Below, piece by piece: positions 1-52,119 of a stretch of 52,119 bases of DNA. The stretch covers positions 1 through 52,119 of the forward strand of contig JAZRXT010000103.1 of the NCBI GenBank assembly GCA_045600365.1, in the 5' to 3' direction. Under the pieces are notes generated by a model that was given only the letters and a program-made list of their open reading frames with translations, had not been told where the DNA came from and made no database searches. Every line of letters begins with the position of its first letter. Positions within the stretch are counted from its first letter, which is position 1. The DNA comes from Kiritimatiellia bacterium. GTDB lineage: Bacteria; Verrucomicrobiota; Kiritimatiellia; RFP12; UBA1067. Made by a program: the position numbers and the translations under genes.

Positions 1-42
1 GATCCGCCCGCCGCGGCCCAGAGGGGCGGCGAACGAGACAAT

Positions 43-71
43 AGTATAGCAAAAAACGGCAGGACGCGCAA
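43..71 (-). promoter_or_regulatory. sigma70-type promoter firing out of the left edge of the window
   Basis: Minus strand TTGCGC (71-66), 17 bp spacer, TGcTATACT (-10 at 48-43), with A/T tracts upstream (possible UP element). The target gene is outside the window. Confidence 0.55.
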
Positions 72-163
72 GCAGAAAAATGAGAAAAAATTATAATGGC
101 AAAATATCGCGTATTCACTGCGGTTAAATTGCGTTAAGAACGCCAAACCACCCAACTACACAA

Positions 164-246
164 CCGAACAATCAAACAATCCGAACAATCAAACAATCGA
201 ACAATCCGAACAATCGAACAATCGAACAATCGAACAATCGAACAAT
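164..246. repeat. tandem array of ten 8-9 bp units (C/CC)(G/A)AACAAT
   Basis: Read directly: ccgaacaat caaacaat ccgaacaat caaacaat cgaacaat ccgaacaat then cgaacaat x4. Flanked by a 10 bp direct repeat acccaactac (150-159, 256-265). Confidence 0.95.
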
Positions 247-276
247 TGCCCTATTACCCAACTACGCAATTGCAAC

Positions 277-305
277 TTGAAGTGTAGGTGGAAGTTTGGT
301 ATACT
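277..305 (+). promoter_or_regulatory. sigma70 promoter of mlaE (probably leaderless)
   Basis: TTGAAG (277-282), 17 bp spacer, TGgTATACT (300-305). ATG at 314 with no SD. Confidence 0.65.
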
Positions 306-313
306 ATTCCCCC

Positions 314-1129
314 ATGAACATCACCAGAGAACCTCTGTTCGACTCGGGGGAGATGACCTTCCCCAGGCGAATGTATGCTTGGTTCGCAAGCGTAGGCATG
401 GCCGGCAGAATCCTCGTGGAATCGCTGTCCTATATGCCCGCCACGCTTGCGCGCGCATCGTCGCGCACCATGTTCTGCCGGCAGCTCTACATCACCGGCA
501 TCCGCACATTGCCAGTGATAACGGTGGTGGGGCTTTTCGTGGGAATGATTCTCGGCCTGCAGGTTGGTCTCGCGCTGCGGCAGTTCAATCAGGAGATGTA
601 TCTCGGCGCGGCGGTGATGCTATCGCTGGTGCGCGAGATGAGCCCTTTCATAACCGGCATCTGCCTTTCGGCGTGCGTGGGCTCCGCGTTGGCCGCCGAG
701 CTGGGGACAATGACGGTCAACGATGAAGTGGCGGCACTGGAGATCATGTCCATATCGCCCGTCAAGTTCCTGGCCGCGCCGCGCATCGGCGCGCTGCTCA
801 CCATGTCGCCCATTCTCGCCTTCTATGCCTGCACCCTGGGAGTGATCGGCGGCGGGCTCGTCGGATACACGCAGCTGAATGTGGGATTCCATCAGTTCAT
901 GACCAGCGCCATGGGCATCGTCGTGGCGAAGGATCTGTATGTGGGGCTGCTGAAGGCGACGATTTTCGGCGCCGTGATCGGTGCCGTATCCTGTCACCAG
1001 GGATTCACCGTCACCATGGGAGCCACCGGCGTGGGCCGGGCCACCCAGCGCTGCGTGATCATCTCGTTCCTGCTCATTCTAGTGCTGGGGTACATGGTAA
1101 CCCGCGCCTTCTACCTGGAGTTCATCTGA
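314..1129 (+). CDS. mlaE: MlaE-family ABC transporter permease
   Basis: Motifs LVREMSP, GSALAAELGTMTVNDEVAAL, PRI, GVGRATQRCVI. ATG 314 preferred to TTG 296. Stop overlaps the mlaF start. Confidence 0.92.
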   Translation: MNITREPLFDSGEMTFPRRMYAWFASVGMAGRILVESLSYMPATLARASSRTMFCRQLYITGIRTLPVITVVGLFVGMILGLQVGLALRQFNQEMYLGAAVMLSLVREMSPFITGICLSACVGSALAAELGTMTVNDEVAALEIMSISPVKFLAAPRIGALLTMSPILAFYACTLGVIGGGLVGYTQLNVGFHQFMTSAMGIVVAKDLYVGLLKATIFGAVIGAVSCHQGFTVTMGATGVGRATQRCVIISFLLILVLGYMVTRAFYLEFI

Positions 1130-1905
1130 TGATACGCTTCGAAAACGTGGTGAAGCGCTTTGGTTCGCGCGAGGTGCTCTCAGGCGTGAGCTTCGAGGTA
1201 CGAAAGGGCGAACTGCTCGCACTGGTGGGGCCGTCGGGCACCGGCAAGAGCGTCACGCTCAAGCACCTGGTGGGTCTACTCACGCCGACGAGCGGCAAGG
1301 TCCTTTTCGAGGGCACCGATATCTCGTCGGCCTCCGGACGCGACCTCGAACGCCTGCGCGAGCGCTTCGGCTATCTCTTCCAGGGCGGCGCCCTGCTCGG
1401 ATGGATGACCGTGGCCGAGAACGTGGCGCTCCCGCTGCGCGAACGCACCCACCTCGGCGAAGAGGAAATCGCCGCGCGCACCGCGGAGGCGCTCGCCGCC
1501 GTGGAACTAACGGACGCAGCGGACCGCTATCCCGCCGAAATCTCCGGCGGAATGCAGAAGCGGGCCGGCCTCGCCCGCGCGATAGTGCGGCGCAACGACA
1601 TCATCCTCTACGATGAACCCACGAGCGGATTGGACCCGGTGACATCGATCACCATCAACCGCCTGATCCGGCGACTCAACCGCGAGCGCGGAATCACCTC
1701 CATAGTCGTGACCCACGACCTGCAGAGCGCACTGCTGTTCGCCGACCGGATCATCATGCTCAAGAATGGCCATGTCGTTGAGTCGGCCACGCCCGACGAC
1801 TTCGTCCGCTCGCCAGTCCCCTCCGCGAGGGAATTCCTTGACGCACAGTTTATAACCGAAGAATCCTACATGAGGATGAAGGAGAACCATGAAAAGAAAT
1901 CGTGA
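1129..1905 (+). CDS. mlaF: MlaF-family ABC ATP-binding protein
   Basis: Walker A GPSGTGKS, signature ISGGMQKRAGLARA, Walker B ILYDEPTSGLDP; lies between mlaE and an MCE gene. Confidence 0.93.
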   Translation: MIRFENVVKRFGSREVLSGVSFEVRKGELLALVGPSGTGKSVTLKHLVGLLTPTSGKVLFEGTDISSASGRDLERLRERFGYLFQGGALLGWMTVAENVALPLRERTHLGEEEIAARTAEALAAVELTDAADRYPAEISGGMQKRAGLARAIVRRNDIILYDEPTSGLDPVTSITINRLIRRLNRERGITSIVVTHDLQSALLFADRIIMLKNGHVVESATPDDFVRSPVPSAREFLDAQFITEESYMRMKENHEKKS

Positions 1906-3034
1906 TGCATTTTCAGAAGCCATCACCGGCGTCTTCATGACGGCGGTGCTGGCTCTGCTGGCATACTTCACCATCGTAATCTCGGGCATCGATCTGTTCT
2001 CTGGACGCGCCCGCGTGCCCGTGCGGGCGTCCTTCGACGACGTTGGCGGACTCAAGACGCGCGACAACGTGATCTACCGCGGCATGAAGGTGGGCACGGT
2101 CGAGAACATCGCGCTCGGCGACACCAACGTCACCGTGACCATGGTGGTGGACAAGGACGTGGTACTGCGAACTTCCGCCCGCGCCTCGGTTCAGGCGCTG
2201 TCGCTCCTGGGTGGCAACTATCTGCTGCTGGACGAGGGCGAGGGAAAGATCGTCCCGCTCGATTCCACGGTCGTGCACGGAAAACGCCCCGCCGACTTCA
2301 TGCGCACGCTCGGCGACTTCGCCGCCAGTCTTGAAGGCAGGGGCGAAAAGGGGGCCGGCGGCGTGATCGCCGAGTTCAGGCAGGTCGGCGAAAACCTCAA
2401 CCGGATTGCCGAACGCATCGAGCGCGGCGAGGGCACAATCGGGCGACTGCTCTCCGCCGACGATTCGGTCTACAACGAGATCAAGGACACCGTCGAAGGT
2501 GCAAAGCGCGTGGTGACCAACGCGGAAAACACCATGTCCAACATCGTGATCATCTCGGAGCGCCTCGAGAAAGGCGAGGGAACGCTCGGCCGCCTGCTGT
2601 CCAAGAACGACGACCTCTATCTCGACATCAAGAAGACGATGGAAAACGCCGCCGCCATCTCGGAGCGCCTCGAGAAGGGCGAGGGAACGCTTGGCAAGAT
2701 CCTCTCGCGGGACGAGACCGTCTTCACCGATCTGAAGGCCACGCTCGCGAATCTCAAGGCGACCACCGAAGGCCTCAAGAGCGGAGACGGCCTCATCGGA
2801 CGTCTCTCCAACGACAAGACGCTGGCCGACGACGCCGCCCGGCTCGTCGCCAATCTCAAGACGGTCTCGGACCGCCTCGAGAAAGGAGAGGGAACGCTCG
2901 GCCGGATCGTTTCGGATCGCGGAATGTACGATGAACTGAACGCCCTCATCAAGGACGTGAGACAGATCGTTGACAACTGGCGCGACACCACGCCGATCAC
3001 CACGTTCGGCTCTCTCGCAACTGGAGCGCTCTAA
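1889..3034 (+). CDS. mlaD: MlaD/MCE-domain protein with repeated helical C-terminal region
   Basis: N-terminal TM helix, MCE motif FDDVGGLKTRDNVIYRGMKVGTV...SLLGGNYL, and five (L/I)E(K/R)GEGT(L/I)GRL-like repeats. Confidence 0.88.
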   Translation: MKRNRDAFSEAITGVFMTAVLALLAYFTIVISGIDLFSGRARVPVRASFDDVGGLKTRDNVIYRGMKVGTVENIALGDTNVTVTMVVDKDVVLRTSARASVQALSLLGGNYLLLDEGEGKIVPLDSTVVHGKRPADFMRTLGDFAASLEGRGEKGAGGVIAEFRQVGENLNRIAERIERGEGTIGRLLSADDSVYNEIKDTVEGAKRVVTNAENTMSNIVIISERLEKGEGTLGRLLSKNDDLYLDIKKTMENAAAISERLEKGEGTLGKILSRDETVFTDLKATLANLKATTEGLKSGDGLIGRLSNDKTLADDAARLVANLKTVSDRLEKGEGTLGRIVSDRGMYDELNALIKDVRQIVDNWRDTTPITTFGSLATGAL

Positions 3035-3105
3035 AGAGAGTTTCGCAGGCCCCCGCCAGGGGGTGCGCGGACAACCACAGACAAAACACGAAAGGACACA
3101 AAGCA

Positions 3106-4152
3106 ATGAACAGCATCAAGACCCTGGCGGGCGTTGCGCTCGCCCTCGGTGTGGCCACGGGCTGCGGCCCCTCCAAGCCGGAGCTTCACATCTACACCTG
3201 GAGCGACTACATCGACGCAGAGGTGATAGCGCAGTTCGAACAGCGCGAGAACTGCAAGGTGGTGGTCGACACCTTCGACTCCAACGAGGCCATGTACGCC
3301 AAGCTGCAGGCAGGATCCACCGGCTACGACATCATGATGCCGAGCTCCTACCAGATCCCCATGATGGTCAAGAACGGCATGATCCGCAAGCTTGACCAGT
3401 CGAAGCTGCCCAACGTGGCGAAGAACATCGACAAGAGCTACCTTGCCTGCGTACTCGACCCGTCGATGACCTACAATGTCCCCTACATGGTGACCTACAC
3501 CGGTTTCGTGTATCGCAAGGACAAACTCGGCGAAACCCCCGTAGACACCTGGCACGTGCTGGAGAACGAGGGATTCAAGGGCCGGACCTCGCTGCTCTCG
3601 GACATGCGCGAGACCATCGGCGGCGCACTCAAGTGCCTTGGATACTCGCTCAACAGCACCAATCCCGCCGAGATCGACAAGGCCGTGGAGCTGGTGCTCA
3701 AGTGGAAGAAGAACGTGGCCAAGTTCGACAACGAACAGTACAAGACCGCCGTCGCCTCCGGCGAGTGGTTCATCGGACACGGATACTCCTCCGACGCCTG
3801 CCAGATCGTCGTCGAGGATCCTGAACACATCGGCTTCGCCCTGCCCAAGGAGGGCTTCACCATCGCATTCGACGAAATGGTGATCGCTGCCAACGCCCCG
3901 CAGCCCGAGCTCGCGCACAAGTTCATCAACTTCGTCTACGAGGCCGATATCGCCAAGGCCAACATCGAGGGCGTCTGCTGCCCGATGCCGGTGGCCCCCG
4001 CGCTCGCGGCGCTGGAACCGAAGCTCAAAAAGGCCATCGTGATCGACCCCGAGACCCTGAAGCACGGCGAAGTGCTTAAGGACCTCAGCGCAGATCGGAA
4101 GATCTACGATCTCTACATCAAGGCCTGGGATAAGATCAAGGCCAGCGAATAG
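3106..4152 (+). CDS. potD: spermidine/putrescine ABC transporter substrate-binding lipoprotein (PotD/PotF family)
   Basis: Lipobox ATGC; LHIYTWSDYID, FDSNEAMYAKL, GYDIMMPSSY, LPKEG, AHKFINF; SD aaagga. Confidence 0.88.
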   Translation: MNSIKTLAGVALALGVATGCGPSKPELHIYTWSDYIDAEVIAQFEQRENCKVVVDTFDSNEAMYAKLQAGSTGYDIMMPSSYQIPMMVKNGMIRKLDQSKLPNVAKNIDKSYLACVLDPSMTYNVPYMVTYTGFVYRKDKLGETPVDTWHVLENEGFKGRTSLLSDMRETIGGALKCLGYSLNSTNPAEIDKAVELVLKWKKNVAKFDNEQYKTAVASGEWFIGHGYSSDACQIVVEDPEHIGFALPKEGFTIAFDEMVIAANAPQPELAHKFINFVYEADIAKANIEGVCCPMPVAPALAALEPKLKKAIVIDPETLKHGEVLKDLSADRKIYDLYIKAWDKIKASE

Positions 4153-4157
4153 CAGCG

Positions 4158-4235
4158 TTGTTCACAACCTGTTGACAACCGTTCGACATCTGTCGACATC
4201 TCGGCCGCCCAATCGGGCGGCCGATTTGGTATAAT
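4158..4235 (+). promoter_or_regulatory. dnaB upstream region: degenerate DnaA boxes, GC hairpin and extended -10
   Basis: ttgttcaca 4158-4166, tgttgacaa 4170-4178; inverted repeat tcggccgccc-aatc-gggcggccga 4201-4224; TGgTATAAT 4230-4235, 7 nt before the ATG. Confidence 0.55.
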
Positions 4236-4242
4236 ATTTTGC

Positions 4243-5787
4243 ATGGCAGAAGAACTTAGAACACCTCCGCACAGTAAAGAGGCGGAGAACGGAATCATCG
4301 GCTCGATCCTCCTCGACGCCACGCTCGGCGACAGCGCCCGCGTGCTCGACCTGTGCCAAGCCAAGGGCCTTACCTCGGAATCATTCTACGATCCAAGAAA
4401 TCGCCTGCTCTTCGAAACCTTCATCGAAATGACGACCGCGTCGGCGCCAATAGATGCCGTGACGCTCACCGAACGTCTGCGCACGACGTCCCGCCTGGAC
4501 GCAGTTGGGGGAGTTGGCGCCATCCAGGCCCTGGTGGAGAACACCCCGGTCAGCGCACACGCCGAATACTACATCGACATCGTACGCCAGAAACACCTTC
4601 TTCGCATGGTCATCAACCGGGCCCGCGAGGCAGAAGGCCGCTGCTTCGACGACGCGCAGAATGCCAACCCCGACGTGCTGCTCGGCGAAGTGGAGAAGAG
4701 CTTCCTCGATATCGGTGGTGCAGCCTCGACGCGAGTGGACTGGCGGACCGCGGTCGAGAACACGCTCAAGGCGATGGACCGTCTCTTCGAAGGCGGCTCT
4801 GACCAGTTCGACGGTCTGCCCACAGGATACAAGTACCTGGATGAGAAGATCATGGGCCTCAAGGGCGGCGACATGATCGTGGTCGCGGCACGTCCATCGG
4901 TGGGCAAGACATCGCTCGCAATGAACATTGCGGAGTGCATCGCCCTCGGCCTGGACATCAACGGCATGCCGATGAAGGGTGGCCACAACCATCCCCACCC
5001 AGTACTGATTTTCTCTCTGGAAATGAGCACCGAGTCGCTGGCAAAGCGAATGCTGGCCGGTCGCGCGGCCGTGAACACCTGGCGTCTCCAGCGCGGCATG
5101 CTGCATTCGGATGAACGCATCGCCTCCAGCCAGCGCCTGCTCGCGGCGGCGGGCGTGCTGCGCAACGCTCCCATCTACATCGACGACACGGCCGGCATCG
5201 ACGTGGCCGACATGCGCGCACGCGCACGCCGAATGAAGCGGATGCACAACATTGAGCTCATCGTGATCGACTACCTCCAGCTGGCGAACTGCCGCGAGTT
5301 CGCCCGGCAGGGCCGCCAGCTCGAAACCTCGCGCATCTCAGGCCAGATCAAGGCAATGGCGAAGGAGCTCCATGTGCCGGTAATCGTGCTGTCGCAGCTT
5401 TCGCGCGCCAACGAAAAGGATGGCGACAAGGATGAAATTCCCAAGCTCTCGCACCTGCGCGACTCCGGCGCCATCGAACAGGATGCCGACATGGTCTTCC
5501 TGCTGCGGCGCCCCTGCAGATCCAAAACTGCCCAGTGGCACGACGACGAACTGCTCGCAATCGTGGACGTGGCCAAGAACCGCAACGGCGAAACCGGCGA
5601 GGTGGACCTCAACTTCTTCAAAGAGGGAACGCGCTTCGGAGACCGTCCCCAGGGCCAGCGCGGCGCCAAGGCGAACGCGGAAGCCACCAAAGAGGCCGAT
5701 ATCGCCACCTCGAAGGAAATCCACGAACCCCCGCCTGAAGCCATGGAGGAGAAGAAGGATCTGATACAGCAGGAGCTGCTAATCTGA
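4243..5787 (+). CDS. dnaB: replicative DNA helicase DnaB
   Basis: PPHSKEAE N-terminus, AARPSVGKT, FSLEM, IDYLQL, LSQLSR, LRDSGAIEQDAD, AKNRNG. Confidence 0.97.
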   Translation: MAEELRTPPHSKEAENGIIGSILLDATLGDSARVLDLCQAKGLTSESFYDPRNRLLFETFIEMTTASAPIDAVTLTERLRTTSRLDAVGGVGAIQALVENTPVSAHAEYYIDIVRQKHLLRMVINRAREAEGRCFDDAQNANPDVLLGEVEKSFLDIGGAASTRVDWRTAVENTLKAMDRLFEGGSDQFDGLPTGYKYLDEKIMGLKGGDMIVVAARPSVGKTSLAMNIAECIALGLDINGMPMKGGHNHPHPVLIFSLEMSTESLAKRMLAGRAAVNTWRLQRGMLHSDERIASSQRLLAAAGVLRNAPIYIDDTAGIDVADMRARARRMKRMHNIELIVIDYLQLANCREFARQGRQLETSRISGQIKAMAKELHVPVIVLSQLSRANEKDGDKDEIPKLSHLRDSGAIEQDADMVFLLRRPCRSKTAQWHDDELLAIVDVAKNRNGETGEVDLNFFKEGTRFGDRPQGQRGAKANAEATKEADIATSKEIHEPPPEAMEEKKDLIQQELLI

Positions 5788-5797
5788 CAGCCGTATC

Positions 5798-6088
5798 CTA
5801 GCCGGCGGCAGATCCGCTGCCCTGAACCTTGAAGCCGCGCAGGAGCAGACGCTTGGTCTTCGAGGTCTCGCCACCGAGGAATGCAACTCCCGACTTTGGA
5901 AGACCGAAATGATCAGCGAGCACGCCGATAATTTCCTTGTTCGCCTTGCCGTCAACGGGCGAGGCGCGCACCCTCACCACCAGCGCATCGTCGGTCACGT
6001 CAACCCCTGGCCGGGATGAACGTGGCTTGGCGCGCACGTTCACCACAGTTCCTTCGGGCGTATCGCGGAACCATGCCATGCTTCGCAT
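5798..6088 (-). CDS. DUF167/YggU-family protein
   Basis: VRAKPRS...VRASPVDGKAN...GETSKTK pattern, 96 aa. Confidence 0.85.
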   Translation of the reverse strand: MRSMAWFRDTPEGTVVNVRAKPRSSRPGVDVTDDALVVRVRASPVDGKANKEIIGVLADHFGLPKSGVAFLGGETSKTKRLLLRGFKVQGSGSAAG

Positions 6089-6091
6089 TCC

Positions 6092-7171
6092 TCAGCGGCA
6101 GAGCGAAAGCGTGAGCACCGCGAACGAGGTCACCAGCACCGGGTCGTTCTCCCAGAAGCGGTTGTTGTCGTTGCACCACGAACCGTCCGCTGCCTGCAGC
6201 GAAAGCAGCTTGGCCGCCAGTTCCCGCTTCCAGGCGATCTTCGTGCCATCGGGACGGGTCAGCTCCTCGAGTCCCGTCACGGAAAGCGCACGGGCCAGGA
6301 TGTCGTAGGAGTAGTAGAGCCCCTGGTTGCCCTGGCCAGGATTCTCGTCCAGAGTCCAGAACTTCGAGCAGTACTCAAGCGCGCTCCTGACACGGTGGTC
6401 GCCGCGGCTCAGCTTCGCGTGACACAGCGACAGCACAGCGGCATAGCTCATGGAACCATAGGCGCGAAGCTGCACGCGCCCGGAGGAGTTTGTGGCCACG
6501 CCACCCTGGGGCGTGCGGTCGTTGTAGGCGGCACCGCCGGCCCTTTCGCCCGTGTGCTCCTGCAGATGGGTGACGAACTCCACCGCCTTCGCCCAGTCGA
6601 GGTCGGCGCGCTTCTGCCCTTTCGGACGAAAATCCTCCGCCGCCTCGGTACGCCGCATTGCATCGAGCGCATACGACGTATTGGAAAGATCCGCATAGCG
6701 TCGGCGGCTCGCGCGATCGTAGCCAAAACCGCCAGCCATCGTGTCATCACCCGTCAGCTGGCTGGACGCAATGTAGGTACGGGCATCGAGAATCGCCTGC
6801 ATCGGGGCCAGCGAGCTTTCATAGAGCGCGCTCACGCAGACCGATGTATTGTAGTTGCCGAGTCCCGAACCACCACGCCCAGGCTTGGGAACGTAGAAGC
6901 CACCGTCGGGACGCTGCGTCCCAACCACGAAGGCAGCCGCCTTCTTAGCGGCCTCGCCGCCACCCTCGCCGCCACGAACCAGAGCCCATAGCGGCAATGC
7001 CGTCAGCGCCGGCATCTGCGCATCGGAGAAATGACCGTCTTCCGCCTGCTTCGTCAGGAGAAAGGCCACTCCCTTCTTCACGGCGGCGTCAATTTCGGCA
7101 CCAGTCGGGGACACCTCTGCCAGGAGCGGCAGCACACACGCCACGGCCACGAGAAGAATTGATTTTCTCAT
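6092..7171 (-). CDS. secreted prenyltransferase/squalene-oxidase-repeat (alpha/alpha barrel) protein
   Basis: Signal peptide MRKSILLVAVACVLPLLA; QW-like repeats QAEDGHF, QRPDGGF, QAADGSW; GGFGY, YGSMSYA; SD aaagga before ATG 7171. Confidence 0.75.
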   Translation of the reverse strand: MRKSILLVAVACVLPLLAEVSPTGAEIDAAVKKGVAFLLTKQAEDGHFSDAQMPALTALPLWALVRGGEGGGEAAKKAAAFVVGTQRPDGGFYVPKPGRGGSGLGNYNTSVCVSALYESSLAPMQAILDARTYIASSQLTGDDTMAGGFGYDRASRRRYADLSNTSYALDAMRRTEAAEDFRPKGQKRADLDWAKAVEFVTHLQEHTGERAGGAAYNDRTPQGGVATNSSGRVQLRAYGSMSYAAVLSLCHAKLSRGDHRVRSALEYCSKFWTLDENPGQGNQGLYYSYDILARALSVTGLEELTRPDGTKIAWKRELAAKLLSLQAADGSWCNDNNRFWENDPVLVTSFAVLTLSLCR

Positions 7172-7222
7172 ATTGTTTCCTTTCCGATTCACCAGTTCAA
7201 ACGAAACCGATGCCTTCAGGGT

Positions 7223-8296
7223 TCAGAACATATCCTCCACCGCGGCAACCAGAACGGCAGCCGCCTCCTTTTCCGGAACCTTGCAGCGGAAGGCGCCCCC
7301 GACATAGAGCAGGAACTCGGCGTCGCCGCCGCAGAGCGCCACATCGGCATCGCGCGCCTCGCCCGGACCATTCACCGCGCACCCCATCACCGCAACCTTC
7401 GGAAACTCCGCCTGCGGATGCCGCCGCGCAAGCGCCTCCAGTGCCTGCTCGACTTCCCCCGCCACACGCTGCAGATCGACCCTGGTACGACCACAGGTGG
7501 GGCAGCTGGTCACGGAGGGGCCTCGCGGACGAAGACCCAGCGCCCGAAGGATCTCGATGCCGGTTCTCACCTCGCGCTCAGGCGAATCCGTCAGCGATAC
7601 GCGGATGGTGTCGCCAATCCCCTCGGCAAGCAGAATGCCCATCGCCACCGACGACCTCACCGTGCCTGGTAGCAGGGTTCCCGCCTCGGTTACGCCAAGA
7701 TGCAGCGGATAGTCCGTGCGCGCCGCGAGCAGGCGGTAGGCCTCGAGCGTGCGCGGCACATCACTTGCCTTGACGGAAATGGCGATTGATTCGAAGCCCT
7801 CGCGTTCAAGCAGTCCAACATGGGCCAGCGCCGAATCAACCAGCGCGGCGGCGGTTGCGCCGCCGTGGCGCGCCAGCACCTCGCGCTCCAGCGATCCGGC
7901 ATTGACTCCCACCCGGATCGGCACACCCATCGCCTTCGCCTCACGGGCAACCTTGCGAACATTCTCCGCCGCGCCCACATTCCCCGGGTTCAGGCGCAGG
8001 GCGTCCGCCCCCGCCTTTAGCGCCGCCAGGGCCAGGCGATGGTCGAAATGGATGTCGGCAACCAGTGGCACCCTGCTGGAACTCCGCACCTCGGCAAAGA
8101 CGTCGACTGCAGCCGCGTCAGGCACCGCGAGCCGTACCAGATCGGCACCGGCGGCGACACAGCGGTCAACCTGCGCCTTCACCGCCGCCGCGTCGTGGGC
8201 GTCGGCATTGGCCATGGTCTGGACCGACACCGGCGCACCACCGCCAATCTCCAGGTCGCCGACGCGAATCTTCCGCGTATGGCGGCGATCAGTCAC
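7223..8296 (-). CDS. ispG: (E)-4-hydroxy-3-methylbut-2-enyl-diphosphate synthase
   Basis: PVSVQTM, VADIHF, RLNPGN, IRVGVNAGSL, HLGVTEAG, GIGDTIRVSL, SCPTCGR, VMGCAVNGPGE. GTG start at 8296 overlaps the rseP end. Confidence 0.96.
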   Translation of the reverse strand: MTDRRHTRKIRVGDLEIGGGAPVSVQTMANADAHDAAAVKAQVDRCVAAGADLVRLAVPDAAAVDVFAEVRSSSRVPLVADIHFDHRLALAALKAGADALRLNPGNVGAAENVRKVAREAKAMGVPIRVGVNAGSLEREVLARHGGATAAALVDSALAHVGLLEREGFESIAISVKASDVPRTLEAYRLLAARTDYPLHLGVTEAGTLLPGTVRSSVAMGILLAEGIGDTIRVSLTDSPEREVRTGIEILRALGLRPRGPSVTSCPTCGRTRVDLQRVAGEVEQALEALARRHPQAEFPKVAVMGCAVNGPGEARDADVALCGGDAEFLLYVGGAFRCKVPEKEAAAVLVAAVEDMF

Positions 8297-9509
8297 CTGT
8301 CTTTTCCCCTTTGGCTGTTTCGGCGGCGTTGGTACAGGCCGGCGGCACGTCGAAGGCGGGACGGAAATCCGCAATGACGGCATCGCGACGTTCCTTCAAC
8401 TCCAGCAGACGCTCGTGCTCGCCCATTGCCATGTGGATCCGCCGGCTGCGCGAAACATCGCGCCACACCAGGAACAGCATCAGCGCCAGAAAGAGCCACA
8501 TGAAGCCCATCGTCAGCAGATCGGTGAACTTCTTCGGGGGCTTGCGGCGGAAGAGCAGCTCGAAGAGCGCAAAGAGAATGAGCCCGCCGTCCAGCACCGG
8601 AATCGGCATCAGATTCAGCATCGCGAGGTTCACATTGAGGAAGCGCAGAAAGCCGATGGCGTCCCAGCCATTGCGACGAACCTGGTTGTAGAGCCCCTCC
8701 GCGATCATGACGGGGCCGCCCAGCGCACGCGCGGCAGCCTTCGATTCCTTCGGCGTGCAGAGAGCCTTGAGGGTACGGACAATCTGCCCGGCGTCCCAGG
8801 AAAGCTGCTTGAGCGGATTCCTCGACGGCATCCAGGCGGCGGCGTTCACGCCATTGGTGATGGAGGCGGCGAGGATGTAGCAGGCACCGGTGACCTTGTC
8901 GCGCTTGGGCGCGATCTTCAGATCCACTGGCTTGCCACCCCGCTCGACCGTGAACACGGTCTGCTTCTCGCCGGCAATCTGGATTTCCGTGGTCATCTCG
9001 GTCCAGGTGCGCACGGTGTTGCCATTGACGGAAAGCACAATATCGCCCTTCTGCATGCCGGCTTCCGCCGCCGGTCCGTCGGGGAGAACCGAACCCACCT
9101 CGGCGGGCAACTCGCCAAAACGCGCGCCGGGCACAGCGGCCAGGAGGAAGGCGAGCACCACCGCCAGCACTATGTTGCCAAAGGGTCCGGCAAAGGCCAC
9201 CGCAATGCGCTTCCACGGCGGTGCTTCATCTATCTTCTCGCCATCACGCGTTCCCTGCAGCCCCTTGGTGCCTTCGGGGTCCAGCTGGGGCAATGCCACA
9301 TATCCGCCAAAAGGTATGGCGGAGATGCGATACTCGACGTCACCGTATCTCTTCTTCCAGAGGGCGGGGCCAAAGCCGATGGAGAATACGTCCACGCGAA
9401 ATCCCAGCAGACGGGCAACGAGAAAATGCCCGAACTCGTGAATGAAGATGGCGAACGAGAAAAGCAGTATGCAGGCTACGATCGCGCCCACTGTCAATAT
9501 TGTTTCCAT
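8289..9509 (-). CDS. rseP: RIP metalloprotease RseP (M50 with PDZ)
   Basis: HEFGH, FSIGFG, AGPFGN, PDZ segment GPAAEAGMQKGD, NLMPIPVLDGG. Confidence 0.93.
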   Translation of the reverse strand: METILTVGAIVACILLFSFAIFIHEFGHFLVARLLGFRVDVFSIGFGPALWKKRYGDVEYRISAIPFGGYVALPQLDPEGTKGLQGTRDGEKIDEAPPWKRIAVAFAGPFGNIVLAVVLAFLLAAVPGARFGELPAEVGSVLPDGPAAEAGMQKGDIVLSVNGNTVRTWTEMTTEIQIAGEKQTVFTVERGGKPVDLKIAPKRDKVTGACYILAASITNGVNAAAWMPSRNPLKQLSWDAGQIVRTLKALCTPKESKAAARALGGPVMIAEGLYNQVRRNGWDAIGFLRFLNVNLAMLNLMPIPVLDGGLILFALFELLFRRKPPKKFTDLLTMGFMWLFLALMLFLVWRDVSRSRRIHMAMGEHERLLELKERRDAVIADFRPAFDVPPACTNAAETAKGEKTGD

Positions 9510-9548
9510 GGCCTAATATTCTATCAAAAATACGGTTGATAAGCAATT

Positions 9549-10751
9549 CTAGAAAATCGCCGGCTGCGACATCCAGTCAAGCACACCGGCCACCACCGCG
9601 TCCGCCACCTTTTTCAGTCTGGCTGCATCCCAACTTGCCGCCTCGCCCTCGGGGAGATTGATGAAGTCGACTTCCAGCAGACAGCTCGGCACGCACGGGT
9701 TGCGACAGACCGCCAACGACTTTAGCTGGGCACCTGAATCGGGCACCGGTGCAACGGCGGCGGCAAGATGGCGATGAATCGCCTTTGCCAGCGCGAGGCC
9801 ATTGGTGTGCGAAGCGTACGAGACGACATGCCTCGCCAGACGGGGATCGCGGTGCGCAGCGGTGGAGTTGTGATGCACGGAAATGAAGGCGTCGGCACGC
9901 ACGTCAAATGCCAACTGCGGACGCCGCAGCAGCGACGGCAGCGAGTCGCCGTCCCGAGTCATCACCACCTGGAAGCCGACGCTCTCAAGGGCGTCGCGGA
10001 TAGCCCGCGCCTGTAGAAGATTCACGTCCTTCTCGCGCCAGCCATGCGGCGAAAGCGCCCCCGAGTCGCGGCCGCCGTGACCGGCATCCACGCAGATGCG
10101 CACCTCCTCGGGGCGTTTCCCGTAGGGCGGATGATCGGCAAATCCGGCGGTGACATCAGGCGCCGCCAGCATGCGGGGCGGTGCTTCCAGTTTCGGTACC
10201 GGGGAAACCAGCCACGAGGAAATGAAACCCATCTTCCCCTCCAGCCACACCGAAACCACGTCCAGCCCCTTCACGGCAGAACCGCCGAGAACGAACCCCT
10301 TCGGCAGATAGAAGATGGTGTCGCCATCATTCGGTGCCGTTCGCACACGGTTGACGAAGATCGATTCCCCCACAGTCCGCCAGGCAGAGTACTTTCCCAG
10401 ACGGGAATCGTCCGCAGTAACCATCGGCACTGGGGAATCGGCTGGAGGTGGCGACTCCCGCGCGACGACGAAAGTGCGCACCAGGCGTCCGCCCGCACTG
10501 CTGACGACAACCTCGTTCGTGCCCGCGGCCACCGGCACCATGGCGATGAAGGCGCCAGTGCGGTGGACATCGGCCGTAGTGCCATTCACGTAGACGACCT
10601 GCCCGGGCTCCGCAGCTCCGATGAGATAGGTCTCCTTCACAAACGGCAGACGCTGCCGCTCGGCGGGAAACGAGACCGTCGGCGCGGCCGCCACGCACGC
10701 CATCGCCGATACCAGCGCAAAACACGAGACGATGAAGCGGATGCGTTCCAT
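9549..10751 (-). CDS. N-acetylmuramoyl-L-alanine amidase (Amidase_3)
   Basis: Signal peptide; VDAGHGGRDSGA, EKDVNL, VMTR, FISVHHNS, PSCLLEVDFI. TGATG overlap with the upstream gene. Confidence 0.88.
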   Translation of the reverse strand: MERIRFIVSCFALVSAMACVAAAPTVSFPAERQRLPFVKETYLIGAAEPGQVVYVNGTTADVHRTGAFIAMVPVAAGTNEVVVSSAGGRLVRTFVVARESPPPADSPVPMVTADDSRLGKYSAWRTVGESIFVNRVRTAPNDGDTIFYLPKGFVLGGSAVKGLDVVSVWLEGKMGFISSWLVSPVPKLEAPPRMLAAPDVTAGFADHPPYGKRPEEVRICVDAGHGGRDSGALSPHGWREKDVNLLQARAIRDALESVGFQVVMTRDGDSLPSLLRRPQLAFDVRADAFISVHHNSTAAHRDPRLARHVVSYASHTNGLALAKAIHRHLAAAVAPVPDSGAQLKSLAVCRNPCVPSCLLEVDFINLPEGEAASWDAARLKKVADAVVAGVLDWMSQPAIF

Positions 10752-11668
10752 CAGACGACGCGCTCGCCCCACATGGGCACAACCACCCTACCGCCCTCGG
10801 CCTTGACCCTGGCCAGAGCCGTCTTCACCATCGGCGTGGTCAGCCGCCCGGTCGAATGACCAAGTTCCCACAGATGGCCAAATACCATCTTGCGCGGGCG
10901 AATGCGCCGATAGGCGTCGGCGACGTCAAGCCCGCAGCCGGGAAAGACCAGCCATATATCGGGAGATCCATGGACGGTCTTCAGCTTCTTCGAATTGCCG
11001 CAATCGCCAGAATGGAACAGCTTCCAGTCACCGACCTTGATTTCGAAGGTGGTGGTGAAATCCACCAGATACTGATTGTGGTCGGTCAGCGAGGTGCGAA
11101 CTTCCACATCCTTGATCCGAAAGGTCTTCTCGGCGCGCGTATATCCGCCGGCCTCCCACCAGCACTTGCCGCCCTTCCGCCAGTCGGCGGCGCCGTAGTT
11201 GTCGCGGAAGTTGTTGACCACCGTCTTGCCCGCGCCGTTCATTGCACGATAGAATGGCTCGCGATAGTGGTCGTTGTGATTATGGGTGATCAGCGCGAAG
11301 TCAAGCATCGACGCCAGCTCCAGATCGCGCCGGTGATTGAGATCGATCGAGAAGAGCGCATCGCGCGTCTTCACCACATAGCCCATGTTGTAGATATGCC
11401 AGATGGCGGGAACGGAGCCGACCTTGCAGGAGCGAATCTCCTCGAGGGCAGAGGCAAATCCCCGCTCGAGCTTCTCGAGCGACGCGAAGCCATGGGCGTC
11501 GCCGTCCTTCAGATAGGCGACATAGTCGCTCGGCTTGACCAGATCAGTCTCCTTCTGCCACTGGTCCAGCTTCGCGTGGAGGTCGGATTCGGCGTCTGCC
11601 GCGCCGGATGAAGCCAAGGCGGCGGTGGCAGCCATCCCCGCGACGAATTCCCTTCTAGAAGCGGTCAT
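10751..11668 (-). CDS. Tat-exported metallo-beta-lactamase-fold hydrolase
   Basis: Twin-arginine signal SRREF...ADA; THNHNDH, FHSGD, GHLWELGH. Confidence 0.82.
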   Translation of the reverse strand: MTASRREFVAGMAATAALASSGAADAESDLHAKLDQWQKETDLVKPSDYVAYLKDGDAHGFASLEKLERGFASALEEIRSCKVGSVPAIWHIYNMGYVVKTRDALFSIDLNHRRDLELASMLDFALITHNHNDHYREPFYRAMNGAGKTVVNNFRDNYGAADWRKGGKCWWEAGGYTRAEKTFRIKDVEVRTSLTDHNQYLVDFTTTFEIKVGDWKLFHSGDCGNSKKLKTVHGSPDIWLVFPGCGLDVADAYRRIRPRKMVFGHLWELGHSTGRLTTPMVKTALARVKAEGGRVVVPMWGERVV

Positions 11669-11682
11669 TGTTCAGTCTCCCC

Positions 11683-12894
11683 TCAGGTTGTGTAGTCGGC
11701 ATTGATGTGCACATAGTCCAGCGAGAAGTCGCAGGTGTGGATGATGCACTCGCCATCGCCAAGATGAAGGTCCACCGTGACCTCCAGTTCCGGGCCCTGC
11801 ATCTCCTTCTCGAGTTTAGCCAGCTGCTGGGCGTCGGCGACCTGTCCGCGGCGATACGCCCAGGTACGGCCGTAGAAAACTTCGGCCAGGCGATCGTCCA
11901 CCGCCGCGCCGGAATATCCGGCGGCGGCAAGCACGCGCCCCCAGTTCGGATCCTTGCCGAACCACGAGGTCTTGGCCAGCGGACTCTTGGCGATCGCCCT
12001 GGCGGCGCGTTCGGCGTCGCGCGCCGACTTCGCCCCCCTGACCTTGACCGCCACGTACTTTGTGGCACCCTCACCATCGGCCGCCATCTGTCGGGCCAGC
12101 GCTACGCCAACCGCCGTGAGCGCGGCCACGAAGGCATCGAAGTCGGGTCCCGCCCGGTCGATCGTGGAATTGCCGGCCGCCCCCGACGCCAGCAGGAACA
12201 CGCTGTCATTGGTCGACTCGTCGCCATCCACCACCACGTGGTTGAACGAAACGGAAACCGCGAGCTTCAGAGCGCGGCGCAGCATCGCCGGCGTGATTGC
12301 GCAGTCGGTGGTGATGAATCCCAGCATGGTGGCCATGTTGGGCTCGATCATCCCCGATCCCTTGCACATTCCGCCAACGACGACCTTGCACCCGCCGATG
12401 CGAGTGCTCACAGCCGCCTGCTTGGGACGCGTGTCCGTGGTCATCACCGCCCTTTCCGCAGCCAGCGCGGCGGCGGGCGAACGCTCGAGCTTCGCAGCCG
12501 CGTCCTTCATGCCGGCGAGCAGCCGGTCCATTGGCAGACGACGCCCGATCACGCCGGTGGACGCAACGAGAACGTGGTGCGGATCGATGCCAAGCTCGCC
12601 CGCAGTCGCCAGGGCCGAGAGCTCGGCGTCATGATAGCCGGGCTCGCCCGTGCAGGCATTGGCGCAGCCGCTATTGGCGAGGATCGCCTGGATGCGGCCG
12701 CGCCTGACCACTGCGCGGTCATAGACCACGGGAGCGGCCGCGACGGCGTTGGTGGTGAACATGGCGGCGGCGGCGCAGGGACGATCCGCCACCAGTAGCG
12801 CAACGTCGTTGCGCCCCTTGTATTTGATCTCGGCCCCAACGCCGGCGGCCCTGAAACCCCTGGCGGCGCAAATCCCGCCTTCAATCATCTTCAT
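11683..12894 (-). CDS. argJ: bifunctional glutamate N-acetyltransferase ArgJ
   Basis: NSGCANACTG, STGVIG, MTTDT, KGSGMIEPNMATML, DGEGATK, DPNWGR, INADYTT. Confidence 0.97.
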   Translation of the reverse strand: MKMIEGGICAARGFRAAGVGAEIKYKGRNDVALLVADRPCAAAAMFTTNAVAAAPVVYDRAVVRRGRIQAILANSGCANACTGEPGYHDAELSALATAGELGIDPHHVLVASTGVIGRRLPMDRLLAGMKDAAAKLERSPAAALAAERAVMTTDTRPKQAAVSTRIGGCKVVVGGMCKGSGMIEPNMATMLGFITTDCAITPAMLRRALKLAVSVSFNHVVVDGDESTNDSVFLLASGAAGNSTIDRAGPDFDAFVAALTAVGVALARQMAADGEGATKYVAVKVRGAKSARDAERAARAIAKSPLAKTSWFGKDPNWGRVLAAAGYSGAAVDDRLAEVFYGRTWAYRRGQVADAQQLAKLEKEMQGPELEVTVDLHLGDGECIIHTCDFSLDYVHINADYTT

Positions 12895-12921
12895 TGCAGA
12901 CCTTCTTTCCGTTTAAGCCAA

Positions 12922-14271
12922 TTAGCAGATGCCCTTGAGCATCATCTTGAAGTAATAGGCCTTGAGCATGTACTTCTTCAGCCACCATCCCGAACGCAGC
13001 TCCTTCGACGTGTCGAGCAGCGACAGCGGGAAGGTGGGATGCGGTTTCTTGTCGTAGCCAAACTCGCACATCAGCACGTGGCCGTAGTCGGTGATGATCG
13101 GGCAGGCGGCGTATCCATCGTACTCCGCCGTGGGCTTGCGGTCCAGAACGAGCGAGACGAGATTCTCCATTGCCACCGGTGCCTGCTTCTTGATGGACGC
13201 CGACGTCTTCGACGTGGGAATGCCCGCAACGTCGCCCAAAGATATGATGTCGGGGAAGCGACGGTGAACAAGAGTCTTGGAGTCAACCTCCACCCACGCC
13301 TCGCGGGCCAACTTCCCCTCGGTCCATCCGAGCCCGGACTCGCGCACGAAGTCCGGCGCACTCTGCGGTGGCGCGAAGTGGAGGAAGTCGTATTCCTCGG
13401 TGAACTTGGCACCGGTTTTGCGATCCTCGAAATAGGCCCGCCTGGCCTGCACGTCGACGCCGGTGAGCTTGGCGTTCAGGCGGATCGGAACGTTGCGCTC
13501 CTTGTAGATCGCCTCGAGCCGCGGCGTGTAGAACGGTACGTCGTAGAGCTCCTTGGACGCGGTGAAATAATCCAGTTTGAGCCGCGCACGGGTACCCTTC
13601 TTCCGGGCAAGGTGCTCGGTGAGCAGGCATATCTTCTTCGGTGCGCCACCACACTTGAGCTTGGTCCAGGTGTCGGCGTAGACGCCGCGTCCGCCGGTTT
13701 CGACAAAGCGCTCGATTGCCGCCCGGGTGCGAATGGAGCCCTCGAAGTCGTAGATCGAATGGGCGTTCCCCTGTCCCAGCGTCGCCTTGGAGATGCCGTC
13801 GACAAGCGACCAGTTCTCCTGGATGCCGGGGACGAGAATCAGGAAGTCGTAGCGAAGGCGCTGCCCGCCCGACGTCACAACCACCTTGTGATCGGGTTCA
13901 ACCGCCGCCGCCTTCTCGCGGATCCAGCGCACTCCCTTGGGAATGAGACTCTCCTCGCGCACCCAGATGTCGTCCGACTTCCACACCCCGGCGCCAATCA
14001 TGGTGAAGCCCGGCTGGTAGAAGTGGCGCTCGGCCGGCTCGACGATCGTCACGTTCGCCTTTGGCATGCGCCTGCGCACCAGGGACGCCATGGTGATGCC
14101 GGCGGCCCCGCCGCCGACTATGACGATGCCGGCCTGGGCGTTGGCGGCGGGATCGTCGCCGGCGGTGCAGCCAACGAAAGGAACTGCCGCAAGGGCGGCC
14201 GCGCCAATTGCGAATTCGCGCCTGGTGACGCCAGGGACGGACACATCCGACAATATATCAGGGTCTTGCAT
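12922..14271 (-). CDS. sqr: sulfide:quinone oxidoreductase-like flavoprotein with Tat signal and lipobox
   Basis: TRREF plus FVGC; IVGGGAAG, HFYQPGFTMIG, KCGGAPKKI, LGDVAGIPTSKT, YDGYAACP, EFGY. Confidence 0.82.
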   Translation of the reverse strand: MQDPDILSDVSVPGVTRREFAIGAAALAAVPFVGCTAGDDPAANAQAGIVIVGGGAAGITMASLVRRRMPKANVTIVEPAERHFYQPGFTMIGAGVWKSDDIWVREESLIPKGVRWIREKAAAVEPDHKVVVTSGGQRLRYDFLILVPGIQENWSLVDGISKATLGQGNAHSIYDFEGSIRTRAAIERFVETGGRGVYADTWTKLKCGGAPKKICLLTEHLARKKGTRARLKLDYFTASKELYDVPFYTPRLEAIYKERNVPIRLNAKLTGVDVQARRAYFEDRKTGAKFTEEYDFLHFAPPQSAPDFVRESGLGWTEGKLAREAWVEVDSKTLVHRRFPDIISLGDVAGIPTSKTSASIKKQAPVAMENLVSLVLDRKPTAEYDGYAACPIITDYGHVLMCEFGYDKKPHPTFPLSLLDTSKELRSGWWLKKYMLKAYYFKMMLKGIC

Positions 14272-14281
14272 TCCAACTCTC

Positions 14282-16288
14282 TCAGGATGTCTTCTGCATG
14301 TCGCACAGATGGCGGTAGGTTCCGCCGAGCGCGTACAGCTCGTCATGGGTGCCGCGCTCCACGATCTCGCCGTCGTTCATCACCAGGATGAGATCGGCAT
14401 TGCGCACGGTGGACAGCCGGTGCGCAATCGCGAAGGTGGTGCGGTCTTTCATCAGATTGTCGATAGCGTCCTGGACCAGACGCTCCGTAACCGTGTCGAG
14501 CGCGCTGGTCGCCTCATCGAGAATCAGCACCGGCGGATTGCGCAGAATGGCGCGGGCAATGGCGATGCGCTGGCGTTCGCCGCCGGAAAGCGAGAACCCC
14601 TTCTCGCCCGCCATCCTTGCATAGCCCTCGCCGTGCGCCATGATGAAGTCGTGGGCATTGGCGAGCTTGGCCGCGCGAACCACTTCCTCGTGCGTGGCGC
14701 CGGGAGTGCCGTAGCGGATGTTCTCCTCGATCGTGTCGTTGAAGAGCAGAGTCTCCTGCATCACGGCGCCGATGAGGCAGCGCAGATCGGCGGTGCGGAT
14801 GTCGCGCAGGTCGATTCCGTCCATCGTGACACGCCCCGAGGATGGATCGTAGAAGCGCGCCAGAAGTCCGCTCATGGTCGACTTGCCGCTACCGGTGCCG
14901 CCCACCACCGCCACAAAGCCGCCGCGGGGAACCTCAAAGGAGGCGTGGGAGACTGCGTCGTGGTCGGTCGCGTCGTAGCGGAACGTGACGTCGTCGAAGA
15001 CGATGCCGCAGTCGAAGGACTTCTTCTCCACCGCGTCGGCCTTCTCCGGCAGGGCCATTTCGACGTCGAAGATGGAGAAGATGCGCGCGAGCGCCGCGCG
15101 CCCCTGTTCGATCTGCACCTGGATCTTGGACAGCTGCTTCAGCGGCTTGTAGATGATGACGAGCGGCGCCAGCATCGGCATCATCGAGGAAACGGTGATA
15201 TGCTCGAAATAGCACCAGACAAGAAAGAGGCAGAGCAGCAGGATGCCGACGGTCTCGACAGCCGGCCCCACCAGCAGACCCAGCCGCACGGCCCGCAGAG
15301 TGGCCTTGAGCAGATCGTGCACGACCCGGCGGTACTTCGCGTTCTCGAACTCCTCGGTGTTGTAGGCCTTGACCACGCGCACGCAGGTGAGAATCTCGTG
15401 GATGCGGCTGCCCACCACCGAGAACCGCTTCAGGGCGCGCTTCGCCCACTTGCGGATGCGCTTCGAGAGCGCAACCACCGGCACGATGAACATCGGAAAG
15501 CCGATGCAGATCATCATCAGCGTCGGCAGCATGTGGTTGGCGATCGCGAACCATATTATGAATCCAACCGACACGATGATCTCGAAGGGACCCTGCGCCA
15601 GCTCCTGGAGCACATGCTGCATGATCTGGCGTACCTGCTGGGGGTCGGACGTGGAGCGGCTCATCAGCTGGCCCACGTCGATGCGGCCGAAGAACTGGAG
15701 CGACTGCTTCTGAAGATGCTTCAGCACGTCGATGCGCAGGTCGGCCACCACCTTCATCGCGGCCCAGGCGAGACAGTAGTGGTTGAGGAACGTGAGCCCC
15801 AGGCGCAGAAACGCCAGCAGCGGCACCACGAACAGCGCCAGCACCACCAGGGCGCCGCCCATCTCGCCGGTTTCCTTCTGCAGCTTTATGCCGCACTTGG
15901 CGGCAAGCTTCTCGGCCTTGGGGAACCAGCCGGGCAGCTCGGAGGCCTTCTCCAGCTCCCGCGCCAGCTTTCCATGGGCCCGCCCGGCCTTCTGCTCGCC
16001 CTGGCCGCGCTTCGCCGTCTGCTCGGGAACCTGAGCGGCTGCCGGCGACTCGGCGGCCTTCTGCGGATTCTCGTGCGAAAGGACGCCGGTAAGCGATGGT
16101 TGCACGACCTGGTAGAGCGGCACCAGCGTTCCCGCGGTGAGAATCCCGCAGACGATGCCCACCACGATGCGCAACCGATAGCGGCGGGCATAGCGCCACA
16201 GGCGCCCATACACCTCCCGCGCAGTGTATTCGCGATCAAAGAACTCCTGCGCGTAGCGCCGGGGCTCATGCCCATGATGTCTACCCAT
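14282..16288 (-). CDS. MsbA-like ABC exporter (TMD-NBD fusion)
   Basis: Multi-TM membrane domain then GGTGSGKST, LSGGERQRIAIARA, ILDEATSALD, IAHRLSTV. Confidence 0.9.
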   Translation of the reverse strand: MGRHHGHEPRRYAQEFFDREYTAREVYGRLWRYARRYRLRIVVGIVCGILTAGTLVPLYQVVQPSLTGVLSHENPQKAAESPAAAQVPEQTAKRGQGEQKAGRAHGKLARELEKASELPGWFPKAEKLAAKCGIKLQKETGEMGGALVVLALFVVPLLAFLRLGLTFLNHYCLAWAAMKVVADLRIDVLKHLQKQSLQFFGRIDVGQLMSRSTSDPQQVRQIMQHVLQELAQGPFEIIVSVGFIIWFAIANHMLPTLMMICIGFPMFIVPVVALSKRIRKWAKRALKRFSVVGSRIHEILTCVRVVKAYNTEEFENAKYRRVVHDLLKATLRAVRLGLLVGPAVETVGILLLCLFLVWCYFEHITVSSMMPMLAPLVIIYKPLKQLSKIQVQIEQGRAALARIFSIFDVEMALPEKADAVEKKSFDCGIVFDDVTFRYDATDHDAVSHASFEVPRGGFVAVVGGTGSGKSTMSGLLARFYDPSSGRVTMDGIDLRDIRTADLRCLIGAVMQETLLFNDTIEENIRYGTPGATHEEVVRAAKLANAHDFIMAHGEGYARMAGEKGFSLSGGERQRIAIARAILRNPPVLILDEATSALDTVTERLVQDAIDNLMKDRTTFAIAHRLSTVRNADLILVMNDGEIVERGTHDELYALGGTYRHLCDMQKTS

Positions 16289-16335
16289 TAAACCATCTCC
16301 GCTGCCGGAAGGAGAGAAAAACCCTGGCTTTCAGC

Positions 16336-17199
16336 CTATTTGCCGCCAAACGCCGCCGAGGGGCGATCACCGCGCACCGCGGCGTTGGCGACCTCCTTCA
16401 TCAGCTTCGCGTCGGCATCGGTTACGAAGTTCGGCTTCCAGGTGCACTTGGTGACGTCGGCCTTGAAGAGCTTGGCAGTCCACACCAGAGACTGGAAATA
16501 CTGCCCTCGGTTGTTGAGATGGAAGACGTCGCCCTTGGGCTTCCACCCGCCACCTTCGGTCTGTTCGAACTTCGCGCTGCCGCAGACGTCGCCGCCGAAT
16601 GAGTTCTCGGTGTACTTGACCGGCAGGCGTTCACGCCACAGCTGCACCGCGGTTCCGGTTGGAATCACGCGGAAACCGTAGCCGGCCGCGAAATCGCCGT
16701 ATGCCTTCTGCAGCTGGGCATACATCTCGTGCTGGTCGATCTTCCAGTTCGCAAGGCGCCGATCCCAGGGGGTGTAGCTCCAGGTTTCCTGCACGACGAT
16801 CTCCGCGCCCGGGCAGTACTCCTTCAGCTTGCGAACCAGATCGTCGCCAAAGGGGTGATAGGTCTTGGGCTGCCAGGAGTAGTGCGATGCCTGCTGGATC
16901 GTGATGATGTCCCACTTGCACCCCTTTGCGATCTCGGGGATGTTCGCCTGGGCGGGCGCGTCCTTTACCCTTTTGCCGTTTCTGGAAAGCCAGTAGCCGT
17001 AGGGACGGAACTCGGCGTTCGTCGACGCCACCACGTTGTTCCAGTGGCGCTCCAGGGAGCAGCCGCCGATGTTGAGCGATCCGAGTTCGAGCTCCAGACC
17101 CATCGAGTCGCAGATCTGCGGCATGTTGTGGACGTTGGAAATCGAGAAACTGTTCCCGATCATCAGCACCTTGAGTGCCGCCGCCAGCATGAGATTCAT
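16336..17199 (-). CDS. SGNH-like DUF4886-type protein
   Basis: KVLMIGNSFS, IGGCSLERHW, WDIITIQQAS, QETWSY, DVFHLN; SD aaagga upstream of ATG 17199. Confidence 0.78.
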   Translation of the reverse strand: MNLMLAAALKVLMIGNSFSISNVHNMPQICDSMGLELELGSLNIGGCSLERHWNNVVASTNAEFRPYGYWLSRNGKRVKDAPAQANIPEIAKGCKWDIITIQQASHYSWQPKTYHPFGDDLVRKLKEYCPGAEIVVQETWSYTPWDRRLANWKIDQHEMYAQLQKAYGDFAAGYGFRVIPTGTAVQLWRERLPVKYTENSFGGDVCGSAKFEQTEGGGWKPKGDVFHLNNRGQYFQSLVWTAKLFKADVTKCTWKPNFVTDADAKLMKEVANAAVRGDRPSAAFGGK

Positions 17200-17337
17200 C
17201 TTGATATGTCCTTTCGTTACCTGCGGCAATGTGCCGCACAACGAGATATTCTATCAAACATTCGACCACAAGTCAAAACAAACAGATATCACACGCTTGC
17301 GGCGAGCGGGTCAATTATGGTATAATATAACCTGCAT

Positions 17338-19137
17338 ATGTCAGACAACAATACAAAGACCCACTGTGTGGTGGAGAAGAAGATCTGTCGGCTTCAGCTG
17401 GATGAAGGTGGCTTCAGGCTCGAAGAGGGCGGGTCATTGCCGGAAGTCGAGGTTGCCTGGGAATCGATTGGCCTCGAGAGACCGGAAAACGACAACGTGG
17501 TCTTCATCTGCCATGCACTCACCGGCGACGCCCACGTGGCTGGCCGCTACGCCGGCGAAAGCGAGAATTCCGGGTGGTGGGAGTCGATCGTGGGCCCCGG
17601 GCGGGCCATCGACACCAACCGGTACCGCGTGATCTGCGCCAACGTGCTGGGTGGCTGCAAGGGAACGACCGGGCCGTCCAGCGTCAATCCCGCCACGGGC
17701 AGACCCTGGGGCGGCGATTTTCCCCGCTTCACCATGGGCGACACGGTGGAGGTCTACCGCGCCCTTCTCCATCAGCTCGGCATCACCCATCTGGCCGGTC
17801 TCGTCGGCGGGAGCTTCGGCGGCATCCAGGTGATTGAATGGATCGCCGCCCATCCGGGCGAAGTCGACCGCGCGGTGATGATCGCGTCCGGCGCGGCGCT
17901 CAATGCGCAGGCGCTCGCGTTCGACATCGTCGGCCGCTACGCGATCACCCTCGACCCCCATTGGCACAACGGCGACTACTACGACAAGCCGCAGGAGGAC
18001 CGCCCCAACATAGGCCTCGCCCAGGCCCGCCAGGTTGCGCATATAACCTACCTTTCGCTGGACCTGCTGAACCGCCGCTTCGGGCGGCGGCTGCAGGAGG
18101 ACTGGCTGGAGCGCGACGAGGACTGGAAGCGGCGGCATGCCGATAGATTCGGCACGATGTTCGCGATCGAGAGCTATCTTGGCTACCAGGCGAAGAAGTT
18201 CCTCGCGAGATTCGACGCCAACAGCTATCTCCAGATCACGCACGCGATGGACCGCTATGACGCCGCGGTGAAGTATGGTTCGATCGACGAGGTGTGCCGC
18301 CGCATAACCTCGAAGCTGCTGCTGATCTCCATATCGGGCGACTGGCTCTTCAGCGAAGAGCAGAGCCGCACCATCGCCGCCGCCATGCTTCGGCAGAACA
18401 AGCACGTTTCATACGCCCATCTCGACATAAAGGTGGGCCATGACGGCTTTCTAACCCACACCCGCGAACTCGGGCGCGTTATGGGAAGCTTCTTCGCCCC
18501 CGCCACGCGCGAGGTCGCGGACGAAAAGCGCCGTAAGCTCGCGCCTCTCGTGGCAATGGTGCCCCAGGGCGCGCGCGTGCTGGACATCGGCTGCGGCAGT
18601 GGTTCGCTGCTCACGCTGCTCCGCGCCAAGGGAATCGAGGGCACCGGCGTGGAAATCGATCCGGAGAAGATCGTCAATGGCGTCAAGGGCGATCTGAGCA
18701 TACTCCACGACGACGCCGACGAGGGCCTGGAAATACTTCCGGACGGCGCATACGACCTCGCCGTGCTGTCGGAGACGCTGCAGACGGTCCGCAAGCCAAG
18801 GGAGATTCTGGTGCGGATTCTGGACAAGGCCAGAGAGGCCGTGGTCACAATCCCCAACTTCGCATCTCTGCCGATCCGCCTCCACCTTGCATTCACCGGC
18901 AGAATGCCCGTGGGCAGCGAACTTCCCTTTGAATGGTACGACACGCCGAACACGCACTTCTTCACCTACCGCGACTTCCGTGCACTCTGCAAAAAGGAGA
19001 ATATCGAGATCAAGAGCGTGCGTGCTGAGTCGTCCAACCTCCTTGGACGCCTACTGGTGCGGCTCGGCCTGGTAAACCTGGGCGCCGACCGCGTCATCTG
19101 CCGCCTTGCCAGAAACGAGCGGAAAACCGCCGAGTAA
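17338..19137 (+). CDS. metX: homoserine O-acyltransferase MetX fused to C-terminal MetW (SAM-binding) domain
   Basis: HALTG, NVLGGCKGTTGP, GGSFGG, RFDANSY, GHDGFL; then VLDIGCGSG, VTIPNF, GRMPVGSELPFEWYDTPNTH. Confidence 0.9.
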   Translation: MSDNNTKTHCVVEKKICRLQLDEGGFRLEEGGSLPEVEVAWESIGLERPENDNVVFICHALTGDAHVAGRYAGESENSGWWESIVGPGRAIDTNRYRVICANVLGGCKGTTGPSSVNPATGRPWGGDFPRFTMGDTVEVYRALLHQLGITHLAGLVGGSFGGIQVIEWIAAHPGEVDRAVMIASGAALNAQALAFDIVGRYAITLDPHWHNGDYYDKPQEDRPNIGLAQARQVAHITYLSLDLLNRRFGRRLQEDWLERDEDWKRRHADRFGTMFAIESYLGYQAKKFLARFDANSYLQITHAMDRYDAAVKYGSIDEVCRRITSKLLLISISGDWLFSEEQSRTIAAAMLRQNKHVSYAHLDIKVGHDGFLTHTRELGRVMGSFFAPATREVADEKRRKLAPLVAMVPQGARVLDIGCGSGSLLTLLRAKGIEGTGVEIDPEKIVNGVKGDLSILHDDADEGLEILPDGAYDLAVLSETLQTVRKPREILVRILDKAREAVVTIPNFASLPIRLHLAFTGRMPVGSELPFEWYDTPNTHFFTYRDFRALCKKENIEIKSVRAESSNLLGRLLVRLGLVNLGADRVICRLARNERKTAE

Positions 19138-19148
19138 AGGATCAGCCA

Positions 19149-20483
19149 GTGAACAGTACGCTTGAAAAGATCGCCGCCGCGCCGAACGAGTATCCCTTCG
19201 ATGTGGGGACACTGGGGGAATGCACCATCTCCTCCCCCATAAGGCATCACGACTTCGTCCCCGACGGCGAGCGGATCTTCATCGGCGAAAGCCGCGAACT
19301 GCTGGCTGAACTCGCCAGCCGCCTCGGCCACGAGGCGTCCTTCGAACGGGCAGGCGCAAAGGAGAAGATATTCCACGACCCCAGCTGGACGCGCGCGGCA
19401 ATCCTGACGGCCGGCGGACTCTGCCCCGGGCTCAACAACGTGATCAAGGGCCTGGTGGAGATCCTGATCGCCGACTACGGCATCAAGACCGTCTACGGTA
19501 TCCGCTACGGCTACGCCGGGCTCAACCCCGACCGCGGATACGAGCCGATGCTGCTTGACCTCGAGACCGTGGACACCATCCACACCACGGGCGGAACCAT
19601 CCTCGGCAGCTCGCGCGGCACCCAGTCCACGGAGACCATCGTGACCACGCTGATGCGCATGAACATCAATGTCCTGTTCTGCATCGGCGGTGACGGCTCA
19701 CTGCGCTGCGCCCACGACATAGCGGTTGCCTGCCAGAAGAAGGGCCTGTCCATCTCGGTGGTGGGCGTGCCCAAGACCATCGACAACGACCTCCAGTTCG
19801 TGGGACCCTCCTTCGGCTTCGTCACCGCGGTGGACGAGGCCGGCAGCGTAATCGGCAGCGCCCACGTGGAGGCAAAGGGCACACCGCGCGGAATCGGCCT
19901 GGTAAAGCTGATGGGACGCGACTCCGGCTTCATCGCGACGTGCGCCTCGCTCGCCAACAGCGTGGTGAATTTCTGCCTGGTGCCGGAGATCGACTTTGAA
20001 CTCGAAGGTCCCCGCGGGCTGTTCACCGCCCTCGAGCGCCGCTTTGCCTCGGGCAAGAACCATGCGGTGGTGGTGGTGGCCGAGGGCGCAGGCCAGCATC
20101 TTCTCGAAGGCGACGCCGGGCGCGACGCGAGCGGCAACGTGCTGAAGAAGGACATCGGCGAATTCCTGCGGCGGCGCATAACCGAGTACTTCAAGACCAG
20201 GGGCATAGAATCGAGCGTCAAGTACTTCGATCCCTCGTACACCATCAGAAGCGTGCCGGCGCGCGGCACCGACACCATCCGCTGCTACATGCTCGCCCGC
20301 AATGCGGTGCACGCGGCGATGGCGGGACGCACCGACTGCGTCGTCGGCTCGGTAGGCGACTACTACACGCTCGTCCCCATCAAGCTGGCGACGATCGAGC
20401 GCCAGCGCATTGACCTCTCAAGCGAACTCTGGCGCGGCGTAATGGACTCGACCGACCAGGAGAGATATTTCGAAGCCAACTGA
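19149..20483 (+). CDS. pfkA: ATP-dependent 6-phosphofructokinase (group II, long type)
   Basis: TAGGLCPGLN, GGTILGSSRG, IGGDGS (GGDG indicates ATP use), PKTIDND, KLMGRDSGF, AEGAGQ, DPSYTIRS. Confidence 0.92.
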   Translation: MNSTLEKIAAAPNEYPFDVGTLGECTISSPIRHHDFVPDGERIFIGESRELLAELASRLGHEASFERAGAKEKIFHDPSWTRAAILTAGGLCPGLNNVIKGLVEILIADYGIKTVYGIRYGYAGLNPDRGYEPMLLDLETVDTIHTTGGTILGSSRGTQSTETIVTTLMRMNINVLFCIGGDGSLRCAHDIAVACQKKGLSISVVGVPKTIDNDLQFVGPSFGFVTAVDEAGSVIGSAHVEAKGTPRGIGLVKLMGRDSGFIATCASLANSVVNFCLVPEIDFELEGPRGLFTALERRFASGKNHAVVVVAEGAGQHLLEGDAGRDASGNVLKKDIGEFLRRRITEYFKTRGIESSVKYFDPSYTIRSVPARGTDTIRCYMLARNAVHAAMAGRTDCVVGSVGDYYTLVPIKLATIERQRIDLSSELWRGVMDSTDQERYFEAN

Positions 20484-20494
20484 GGAACCGGCAA

Positions 20495-21355
20495 ATGCCC
20501 ATCGACGACTACGAGCTGATTGACTCAGGCGACGGTAGGAAATACGAGCGCTTCGGCAACGTGTCGCTAGTGCGGCCCTGCTCCCAGGCGCTGTGGCGCC
20601 CATCCTGTCCATCCACCTGGAACCGGGCCACCGCCAGCTTCGACCGCGAAGACGGCAATTGCTGGCATGGCCGCGGCGCCCTGCCCAAGGAATGGAACAT
20701 CACCACGGCGGGCATCAGATTCCGCCTCTCGGGAACCGACTTCGGCCATCTGGGAATTTTTCCGGAGCAGCGTGCCCAGTGGAGATGGATTCGCGATACG
20801 GTGTCCGCCGCGGCAAAAGGGACAAAACGGCCTACCGTGCTCAACCTCTTTGCCTATTCTGGCGGGTCGACACTGGCCGCGGCGCTAGGTGGCGCCGAAG
20901 TCTGCCACCTCGACGCCTCCAAGGGCATGGTGCAGTGGGCACGCACCAACGCCTCGCTCAACGCCCTTGACAACCATCCCATTCGCTGGATTGTCGACGA
21001 CGCCCACAAGTTCCTCGCCCGCGAGGCTAGACGGGGCCGCACTTACGATGCCGTGATCTTCGATCCCCCCACGTTCGGACGCGGCGCCAACGGGGAAATG
21101 TACAAGATAGAACGCGACCTGCACACCACGATCGAACTGGTGAAGGGCGTGCTGTCGCCCAGCCCGCTGTTCGTTCTCTTTTCCTCCCACACCCCTGGTC
21201 TATCCTGCATAGTGGCCGAGAACATCATGTCGCAGGCCTTCCCCACGGCGAAGAAGGTCGAGAGCGGAGAAATGCTGCTGGAACAGTCCACCCGCTCCAC
21301 CCCCCAACGCCACTGCCCTTCCGGCATCTTCTGCCGCGCCAACTGGCTTGCATGA
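20495..21355 (+). CDS. class I SAM-dependent methyltransferase (RlmI/RlmK-related)
   Basis: YELIDSGDGRKYERFG, HLGIFPEQ, VLNLFAYSGG, DPPTFGRG. Confidence 0.85.
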   Translation: MPIDDYELIDSGDGRKYERFGNVSLVRPCSQALWRPSCPSTWNRATASFDREDGNCWHGRGALPKEWNITTAGIRFRLSGTDFGHLGIFPEQRAQWRWIRDTVSAAAKGTKRPTVLNLFAYSGGSTLAAALGGAEVCHLDASKGMVQWARTNASLNALDNHPIRWIVDDAHKFLAREARRGRTYDAVIFDPPTFGRGANGEMYKIERDLHTTIELVKGVLSPSPLFVLFSSHTPGLSCIVAENIMSQAFPTAKKVESGEMLLEQSTRSTPQRHCPSGIFCRANWLA

Positions 21356-21377
21356 ATTTAAAGGATGGCGCGAATCC

Positions 21378-21426
21378 CATTCCTCATTCCTAATTTCTAA
21401 TTCTCCATTCCTAATTCCTAATTCAT
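21378..21426. repeat. tandem 7 bp array (c/a)ATTCCT, about 7 units
   Basis: cattcct cattcct aatttct aattctc cattcct aattcct aattcat. Confidence 0.85.
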
Positions 21427-21442
21427 TTATAATTTACAAGGC

Positions 21443-21605
21443 TGTTGATAACTTTATCATAACTTCGGCATGATTTAATATATCTTTTGCTTGATTTTTA
21501 CGCTGACTTTACAAACCCCCTTATTTTATTGGACAAAATCAACATTGACCTTCGGATTTTGTCGCATAACGAAATCTTGCGAACACCATTCAAAACTGTT
21601 GATAA
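21443..21605. promoter_or_regulatory. DnaA-box cluster 1 (TTATCAACA type)
   Basis: tgttgataa 21443-21451, ttatcataa 21454-21462, tgttgataa 21597-21605, in AT-rich DNA. Confidence 0.6.
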
Positions 21606-21637
21606 TAGTAGACAGTAACGCCATAGGGCTGAAATCA

Positions 21638-21710
21638 CTCCACGAGGGAAAACGAAAACTCCACAAGGGGAGACGCGATTCTCCACAAGGGAAAACGAAA
21701 ACTCTACAAT
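21638..21710. repeat. 21-22 bp phased direct repeats (about 3.4 units)
   Basis: ctccacgagggaaaacgaaaa / ctccacaaggggagacgcgatt / ctccacaagggaaaacgaaaa / ctctacaat. Confidence 0.85.
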
Positions 21711-21734
21711 GGGGGGGAGGCAATGGGAGCCACA

Positions 21735-21855
21735 AGTTAAATTCGCTGCGCTCATAAATGCCCTTCGGGCTAAATTCACTTCGTTCATAAATGGTTCTTG
21801 TGGATGTGATGATTGGATTATTATCTGAAGTGCATTTATTCGTGAAGCGAATTTA
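21735..21855. repeat. dispersed REP-like element, copy 1
   Basis: 21735-21777 matches 50640-50682 at 42 of 43 bp; contains a GCCC-TTCG-GGC hairpin; further TAAATTCGCTTCGCTCATAAATG-like units at 21771-21793 and, inverted, at 21833-21855. Confidence 0.85.
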
Positions 21856-22094
21856 AACATTTATGAATATGTGGGTGTATGACGGTTGGATTGCCCGAAA
21901 GGACATTCTTTTCCCAACCTCTTTCCGTGCCGCGCGAAGCGTGATTCCGTGGTCAAAAAAACAAAGGGCGCATGGCGGCAGCACCCCCCGCAGCGGGAAC
22001 AGACACCATATTAGGATTAAATCGCAGTGCTCATAAATGGCTACACACTAGCAACTCCACACCTACGCAACTACGTCCACACCAGCACCAGCAA

Positions 22095-22142
22095 ATTTAA
22101 CCATTTAACCATTCAACTATTTAACCATTTAACTATTTAACT
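22095..22142. repeat. tandem 8 bp array ATTTAAC(C/T) x6 upstream of mnmG
   Basis: atttaacc atttaacc attcaact atttaacc atttaact atttaact. Confidence 0.92.
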
Positions 22143-22170
22143 CTCTCTGGTTTTATGCTATAATAAGTCT

Positions 22171-24045
22171 ATGGAAAACAAAAGATACGATGTGGTGGTT
22201 TGCGGTGGCGGACACGCTGGCGCCGAAGCTGCTTTGATATGCGCCAGGATGGGGGTGAGCACCCTGCTCATAACCAGTAGAACTGACGCCATTGCGCGTA
22301 TGCCATGTAATCCATCGATTGGCGGATTGGCCAAAAGCCACCTTGTATTCGAACTGGACGCCCTGGGCGGTGAAATGGGATTCAATGCCGACCTCACCTC
22401 GCTCCAGGAAAAGACCCTGAACACTAGCCGCGGGCCTGCGGTGCGAGCAACTCGGGCACAGTGTGACAAGTCAGAATACACCCAGAGGATGCAGCGGGTA
22501 ATTGCCCAGCAAGCCAACCTAACCGTGCTAGAAGACGCAGTAGTAGACATCCTGCTGGATGAATCCAATCAATGTGCCACGTGGCACATCGCGAACGACG
22601 GCCAAACAGGACAAAGCCATCTATACGGGGTTATAACTAAAAGTAGTGGTATAATACTCGCAAATAATGCAATTATAACCTCTGGGACCTCGCTGAGGGG
22701 ACGAATATGGATTGGTAAGGACGGTACACCGTCCGGCGGCGATGGCAGGCCTGCCGTGGACGAGCTTAGCAACTCGCTGAAGAGACTTGGATTCGAACTC
22801 ATACGACTGAAAACCGGAACTCCACCGCGCCTGAAGGCGTCAAGTATAGACTTTTCCAAGACCATCCAGCAACCCGGGGAAGACAATCCGCCGTTCTTTT
22901 CACTAATGACATACTCCGTTCTGAAGGAATGTGCCACGTGGCACATTGGCGATGAAGAACACTATCCCTACGCTCCTTGGGTGCCAAACTCGCCACAACT
23001 CAGTTGCTGGGCTACCCATACCACACCGGAATCCCATAGGATAATTAGAGACCATCTGGCGGACAGTTCTCTCTATGGCGGACCTATCACCGGTACTGGG
23101 GTGAGATATTGTCCTTCCATCGAGGACAAGATAGTCAGATTCAAGGATGCGCAAAGCCACCATGTAATACTCGAACCCGAAGACCGCGCTGGCACGATAA
23201 TCTATCCCAACGGGCTATCCAACAGTCTGCCCCGGAACGTGCAGGAGGAGCTGGTTCATTCGGTGCCTGGCCTTGAACACGCCGAATTTCTGGCCTATGC
23301 CTACGCCATAGAATACGATGGCATCGACCCTCGGGAACTGAAACACACCCTCGAATCAAAGCGAATCGGCGGCCTGTATTTTGCCGGCCAGATCAATGGC
23401 ACGACTGGCTATGAGGAAGCTGCAGCCCAGGGGATAATTGCCGGCATAAACGCTGCCTTTGCTGCCCAGGGCAAAGCACCATTGGTACTCAGCCGACAGG
23501 ATGCCTATATCGGAGTGATGATCGATGACCTGGTTACCAAAGGAACAGATGAACCGTACAGGATGTTCACCAGCAGGGCGGAGAGGCGTCTGATTCTACG
23601 CCAGGATAATGCCCGATACAGACTTGCCGATGCCGCTGACCGAGTGGGCGTGCTTCCTGAGGAAATAAGGAATGAAACCAGACGCTTTGCCACGCTCATA
23701 GAGGAAATCGAAAAGGACGAAAAGGTGCTTGCGCATGTCCTGGAGAATCCCCACGACGGAAATGGTTCCATACCGCCGGAGGTGGTGGAGCAGCTTAGAA
23801 TCAGAAAACTCTATGCCTGCTATATCAAGCAGGAGGAGATTGCCGCCGAGCGGGCAAAACAAGATGAGGCTATCGTAATACCCCAATGGCTGGATTATGA
23901 TAAATGCACATCGGTAAGATATGAGAGCCGGGAAAAGCTCAAGCGGTATCGGCCGGAAAATCTTGCCCAGGCATTACGCATTCCAGGTGTCAATCCGGCA
24001 GATGTTGCCATCCTGGCGATTATCATCAGACGTGGGCACGTATAG
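22171..24045 (+). CDS. mnmG: tRNA uridine-5-carboxymethylaminomethyl modification enzyme MnmG (GidA)
   Basis: [70 protein letters not shown]. TGcTATAAT lies 6 nt upstream of the ATG. Confidence 0.97.
22573..22588. promoter_or_regulatory. parS-like palindrome 1, TGTGCCACGTGGCACA (inside mnmG)
   Basis: Perfect 16 bp palindrome (18 bp with flanks); differs from the known parS TGTTCCACGTGGAACA only at symmetric positions 4 and 13; about 4 kb from dnaA. Confidence 0.7.
22930..22945. promoter_or_regulatory. parS-like palindrome 2, TGTGCCACGTGGCACA (inside mnmG)
   Basis: Identical core; the perfect palindrome extends to 20 bp (22928-22947). Confidence 0.7.
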
Positions 24046-24090
24046 TTGATGGTTAAACAGTTAAATGGTTAAATGCTTAAACTGGTTAGA
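24044..24090. repeat. 8 bp array (G/A)GTTAAA(T/C), reverse complement of the array upstream of mnmG
   Basis: agttgat ggttaaac agttaaat ggttaaat gcttaaac tggttaga. Confidence 0.8.
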
Positions 24091-24224
24091 GTGGGTGGTG
24101 GATGGAGTGATGGTGGATGGGTGGGTGTAAGGTCAGAGAGGTTTGCTGTAAATCTCTAATGCACAGATTATGCGACATATTTATTTCTTGTCATACCCAG
24201 GCATTTTTGCTATAATCTAAAACC

Positions 24225-26573
24225 ATGAAAAATAGAAAATTCTGGATTTGTGCGCTTTTAGCGGTGATCTCCTTTGGTTTGATGGCCGCAGGATCAACGG
24301 AGGCGACCGATGGGGCCACCAAGGCCCTGTTCCAGCCGGAGGAGCTTCCGCTCACGGAGAAGATGACGTTGCTGGCGCTGCAAATTGGTTTGATTCTATT
24401 TGCGGCTAAACTGGGCGGTATGCTCGCGTCGCTGTTCAAGCTACCGTCGGTGTTGGGCGAACTCGGGGCCGGCGTGGTCATCGGTCCCTGGGCGCTCGGT
24501 GGGATTGGCTTCGGTTCCGGATTGTTCAAATTCGGTCTTTTCCGTGGCGGCGAACTTGCCGCGCAGGCTGCGGCCACCGGCAACGTTCCCTTTGCCGTTA
24601 CTCCGGAACTGTACGGTATCTGCACCATCGCCAGCGTTATTCTGCTGTTCATGTCTGGCATTGAAACCGATCTCAAGATGTTTCTGCGGTTCGCCTTTGC
24701 CGGTTCGCTGGTGGGTATCGGCGGTGTGGTGTTTTCATTTCTATTCGGCGACTTCTGCGCCATCTATGCGGTGAAGGTGTTTCCCGATCTCCTTGGCAAC
24801 ATCGCCTGCCTGAAGGAGCTAGGGGACATGGTCAGTTCTGGCCAGATAATGAGAGCCATCCTCTCGCCGGCCGCAATGTTCATGGGCATCATGTCCACGG
24901 CTACCTCCGTGGGAATAACGGCGCGCATTCTCTCGGAGCGTCGGAAGATGGACTCCGAGGAGGGGGTGACCATCATGGCCGGGGCTGTGATCGACGACGT
25001 GCTGGGCATCATCGTGCTTGCCATCGGCATGGGCATTATCGGTTCGCAGCAAGCCAACGCGGCGGCACAGGAAACCGCCAAGGCGGGAATTCCCTGGGGC
25101 AATATCGGGATGACGGCGCTGAAGGCAATCGGCATCTGGCTTGGCGGCACCATGCTGGGGATAGTGTTCGCCCGCAAGATCTCGTTCCTGCTGAAGATGT
25201 TCCGCAGTCCGGTGGCGATCGGAACGCTGGCTTTCGGTCTCTCGCTGGTAATCGCCGGTCTGTTCGAAGCGCTGGGACTCACGCTGATCATCGGTGCCTA
25301 TGTCATTGGTCTTGCCCTCAGCAAGACCGACATCAAGCACATGATTCAGGAAAACCTTGAATCGGTCTACACCTTCCTGGTGCCGGTGTTCTTCTGCGTA
25401 ATGGGCATGATGGTCGATTGCAACGCCCTGTGTTCGAAGCCAGTCCTGATATTCGGCGGAATATACACCATCCTCGCCGTGTTCGCAAAAGTGCTTGGAT
25501 GCGCGATTCCATCGTACTTCTGCGGATTCAATATTCTGGGTTCGCTGCGGGTTGGATCGGGCATGATTCCGCGTGGCGAAGTTGCCCTTATCATCGCCGG
25601 CATCGGTCTTTCCAACGGGTTCTTGACTCAGGAGGTGTTTGGCATCGGCATCATGATGACGCTCATCACCACCATCATCGCCCCGCCCTGCCTGGTTGCA
25701 CTTTTCAATACCAGGAAATCTGGCGTGAGGGGCAGGCGCAAGGCGAACACCGAAGGTTCAAGTCCGTTCAGCTTCACGCTGCCCAACATCTGGACGGCGA
25801 AGCTGATGCTCGATCGCCTGATCAACACTTTCAGGCACGAGGGATTCTACACCTATTGTCTGAATGCGCGCGAGAACATCTGGGAAGTGGTGATGAACGA
25901 CATAGAGATTTCCATCAAACGCGAGGAAGACAAGATCTGCTTTGAGTCCACCCCCAACGAGGAGGCATTGATAACCAGTGCCTGGATGGAGGCTGCCGGG
26001 GAAATCAACGAATTGGCCAACGCGATTTCCAAGCCTATCCGCAATAAGGAGATTGGCGACATCCTCAAGAACGAGGCCAGCGAGATGATGCAGCAGAACA
26101 CCTCGGCCCGCCATATCCAGCAGTTCGTGATGATTCCGAATTTCACGGCTGCCAGCAAGGTTGACGCGATAAACAAGCTCATAGACAAAATCAACGAAAA
26201 TCGGCCTGGCATGATCTCCGATGTGGAAAAGGTTCGTAAGGCTGTATTTGCTAGAGAAGAATCAATGCCAACTGGGCTTAACAACGGAATTGCGGTTCCC
26301 CATGGCCGCACTGATGCCGTAAAGGAAATTATCGGAGCTGTTGCGATTGTGGATAATTCATCCAATGACAACGGCATCATTCCCGACTACGAAACCATCG
26401 ATCATTCGGCCATTCAGATAATAGTTCTTACGCTCGCGCCGACAAGCGGACAGGCGCCGTATCTCCAGCTGATGGCAAGCATTACGACGAAGCTCAAATG
26501 CAAAAACGGTCATGAACAGCTGCTTGAATGTAAAACTCCCGAGCAAATGAAGAATTTCTTCAAACAAAAGTAA
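24225..26573 (+). CDS. CPA2-family cation:proton antiporter with C-terminal PTS EIIA domain
   Basis: Many TM helices with LPSVLGEL, LFMSGIETD, ATSVGIT, AVIDDVLG, GMIPRGEV; C-terminal REESMPTGLNNGIAVPHGR. Confidence 0.88.
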   Translation: MKNRKFWICALLAVISFGLMAAGSTEATDGATKALFQPEELPLTEKMTLLALQIGLILFAAKLGGMLASLFKLPSVLGELGAGVVIGPWALGGIGFGSGLFKFGLFRGGELAAQAAATGNVPFAVTPELYGICTIASVILLFMSGIETDLKMFLRFAFAGSLVGIGGVVFSFLFGDFCAIYAVKVFPDLLGNIACLKELGDMVSSGQIMRAILSPAAMFMGIMSTATSVGITARILSERRKMDSEEGVTIMAGAVIDDVLGIIVLAIGMGIIGSQQANAAAQETAKAGIPWGNIGMTALKAIGIWLGGTMLGIVFARKISFLLKMFRSPVAIGTLAFGLSLVIAGLFEALGLTLIIGAYVIGLALSKTDIKHMIQENLESVYTFLVPVFFCVMGMMVDCNALCSKPVLIFGGIYTILAVFAKVLGCAIPSYFCGFNILGSLRVGSGMIPRGEVALIIAGIGLSNGFLTQEVFGIGIMMTLITTIIAPPCLVALFNTRKSGVRGRRKANTEGSSPFSFTLPNIWTAKLMLDRLINTFRHEGFYTYCLNARENIWEVVMNDIEISIKREEDKICFESTPNEEALITSAWMEAAGEINELANAISKPIRNKEIGDILKNEASEMMQQNTSARHIQQFVMIPNFTAASKVDAINKLIDKINENRPGMISDVEKVRKAVFAREESMPTGLNNGIAVPHGRTDAVKEIIGAVAIVDNSSNDNGIIPDYETIDHSAIQIIVLTLAPTSGQAPYLQLMASITTKLKCKNGHEQLLECKTPEQMKNFFKQK

Positions 26574-26592
26574 TTTTTGTTAATATATATTA

Positions 26593-26627
26593 TTATCCAC
26601 ACAGTTATCAACATAACCTGTTGATAA
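26593..26627. promoter_or_regulatory. DnaA-box cluster 2 upstream of dnaA
   Basis: TTATCCACA 26593-26601 (canonical), TTATCAACA 26605-26613, TGTTGATAA 26619-26627. Confidence 0.85.
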
Positions 26628-26727
26628 CATGTAGATATTGTATTACTTTTTTTTGATGATTTTTTAGATAAAATATGGTTGAATATTAGCGCTCTTGAAA
26701 AAAAGTTTTTTTAGAAGAAGGTTCAAA

Positions 26728-28194
26728 GTGGACAAAGAACTGTTTAACAGCGATATGTTCTGGCATTTACTGCTAGAAAAAGTTCGGTCGTATCTCGGCA
26801 GCGAACAAGAGAAAAGCCGCATTGACCGATACCTTCACGGCGTTACCTCGCACATGCTGGAGGATGGAAGGTATGTCATCGGGGTTCCAGAACAGATTCA
26901 GGCGGAACTATTTGCTCCACTGTACACGAAGCCGCTTGAAAAGGCGCTTATGGAACTCGGGGCTGGCGATGGAATCGAGGTCAAGTTCATAGTCAGGGAT
27001 GAAAATTCCGGGCATGTCGAGCTTTCTCCAAACATCCTGTATGGCGATCGAGGTGATAAAAAAGAAGAGAAGGCGAATGCAGCGCCGGCAGATGTTGACC
27101 CGCACCCGCACGCAAAACCTCCGATGGTGCGCGGAATACCGTCCACAATGCCCTTGCATGAGAACTACACCTTTGATAACTTCGTTCGCGGTCCGTCCAA
27201 TTCATTTGCCCACGCGGCGGCGAAGGCTGTGGCGAAAGGTCCGGGTAGAACATCCTACAATCCCCTGTTCATCTATGGCGGCACCGGTCTGGGAAAGACC
27301 CATCTCATGGAGGCGATTGGTCACCAGGTACTGAAGGAGAATCCGTCCGCATCGGTCTGCTACATAACCTCGGAAACATTTCTCAACGAATACGTGAACG
27401 CCATCGCCAACGATTCGATGCCAGCCTTTCGCGAAAGATACAGAAACGTCGACGTGTTCCTTCTGGACGATGTGCAGTTCATTGCGGGCAAGAAGCAGTT
27501 CCAGGAGGAGTTCTTCAACACCTTCAGTTCCCTAATGCTCTACCACAAGCAGATTGTAATGACGAGCGACGTGGCGCCAAAGGACATCAAGGACTGTGAA
27601 GAAAGACTGATCGGTCGCTTTCAGCAGGGAATGGCGGTAGAAATCGAAACGCCAACCTACGAAACACGTCTGGCCATTCTAAAGTTCAAGGCGCATGGCA
27701 CCCAGCACGTCATACCAGACGAGATTCTCAACTACATTGCGGAGCACATCAGGTCGCACGTGCGAGCCATCGAAGGCGCCTTGCTGCGGGTGGTTACCTA
27801 CATGGATATCAATCCCGGCCTTCCATTGACCGTGGAAATTCTTTCGCACCTGCTGAAGGACTCCATCGAGGAAGAGGAAACCATCAAGGATCTAACGGTC
27901 AACCAGATCATCAAGACCGTGGCAGAATTCTACAACGTTACAGTGGACGAGATTTCGTCAGATCGTAGAACCCAGACGCTGGTCACTCCCCGCCAGGTGG
28001 CCATGTTCCTTTCGCGCAAGCTTACATCGCTTTCATTTCCAGAAATCGCCAAGGTGTTCGACAAGACGCATGCGACGGTACACCACGGTATGCAGGCCAT
28101 CCAGAAGCGAATGGATGTTGAGTCAGAACTGAGAAGGGCGCTCGAGCAGATAACCGTGAAGCTGGGAAGAAAATACACGGATATCACCGAGTGA
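26728..28194 (+). CDS. dnaA: chromosomal replication initiator DnaA
   Basis: YTFDNFVRGPSN, YNPLFIYGGTGLGKTHL, LLDDVQF, QEEFF, RAIEGAL, PRQVAMFL. Start is GTG 26728 or TTG 26695. Confidence 0.97.
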   Translation: MDKELFNSDMFWHLLLEKVRSYLGSEQEKSRIDRYLHGVTSHMLEDGRYVIGVPEQIQAELFAPLYTKPLEKALMELGAGDGIEVKFIVRDENSGHVELSPNILYGDRGDKKEEKANAAPADVDPHPHAKPPMVRGIPSTMPLHENYTFDNFVRGPSNSFAHAAAKAVAKGPGRTSYNPLFIYGGTGLGKTHLMEAIGHQVLKENPSASVCYITSETFLNEYVNAIANDSMPAFRERYRNVDVFLLDDVQFIAGKKQFQEEFFNTFSSLMLYHKQIVMTSDVAPKDIKDCEERLIGRFQQGMAVEIETPTYETRLAILKFKAHGTQHVIPDEILNYIAEHIRSHVRAIEGALLRVVTYMDINPGLPLTVEILSHLLKDSIEEEETIKDLTVNQIIKTVAEFYNVTVDEISSDRRTQTLVTPRQVAMFLSRKLTSLSFPEIAKVFDKTHATVHHGMQAIQKRMDVESELRRALEQITVKLGRKYTDITE

Positions 28195-28440
28195 CAAGCT
28201 GTGAAGATTCTTTCGGCAAGCTGTTCACATCTGGCGCAGTTATCGAAAGATTTCGTGACGCGATGAAAATATCTTATTTTATTGAAAGCCGATCAACACG
28301 GATATCTACAGCCGCAAAGTCATTCATCCCTTTTAAAATAAGGGCCAACTGGAGTTATCAACATATCTAACACTTCTAATATTACTATATTTTATTCTTT
28401 ACTTTGATTAATATATTAGGTAAAATATTAGCCAAGCAAA
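28195..28440. other. probable oriC unwinding region (dnaA-dnaN intergenic)
   Basis: Degenerate boxes, then TTATCAACA 28355-28363 followed by a trio-like run TAA CAC TTC TAA TAT TAC TAT (28368-28388) and an AT-rich tract. Confidence 0.7.
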
Positions 28441-28475
28441 AAATCTCATCCGGCATAGCCAAAAGGAGTTAGTCA

Positions 28476-29567
28476 ATGAAGATCAAGATCACGAGGTCGA
28501 ATTTTCTCGATGGCCTCAAGAAGGTTCAGAATGTAATTGGTGCCAAGGGTTCGCTCCAGATTATTCAGAATGTTCTGATGGAGGCTAGTGACAACAAGCT
28601 TCAGCTGACTACGACGGATCTCGATATTTCGATTCGCTCCACTGTTCCATGCGAGGTCGAGAAGGAGGGCGCGACTACTCTTCCGGTGAAGCTCCTTGTC
28701 GGAATGATTTCCAGGGCTGCCGAGGGTGTAATCGAGATTGACGTCGATGAAGCCGATCGTGCTTCGATTTCCGCCGCCTCGGCTACTTTCAACATCACTG
28801 GCATGAATGTCATCGACTATCCTCGCCTACCTGAGGATAGTAACTCATTCGAATACGTGATCGACCAGGAAAACCTCCGCGACATGTTCAGGAAGACGGC
28901 CTATGCCGCTAGCCAGGATGAGACCCGCAAGACGCTCAAGGGCGTGCTGATGAGTTTCCGCGACGGCAAGCTCACCATGGTGGCCACCGATGGTCGTCGT
29001 CTTGCCATGATCGAGAACGAAGTTGAGTTCCCTGAAAACGCCTCAAAGGACATTGTGCTTCCGGTAAAGGTCGTGGCCGAACTTCAGCGTGCGCTTGGAA
29101 CCAATGGCAGCGTGCGGATATCGGTGGAGAATTCCCAGATATCCTTCAACCTTGGCGACACCAGAATCTATTCTAAGGTGCTTGATGATGTCTATCCCAA
29201 CTATCGCCAGGTGATACCGGCTGAATGCGCCGAGAGCGTGAAGGTCGACCGTCAGCTTCTGCTTTCGGCCATTGACCGCGTGAGCGTGATGTCGTTTGGC
29301 GAATCCAATTCCATCACCCTTTCTTTCTTGTCGAACGAGCTCATTGTCAAATCTTCGCCCGACTCCGGCAACAAGGGACGCGATTCGGTTCCGATCAAGT
29401 ATGAAGGCCCATCGATCGACATCGCGTTCAACCCCGACTTCCTGATGGATCCGCTCAAGGCGATCGACGATGACGAGGTGTCCATTAATTTCAACAATAA
29501 TGGATCACCCGCCATGATGAAGTGTTCCAAGCCCTTCCTGTATGTGATGATGCCGCTTCGCACCTAG
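28476..29567 (+). CDS. dnaN: DNA polymerase III beta clamp
   Basis: TTDLDISI, VATDGRRLA, YPNYRQVIP, IAFNPDFL, YVMMPLR; SD aaggag. Confidence 0.97.
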   Translation: MKIKITRSNFLDGLKKVQNVIGAKGSLQIIQNVLMEASDNKLQLTTTDLDISIRSTVPCEVEKEGATTLPVKLLVGMISRAAEGVIEIDVDEADRASISAASATFNITGMNVIDYPRLPEDSNSFEYVIDQENLRDMFRKTAYAASQDETRKTLKGVLMSFRDGKLTMVATDGRRLAMIENEVEFPENASKDIVLPVKVVAELQRALGTNGSVRISVENSQISFNLGDTRIYSKVLDDVYPNYRQVIPAECAESVKVDRQLLLSAIDRVSVMSFGESNSITLSFLSNELIVKSSPDSGNKGRDSVPIKYEGPSIDIAFNPDFLMDPLKAIDDDEVSINFNNNGSPAMMKCSKPFLYVMMPLRT

Positions 29568-29606
29568 GCATAGTAGTCTTTCTTCCTCTACATAGACGGT
29601 GGTGTC

Positions 29607-30884
29607 ATGAACATCTGGACGGATAGAAAATATCCGATAATACTTTCTTGCGCAAAATGCCTTTCTCCGTGGGTTGAGGGCGAAGTGGAGGAACTTGGTT
29701 ACAGGCCACTCGAGGTCACTGAAAACGTGGTGGTGGTGGAGGGTTCATTACGCGACGTCTTCAAGCTCAATCTTCGTCTGCGTTGCGCCCACCGCGTGCT
29801 GGTTCCGCTGCTAAGGGCTACCTGTCGCCATGTTAGGGAACTTTACCAGCATGTCTGGTCCATCGACTGGGAAAACATACTCGAACCGGATGGCTATTTC
29901 AGCATCTCGTCGATTGTCCATAATGACACCGTCCGCGACACTCGTCTGCCCTCGCTGGTGGCGAAGGACGCGATAGCCGACAGGATGCGCTCCAAGTGCG
30001 GAAGACGCCCGGATTCTGGCCCGGACTATGATCGTGGCGCGGCGATTTTCATTCATTGGGACAAGGACTGCGTCATCATCTACATCGACACCAGCGGCTC
30101 GCCCCTCTCCAAACGCGGTTACCGAATGATACCAGGATCCGCTCCTATGCAGGAAACCCTGGCCGCAGCCTGCATCGACGCCATGGGATGGAATCGCTGC
30201 ACGCCGTTCATCTCCCCAATGTGTGGAAGCGGAACGCCGGCCATTGAAGCCGCCCTGGCGGCAATTGGCAGGGCTCCTGGGTCACTGCGCTCGCATTTCG
30301 CATTCATGTCGCTCAAGGGCTATCATCTTATCATCGATGGCGAGAAGGCACCGAGATCGGCGCCTCGCCAGCGCTTCGGCGCCTCGCCCGAGCAGATATG
30401 GAAGGATATGGTGCTGGAGGCCGCCGAAGGCGAAAGAACCGATTCGGTGCCGCCGATTGTGGCTACCGACATCTCGCCCGAAGCCATTGAAAATGCCAGA
30501 ATAAACGCCCATGGTGCAGGAGTGAGCGAATACATAACCTTTCAGGCGTGCGACTTCGGCGATACGCCGATTCCACGGCTGGAGGGAAACAAGGCAAAGT
30601 ACGAGGGATGCGTATTTTTCAATCCAGAATACGGTATCCGATTGGGAGATCCTGTCGAGCTGGTTCCAATCTACGAACGCATCGGCACTTTTATGAATGA
30701 AAAGTGCCGCGGCTTCATGGGTGGCCTCATTACCGGTAATCCTGAACTTTCCAAAATGGTCAATCTTTTCTACCAGACGAGGATTCCATTCTATAACGGT
30801 CCTATCGACTGTAGATTGTTCATTTATCCTGGTTGCGAGCTCAAGGGTGCACATGCTCCAGCACAGGAAATGCCGCCGCGCTAA
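29607..30884 (+). CDS. THUMP-domain RNA methyltransferase (RlmL/YpsC-like)
   Basis: NLRLRCAHRVL, DTSGSPLSKRGYR, APMQETLAAA, PMCGSGT, NPEYGIRL. Confidence 0.87.
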   Translation: MNIWTDRKYPIILSCAKCLSPWVEGEVEELGYRPLEVTENVVVVEGSLRDVFKLNLRLRCAHRVLVPLLRATCRHVRELYQHVWSIDWENILEPDGYFSISSIVHNDTVRDTRLPSLVAKDAIADRMRSKCGRRPDSGPDYDRGAAIFIHWDKDCVIIYIDTSGSPLSKRGYRMIPGSAPMQETLAAACIDAMGWNRCTPFISPMCGSGTPAIEAALAAIGRAPGSLRSHFAFMSLKGYHLIIDGEKAPRSAPRQRFGASPEQIWKDMVLEAAEGERTDSVPPIVATDISPEAIENARINAHGAGVSEYITFQACDFGDTPIPRLEGNKAKYEGCVFFNPEYGIRLGDPVELVPIYERIGTFMNEKCRGFMGGLITGNPELSKMVNLFYQTRIPFYNGPIDCRLFIYPGCELKGAHAPAQEMPPR

Positions 30885-30903
30885 GATTGTTTCTACGTTG
30901 ATA

Positions 30904-31008
30904 TTATCAACAGCTTATCATAACATTGTTTATAAAATACTTATCTACAACCTTATTATCAACTGTTTATAACTGACTGTTGATAAACCTGTTGATAACT
31001 GTTGATAA
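30904..31008. promoter_or_regulatory. dense DnaA-box cluster 4 (about 9 boxes or near-boxes)
   Basis: ttatcaaca 30904, ttatcataa 30915, tgtttataa 30927, ttatctaca 30941, ttatcaact 30956, tgtttataa 30964, tgttgataa 30978, 30990 and 31000. Confidence 0.8.
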
Positions 31009-31072
31009 CTTAGTCTTGAAGAGTGGCTTGAAATATGGGATAATATGTGCCGCCAACACGGCAGAAACATAA

Positions 31073-31624
31073 ATGCTTAATCTACCTCAGGAAATCTGTG
31101 CCAAATTCAAAGCGGCACGTCAGGCGAAAGGACTGAATCAATCGGCCCTTGCGCAGATTGTTGGTTGTAGGCAAAGCGCCATATCGATGTTTGAGGGAGG
31201 TTTGACCACCAAGATTTCGGAAGATACCGTAAAAAAACTTTCCGAGTTTCTCGAGGTGCCTCTAGAGGTGGAGAAAAAAGGGCTGAGTTCCGTAGATGTT
31301 TCTTCCCCCATGGTCATTAACCTGGCGGTTCGTGGTTTCTGTCCTGACTGCAATTGTCTTTCCAATGTTCCTTACATAATAGGCAGTCGTGTGTTTTTCC
31401 GTCCGGCGCGACATGTGTCATCGCCAAATTGTGGCAAATATTGCACAGTATGTGGCGAATTATTGGAATTAAGGTGCCCAACCTGCGGTGCTCCGCTGAA
31501 CGATGGTGCTTGCTGCGCCGCATGTGGATCGTCCTATGTTACCCCGGTTCTTCCCAGTGGAATCAATCTAGAAGAGTATGTACTGAATCGTCGCCGTGAC
31601 ATTGAGGCGATGAGAATATTGTAG
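31073..31624 (+). CDS. XRE-family helix-turn-helix protein with C-terminal zinc-ribbon (double zinc ribbon-like) domain
   Basis: ARQAKGLNQSALAQIVGCRQSAISMFEGG; CPDC, CTVC, CPTC, CAAC. Promoter TTGAAG (31016)-17 bp-GATAAT (31039). Confidence 0.82.
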   Translation: MLNLPQEICAKFKAARQAKGLNQSALAQIVGCRQSAISMFEGGLTTKISEDTVKKLSEFLEVPLEVEKKGLSSVDVSSPMVINLAVRGFCPDCNCLSNVPYIIGSRVFFRPARHVSSPNCGKYCTVCGELLELRCPTCGAPLNDGACCAACGSSYVTPVLPSGINLEEYVLNRRRDIEAMRIL

Positions 31625-31754
31625 AATCTTAAAAAATATTTAGAAAAAGTTGTCAGCGAGGATAGAAGGCGCATATCATATGGTGGATGCGGAAATGAAA
31701 GCCCGCTCCGGAAGCTTCTTCTTCCTTAACCTTGCGCGAAAGCCGAACCGATTC

Positions 31755-32255
31755 CTAGCGGTTCGGCTTCGTGGTTTTTATAAACTCCCGTATCCACCCA
31801 AGCTCGCGTCTGCGCATACGCAGATAGCCAGGCTCGTCGTGGTCGTCTGCGCCGGTGAGATGATCCATTCCATGCGCAATGTAGAGCATGAGTTCGCTGG
31901 CCACATTCCAGCCCCGTCTTGCCGGCGCGGCCTCGATGGCTCTATCCACGTTCACGATTAGTTCGCCAAGAAGGCCTGGTTTTTCGGGTGGGATGGCGTC
32001 ATAGGCCTGGGTGATGACATCGGTGGCCCCCTTGATTCCCATTATGGACTGATGTGCCATGTCGGAGCCAGCGTTGTCCACGAGCAGGACCGTCACCTCG
32101 TGCCATTTCCACCTGCCGCCGAGTTCCCGTTCCGCCCTGGCGTGTGAGCGTTCGGCGAAGAAGCTTGCCGCCGCCTTCAGTTCTCTGCGGCTCGTGTTAG
32201 TTGACGCCGGCAGTGCACCGACGATGTGAATGCGTATACTTTCCTTCATCTGCAT
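31755..32255 (-). CDS. ybeY: rRNA maturation endoribonuclease YbeY
   Basis: ATDVIT, LGELIV, HGMDHLTGADDH, MRRRE. Confidence 0.82.
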   Translation of the reverse strand: MQMKESIRIHIVGALPASTNTSRRELKAAASFFAERSHARAERELGGRWKWHEVTVLLVDNAGSDMAHQSIMGIKGATDVITQAYDAIPPEKPGLLGELIVNVDRAIEAAPARRGWNVASELMLYIAHGMDHLTGADDHDEPGYLRMRRRELGWIREFIKTTKPNR

Positions 32256-33574
32256 TGGATGTTGGCGGCGATGGGCAGCGACAGCGTGAAGCGCGCCCCG
32301 CCCTCGGGCGGTGTTTCGAGTTTTATCTCCCCGTCATGGAGAAGGGCTGTGTGTTTTACAATGGCAAGGCCAAGCCCGGTGCCCTTGACGGTGCGTGACC
32401 TGTCCACTCGGTGGAAACGTTCGAAGACGCGTTCCTGCTCTGCCTCGGGTATGCCCACCCCGTGATCCTCCACCACGATGCTGGCCGTGGCATCATGCTG
32501 CATGAGCGTCAGCTTCACGCTGGGCGCTCCTGAGTGGCGGATTGCGTTGGACAGCAGATTGACTATGGCTCGCTCTATCAGCTGCGCGTTGCAGGCACAC
32601 ACGATCTTGTCACGTCCTTCAAACTCGATCGCCATTCCTGCCTCCGCGGCCGCGGCGCGGCAGGCGTCGATGGCCGAGGTAGCGATTTCCGCCAGATTCG
32701 CCTGGATAAACTTGCGGCGTAGTTCCTCGGTTCCGTGTTCGAGGCGGGCTAGCGCCAGGATGTCGTGGGCGAGCGAATCGAGGCGCCCGCATTCCCGGCG
32801 CAGCATCGCCGTCAGTTCGCCGCGTTCCTTCACGTCTACGGTCTCGTCCTCTAGCATCTCCACGGTTCCGAGAATTCCCGTGAGCGGGGTCTTTATCTCG
32901 TGCGATACATCCGCCACGAAGTCGCGCCGGAAATCGGCCTCCCGTCTCATTTCCTCCAGCATCGCCTGCTGGCGGTCGCGCTCCCGCGCAAGTTCGCGGT
33001 TGCGTGCGGCCAGACGCCCGGTGAAGAGTAGTATCATCAGGATTCCGCTTGCACCGGTGAGGGCGGCGAGGATCATGGCCGGCCGCGTCTTCTCCAGCGG
33101 GGCGGCCACCATTTCGTATGGCAGCGCCAGGCGCACCACTTCGCCGTTGGCGAGACGTCTGGCGCAGTAGAGCGTGCGCTTGCCCGTGGTGGCCGAAATG
33201 CGGATGCTCGCCCCGGCGCCATCCCTGCGCGCGCAGTCGACTTCGGGGCGCGAGCTGTGGTTGCCGAAGGCGGCTGCGGTGTCGCAGATGACGCCGCCGC
33301 GCGCGCTGATGGCGGTGAGGCGCAGACCGGGCGAGAGGCGTTCGGCGGCGAAGGACCGCACGCGCTCGAAGTCGCCCGCCGCAATGGGCTCGGCCAGTGC
33401 GTCCGCCGCCAGCTCGGTGCGTCCCGCAAGATCGCGTTCCGCCCATTTCTCGACGCTTACGCGGTAGGCGCTGCTTTCGTGCACTAGCAGCACCGCGAAG
33501 GACGCAAGGCCAGTCGCGGCCAGTGCGCAGGGCAGGAAGGATATCAGGTTCAGCATTTTCACGGTTCTATGCAT
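32246..33574 (-). CDS. PhoR-like sensor histidine kinase
   Basis: Two TM segments, NHSSRPEV, FVADVSHEIKTPLT, NLLSNAIRH, DHGVGI, FERFHRVD, GTGLGLAIVKH. Confidence 0.9.
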   Translation of the reverse strand: MHRTVKMLNLISFLPCALAATGLASFAVLLVHESSAYRVSVEKWAERDLAGRTELAADALAEPIAAGDFERVRSFAAERLSPGLRLTAISARGGVICDTAAAFGNHSSRPEVDCARRDGAGASIRISATTGKRTLYCARRLANGEVVRLALPYEMVAAPLEKTRPAMILAALTGASGILMILLFTGRLAARNRELARERDRQQAMLEEMRREADFRRDFVADVSHEIKTPLTGILGTVEMLEDETVDVKERGELTAMLRRECGRLDSLAHDILALARLEHGTEELRRKFIQANLAEIATSAIDACRAAAAEAGMAIEFEGRDKIVCACNAQLIERAIVNLLSNAIRHSGAPSVKLTLMQHDATASIVVEDHGVGIPEAEQERVFERFHRVDRSRTVKGTGLGLAIVKHTALLHDGEIKLETPPEGGARFTLSLPIAANIQCR

Positions 33575-34250
33575 TTACCCGGTAGCCGACGCCGCGGACG
33601 GTCTCGATGCGCTCCGCCCAGGCGCCGAGTTTTCTTCTGAGTCCCACCATCTGCACGTCGACCGTGCGTTCGGTGGAATCGCTGCCGTCGCCCTGGACCG
33701 CGTCGAGGATGCGCTGGCGGGTGTACACGCGCCCGGGATGCGAGGCCAGCAGGCGCAGGATCATGAACTCGCCGCGGGTGAGGGTGATGTTTCTGCCGTC
33801 GAGGCGCGCGACGAGTGCATCGGCGTCGATGGCGAGCCCGGCCACTTCGAGCCCGGGCGCGAGGGCGTCGCCGCGGCGCAGCAGGGCGCGCACGCGGGCA
33901 AGCAGCACACTGCGGGAGAAGGGCTTGGTCACATAGTCGTCGGCGCCGATCTCCAGTCCGCGCACGATGTCTTCGTCCGAACTCTTCGCGGTGAGCATCA
34001 GTATCTTCGTCGTGGCGAGTTCGGCTTCTTCGCGGATGCGGCGGCAGATGGCGAGGCCGTCCATTCCCGGCAGCATGAGATCGAGCAGCACCAGGTCGGG
34101 CCTTGTCCTGCGTACGGTCTCGAGCCCGCTGTCGCCGCGTGATTCACATAGCACGTTGGCGAAGCCGGCTCTATCCAGCATCATCTTCAGCACGTTGCGG
34201 ATGGTGTCGTCGTCTTCGATCACCACTATGCGCGCAATTTCCTCGGCCAT
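33567..34250 (-). CDS. OmpR/PhoB-family response regulator
   Basis: IEDD, LLDLMLPGMDG, MLTAK, GADDYVTKPFS, RTVDVQM, IETVRGVGY. Confidence 0.93.
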   Translation of the reverse strand: MAEEIARIVVIEDDDTIRNVLKMMLDRAGFANVLCESRGDSGLETVRRTRPDLVLLDLMLPGMDGLAICRRIREEAELATTKILMLTAKSSDEDIVRGLEIGADDYVTKPFSRSVLLARVRALLRRGDALAPGLEVAGLAIDADALVARLDGRNITLTRGEFMILRLLASHPGRVYTRQRILDAVQGDGSDSTERTVDVQMVGLRRKLGAWAERIETVRGVGYRVNA

Positions 34251-34262
34251 GGCTTGCGGTAT

Positions 34263-35252
34263 TCAGAATTCTATGGTGGCGGCGATGGGGAAGTGGTCGG
34301 AAGGGTAGAGCTTCGTCCCGTTTCTGGCGTCGCCGTAGGTGCGGTAGTCGCGCGTCTTGATGCCGCGCGAGACGTAGATGTAGTCGATGCGCGGCCCTCC
34401 GCAGCGCTTGTAGAATTCAAGTCCGTCGGCATCCTGCCTGCCGTCGTCCGGCGAGCCCTTGCGCAGATTTCTTTCAGAGGGGGCGAGCTTCAGCGCCTCG
34501 GCGGTGGGCACCTCCTGCTCGCGCCATTTCCATCCGTTCCAGGTGCGCCAGGGACCCTGGGGGGGAGTGAGTGTGGTGAAAAGGGCGTTGTCGAGCAGGG
34601 CTGCTGCGGCTCGGGCGGGCTCCTCGGTTTCGTTGCAGTTGTGGTCGCCGGTGAAGACTATCGGGTCGCCGGCGCCGAACTCCTTCATGCGCTCGATTAT
34701 CAGCAGCATTCCGTTCTTGCGCGCGAGGGCCGAGACGTGGTCCGTGTGGGTGTTGGCGAAGCAGAAGGTGCGTCCGGTACCGCGGTCGCGCAGACGGGCC
34801 CACGAGCAAACGCGGGGACAGGCAGCCCCCCAGCCGCGGCGTCCCGGGACCTCTGGCGTTTCCGAAAGCCAGAAGGTGCCGTTGGTGACGGCCTCGAGGC
34901 GGTCCTTGCGGAAGAAGACCGGCGATGCCTCGCCGCTCTTGCGGTCGGCCTCGCGGTGCTCGCCCACATAGGCGTATTCGGGGAGTCGTTCGCGAAGGAA
35001 TTCGGCCTGGCCGGGGCAGACCTCCTGGAGCCCGAAGGCGTCGAGGTCCATCTCGCGGATGAGCTTGACCATGTCCTCCTTGCGTTCGTCCCAGGCGTTT
35101 GGCGTGCCCTTGTCACCGGGCTGGAGACGGATGTTGTAGGTACCAACGCGGATGGACGTGGTGGAGGATGGCGTCGACGCGCACCCAACGAGGAGGGCGG
35201 CGGCGGCGAGGGCGGCGAGGAAGGAGCCGCGGCGGAGCAGGTTCGTGTTCAT
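34263..35252 (-). CDS. endonuclease/exonuclease/phosphatase (EEP) family lipoprotein
   Basis: Lipobox LVGC; TYNIR, GLQEV, NTHTDH, TGDHN, RIDYIY, PSDHFPI. Confidence 0.88.
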   Translation of the reverse strand: MNTNLLRRGSFLAALAAAALLVGCASTPSSTTSIRVGTYNIRLQPGDKGTPNAWDERKEDMVKLIREMDLDAFGLQEVCPGQAEFLRERLPEYAYVGEHREADRKSGEASPVFFRKDRLEAVTNGTFWLSETPEVPGRRGWGAACPRVCSWARLRDRGTGRTFCFANTHTDHVSALARKNGMLLIIERMKEFGAGDPIVFTGDHNCNETEEPARAAAALLDNALFTTLTPPQGPWRTWNGWKWREQEVPTAEALKLAPSERNLRKGSPDDGRQDADGLEFYKRCGGPRIDYIYVSRGIKTRDYRTYGDARNGTKLYPSDHFPIAATIEF

Positions 35253-35295
35253 GGTGTATGTCTGTTGGGTTGGCATTTAGAAATGGAGGTGGCGG

Positions 35296-36582
35296 CTAGC
35301 GTGCTTTCTTGTAGCCATCGGCGCTGGCGTTCCAGACGAGGAGGAAGAGCACCATTCCCACCAGGGCGAAGGCGGCGATGGTGCCGAGCGCCACGCCCCA
35401 TCCGTAGTGTTCCTTGATCACGGCGATGCCGTAGCCCGACACCGCAGTCGAGAGATAGCCCATTATGCCGGTGAATCCGTTTGCCATCGCCGCCGCCTCG
35501 TTGGTGGCCTGGTTGGCGGCGACGATGCCGATGAGGGCCTGCGGACCGTAGATGCAGAATCCCGCCCCCATCAGCAGCAGCGTCGACTGCCAGATCGGCG
35601 CGCCGTTGGGCAGATACCAGAAGCCGAACGAGAAGAGCGCCGCGAACAGCATGCAGAAGACGCACGTGCGCACGCCGCGTCCCTTGAACGCCCGGTCGGT
35701 GATCCAGCCGGCGAAGACCGTGCCCACCACCGCGGCGAGTTCGAAGGCGATGGTCATGAGCCCGCCCTTTGTTATAGGTATGCCCTTGTAGTCGCGCAGG
35801 AAGGTTGGACCCCAGTCGAGGAATCCGAACCTGACCACGTAGACGAAGAAGTTGGCGATCGCTATGGCCCAGATCACGGGATTGCCGTAGACGAGGCGTA
35901 GGCGGTCGCGCGTGGTGACCATTGGCTTCTCGCTGGCGGCAGACGGCTTCGCCGCGCCCAGCTCGAGCTCCGGCACGCCGGCCTCGGTGGGCGAATCCTT
36001 CACGCAGAAGAAGCAGAACACCGCCGCGAGCCCCGCGAGCGCGGCCGGCACGTAGAAGCACCAGCGCCACCCGAATCCCAGGGCGAAGAGAAGCGAGCAG
36101 AGCCCGAGCGCCATCACCGCGCCGAAGCTGTGGCTGGTGTTCCAGATGGACATCTTGGAGGCGAGCTCCTTCGGATGGATCCAATGCGTCAGCATCTTCG
36201 CGCACGCGGGAAAGCCCATTCCCTGAGTCCAGGCGTTAACGATCCAGAAGACGCCGAAAAGCACCGCGAGCGACGTGCAGCCGAAGAAGAAGTTCATCGC
36301 CGCCGAGAGCGCAAGGCCTATCGCCATGAAGATGCGTCCGTTCAGACGGTCCGCCCAGAATCCATTCACGAAGCGGCTCGCGCCATAGAGGATGCCGTGC
36401 ACCGAGAGGATGAGCCCGAGCTGCTTGACGGTTATCACTCCCTCGTCCAGCATCAGCGGCTGCGCCATCGAGAGGTTCTTGCGCGTGAGATAGAAGAACA
36501 TGTAGGCGATCATCGAGGAGATGATGAAACGCCACTGGGCGCGGATAAATGACCTGGACGGGGTTTCGTTGTTCTGCTTCAT
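35296..36582 (-). CDS. MFS organophosphate:Pi antiporter (GlpT/UhpC family)
   Basis: YMFFYLTRKN, QGMGFP, WNTSHSFG, NFFVYVVRFGFLDWGP, IYGPQALIG. Confidence 0.9.
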   Translation of the reverse strand: MKQNNETPSRSFIRAQWRFIISSMIAYMFFYLTRKNLSMAQPLMLDEGVITVKQLGLILSVHGILYGASRFVNGFWADRLNGRIFMAIGLALSAAMNFFFGCTSLAVLFGVFWIVNAWTQGMGFPACAKMLTHWIHPKELASKMSIWNTSHSFGAVMALGLCSLLFALGFGWRWCFYVPAALAGLAAVFCFFCVKDSPTEAGVPELELGAAKPSAASEKPMVTTRDRLRLVYGNPVIWAIAIANFFVYVVRFGFLDWGPTFLRDYKGIPITKGGLMTIAFELAAVVGTVFAGWITDRAFKGRGVRTCVFCMLFAALFSFGFWYLPNGAPIWQSTLLLMGAGFCIYGPQALIGIVAANQATNEAAAMANGFTGIMGYLSTAVSGYGIAVIKEHYGWGVALGTIAAFALVGMVLFLLVWNASADGYKKAR

Positions 36583-36658
36583 AGAGTGACATTATACCAA
36601 AAAAAGTGTGTTTTTGGAAGGTGGAAAAGCCGTCATAGCATTTTTTTTAATTTAAATG

Positions 36659-36687
36659 TTGATTTTTCCCGAGAATTTCGGTATACT
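36659..36687 (+). promoter_or_regulatory. sigma70 promoter of the tRNA-Thr/tuf operon
   Basis: TTGATT, 17 bp spacer, TATACT, with T/A-rich upstream element. Confidence 0.75.
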
Positions 36688-36711
36688 ATTCGGGCTTGTC
36701 CAAAATAGTTT

Positions 36712-36787
36712 GCCACTTTAGCTCAGTAGGTAGAGCACATCCTTGGTAAGGATGAGGTCGGCGGTTCGATTCCGCTAGGTGGCTCCA
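36712..36787 (+). tRNA. tRNA-Thr(GGT)
   Basis: Acceptor stem GCCACTT/AGGTGGC, anticodon arm CATCC-TTGGTAA-GGATG, GGTTCGATTCC T-arm, encoded CCA. Confidence 0.97.
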
Positions 36788-36833
36788 TTTATTGCGGATG
36801 GCAGTAAAGAAACAACTCACAGGAGACCATAAA

Positions 36834-38045
36834 ATGGCAAAAGAAACATTCGATCGCGGCGGCAAGCCGCACGTGAACGTCGGCACGATTGGCCACGTCG
36901 ACCACGGCAAGACCACACTTACGGCCGCCATCACGCACGTCCAGTCCCTCAAGGGTCTCTGCGACGAAATCAAGTACGACCAGGTCGCCAAGGCCTCCGA
37001 GAGCGCTGGTCGCCGTGATGCCACCAAGATTCTTACGATCGCGTCGTCCCACGTCGAGTACGCGACCGCCAACCGCCACTATGCGCACGTTGACTGCCCC
37101 GGCCATGCTGACTATGTGAAGAACATGATCACCGGCGCCGCGCAGATGGATGGTGCGATCCTCGTCGTCTCCGCCGTCGATGGCGCCATGCCGCAGACGA
37201 AGGAGCACGTGCTGCTCGCCCGTCAGGTCGGCGTGCCGAAGATCGTCGTCTTCCTCAACAAGTGCGACCTCGTCGAGGACGCCGAGATGCTCGACCTCGT
37301 CGAGATGGAAGCCCGCGAGCTCCTTTCCAAGTACGAGTATGATGGCGACAATGCGCCCGTGATCCGCGGCGCCGCCTATCCCGCCACCCAGGCCGCTGCG
37401 GCCGAGGACGATGCCTGCAAGTGCATCGGCGAGCTGATGGACGCTCTTGACACCTACATCCCCGAGCCCCAGCGCGAGCTCGACAAGCCCTTCCTGATGC
37501 CTATCGAGGACATCTTCTCGATCGAAGGCCGTGGCACGGTGGTCACCGGCCGCGTCGAGCGTGGCATCATCAAGGTCGGTGACGAAGTCGAGATCGTCGG
37601 TCTCAAGCCGACGGCCAAGACCGCCGTCACCGGCGTCGAGGTGTTCCGCAAGCTCCTCGACCAGGGTCAGGCCGGCGACAACATCGGCACCCTCCTCCGT
37701 GGTACGAAGAAGGAAGAGGTCGAGCGCGGTCAGGTGCTCGCCAAGCCGGGTACGATCACCCCGCACACCGAGTTCAACGGCCAGGTCTACGTCCTCACGA
37801 AGGACGAGGGCGGCCGCCACACTGCCTTCATGAAGGGCTATCGTCCTCAGTTCTACATCCGCACCACCGACGTGACGGGCGACATCGGTCTGCCCGAGGG
37901 CGTCGAAATGGTGATGCCGGGCGACAACGTCTCCATCGACGTCAAGCTCATCGCCCCTGTGGCGCTGGAAGAGAAGATGCGCTTCGCCATCCGTGAAGGC
38001 GGCCGCACGGTCGGCGCCGGCACGATCTCGAAGATCATCAAGTAA
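36834..38045 (+). CDS. tuf: elongation factor Tu
   Basis: [45 protein letters not shown]; SD aggag. Confidence 0.99.
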
Positions 38046-38057
38046 CGCAATGCGTCT

Positions 38058-38126
38058 TCTGTGAGATGCCCGTCTCCGTGCCGGCCGAGTGGTCGACCGG
38101 TGCGGAGGCAGGGCTGATTTCACGGA
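38058..38126 (+). other. long imperfect RNA hairpin between tuf and rpmG
   Basis: About 30 bp stem with five G-U pairs, one mismatch, two bulges and a GUGG loop. Confidence 0.6.
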
Positions 38127-38147
38127 TTGACGGAAGGAAGATTTGTT

Positions 38148-38300
38148 ATGCCGCGTGATTTGGCCATACTTGCCTGCACTGAGTGCAAGCGCCGCAACTA
38201 TACTACGACGCGCAACAAGAAGACGATGACGGAGCGCGTGGAGAAATCCAAGTACTGCCCCTTTTGTCGCAAGCGCACGGGTCACAAGGAAGTCAAGTGA
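38148..38300 (+). CDS. rpmG: 50S ribosomal protein L33 (zinc-binding form; not in the ORF track)
   Basis: Translated by hand: [50 protein letters not shown]. Confidence 0.96.
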
Positions 38301-38315
38301 TCCAAATATCTCTTT

Positions 38316-38389
38316 AGGGTAGTAGCACAATGGCAGTGCAGCGGTCTCCAAAACCGCCTATGGGGGTTCGATTCCCTCCTACCCTGCCA
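38316..38389 (+). tRNA. tRNA-Trp(CCA)
   Basis: Acceptor stem AGGGTAG/CTACCCT, anticodon arm GCGGT-CTCCAAA-ACCGC, GGTTCGATTCC, CCA end. Confidence 0.96.
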
Positions 38390-38405
38390 ATACGACGAGG
38401 AACAG

Positions 38406-38606
38406 ATGAAAAAGGTTTTCGAGAAGGTCAAGGGATATCTCACCGAGGTTAAAGGTGAGGCGAACCGGGTGACTTGGCCCGATAAGCACGAGCTGTACGA
38501 TTCCACGCTCGTCGTGATTGCCTTCATCTTCATCCTCGCCGTGACAACCCTTGTCTGCGACAAGGTGATTCAGTTGTTCATCCAGGTCGTTCATGCCGGC
38601 GCGTGA
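38406..38606 (+). CDS. secE: preprotein translocase subunit SecE
   Basis: EVKGEANRVTWP plus one TM helix; between tRNA-Trp and nusG. Confidence 0.93.
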   Translation: MKKVFEKVKGYLTEVKGEANRVTWPDKHELYDSTLVVIAFIFILAVTTLVCDKVIQLFIQVVHAGA

Positions 38607-38627
38607 GACTGTTGAGGGGATGTTCCG

Positions 38628-39248
38628 ATGAAGAAGAAGGAATGGTTTGTGCTCCAGACTCTGGTGGGCAAGGAGGGAAAGGTTGTCGAGTCCGTCAACG
38701 CCCGGGTCCGTCTGGAAGACATGGGCGAATACATCGGGCAGGTAGTCATCCCCACTGAGAAGGTCACCGAGAGCAAGAACGGCAAGAAGAAAGTCGTCAC
38801 CAGGAAGATATTCCCGGGCTATGTCCTGATGGAGATGGCCCTTTACGACTATGAGCGCGGAATCGATCCCGCGACCAAGAAGAAGGCTGTTGAGGAGCGC
38901 ACCTGGAATTTCCTGGCGCAGACTCCCGGTCTGATCGGCACCTGGCTTCGCAATCTGCCAACTCCCATGAGCCAGGCGGAGCTGGACGCGATATTCTCCA
39001 ACAAGCCCTCTCAGGCTGCCGAGAAGCCCAAGGCTAAGATTCCTTTCAAGGTGGAAGACACCGTGAAGATCAACGAAGGTCCGTTCATGGGTTTGACGGG
39101 TCTTGTTTCCGTAGTCGATCCCGACAGGGGCAAACTCAAGGTTGAAGTCAACGTCTTCAGCCGCAAGGTTCCTGTCGATGTTGATTACTGGCAGGTCGAG
39201 CTCGCCTCCTCTGAAGAGAAGGTGGAAAGCGCGCCCAGCCAGTTGTAG
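38628..39248 (+). CDS. nusG: transcription termination/antitermination factor NusG
   Basis: WFVLQT, IFPGYVL, KOW motif VKINEGPFMG. Confidence 0.95.
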   Translation: MKKKEWFVLQTLVGKEGKVVESVNARVRLEDMGEYIGQVVIPTEKVTESKNGKKKVVTRKIFPGYVLMEMALYDYERGIDPATKKKAVEERTWNFLAQTPGLIGTWLRNLPTPMSQAELDAIFSNKPSQAAEKPKAKIPFKVEDTVKINEGPFMGLTGLVSVVDPDRGKLKVEVNVFSRKVPVDVDYWQVELASSEEKVESAPSQL

Positions 39249-39316
39249 ACATCATGTTCAGCGGGCCGTCTGCACCGGTGGGACGCCGGGAGGTACCGCG
39301 GAAAAGAAGGTAGATA

Positions 39317-39742
39317 ATGGCTAAGAAAGTCAAGGGAGTTGTAAAACTCCAGATTCCTGCTGGCGCCGCCAATCCCGCGCCGCCTGTGGGTCCCGCGCTC
39401 GGCTCCGCCGGCGTGAACATCATGCAGTTCTGCAAGGAATTCAATGCCAAGACGCAGAAGCAGGCCGGTCTCGTGATCCCGGTGATCATCACCGTCTATC
39501 AGGACCGCAGCTTCTCCCTGCAGTTCAAGTCGCCGCCCGCGAGCGTGCTGCTGAAGAAGGCCGCCGGTCTCGCCAAGGGTTCCGGCGTTCCCAACAAGAA
39601 CAAGGTGGGCAAGGTCACCAAGGCGAATCTCAAGGAGATCGTCGAGATGAAGAAGGCGGACCTCAACACCTCCGATGTCGAGGCGGCCATGCGCATGATC
39701 GCCGGCACCGCCCGTAACATGGGCATTGAAGTCGTGGACTGA
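39317..39742 (+). CDS. rplK: 50S ribosomal protein L11
   Basis: [34 protein letters not shown]. Confidence 0.98.
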
Positions 39743-39755
39743 AAGGATCCGAATC

Positions 39756-40445
39756 ATGTCCAAGCATAGCAAGAATTATCTCAACTCCCTCAAGGCGGCT
39801 CCCAAGAAGGCCGTCTCGATCGAGGAGGCCGTCAAGTTCATCAAGGCCCACCCCGGCTCGAAGAAGTTCGACGAGACCGTGGATGTCTCCATGCACCTCG
39901 GTGCCGACACCACGAAGACCGACACTCCCGTGCGCGGCACCGTCAAGCTTCCCGCCGGTTCCGGCAAGAATGTCAAGGTTGTCGTCTTCGCCGGCGGTGA
40001 CCACGCCGAAGAGGCCAAGGCCGCCGGTGCCGACTTCGTAGGTCTCGACGACCTGATCGAGAAGGTCATGGGCGGCTGGACCGACTTCGACGTCGCCGTC
40101 GCCACCACCGAAGCCATGAAGAGCGTCCGCAAGTGCGCCCGCGTGCTCGGTCCCCGCGGCCTGATGCCGAACCCGAAGACGGGAACGGTTACCGACGATC
40201 CCGCCGTCGCCGTCAAGGATGCCAAGCCTGGCAAGGTCGACTTCCGCATGGACAAGACCGGCAACTGCTGCGTCATCGCCGGCAAGCTCTCCTTCGAGGC
40301 CGACAAGCTCGTCGACAACATCAAGGCGGTCGTCGAGGCCGTGCAGTCCGCGAAGCCCGCTTCCGTCAAGGGCGCGTTCATCCGCTCCCTTACGATTTCC
40401 TCCACCATGGGCGTGGGCGTTCCCTGCGTGCTCGCTGCCGAGTAA
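39756..40445 (+). CDS. rplA: 50S ribosomal protein L1
   Basis: KFDETVD, RVLGPRGLMPNPKTGTVT, SSTMGVG; SD aaagga. Confidence 0.98.
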   Translation: MSKHSKNYLNSLKAAPKKAVSIEEAVKFIKAHPGSKKFDETVDVSMHLGADTTKTDTPVRGTVKLPAGSGKNVKVVVFAGGDHAEEAKAAGADFVGLDDLIEKVMGGWTDFDVAVATTEAMKSVRKCARVLGPRGLMPNPKTGTVTDDPAVAVKDAKPGKVDFRMDKTGNCCVIAGKLSFEADKLVDNIKAVVEAVQSAKPASVKGAFIRSLTISSTMGVGVPCVLAAE

Positions 40446-40456
40446 GGAGCATCATC

Positions 40457-40951
40457 ATGAGAATTGAAAAGATTGCCATCCTCAACGAAGTCACCGAGCG
40501 CGTCAAGAACTCGGATTACTGCTTCATCCTCAACTACGGCGGCGTTGACGTCGTGAAGCTGGGCGCCCTCCGCGCCGAGCTCCGCGCCTGCGATTCCCGC
40601 CTGCTCGTCGTCAAGAACACCTTCCTCGCGAAGGTTGCCGCCGAGAAGGGCTGGAGCGAGGACGTCGCCAAGATGTTCCAGGGTCCCACCGCCATCGTGA
40701 CGGGCAAGGGCGAGCCCACCGCAGTCGCCAAGGCCGTGGTGAAGTTCGTCGAGGGCAGCGAGGGCAAGGCCTCCGTCAAGGGTGCCGACTACGACAACAA
40801 GATTGTCGACGCCGCGATGGTCGAGGCCCTCTCCAAGGTGCCCGGCAAGAACGAACTGCGCGCGACCTTCCTCATGCTCCTCAAGGAGCCCGCGACGCGT
40901 CTGGCGCGCGTGCTGTCCGAGAAGGCCAAGAAAGAGGGCGGCGCCGCCTAA
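40457..40951 (+). CDS. rplJ: 50S ribosomal protein L10
   Basis: LRAELR, VVKNTFL, FQGPTAI; SD aaggag. Confidence 0.95.
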   Translation: MRIEKIAILNEVTERVKNSDYCFILNYGGVDVVKLGALRAELRACDSRLLVVKNTFLAKVAAEKGWSEDVAKMFQGPTAIVTGKGEPTAVAKAVVKFVEGSEGKASVKGADYDNKIVDAAMVEALSKVPGKNELRATFLMLLKEPATRLARVLSEKAKKEGGAA

Positions 40952-41013
40952 TTGTAATAGTTTCCCTTGGATGCAACACGCCAAGGGTTGACAAGTAAAA
41001 AAGGAAAAGAAAA

Positions 41014-41379
41014 ATGACGAACGAAGAACTCATCAAGGAACTGTCGGGCAAGACCGTTCTCGAAATCAACGAACTCGTGAAGGCCCTCGAAGAGGCGTGG
41101 GGCGTTTCCGCCGCTGCCGCCGTGGCCGTGGCCGGTCCCGCCGCCGGTGCCGCTCCTGCCGAGGAGAAGACCGAATTCGACGTGATCCTCAAGGCCGCCG
41201 GTGCGAACAAGATCGCGGTCATCAAGGAAATCCGCGCCATCACGGGTCTGGGCCTCAAGGACGCCAAGGACATGGTCGAAGGCGCTCCCAAGACGGTCAA
41301 GGAAGGCGCTCCCAAGGAGGAGGCCGACAAGATCGCCGAGCAGCTCAAGAAGGCCGGCGCCGAAGTCGAAATCAAGTAA
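41014..41379 (+). CDS. rplL: 50S ribosomal protein L7/L12
   Basis: [30 protein letters not shown]. Confidence 0.98.
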
Positions 41380-41405
41380 GCTTCGTCTGGCATTCACTAT
41401 GGCCG

Positions 41406-41441
41406 AAAAACGCGCTCCTGCTTTCCAGGGGCGCGTTTTTT
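41406..41441 (+). terminator. intrinsic terminator after rplL
   Basis: aaaaa-cgcgctcctg-ctttc-caggggcgcg-tttttt. Confidence 0.85.
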
Positions 41442-41463
41442 ACCCTAGCCACAATCATTGAAA

Positions 41464-42801
41464 ATGGCGGTGATGGATAGGATTCCTGGAATGATCGGCA
41501 GACGCGCGGCGGCGGTGTATCTGCTTTTCTCCGCGCTCGCTTCCGTGGCCCTTGCGTGCTGCGGCGCCGAACGTTCGCTCGCGCTGATGCGTCACCCCGT
41601 TTCGGGCGTCGCCATCTCGGTCCTTGCCGCCGCCGCTTGCGCCGCCGCGCTTTTCCGCCTTGCCCGCAATTGGCGTCATCCATCGGCCTCGCTGCTCTTC
41701 CACCTTGGCTTCGCGCTGGTGCTGGGAGGATGGATCTACAATCGCGCCGCCGGCCCCGAAGGTGGATATCTCGAACTTCGCGCTGGGCAGACCGGGCGCG
41801 TCGCCGACGCCTTCACGCTCGCCGTGCGCGATTTCTCCATCGAGCGCTACGAGGATACCGGCACCGTTAGCCAGTATCGCTGCCAGGCCGAGGTCGAGGC
41901 GCCGGGCGAACTGCCCGAACAGGTTGAAATCTCCGTCAACCACCCGCTGCGAAAGGCTGGCTGGTGGGTGTACCAGACCTCCTACCGCGGAGCCGAGAAC
42001 CCTCATACTGGCGGGGTGGTGTACTTTACGATTCTTGAATGCGTGCGCGACATCGGCCTCGCTCCGGCCACCCTTGGCGGCGTGCTGCTGATCCTGGGCG
42101 CACTGGTTTTCGCGGTGGCGGGTCTGCGCGATGCCGCCCCGGCCGCCGCCCCGCCGCCAGTTTCTCCGGCGCGTCGCGCGACGCGGATATTGTATGCCCT
42201 CGCCTTTGCGCTGGCGGCAATCATGCTGGTTCGCCGCTGGCTGATCACGGGGCACGCCCCGATGCAGAACATGTACGAGTTCCTGATGTGCGCGCTCGCC
42301 CTGCTGCCGGTCCTTACCTGGATTTCCAGTCGCTTCCATGGTGAACGTACAATGGGGGTGGACTTCTCGCTCATGGCGTTCATCGCGCTGCCGGTGCTGT
42401 TTTTCATGGATGGATCGGTGAAGCGTCTCATGCCTGCGCTGCAAAGTCCGTTCTTCGTCCCCCACGTGGGCGCCTACGTGATTGGATATCTGCTGCTGGT
42501 GCGCGCCGCGCTTGGCGTTGGCCGGCGTCTCGTGGGTGCTGGTTTCTTCCTGCTGACCGTGGGGTTGGTGCTGGGCGCTGCCTGGGGCAAGGTGTGCTGG
42601 GGGCACTGGTGGCAGTTTGATCCCAAGGAGATGTGGTCGCTCGCCACCTGGTTCGTGTACCTGGCCTACTTCCATCTGCGCGCTCGCCTTTCTCCCCGCG
42701 CGGGAAGGGCTTTTCTCGTCGCTGGTGCGGTCATGATCGCCCTCACCCTCACCTGGATCAACCTGTCGCGGATATTCACGGGGATGCACAGCTATGCGTA
42801 G
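41464..42801 (+). CDS. ccsA: compact fused system II cytochrome c biogenesis protein (ResB/CcsB plus ResC/CcsA)
   Basis: FHLGFALV...G and ISVNHPL (ResB-like); GHAPMQNMYE, LMPALQSPFFVPHV, WGHWWQFDPKEMWS, GMHSYA (ResC-like). Start uncertain (41458, 41464 or 41473). Confidence 0.85.
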   Translation: MAVMDRIPGMIGRRAAAVYLLFSALASVALACCGAERSLALMRHPVSGVAISVLAAAACAAALFRLARNWRHPSASLLFHLGFALVLGGWIYNRAAGPEGGYLELRAGQTGRVADAFTLAVRDFSIERYEDTGTVSQYRCQAEVEAPGELPEQVEISVNHPLRKAGWWVYQTSYRGAENPHTGGVVYFTILECVRDIGLAPATLGGVLLILGALVFAVAGLRDAAPAAAPPPVSPARRATRILYALAFALAAIMLVRRWLITGHAPMQNMYEFLMCALALLPVLTWISSRFHGERTMGVDFSLMAFIALPVLFFMDGSVKRLMPALQSPFFVPHVGAYVIGYLLLVRAALGVGRRLVGAGFFLLTVGLVLGAAWGKVCWGHWWQFDPKEMWSLATWFVYLAYFHLRARLSPRAGRAFLVAGAVMIALTLTWINLSRIFTGMHSYA

Positions 42802-43720
42802 GACAATGACGATACTGGTGGCGCTCGCCGCCCTGCTCTGCACCGCCGCCACACCCTCCATGGCGCCTCGCGCGCCGTATCGCGGAGCGATTGCGATCGA
42901 TGCCGATAGCGGACGCATCCTGTTTGCCGATTCGTCCGATGTCCAGGGCCGCCCCGCCAGCGTTACCAAGCTGATGACCTTTCTACTGGTGCTCGAGGAT
43001 CTGGCGGCAGGGCGGTATTCGCTCTCCGACGAGGTGCCGGCAAGCGCCTATGCTTCTTCCATGGAGCCCAGCCGGGTCGACCTGTTTCGTGGCGGCAGGA
43101 TGACGGTGGAGGATCTGCTCTGGTCGATTATGGTCAAGAGCGCCAACGACGCCGCAGTGGCGCTGGCGGAATATGCCGCCTGGCAGTGGAGCGGACGCAC
43201 CGAGCTCCCGCCGGATCGCGCAACCGATCGCTCGCTGCTCAACTCCTTTATCGCCCGCATGAACCGCCGCGCCGGCGAACTCGGAATGAAGTCCACCCGC
43301 TACGCCTCGCCGAATGGTCTGCCGCCGGGGAAGGGGGAGAAGCGCGGCTGGGATGTATCCACCGCCGCGGATCTCGCGCTACTCGCCCGCCGGCTTGTCT
43401 CCATGCGCGCATCGCTGCGCTACACTTCCGCCGCCTTCCATACGGTGCGCACCTGTCGCGGCGACAAGCTTACCCTGCGCAACCACAACTACTTCGTTCC
43501 CGGCAACCGCGACGAGAAGGGCCTTTGTGTTCCAGTTAAGGAATGTGACGGACTCAAGACCGGCTACACTGCCGCCAGCGGAAGCTCCATCGTGCTCACT
43601 GCCGCCCGCAACGGCCGGCGCGTGGTGGTGGTGGTGCTGTCCAGCGCCGGCCGTCACGAGCGCGAAGGCGCAGCCCAGAGGATTCTCAAGGACGCCTTGG
43701 ATTCGGTATCACTCTGGTAG
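42794..43720 (+). CDS. D-alanyl-D-alanine carboxypeptidase (peptidase S11)
   Basis: Signal peptide; PASVTK, SAND, GLKTGYT. Confidence 0.92.
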   Translation: MRRTMTILVALAALLCTAATPSMAPRAPYRGAIAIDADSGRILFADSSDVQGRPASVTKLMTFLLVLEDLAAGRYSLSDEVPASAYASSMEPSRVDLFRGGRMTVEDLLWSIMVKSANDAAVALAEYAAWQWSGRTELPPDRATDRSLLNSFIARMNRRAGELGMKSTRYASPNGLPPGKGEKRGWDVSTAADLALLARRLVSMRASLRYTSAAFHTVRTCRGDKLTLRNHNYFVPGNRDEKGLCVPVKECDGLKTGYTAASGSSIVLTAARNGRRVVVVVLSSAGRHEREGAAQRILKDALDSVSLW

Positions 43721-43728
43721 GAATTGGA

Positions 43729-44580
43729 ATGTGCTTCTTCTCCACAGTTCTGCTACTGCTGGCCAACCTCACGGTGGGTACCTGGAATCTGCGCTGGTTC
43801 CCTAGCGGACGTGCCGAGCACCGCGCCTCCACGCGTGTCGAGATGGCGGCCACGCTGGATGCTGCGGAGGTCATCGCCACCAATCTCGTGCACCGCAGCG
43901 GTGGAGCGATTGTCTTTCTACAGGAGCTGCGCGACGAAAAGACCACCTCCAATCTTGTGTCCGCCGTGGGCTGCGGCATGAAGCTGGCGGCCATCAGCGC
44001 CTTCCGTGACTTCGACCGGCGCCTCGGTTGGCAGCAGAATGCCATTATTTCCGATCTTCCGGTTATCTCCAGCGGCTTCTCGTATTGGAAACGATCCCGT
44101 GGCGTGCTGCCGCCGCGCGGTTTCACCTATGCGATACTCGACGCTGGCGCGATGGGGCCAATCTTCTGCTGTTGCGTACACCTCAAGAGCAACTATGGCG
44201 CCAAGACCGACCAGCTTCGTGCCGCCAATTCGGCAAAGCGCGAGCTTTCGGCCGACCAGCTGGTCGCCCTGACGAAGAAGGCAGTCACCCCGGATGGACG
44301 TCATTGTGCCCGCTTCATCATTGCGGGGGATTTCAATTTCGACCCCTATTCGGGTGCCTTCAAGGGTGAGACAACCATGGAGAAGCTTGTTGGCGCCGGC
44401 TTCATCAACTGCTTTGAAGGTGTTCCGGCGGCCAACCGTGGCACTCACATCGGAACTGGGCGCTTCCCGGACTCCACGCTTGATTTCATTCTTCACCGCG
44501 GTTTCTCCACACAGTCGCCTCCCCATCTCTCGCCCGCCCATGATGTAAGCGACCACCGCGCCGTCTGGATGGTTTTGTAG
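43729..44580 (+). CDS. EEP-family protein
   Basis: TWNLRWF, LQE, VHLKS, AGDFN, LDFI, SDH. Confidence 0.85.
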   Translation: MCFFSTVLLLLANLTVGTWNLRWFPSGRAEHRASTRVEMAATLDAAEVIATNLVHRSGGAIVFLQELRDEKTTSNLVSAVGCGMKLAAISAFRDFDRRLGWQQNAIISDLPVISSGFSYWKRSRGVLPPRGFTYAILDAGAMGPIFCCCVHLKSNYGAKTDQLRAANSAKRELSADQLVALTKKAVTPDGRHCARFIIAGDFNFDPYSGAFKGETTMEKLVGAGFINCFEGVPAANRGTHIGTGRFPDSTLDFILHRGFSTQSPPHLSPAHDVSDHRAVWMVL

Positions 44581-44581
44581 T

Positions 44582-44635
44582 GGATATGTGTCGCGCAAGC
44601 GAGTTGGTGGATCGCGGATATGTGTCGCGCAAGCG
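44582..44635. repeat. 20 bp perfect direct repeat x2
   Basis: ggatatgtgtcgcgcaagcg at 44582-44601 and 44616-44635. Confidence 0.9.
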
Positions 44636-44765
44636 TCGTCCTGGTGCGAGGCCCTTCAGACCGAAGCACTTTCGTAGATTTTTTTTCATTTTTTTATTCA
44701 CTTTTGACTGATTTTTCGGTATAATATAAGTTCATTTCTCTAGGAAAACAGGAGTAAGAAAAACC

Positions 44766-45047
44766 ATGGCGAATATCAAAGGCGGCCGTGCCGCCCGTAA
44801 ACGCGACCGTCAGAATGCGAAGGCCAACAAGCGCAATGTGGCCGTCAAGACGCATCTGCACACGTCTCACAAGAAGCTCTTCAAGGCGGCGGATGCCGGC
44901 AAGAAGGACGATGCCGAGAAGGAATTCAAGGAATTCGTGAGCGGTCTCGACAAGGCGGTTAAGAAGGGCGTGATCACCAAGAACACGGCCGACCGCAAGA
45001 AATCCCGTGCGCAGCTCAGGATGAACAAGCTTGCTGCTGCTAAGTAA
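44766..45047 (+). CDS. rpsT: 30S ribosomal protein S20
   Basis: MANIK...[26 protein letters not shown]; -10 TATAAT at 44720, SD aggag. Confidence 0.93.
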
Positions 45048-45075
45048 TCCAATTCAAACAACAGAGGGCAGTGCA

Positions 45076-46395
<1,320 letters not shown>

Positions 46396-46398
46396 GCG

Positions 46399-47729
46399 TC
46401 ACGCCTCGCGCGGCAGGGAGAGGGTGAAGGTGCTTCCCCCCCCTCGCGCGGGGCATACACTAGGTCTCCACCCATCCCGCGGGCCAGCCCGCGCGAGATG
46501 AAGAGCCCGAGACCTAGTCCTTTCACCTCGGTGGCAAGGGAATCAACGGCACGGTAGAACTGCTCGAAGATCCTTGCCGCTTTTTCTTTTGGGATTCCCG
46601 GGCCGCGGTCGGCCACCGTGAGTTCGACTTGGTCGCCGCCGATTCTCGCGCCCACCTCGATGGCTCCGGATTTTGGCGCGTACTTGGCCGCGTTGCTGAG
46701 CAGATTGGATAGTATCTGGCACACGGCATCGCGATCCGCAAACGTGCACAGGCCTTCTTCAATCCTGGTTTCGGCCTTGAGCCCTCTCTGCGCGAGGTTC
46801 GGGCTCTCCGCTCTCACCATCTCCTGCACCACGCTCTTCACGTCGACCCTTTCGTGCTTGTAGCTTCGCAGGTCCTGTTCCAGCCGGCAGTAGTCCAGCA
46901 GCCTGCCTATTGAACGGGTCAGTCTTTCGCATTGCAGGGAGATCGTCTTGTATGCTTCCAATCGTTCTGTCTCCGTCTTGTACGATCCGATCTGCAGCAT
47001 GAAGCTCATGTTGGTGATGGGCTGCACCTCATTGGCTATTTCGTGCGAGGCATTGTTGAAGTTCTCTGTCTGCTGCCTGTTTTTACGCTCCTCCCCCTCT
47101 GCGCGCTGCCTGTATATCCACGCGCCGAGCACGAGCACGCCGATGAACACCGCCGACAGCAGTCCCACCAGTATTGCCCTGGAGAAACGTTCTGGCTCCT
47201 CGACCGGGTTTTCCGGGTATATCAATCCCCGCACCGTGATGGCGTCAGTTCCCTTGGCGGATTTATCCTTCGCATGACTTCTTATTCGCGTCCATAGCAC
47301 GAAATGCGCCGCGCCTTCCTCGTCGGCCGCGGCGAGTTCCATAAGTCCGCGGCTGGGGGATTTTATTCCCGGGCTCTTCCATTCCTTCAGGTTCTTGATC
47401 CTCTCCAGCTGGTCCTTGATTTCCGCCGGGATGTTCCCCGCAATGGATAGCGTACCGCCCCGCTGCCATTTGAACGTGCCTGCCGCCGTGTGCCGATTGT
47501 CTTGCGCCGCCCAGGCGGTGATTGCCGCTTCAACTTCCTTCTCTTCGTCGCCTACGCTGTTGATGGCGTCCGCAAGCTTCGTGGCCGTCACCTGCACGCT
47601 GTCGCGATATGCCGCCCCGACCCGTTCGCGCTCGTATCCGTCAAGATAGCAGACGAGTAGAATGCACGCCCCCAACGCCAGCAGGGCGGGCAGCAGCGTT
47701 ACAAGCGTGAACTTTGCGAGTGGCTTCAT
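46399..47729 (-). pseudogene. orphan sensor histidine kinase with apparent 1 nt frameshift in a G8 tract near the 3' end (sequencing error or phase variation)
   Basis: Two TM segments, SHE H-box, NLLSNAAKY, DRGPGI, GLGLGL. Adding one G at 46436-46443 gives GGGSTFTLSLPREA-stop at 46399, removing a 436 nt overlap with pgk. Confidence 0.75.
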
Positions 47730-47738
47730 GGTGGTCGC

Positions 47739-50576
47739 CTAGTGTGCTTCCAGCCAGTTGCTTCCAGCGCCCACCGCCACTTCGAGCGGCACTCCCAGCG
47801 CCATGGCGCCCTCCATTTCGCGTCGGGCGATCTCTGTGACCTGCTCCACTTCGTCGCGCGGAACGTCGAAGAGCAGTTCGTCGTGGATCTGCAGCACCAT
47901 CTTCGCCTTTAGCTTCGCCTCGCGCAGTGCTCGGTCCACCCGCACCATGGCGAGCTTGATCAGATCCGCCGCCGTTCCCTGCACCGGCGTGTTCACGGCA
48001 TCGCGCTCCGCCGCCTGCCGGGCGGTGGCGTTGCGCGAGTCGATGTCCCGCAGCGTGCGGCGACGCCCGAGCGCGGTCACCGCGTAGCCGGTGGCGCGAG
48101 CCTTCGCGATGGATGATTCCATGAACGCCTTGATTCGCGGATAGAGCGCGAAGTACGATTCGATCAGCGTCGCCGCCTCCTTGCGCGGAATGTGCAGACG
48201 CTCGGAAAGCCCGAAAGCGGAAATGCCGTAGATGATGCCGAAGTTCACCATCTTGCACCGCGAGCGCATTTCATCCGTCACCAGCGGGGCCATGACGCCA
48301 TACACCCTGGCCGCGGTTTCGCGGTGGATGTCTGCCCCGCTGGCGAATGCCGCCAGCATCGATTCGTCCCCGCTCATCGCCGCCATGATCCGCAGTTCGA
48401 TCTGGGAATAGTCGGCGGATACGAGCAGATGGTTCTCGTCGCGCGGCACGATGGCGGCGCGGATAGGCCGCCCGCGGTCGGTGCGCACGGGTATGTTCTG
48501 CAGATTGGGATCGCTCGATGAGAGGCGCCCGGTTTCCGCGAACGACTGCGAGAAGGTGGTGTGGACCCTTCCGTCGCGCGGGTCGATGCACTCGGGCAGA
48601 CGGTCGACGTACGTGTTCTTCAGCTTCGAGCAGGCGCGGTATTCGAGGATCTTCTCCACCACCGGATGCTCGCCGGCGATGCGGCGCAGCGTCTTCTCGT
48701 CGGTGGAGTACTGTCCGTTGAGATTCTTCTTGGCCCCGGCGGGACTGAGCGCGAGCTTCCCGTAGAGGAATTCCGCCAGCTGCTTGGGCGAATCCAGATT
48801 GATGTCGCTGCCGGCGACGGCGGTGATATCGGAGGTGAGCCGGTTCAGCTCCGCCTGGAGCTCCACCCCGTAGCGGGCGAGCGCGGCGGTGTCGATGCGC
48901 ACCCCTTCCCGCTCCATCCCGATCAGCACCCGCACCAGCGGCTCCTCGCTCTGCTCAAGCGCCGCCAGCGTGCCCGCCTCGGTGGCGCGCGGACGCAGGA
49001 CGTCGTCAAGGCGCAGGGTCACGTCGGCATCCTCGGCCGCGTAGTCGCATATCTGGTCGCCTGAGAGTTCCGCCATTGAGCGCTGTTCCTTGCCCCGTTC
49101 CTTCTCTCCGATCAGCGCCTCGATCGGGATTGGCGCATAGTCGAGGAACTCCCGCGCCAGGGTATCCATGCCATGCCGCGCGGCGGCGTCGGTGACGTAG
49201 TGCTCGAGCATGGTGTCGCGCACAGTCCCGGCGAAGACGATGCCGTAGCGCTCCAGCATTGTGATGTCGAACTTCGCGTTGTGCGCCACGAGAATCCTCG
49301 AGGGATCGGCGAAGACGGGCGCGAAGATCCGCACGAACGCCTCGGCCCTTTCGCGTGCCGCCGGGCTGGCGGCGGCATTGGCCGAGGCGAAGGCGAAGAG
49401 ATCGCCGCCGCTGGAGGTCTGCGCCTTCGCGGCGGCGCCGTGTGGTGGTACCGTCACGTACCACGCCTTGCCGGGCGCGGTGGCGAAACTCATCCCCACG
49501 AGATCGGCCGTGTGGGCGTCGGTGCCCGTGGTCTCGGTGTCGAAGGCGATTCTTCCTGCCGCCTCCAGCTCGCGCACGAGGGCGCGGGCGGCAGCTTCAT
49601 CCGCGATGAGGCGGTAGTCGTGCGCAACATCGGCCAGCGTCTTGAAGGCGTGCTCTCCAGCCGCGGCCGGTGCGCCACCACTTGCCGGCGGAGCTGCCGT
49701 TATCGGACAGCCGAGCTTTCTCGCGAGCGCGGTGAGCTCGTATTTGCGGCACACCGCCGGGAATTTCTCGGGGTCGGGTTCGCGGCGCTCGAGGTCATTC
49801 CAGTCGATGTCGAGCGGGACGTCGGTGCGGATGGTGGTGAGGAACTTGGACATCCTCGCGTCCTCCGTGGCGGCGGCGATTTTCTCGCCGAGCTTGCCGG
49901 GAATCTCGCCGGCGTGCGCGATTATCTCCTCCACGCTGCCATATTGCGCGAGCAGCGACTTGGCCGTCTTCTCACCCACTCCCTTTACCCCGGGGATGTT
50001 GTCGGCCGCGTCGCCGGCGAGCGCGAGGTAGTCGATCATCTGCGCGGGGGAGGAGAGCGACCAATGCTCCTTCACGCGCTCGGCATCGTAGATTTCGGCA
50101 GGATCCTTGCCATGGCCCGGACGGAAGAGATGGATGTGTTCGTCGACGAGCTGGGCGGCGTCCTTGTCGGGCGTGGCGAGAAAGACCTCGAAACCATCTG
50201 CAGCCGCCTTTTTCGCGAGCGAGCCCATTACATCGTCGGCCTCGAAGCCGTCGCGGCTGATGACGGGCAGGTTGAGGGCGTCGGCGAGCTCGAAGGCGTA
50301 GGGGATGTTGGCGGCGAGATCCTCTGGCATCTTCTCGCGCTGCGCCTTGTAGGGCGGGTAGGCCTGGTGGCGGAAGGTGGGTCCCTGGGGATCCATGGCA
50401 AGCACGGCGTGGGAAGGCTTGTGTTCGCCGAGGATGGAGGTTATGCCGTTGGCGAAGCCCAAGAGGGCCGAGACGTTGATGCCGTTGGAGGTGATGCGGG
50501 GGGAACGCAGGAACACGAAGTGCCCCTTGTAGAGGAACGGCATGAGATCGATGATGAAGAGCTTTTTTTCTGCCAT
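47739..50576 (-). CDS. polA: DNA polymerase I
   Basis: 5'-exonuclease FEADD, LAGDAADNIPGV; 3'-exonuclease FDTET, YAAED; polymerase TGRLSS, ADYSQIELR, NFGIIYG, QIHDEL. Confidence 0.98.
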   Translation of the reverse strand: MAEKKLFIIDLMPFLYKGHFVFLRSPRITSNGINVSALLGFANGITSILGEHKPSHAVLAMDPQGPTFRHQAYPPYKAQREKMPEDLAANIPYAFELADALNLPVISRDGFEADDVMGSLAKKAAADGFEVFLATPDKDAAQLVDEHIHLFRPGHGKDPAEIYDAERVKEHWSLSSPAQMIDYLALAGDAADNIPGVKGVGEKTAKSLLAQYGSVEEIIAHAGEIPGKLGEKIAAATEDARMSKFLTTIRTDVPLDIDWNDLERREPDPEKFPAVCRKYELTALARKLGCPITAAPPASGGAPAAAGEHAFKTLADVAHDYRLIADEAAARALVRELEAAGRIAFDTETTGTDAHTADLVGMSFATAPGKAWYVTVPPHGAAAKAQTSSGGDLFAFASANAAASPAARERAEAFVRIFAPVFADPSRILVAHNAKFDITMLERYGIVFAGTVRDTMLEHYVTDAAARHGMDTLAREFLDYAPIPIEALIGEKERGKEQRSMAELSGDQICDYAAEDADVTLRLDDVLRPRATEAGTLAALEQSEEPLVRVLIGMEREGVRIDTAALARYGVELQAELNRLTSDITAVAGSDINLDSPKQLAEFLYGKLALSPAGAKKNLNGQYSTDEKTLRRIAGEHPVVEKILEYRACSKLKNTYVDRLPECIDPRDGRVHTTFSQSFAETGRLSSSDPNLQNIPVRTDRGRPIRAAIVPRDENHLLVSADYSQIELRIMAAMSGDESMLAAFASGADIHRETAARVYGVMAPLVTDEMRSRCKMVNFGIIYGISAFGLSERLHIPRKEAATLIESYFALYPRIKAFMESSIAKARATGYAVTALGRRRTLRDIDSRNATARQAAERDAVNTPVQGTAADLIKLAMVRVDRALREAKLKAKMVLQIHDELLFDVPRDEVEQVTEIARREMEGAMALGVPLEVAVGAGSNWLEAH

Positions 50577-50617
50577 GGGAATATTCTATCATTGGCGGAC
50601 ATTGAAGTCAAATTAAT

Positions 50618-50690
50618 TAAATTCTCTACGCGCATAAATAGTTAAATTCGCTTCGCTCATAAATGCCCTTCGGGCTAAATTCGCCGCGCT
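50618..50690. repeat. dispersed REP-like element, copy 2
   Basis: 50640-50682 matches 21735-21777 with one mismatch; an extra degenerate unit at 50618-50640. Confidence 0.85.
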
Positions 50691-50804
50691 GGTACGTGAA
50701 AGAAGCAGCGCTCATGCACTTTCCTTTCTCCTCCCCGGTCGTGAAAGTGTAATCGCGAATCCCTTCCCCCACCCACCCCCCAAAAAGAAACTTTCACTTT
50801 CCTC

Positions 50805-50833
50805 TTGCCAACCTCCCTCATTTTTGCTACAAT
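50805..50833 (+). promoter_or_regulatory. sigma70 promoter of the terminal secreted-protein gene
   Basis: TTGCCA, 17 bp spacer, TGcTACAAT. Confidence 0.7.
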
Positions 50834-50924
50834 TCGGGTGTCAGCAGAGAAGCCGTGCCCTCGCAAGGGGCGCGGAGCGCTGCTTTTGCTCCCGGCGCGG
50901 GGATCCGAAACAAGGAAACAGAGC

Positions 50925-52119
50925 ATGAAGAAACTGATGATCGCATCCGCCGCCGCGGTGCTGGCGTCCGTTGGCTTCGCCGAAGCGTTCACGAACGCCA
51001 CTGGCTTCGAGAACGTCAACGCCGGCGAGACCAAGATCGCGGGCTGGAGTGATAACGCCGCTTCCACGCAGATCGGCGATGTCTACTGGTGGGGCGCCGA
51101 GGGTTCGGCGATCTCCAACGCGCAGGGCCAGGCCTATTCCGCCGCCTGCGGCTTCCCGGGCGCCTTCACGGGGTTCGGCAGCAACTACCTCGACCTCAAC
51201 ACCGAGAACGACATCCTATGGCGTTCGGTGAATCCCGCCGCCAAGCCCGATGCCGACTGGCAGAACGGCGAGGCCCAGGCCGTCGACGCGGAGACCGGTC
51301 TCTATGTCGACACGATGGTGCAGTTCACCATCACCGAGTCCGGCAGCGAGCCCGACCTCGATACCGAGGGTGGTGACAAGCTCGCCATCTGGCTGGGCAC
51401 GGTCACGAACACCGCCGGCGAGGTGGTTGGCACGAACCTGTTTGTCAAGGGTTCTGCGTTGGACGAGTCGTTGTCTTCGCTGCCGGCCACGTATGGACTT
51501 GAGCCAAAGTCTGGCACGATGGACCTTGTGCCTGGTACTTGGTATCGTCTGACGGTTAAGGCCATTAGCTCAATTTTCAGCGACGCTGAATTTACTGGTG
51601 GCTACGGGAATCTGCCGGGCTTCATAATCTACATCGACGGTGTCGCGTTCAGGATTGTGGACGGCAATGCCGACAAGCCCTTCCCGTTGACTGGCGAGGT
51701 CACCAAGTCCGACCTTGCGGCGTTTGTCAGCACCGATCTTGCCGACCTGTATGACGCCGACGCGCTTATTCCGTCCGCAGTGGGTCTGATTGACTATACC
51801 GTCACCCTCTCCGGCGTCGGCTTCAAGGGCTCGGGCGCGATCGACGACCTCGTCATCACCGACGAGCAGCCGAACTTCCTGACGCCCGTCGTCCCCGTCG
51901 ACTTCACGGTCACGATCCCCGCTGGCGCCACCGCCACCTACGCGATCGGCACCGGCGCGCCTGTCCCCCTGCCTGCTGATGGTAAGATCAGCGGCGCCGT
52001 GGATGCCGCGGTCACGATCACGATCACGCTGGCCGACGGCACGGTCGCCGTCAAGACCGGCACGATCACCGAGGACGGCACGCTCGACCTCAGCACCGTC
52101 GACTGGTCCTTCTATCTCG
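50925..52119 (+). CDS. secreted or surface beta-rich hypothetical protein, 3'-truncated by the window (not in the ORF track)
   Basis: SD aagga; MKKLMIASAAAVLASVGFA signal peptide; open to the window end (...YVDTMVQF...DKLAIW...WYRLTV...VGFKGSGAIDDLVI...). Confidence 0.85.
   Translation, partial: MKKLMIASAAAVLASVGFAEAFTNATGFENVNAGETKIAGWSDNAASTQIGDVYWWGAEGSAISNAQGQAYSAACGFPGAFTGFGSNYLDLNTENDILWRSVNPAAKPDADWQNGEAQAVDAETGLYVDTMVQFTITESGSEPDLDTEGGDKLAIWLGTVTNTAGEVVGTNLFVKGSALDESLSSLPATYGLEPKSGTMDLVPGTWYRLTVKAISSIFSDAEFTGGYGNLPGFIIYIDGVAFRIVDGNADKPFPLTGEVTKSDLAAFVSTDLADLYDADALIPSAVGLIDYTVTLSGVGFKGSGAIDDLVITDEQPNFLTPVVPVDFTVTIPAGATATYAIGTGAPVPLPADGKISGAVDAAVTITITLADGTVAVKTGTITEDGTLDLSTVDWSFYL

Follow-up and report, generated by a model that had tools for sequence, protein, structure and literature searches.

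The chromosomal centromere site parS, TGTT(T/C)CACGTG(A/G)AACA, has been characterised in Bacillus, Caulobacter, Pseudomonas, Myxococcus and others, and the B. subtilis parS within spo0J is an instance of such a site inside a gene. To our knowledge, both chromosomal parS and the ParB residues that recognise it count as all but invariant throughout bacteria, and changes of specificity in the ParB family have so far been studied mainly through the ParB/Noc pair and engineered libraries.

Among the rows shown in Table 1 of PMC7022226, nearly all primary-chromosome parS sites carry T/A at positions 4/13, the exception among these rows being chromosome II of B. cenocepacia. Noc is reported to differ at site positions 1 and 6 via residues 173, 179, 184 and 201 (PMC7383237). 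The same report lists N178 among the parS-contacting residues conserved in both ParB and Noc, with the contact asparagine (Asn) conserved over ~1,800 ParB and ~400 Noc sequences. For H. pylori ParB, Arg159 and Asn164 are reported among the residues for specific parS binding (PMC11229316).

The window analysed here (the whole 52,119-nt stretch of DNA from a Kiritimatiellia bacterium) contains the palindrome TGTGCCACGTGGCACA twice, at 22573 and 22930, 357 bp apart and in the same frame of mnmG, and the MnmG protein carries CATWHI twice, as the initial annotation had pointed out (Table 1). Site 1 becomes an 18-bp palindrome when its flanking A and T are included and encodes C135-ATWH-I140 of MnmG; site 2 extends to a 20-bp palindrome (AATG...CATT, 22928-22947) and encodes C254-ATWH-I259. 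A pattern search of the window with up to three mismatches revealed no further match beyond these two; 0.19 matches were expected, and two were reached in 1 of 100 shuffles. Comparison with the parS consensus tGTT(T/C)CACGTG(A/G)AACa showed agreement at 14 of 16 positions, with G/C at positions 4/13, so that the sites are a variant of this consensus and not a member of it by sequence alone. Relative to TGTTCCACGTGGAACA the change is symmetric: position 4 of the 16-mer (position 3 as Jalal et al. number the site) has G in place of T. The comparisons described below make it probable that both palindromes are the parS centromere sites of this chromosome, and that site and cognate ParB have shifted together to a new specificity. 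A dimer of the chromosomal ParB would read each half-site via its helix-turn-helix, close as a CTP-dependent clamp and then spread from the site, and it would thereby mark the origin region for segregation and SMC loading.

Table 1. Positions of the parS-like sites, their host gene and the origin-associated features in the window
Feature	Position	Strand	Evidence or context
mnmG (gidA), 624 aa, intact, hosts both sites	22171..24045	+	Pfam GIDA 3.6e-143, SAM_GIDA_C 5.7e-20
Type-a parS-like site 1, TGTGCCACGTGGCACA	22573..22588	.	palindrome, frame 1 of mnmG ORF
Type-a parS-like site 2, TGTGCCACGTGGCACA	22930..22945	.	palindrome, frame 1 of mnmG ORF
dnaA	26695..28194	+	Pfam Bac_DnaA 8.8e-63 and Bac_DnaA_C
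dnaN (DNA polymerase III beta clamp)	28476..29567	+	Pfam DNA_pol3_beta, three domains
3 DnaA-box-like 9-mers, 1 mismatch each	21443..21687	.	AT-rich 815-bp spacer upstream of mnmG
5 DnaA boxes, 2 perfect TTATCCACA	26222..26627	.	immediately upstream of dnaA
5 DnaA-box-like 9-mers	30904..31008	.	downstream of rlmL, far edge of lower-GC origin island

A search of mnmG in related genomes revealed perfect 16-bp palindromes in 45 of 47 recovered genes. In Kiritimatiellia relatives, one to six perfect parS-type palindromes lie in one hypervariable MnmG loop; site 2 of the window occupies this loop, and the window sites are positionally equivalent to the accepted parS of relatives. Three site types were distinguished: canonical TGTTCCACGTGGAACA (23 genomes, 46 sites at the order level), which is exactly the Pseudomonas putida parS form given in Table 1 of PMC7022226; type a (TGTGCC...GGCACA; 7 genomes, 16 sites, all 16 exact), to which the window sites belong; and type b, the 18-mer TGTTTCCACGTGGAAACA (15 genomes, 43 sites). 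The types are never mixed in any single mnmG gene, and types a and b are two derived types within the genus of the window. In seven other Kiritimatiellia families, all 12 sampled genomes have one or more canonical sites inside mnmG; in other classes of the phylum canonical sites were found in 7 of 10 genomes, with 8 of 8 sites in the mnmG frame. Putative mnmG-embedded centromeres are common across the phylum sample.

The draft genome to which the window belongs (195 contigs, 2,788,981 bp, 69% complete) has two exact copies of TGTGCCACGTGGCACA, none with one or two mismatches and seven with three mismatches, and no match to canonical parS TGTTNCACGTGNAACA was detected across this assembly. In five type-a relatives (G022, G010, G013, G016 and G044), all 11 exact and both one-mismatch sites lie inside mnmG and three two-mismatch sites lie outside it; a reversed-pattern control in the same relatives gave 0-2 matches per genome, and no copy of canonical parS was present anywhere in them. 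The initial annotation had named an even scatter of the motif and abundant canonical parS as results that would speak against its proposal. With up to one mismatch, the motif is confined to mnmG in the window's genome and the five relatives, a rare sequence and not a dispersed repeat, and canonical parS is lacking in all of them. The exact type-a 16-mer occurs in 6 genomes of a 401-genome phylum sample, in five of them in mnmG; the sixth, a singleton outside mnmG in a genome of another class (G666), was taken as a chance occurrence.

Pfam scans of 39 window ORFs revealed no ParA or ParB domain, in line with the initial annotation. Profile searches with ParB_N and TIGR00180 over the whole 69%-complete assembly returned a single match, on contig C195, and a tblastn search with two type-a ParBs gave none. 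The C195 match is a fusion of ParB_N and a DNA methylase (methyltransferase) at a contig end and was rejected as the partner. Since the assembly is 69% complete, the absence of parB from it is weak evidence, and the link between site and ParB rests on the congeners. From these we infer that the genome's own ParB carries histidine (His) at the position described below.

TIGR00180 scored above its cut-off (58.45 bits) in 55 of 61 genomes; among congeners the count was 30 of 32, and all six type-a genomes other than that of the window had such a match. The type-a ParBs score 157-172 bits and keep the GERRxRA box (as GERRLRA) and the Q, GKS/N, R, G and K contact residues. Within the set of conserved parS contacts that was checked (Q162, G170, K171, S172, R173, N178, G201, R/K204), all type-a ParBs have His at the N178 position; their profile scores assign them to the ParB family, but they lack one of the contact residues that define it. 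At the position of Caulobacter N178, the six type-a genomes whose ParB is known all have His and the 22 canonical genomes all have Asn, which bears out the change in the ParB helix-turn-helix that had been predicted from the window sequence. An alignment of 936 columns contains exactly one that separates type a from all others (His in 9/9 type-a rows, of which six have a known type-a site and three are classed by ParB alone; Asn in 24/24 canonical and 18/18 type-b rows). In Caulobacter ParB (6t1f) the aligned residue is the Asn of 'SHVANT', and the column is the recognition-helix position of Caulobacter N178 and H. pylori N164. The type-a His codons are CAC (four) and CAT (two), each one base from Asn AAC/AAT, and the use of both suggests that His is maintained by selection. 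Type b goes with an insertion of one residue in the turn of the helix-turn-helix, plus Q162Y and R181G. The upstream neighbour of parB in G022 resembles ArgC in its sequence as read, not ParA.

Together, sites and ParB support a ParB/parS system of new, variant specificity, in which the His ParB would bind the G-containing site, and would do so better than the canonical site. The initial annotation had considered a ParB with shifted specificity, as a new ParB/Noc-family protein-site pair. The shifted specificity is supported by the comparison; the protein is a slightly altered chromosomal ParB (TIGR00180, 157-172 bits) and not a new paralogue of that family. Noc is marked by Q173, K179, K184 and R201 and by the site TATTTCCCGGGAAATA; type-a ParBs keep R173 and G201, and the type-a site, unlike TATTTCCCGGGAAATA, keeps G at position 2 and the CACGTG centre.

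The combination of a type-a site and a His ParB recurs in G044, which belongs to another GTDB family whose members G051 and G056 have canonical sites and Asn. In a ParB tree calculated with the helix-turn-helix columns removed, a single His clade, a group defined post hoc, was rejected by the AU test (p = 0.0003), and with it the idea that all His ParBs arose once was discarded. In the MnmG tree, the sister group of G044 is G034 plus the window's genus (support 97), which conflicts with both its GTDB family and the ParB tree. G044 is long-branched in both trees (0.81 and 0.84), and its separation from its GTDB family in the MnmG tree may reflect horizontal transfer of mnmG or long-branch attraction. 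G034, with canonical sites and Asn, lies between G044 and the window's genus in every tree, which implies that site and residue changed together at least twice, by two gains or by a gain and a reversion; one of the gene trees makes it somewhat uncertain that the second lineage is independent. Inside the genus, the type-a ParBs fall into two clades, which together with type b make up an unresolved trichotomy.

This trichotomy bears on the reading that survives best beside a co-shift, namely that the sites are real parS without any switch of specificity, the T-to-G change being tolerated drift and Asn-to-His a neutral or permissive replacement that shares its ancestry with the site. The association within the genus could then reflect one or two events, and P. 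aeruginosa ParB has been reported on many imperfect and half sites (PMC7022226). Drift would, however, give mixtures of sites, whereas each genome has one type, every type-a site is exact and no type-a genome has a canonical site anywhere. The replaced residue is moreover the parS-contacting Asn reported as conserved in ParB and Noc (PMC7383237) and the sole diagnostic column of the alignment, and the identical residue changed in G044 in a different ParB background. We therefore consider the absence of a switch unlikely. One genome, G025, has a His ParB and merely two imperfect sites, TGTGCCACATGGCACA, both deviating in the central bases; this would suit a protein without altered specificity, but the combination of His ParB and imperfect sites is accounted for by none of the explanations offered here.

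The host protein of the sites was analysed with respect to the possibility that the motif is not for ParB and serves instead as a conserved CATWH peptide with Cys and His needed by MnmG, as an mRNA hairpin or as the operator of another DNA-binding protein, a reading that we hold to be very improbable. The 16-mer folds as a 7-8 bp RNA hairpin (-10.3 and -11.7 kcal/mol); such hairpins are ordinary (z = -1.5 and -1.9), being equalled by 17 and 13 of 200 shuffles, respectively. Fourteen of the 16 type-a sites are read as CATWH (frames 0/1/2: 14/0/2), yet the other two encode VPRG, continuing as VPRGT. Canonical sites occupy all three frames (21/19/6 of 46) and encode CSTWN, FHVE or VPRG, which indicates that the DNA is conserved and not the peptide. 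The CSTWN inserts that the initial annotation had predicted in MnmG of relatives are present, and the pattern that it had named as contrary evidence, a conserved peptide whose codons break the palindrome, is the reverse of what was found: the palindrome is kept, and frame and peptide vary. With textbook parS at the equivalent place in relatives, in three frames and as three unrelated peptides, and with a site variant that follows the recognition helix of ParB, neither a peptide motif nor an RNA hairpin was retained as an explanation, on the grounds of frame usage and shuffle folding.

The structural context of the two motifs in MnmG also argues against a peptide needed by the enzyme. The window MnmG matches the solved Aquifex MnmG 2zxh (E = 2.2e-150), and both sites fall within stretches of ~16 residues that are absent from it. 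An AlphaFold2 model of the window MnmG (mean pLDDT 86.2, pTM 0.90) has long segments with pLDDT below 50 only at 133-145 and 254-265, plus 466-470; site 1 lies in the first and site 2 in the second of these low-confidence loops. The position of both copies in loop insertions, proposed in the initial annotation by comparison with E. coli MnmG, is thereby borne out. The peptide surrounding the sites is hypervariable, and the mnmG ORFs are between 624 and 950 aa long. In this phylum, the sites form part of the mnmG reading frame next to dnaA and encode a surface loop that is disordered and variable in length.

The gene order in the window is mnmG, Na/H exchanger, dnaA, dnaN, and the start of dnaA lies 3.75 kb downstream of site 2, so that both sites are origin-proximal. 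They are flanked by DnaA-box clusters; the window contains 17 DnaA boxes with 4.51 expected, a number reached in 0 of 100 shuffles, and the cluster immediately upstream of dnaA is the probable oriC or dnaA promoter region. The order from mnmG to dnaN is kept in the congeners G022, G013 and G016, and the origin-proximal arrangement of sites was found in these and in G044. A chimeric insert from another organism of the metagenome, which would comprise mnmG and dnaA and place the sites outside this genome, and which the GC content of 49-57% at 21.4-31.7 kb against ~62% for the genome might suggest, is scarcely credible and was rejected, as GC returns to 62% on both window flanks and the three congeners, assembled independently, show the same gene order and GC dip (0.48-0.54 against flanks of 0.60-0.63).

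Taking up the co-shift of site and ParB again, we lean slightly towards a wider reading of the sequence comparisons, in which Asn178 to His re-targets the primary ParB from TGTT... to TGTG..., three mutually orthogonal centromere dialects exist and mnmG is their fixed address. Residue 178 and site would then have changed together on at least two branches, and a second jump in the same genus would have led to the expanded 18-bp parS of type b. All sites would be locked in frame in a gene of an essential pathway, which would serve as the centromere address across Verrucomicrobiota. The lineage would supply natural, recent and minimal switches, with one base per half-site and one residue in type a, and in type b a half-site expanded by one base each together with the helix-turn-helix insertion; closely related canonical forms can serve as controls. 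Questions that can thereby be put to the test are how a centromere and the protein reading it change without loss of the chromosome, whether promiscuous intermediates occur and whether such changes raise barriers between lineages. Orthogonal ParB/parS pairs are also useful for DNA labelling.

Like chromosomal parS, the window sites are perfect 16-bp palindromes with a CACGTG centre, present in few copies near oriC/dnaA, and like chromosomal ParABS systems the lineage has a canonical-type ParB (TIGR00180). In contrast to these systems, all window sites lie in frame inside one coding sequence, and the parS-contacting Asn of the type-a ParB is His. The pair resembles Noc and its site NBS, as described in PMC7383237, in combining a ParB-family helix-turn-helix protein, a symmetric base change from parS and few recognition residues. 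The change here, however, affects site position 3 and residue 178, listed there as conserved in both families, and it is the single chromosomal ParB of the lineage itself that would be shifted, whereas Noc is a paralogue that plays another role. Secondary-chromosome and plasmid pairs, such as that of Burkholderia cenocepacia chromosome II with gTTTATGCGCATAAAc (PMC7022226), likewise have a distinct and presumably orthogonal ParB and site; they are additional systems with very different sites, whereas here the sole system of the primary chromosome differs from the canonical site by one base per half-site.

As with the spo0J parS of B. subtilis, a coding sequence close to the origin here accommodates a centromere site. 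In the literature searched, to which the survey of Livny et al. 2007 does not belong, we found no description of a centromere in an mnmG loop. Unlike the spo0J case, one loop of one enzyme is used across the whole phylum sample, in any frame, with a hypervariable insert holding up to six copies; an in-frame centromere in one MnmG loop of every sampled site-bearing Verrucomicrobiota genome is an unusual dual-coding arrangement.

Both copies of the palindrome TGTGCCACGTGGCACA lie in the MnmG ORF of the window in a shared frame, so that CATWHI is read twice. The initial annotation had described this arrangement and had placed both copies in loop insertions of the protein; its observation of the two sites is confirmed, and its description is right in every detail open to checking. 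Aquifex MnmG (2zxh) lacks the stretches holding either site, and in an AlphaFold2 model of the window's MnmG (28 aligned sequences as input; mean pLDDT 86.2, pTM 0.90) both sites fall within the only two long low-confidence segments, 133-145 and 254-265. Beyond these copies the window has no further match to TGTGCCACGTGGCACA at up to 3 mismatches (0.19 expected). The window is contig C103 of the 195 contigs of a draft genome, G000 (2.79 Mb, 62% GC, estimated completeness 69%), in which TGTGCCACGTGGCACA was found at the two mnmG positions only; across the draft, neither TGTGCCACGTGGCACA with 1 or 2 mismatches nor the pattern TGTTNCACGTGNAACA was detected.

Coordinates of the features in the window, in another contig of its draft genome (C195) and in a relative (G036)
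Feature	Position	Description
TGTGCCACGTGGCACA copy 1	window 22573-22588	in frame of mnmG ORF; reads CATWHI
TGTGCCACGTGGCACA copy 2	window 22930-22945	in frame of mnmG ORF; reads CATWHI
mnmG/gidA ORF	window 22171..24045	624 aa; Pfam GIDA 3.6e-143; solved MnmG 2zxh, E = 2.2e-150
Low-GC origin island	window 21400-31700	GC ~49-57% vs 62%; GC3 0.56-0.70 vs ~0.8
Fused gene	window 24225-26573	Na+/H+ exchanger with PTS EIIA-2 at C-terminus
Fused gene	window 17338-19137	alpha/beta-hydrolase (MetX-like) domain + MetW
ParB_N protein	C195:12995-13993 (locus L001 1456-2454)	sole ParB_N match in G000; cut off by contig edge; N-terminal ParB-like domain + apparent DNA methyltransferase (DPPY motif)
TGTTTCACGTGAAACA, two perfect copies	G036:C173:6287-7811	just 5' of one of the three parB genes of G036; contig other than that of mnmG

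The nearest named contigs to the window are Kiritimatiellia MAGs, and the order-level set consisted of G000 and 60 relatives (61 genomes). The exact 16-mer of the window, type a, occurs in 7 of the 61 genomes, always in clusters of 1-3; TGTNNCACGTGNNACA is found in 35/61, mostly as the canonical TGTTCCACGTGGAACA grouped closely in twos or threes. Of the 61 genomes, 48 yielded an MnmG, and 46 of those genes together with the window's own were scanned for all perfect 16-bp palindromes. This revealed canonical TGTTCCACGTGGAACA (46 sites in 23 genomes), type a TGTGCCACGTGGCACA (16 sites in 7 genomes) and type b GTTTCCACGTGGAAAC (43 sites in 15 genomes), with no perfect site in two genomes, G025 and G036, and with mixed types in none of the genes scanned. 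Within the window's genus, type a is carried by G000, G005, G010, G013, G016 and G022; outside it, G044 of another family also has type a. The 15 type-b genomes (G001, G003, G006, G011, G012, G014, G015, G017, G019, G020, G021, G023, G024, G026, G028; loci L052-L067) are all members of the window's genus. Taken with the flanks it favours (T in 33/43, A in 36/43), type b forms the 18-mer TGTTTCCACGTGGAAACA, which reads as the canonical arms moved outward by one base per side; each mnmG has 1-6 copies, in a single frame throughout (VSTWK). Both mnmG sites of G025 (L065; TGTGCCACATGGCACA twice, ParB with His) and of G036 (L071; TGTTCCACATGGAACA twice) show the same central change from CACGTG to CACATG, and lone CACATG copies stand next to perfect sites in G010, G006, G011 and G014. 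CACATG may have arisen by CpG decay or be tolerated as a variant.

ParB proteins above the TIGR00180 cut-off were detected in 55/61 genomes; among the 32 congeners, 30 have one. Profile and translated searches of the contigs of the 69%-complete G000 draft found no chromosomal parB. The sole ParB_N match was rejected as the chromosomal ParB, its N-terminal ParB-like domain being joined to an apparent methyltransferase; this fusion likely stems from a mobile element or phage. An alignment of 51 ParB sequences (936 columns) showed a helix-turn-helix region that follows the site type without exception. In the recognition helix, the 'V-A/T-N' position is His in 6/6 genomes with a known type-a site and in 3 congeners with mnmG unassembled, and Asn in 22/22 canonical-site genomes, in G036 and G049 and in 18/18 type-b ParBs. 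Among the 936 columns, this one alone sets type a apart from all others. It aligns with the N of 'GKSRSHVANTMRLL' in Caulobacter ParB 6t1f, and by its spacing to Q162, G170-K171-S172-R173, G201 and R204 it is N178, which according to section 10 of PMC7383237 contacts parS and is conserved in ParB and Noc alike. In H. pylori ParB, Arg159 and Asn164 are among the residues to which the discussion of PMC11229316 ascribes specific parS binding; their spacing of five residues is that of R173 and N178. The His codons of type-a ParBs (CAC 4, CAT 2) are one transversion away from Asn AAC/AAT. Type-b ParBs have ten diagnostic columns, among them Tyr instead of Q162, one additional Lys (GKK) in the turn of the helix-turn-helix, Gly instead of R181, Gln instead of Leu after GHAKVL with an insertion of four residues behind it, and GERRQ (GERRQRA) instead of GERRL.

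In a ParB tree with the helix-turn-helix columns left out, the window's genus forms a clade (support 100) with canonical G034 as its sister; the genus itself splits in an unresolved trichotomy of one type-b and two type-a clades, and G044 is basal, far from the genus. A single clade of all His ParBs was rejected, being 64 log-likelihood units worse (AU p = 0.0003, for a His group defined post hoc, once the ParB tree was known). The MnmG tree differs in that G044 is sister to G034 plus the genus (support 97) and G000 is sister to the type-b clade (support 89). G044, classed in another family, has a long branch in both trees (L003, L022, L132). Since the canonical, Asn-bearing G034 stands between G044 and the genus in either tree, site and residue must have changed together at least two times. 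Apart from its His, the helix-turn-helix of the G044 ParB is like that of the canonical proteins of the order and unlike that of the window's genus, which speaks against transfer of the protein. Drift of the site with ParB specificity unchanged is an improbable explanation: every type-a genome has uniform, symmetric sites and retains none of the canonical kind, and the same ParB residue changed again elsewhere.

Nearly all sites share one MnmG loop, flanked by conserved '...FFSL' and 'APW...', with length and sequence otherwise unconserved (ORFs of 624 to 950 aa). Canonical sites are distributed over three frames (21/19/6) and encode CSTWN, FHVE or VPRG, and type-a sites use two frames (14 and 2); the conserved unit is thus the DNA, with the peptide as a by-product. 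These reading frames and unremarkable hairpin energies make it very unlikely that the motif serves as peptide, as RNA or for some other factor.

On its 3' side, mnmG is followed by the Na+/H+ exchanger-PTS EIIA-2 fusion, dnaA, dnaN, an RlmL-like methyltransferase gene and a gene for a helix-turn-helix protein. DnaA-box-like 9-mers number 17 in the window against 4.5 expected, a count reached by 0/100 shuffles, and cluster 5' of mnmG, 5' of dnaA and past rlmL; the sites, 3.75 kb from dnaA, are therefore origin-proximal. The low-GC island comprises mnmG and these downstream genes, with DnaA-box clusters at its edges. A chimeric mnmG/dnaA block produced by assembly was rejected as very unlikely, because three congeneric assemblies (G022, G013, G016) repeat both gene order and GC dip, which makes the island a lineage feature. 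The origin region of G044 is very AT-rich (35-47% GC). A search of 20 kb around the type-b mnmG of G028 (contig C178, L133) detected no dnaA, dnaN or rlmL, unlike in type-a genomes, and the centromere-bearing mnmG may not adjoin dnaA there.

Type-a sites, the only parS-like sites of their genomes, thus occupy the place of canonical parS at the origin and co-vary with a parS-contacting ParB residue. The proposal of the initial annotation, a ParB with shifted specificity paired with variant sites, is supported by this comparative sequence evidence, in which site type co-varies with residue 178. A His178 ParB would nucleate on TGTGCCACGTGGCACA in the manner of canonical ParB on parS, then close as a CTP-dependent clamp, slide and recruit SMC and ParA. 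The T:A pair read by Asn having become G:C, the new pair would be read by His, in agreement with the general tendency at protein-DNA interfaces for adenine to be paired with Asn and guanine with His. The missing ParB of G000 is predicted to carry His.

Canonical sites lie within mnmG in 12/12 genomes sampled from seven other Kiritimatiellia families (L116-L127). Ten further genomes represent other classes of the phylum: 7 of these (G442, G444, G445, G448, G450, G452, G464) have canonical sites, 8/8 of the sites within the mnmG frame, and 3 gave no canonical match. Given sites in mnmG in all 12 class-level and all 7 site-bearing other-class genomes, the embedded centromere appears to be old and phylum-wide. 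Among 401 genomes sampled from the phylum, the type-a 16-mer was restricted to G000, G010, G013, G022, G044 and a singleton outside mnmG in another class; confined to few genomes amid widespread canonical embedded sites, it is a local novelty.

A literature search, by titles and abstracts, retrieved no description of parS in mnmG/gidA, of Kiritimatiellia ParB/parS or of this co-variation. The mnmG sites resemble chromosomal parS in putative function and in position, and type a deviates from the consensus at one symmetric position, for which nearly all primary-chromosome parS rows consulted from Table 1 of the review PMC7022226 have T/A. Likewise, the type-a protein is a ParB by profile, but with one defining contact residue swapped. 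It is not Noc-like, since R173 and G201 are retained. The Noc/NBS switch described in PMC7383237 changes site positions 1 and 6 together with residues 173, 179, 184 and 201, whereas the proposed type-a switch combines site position 3 with residue 178 and thus represents a different route.
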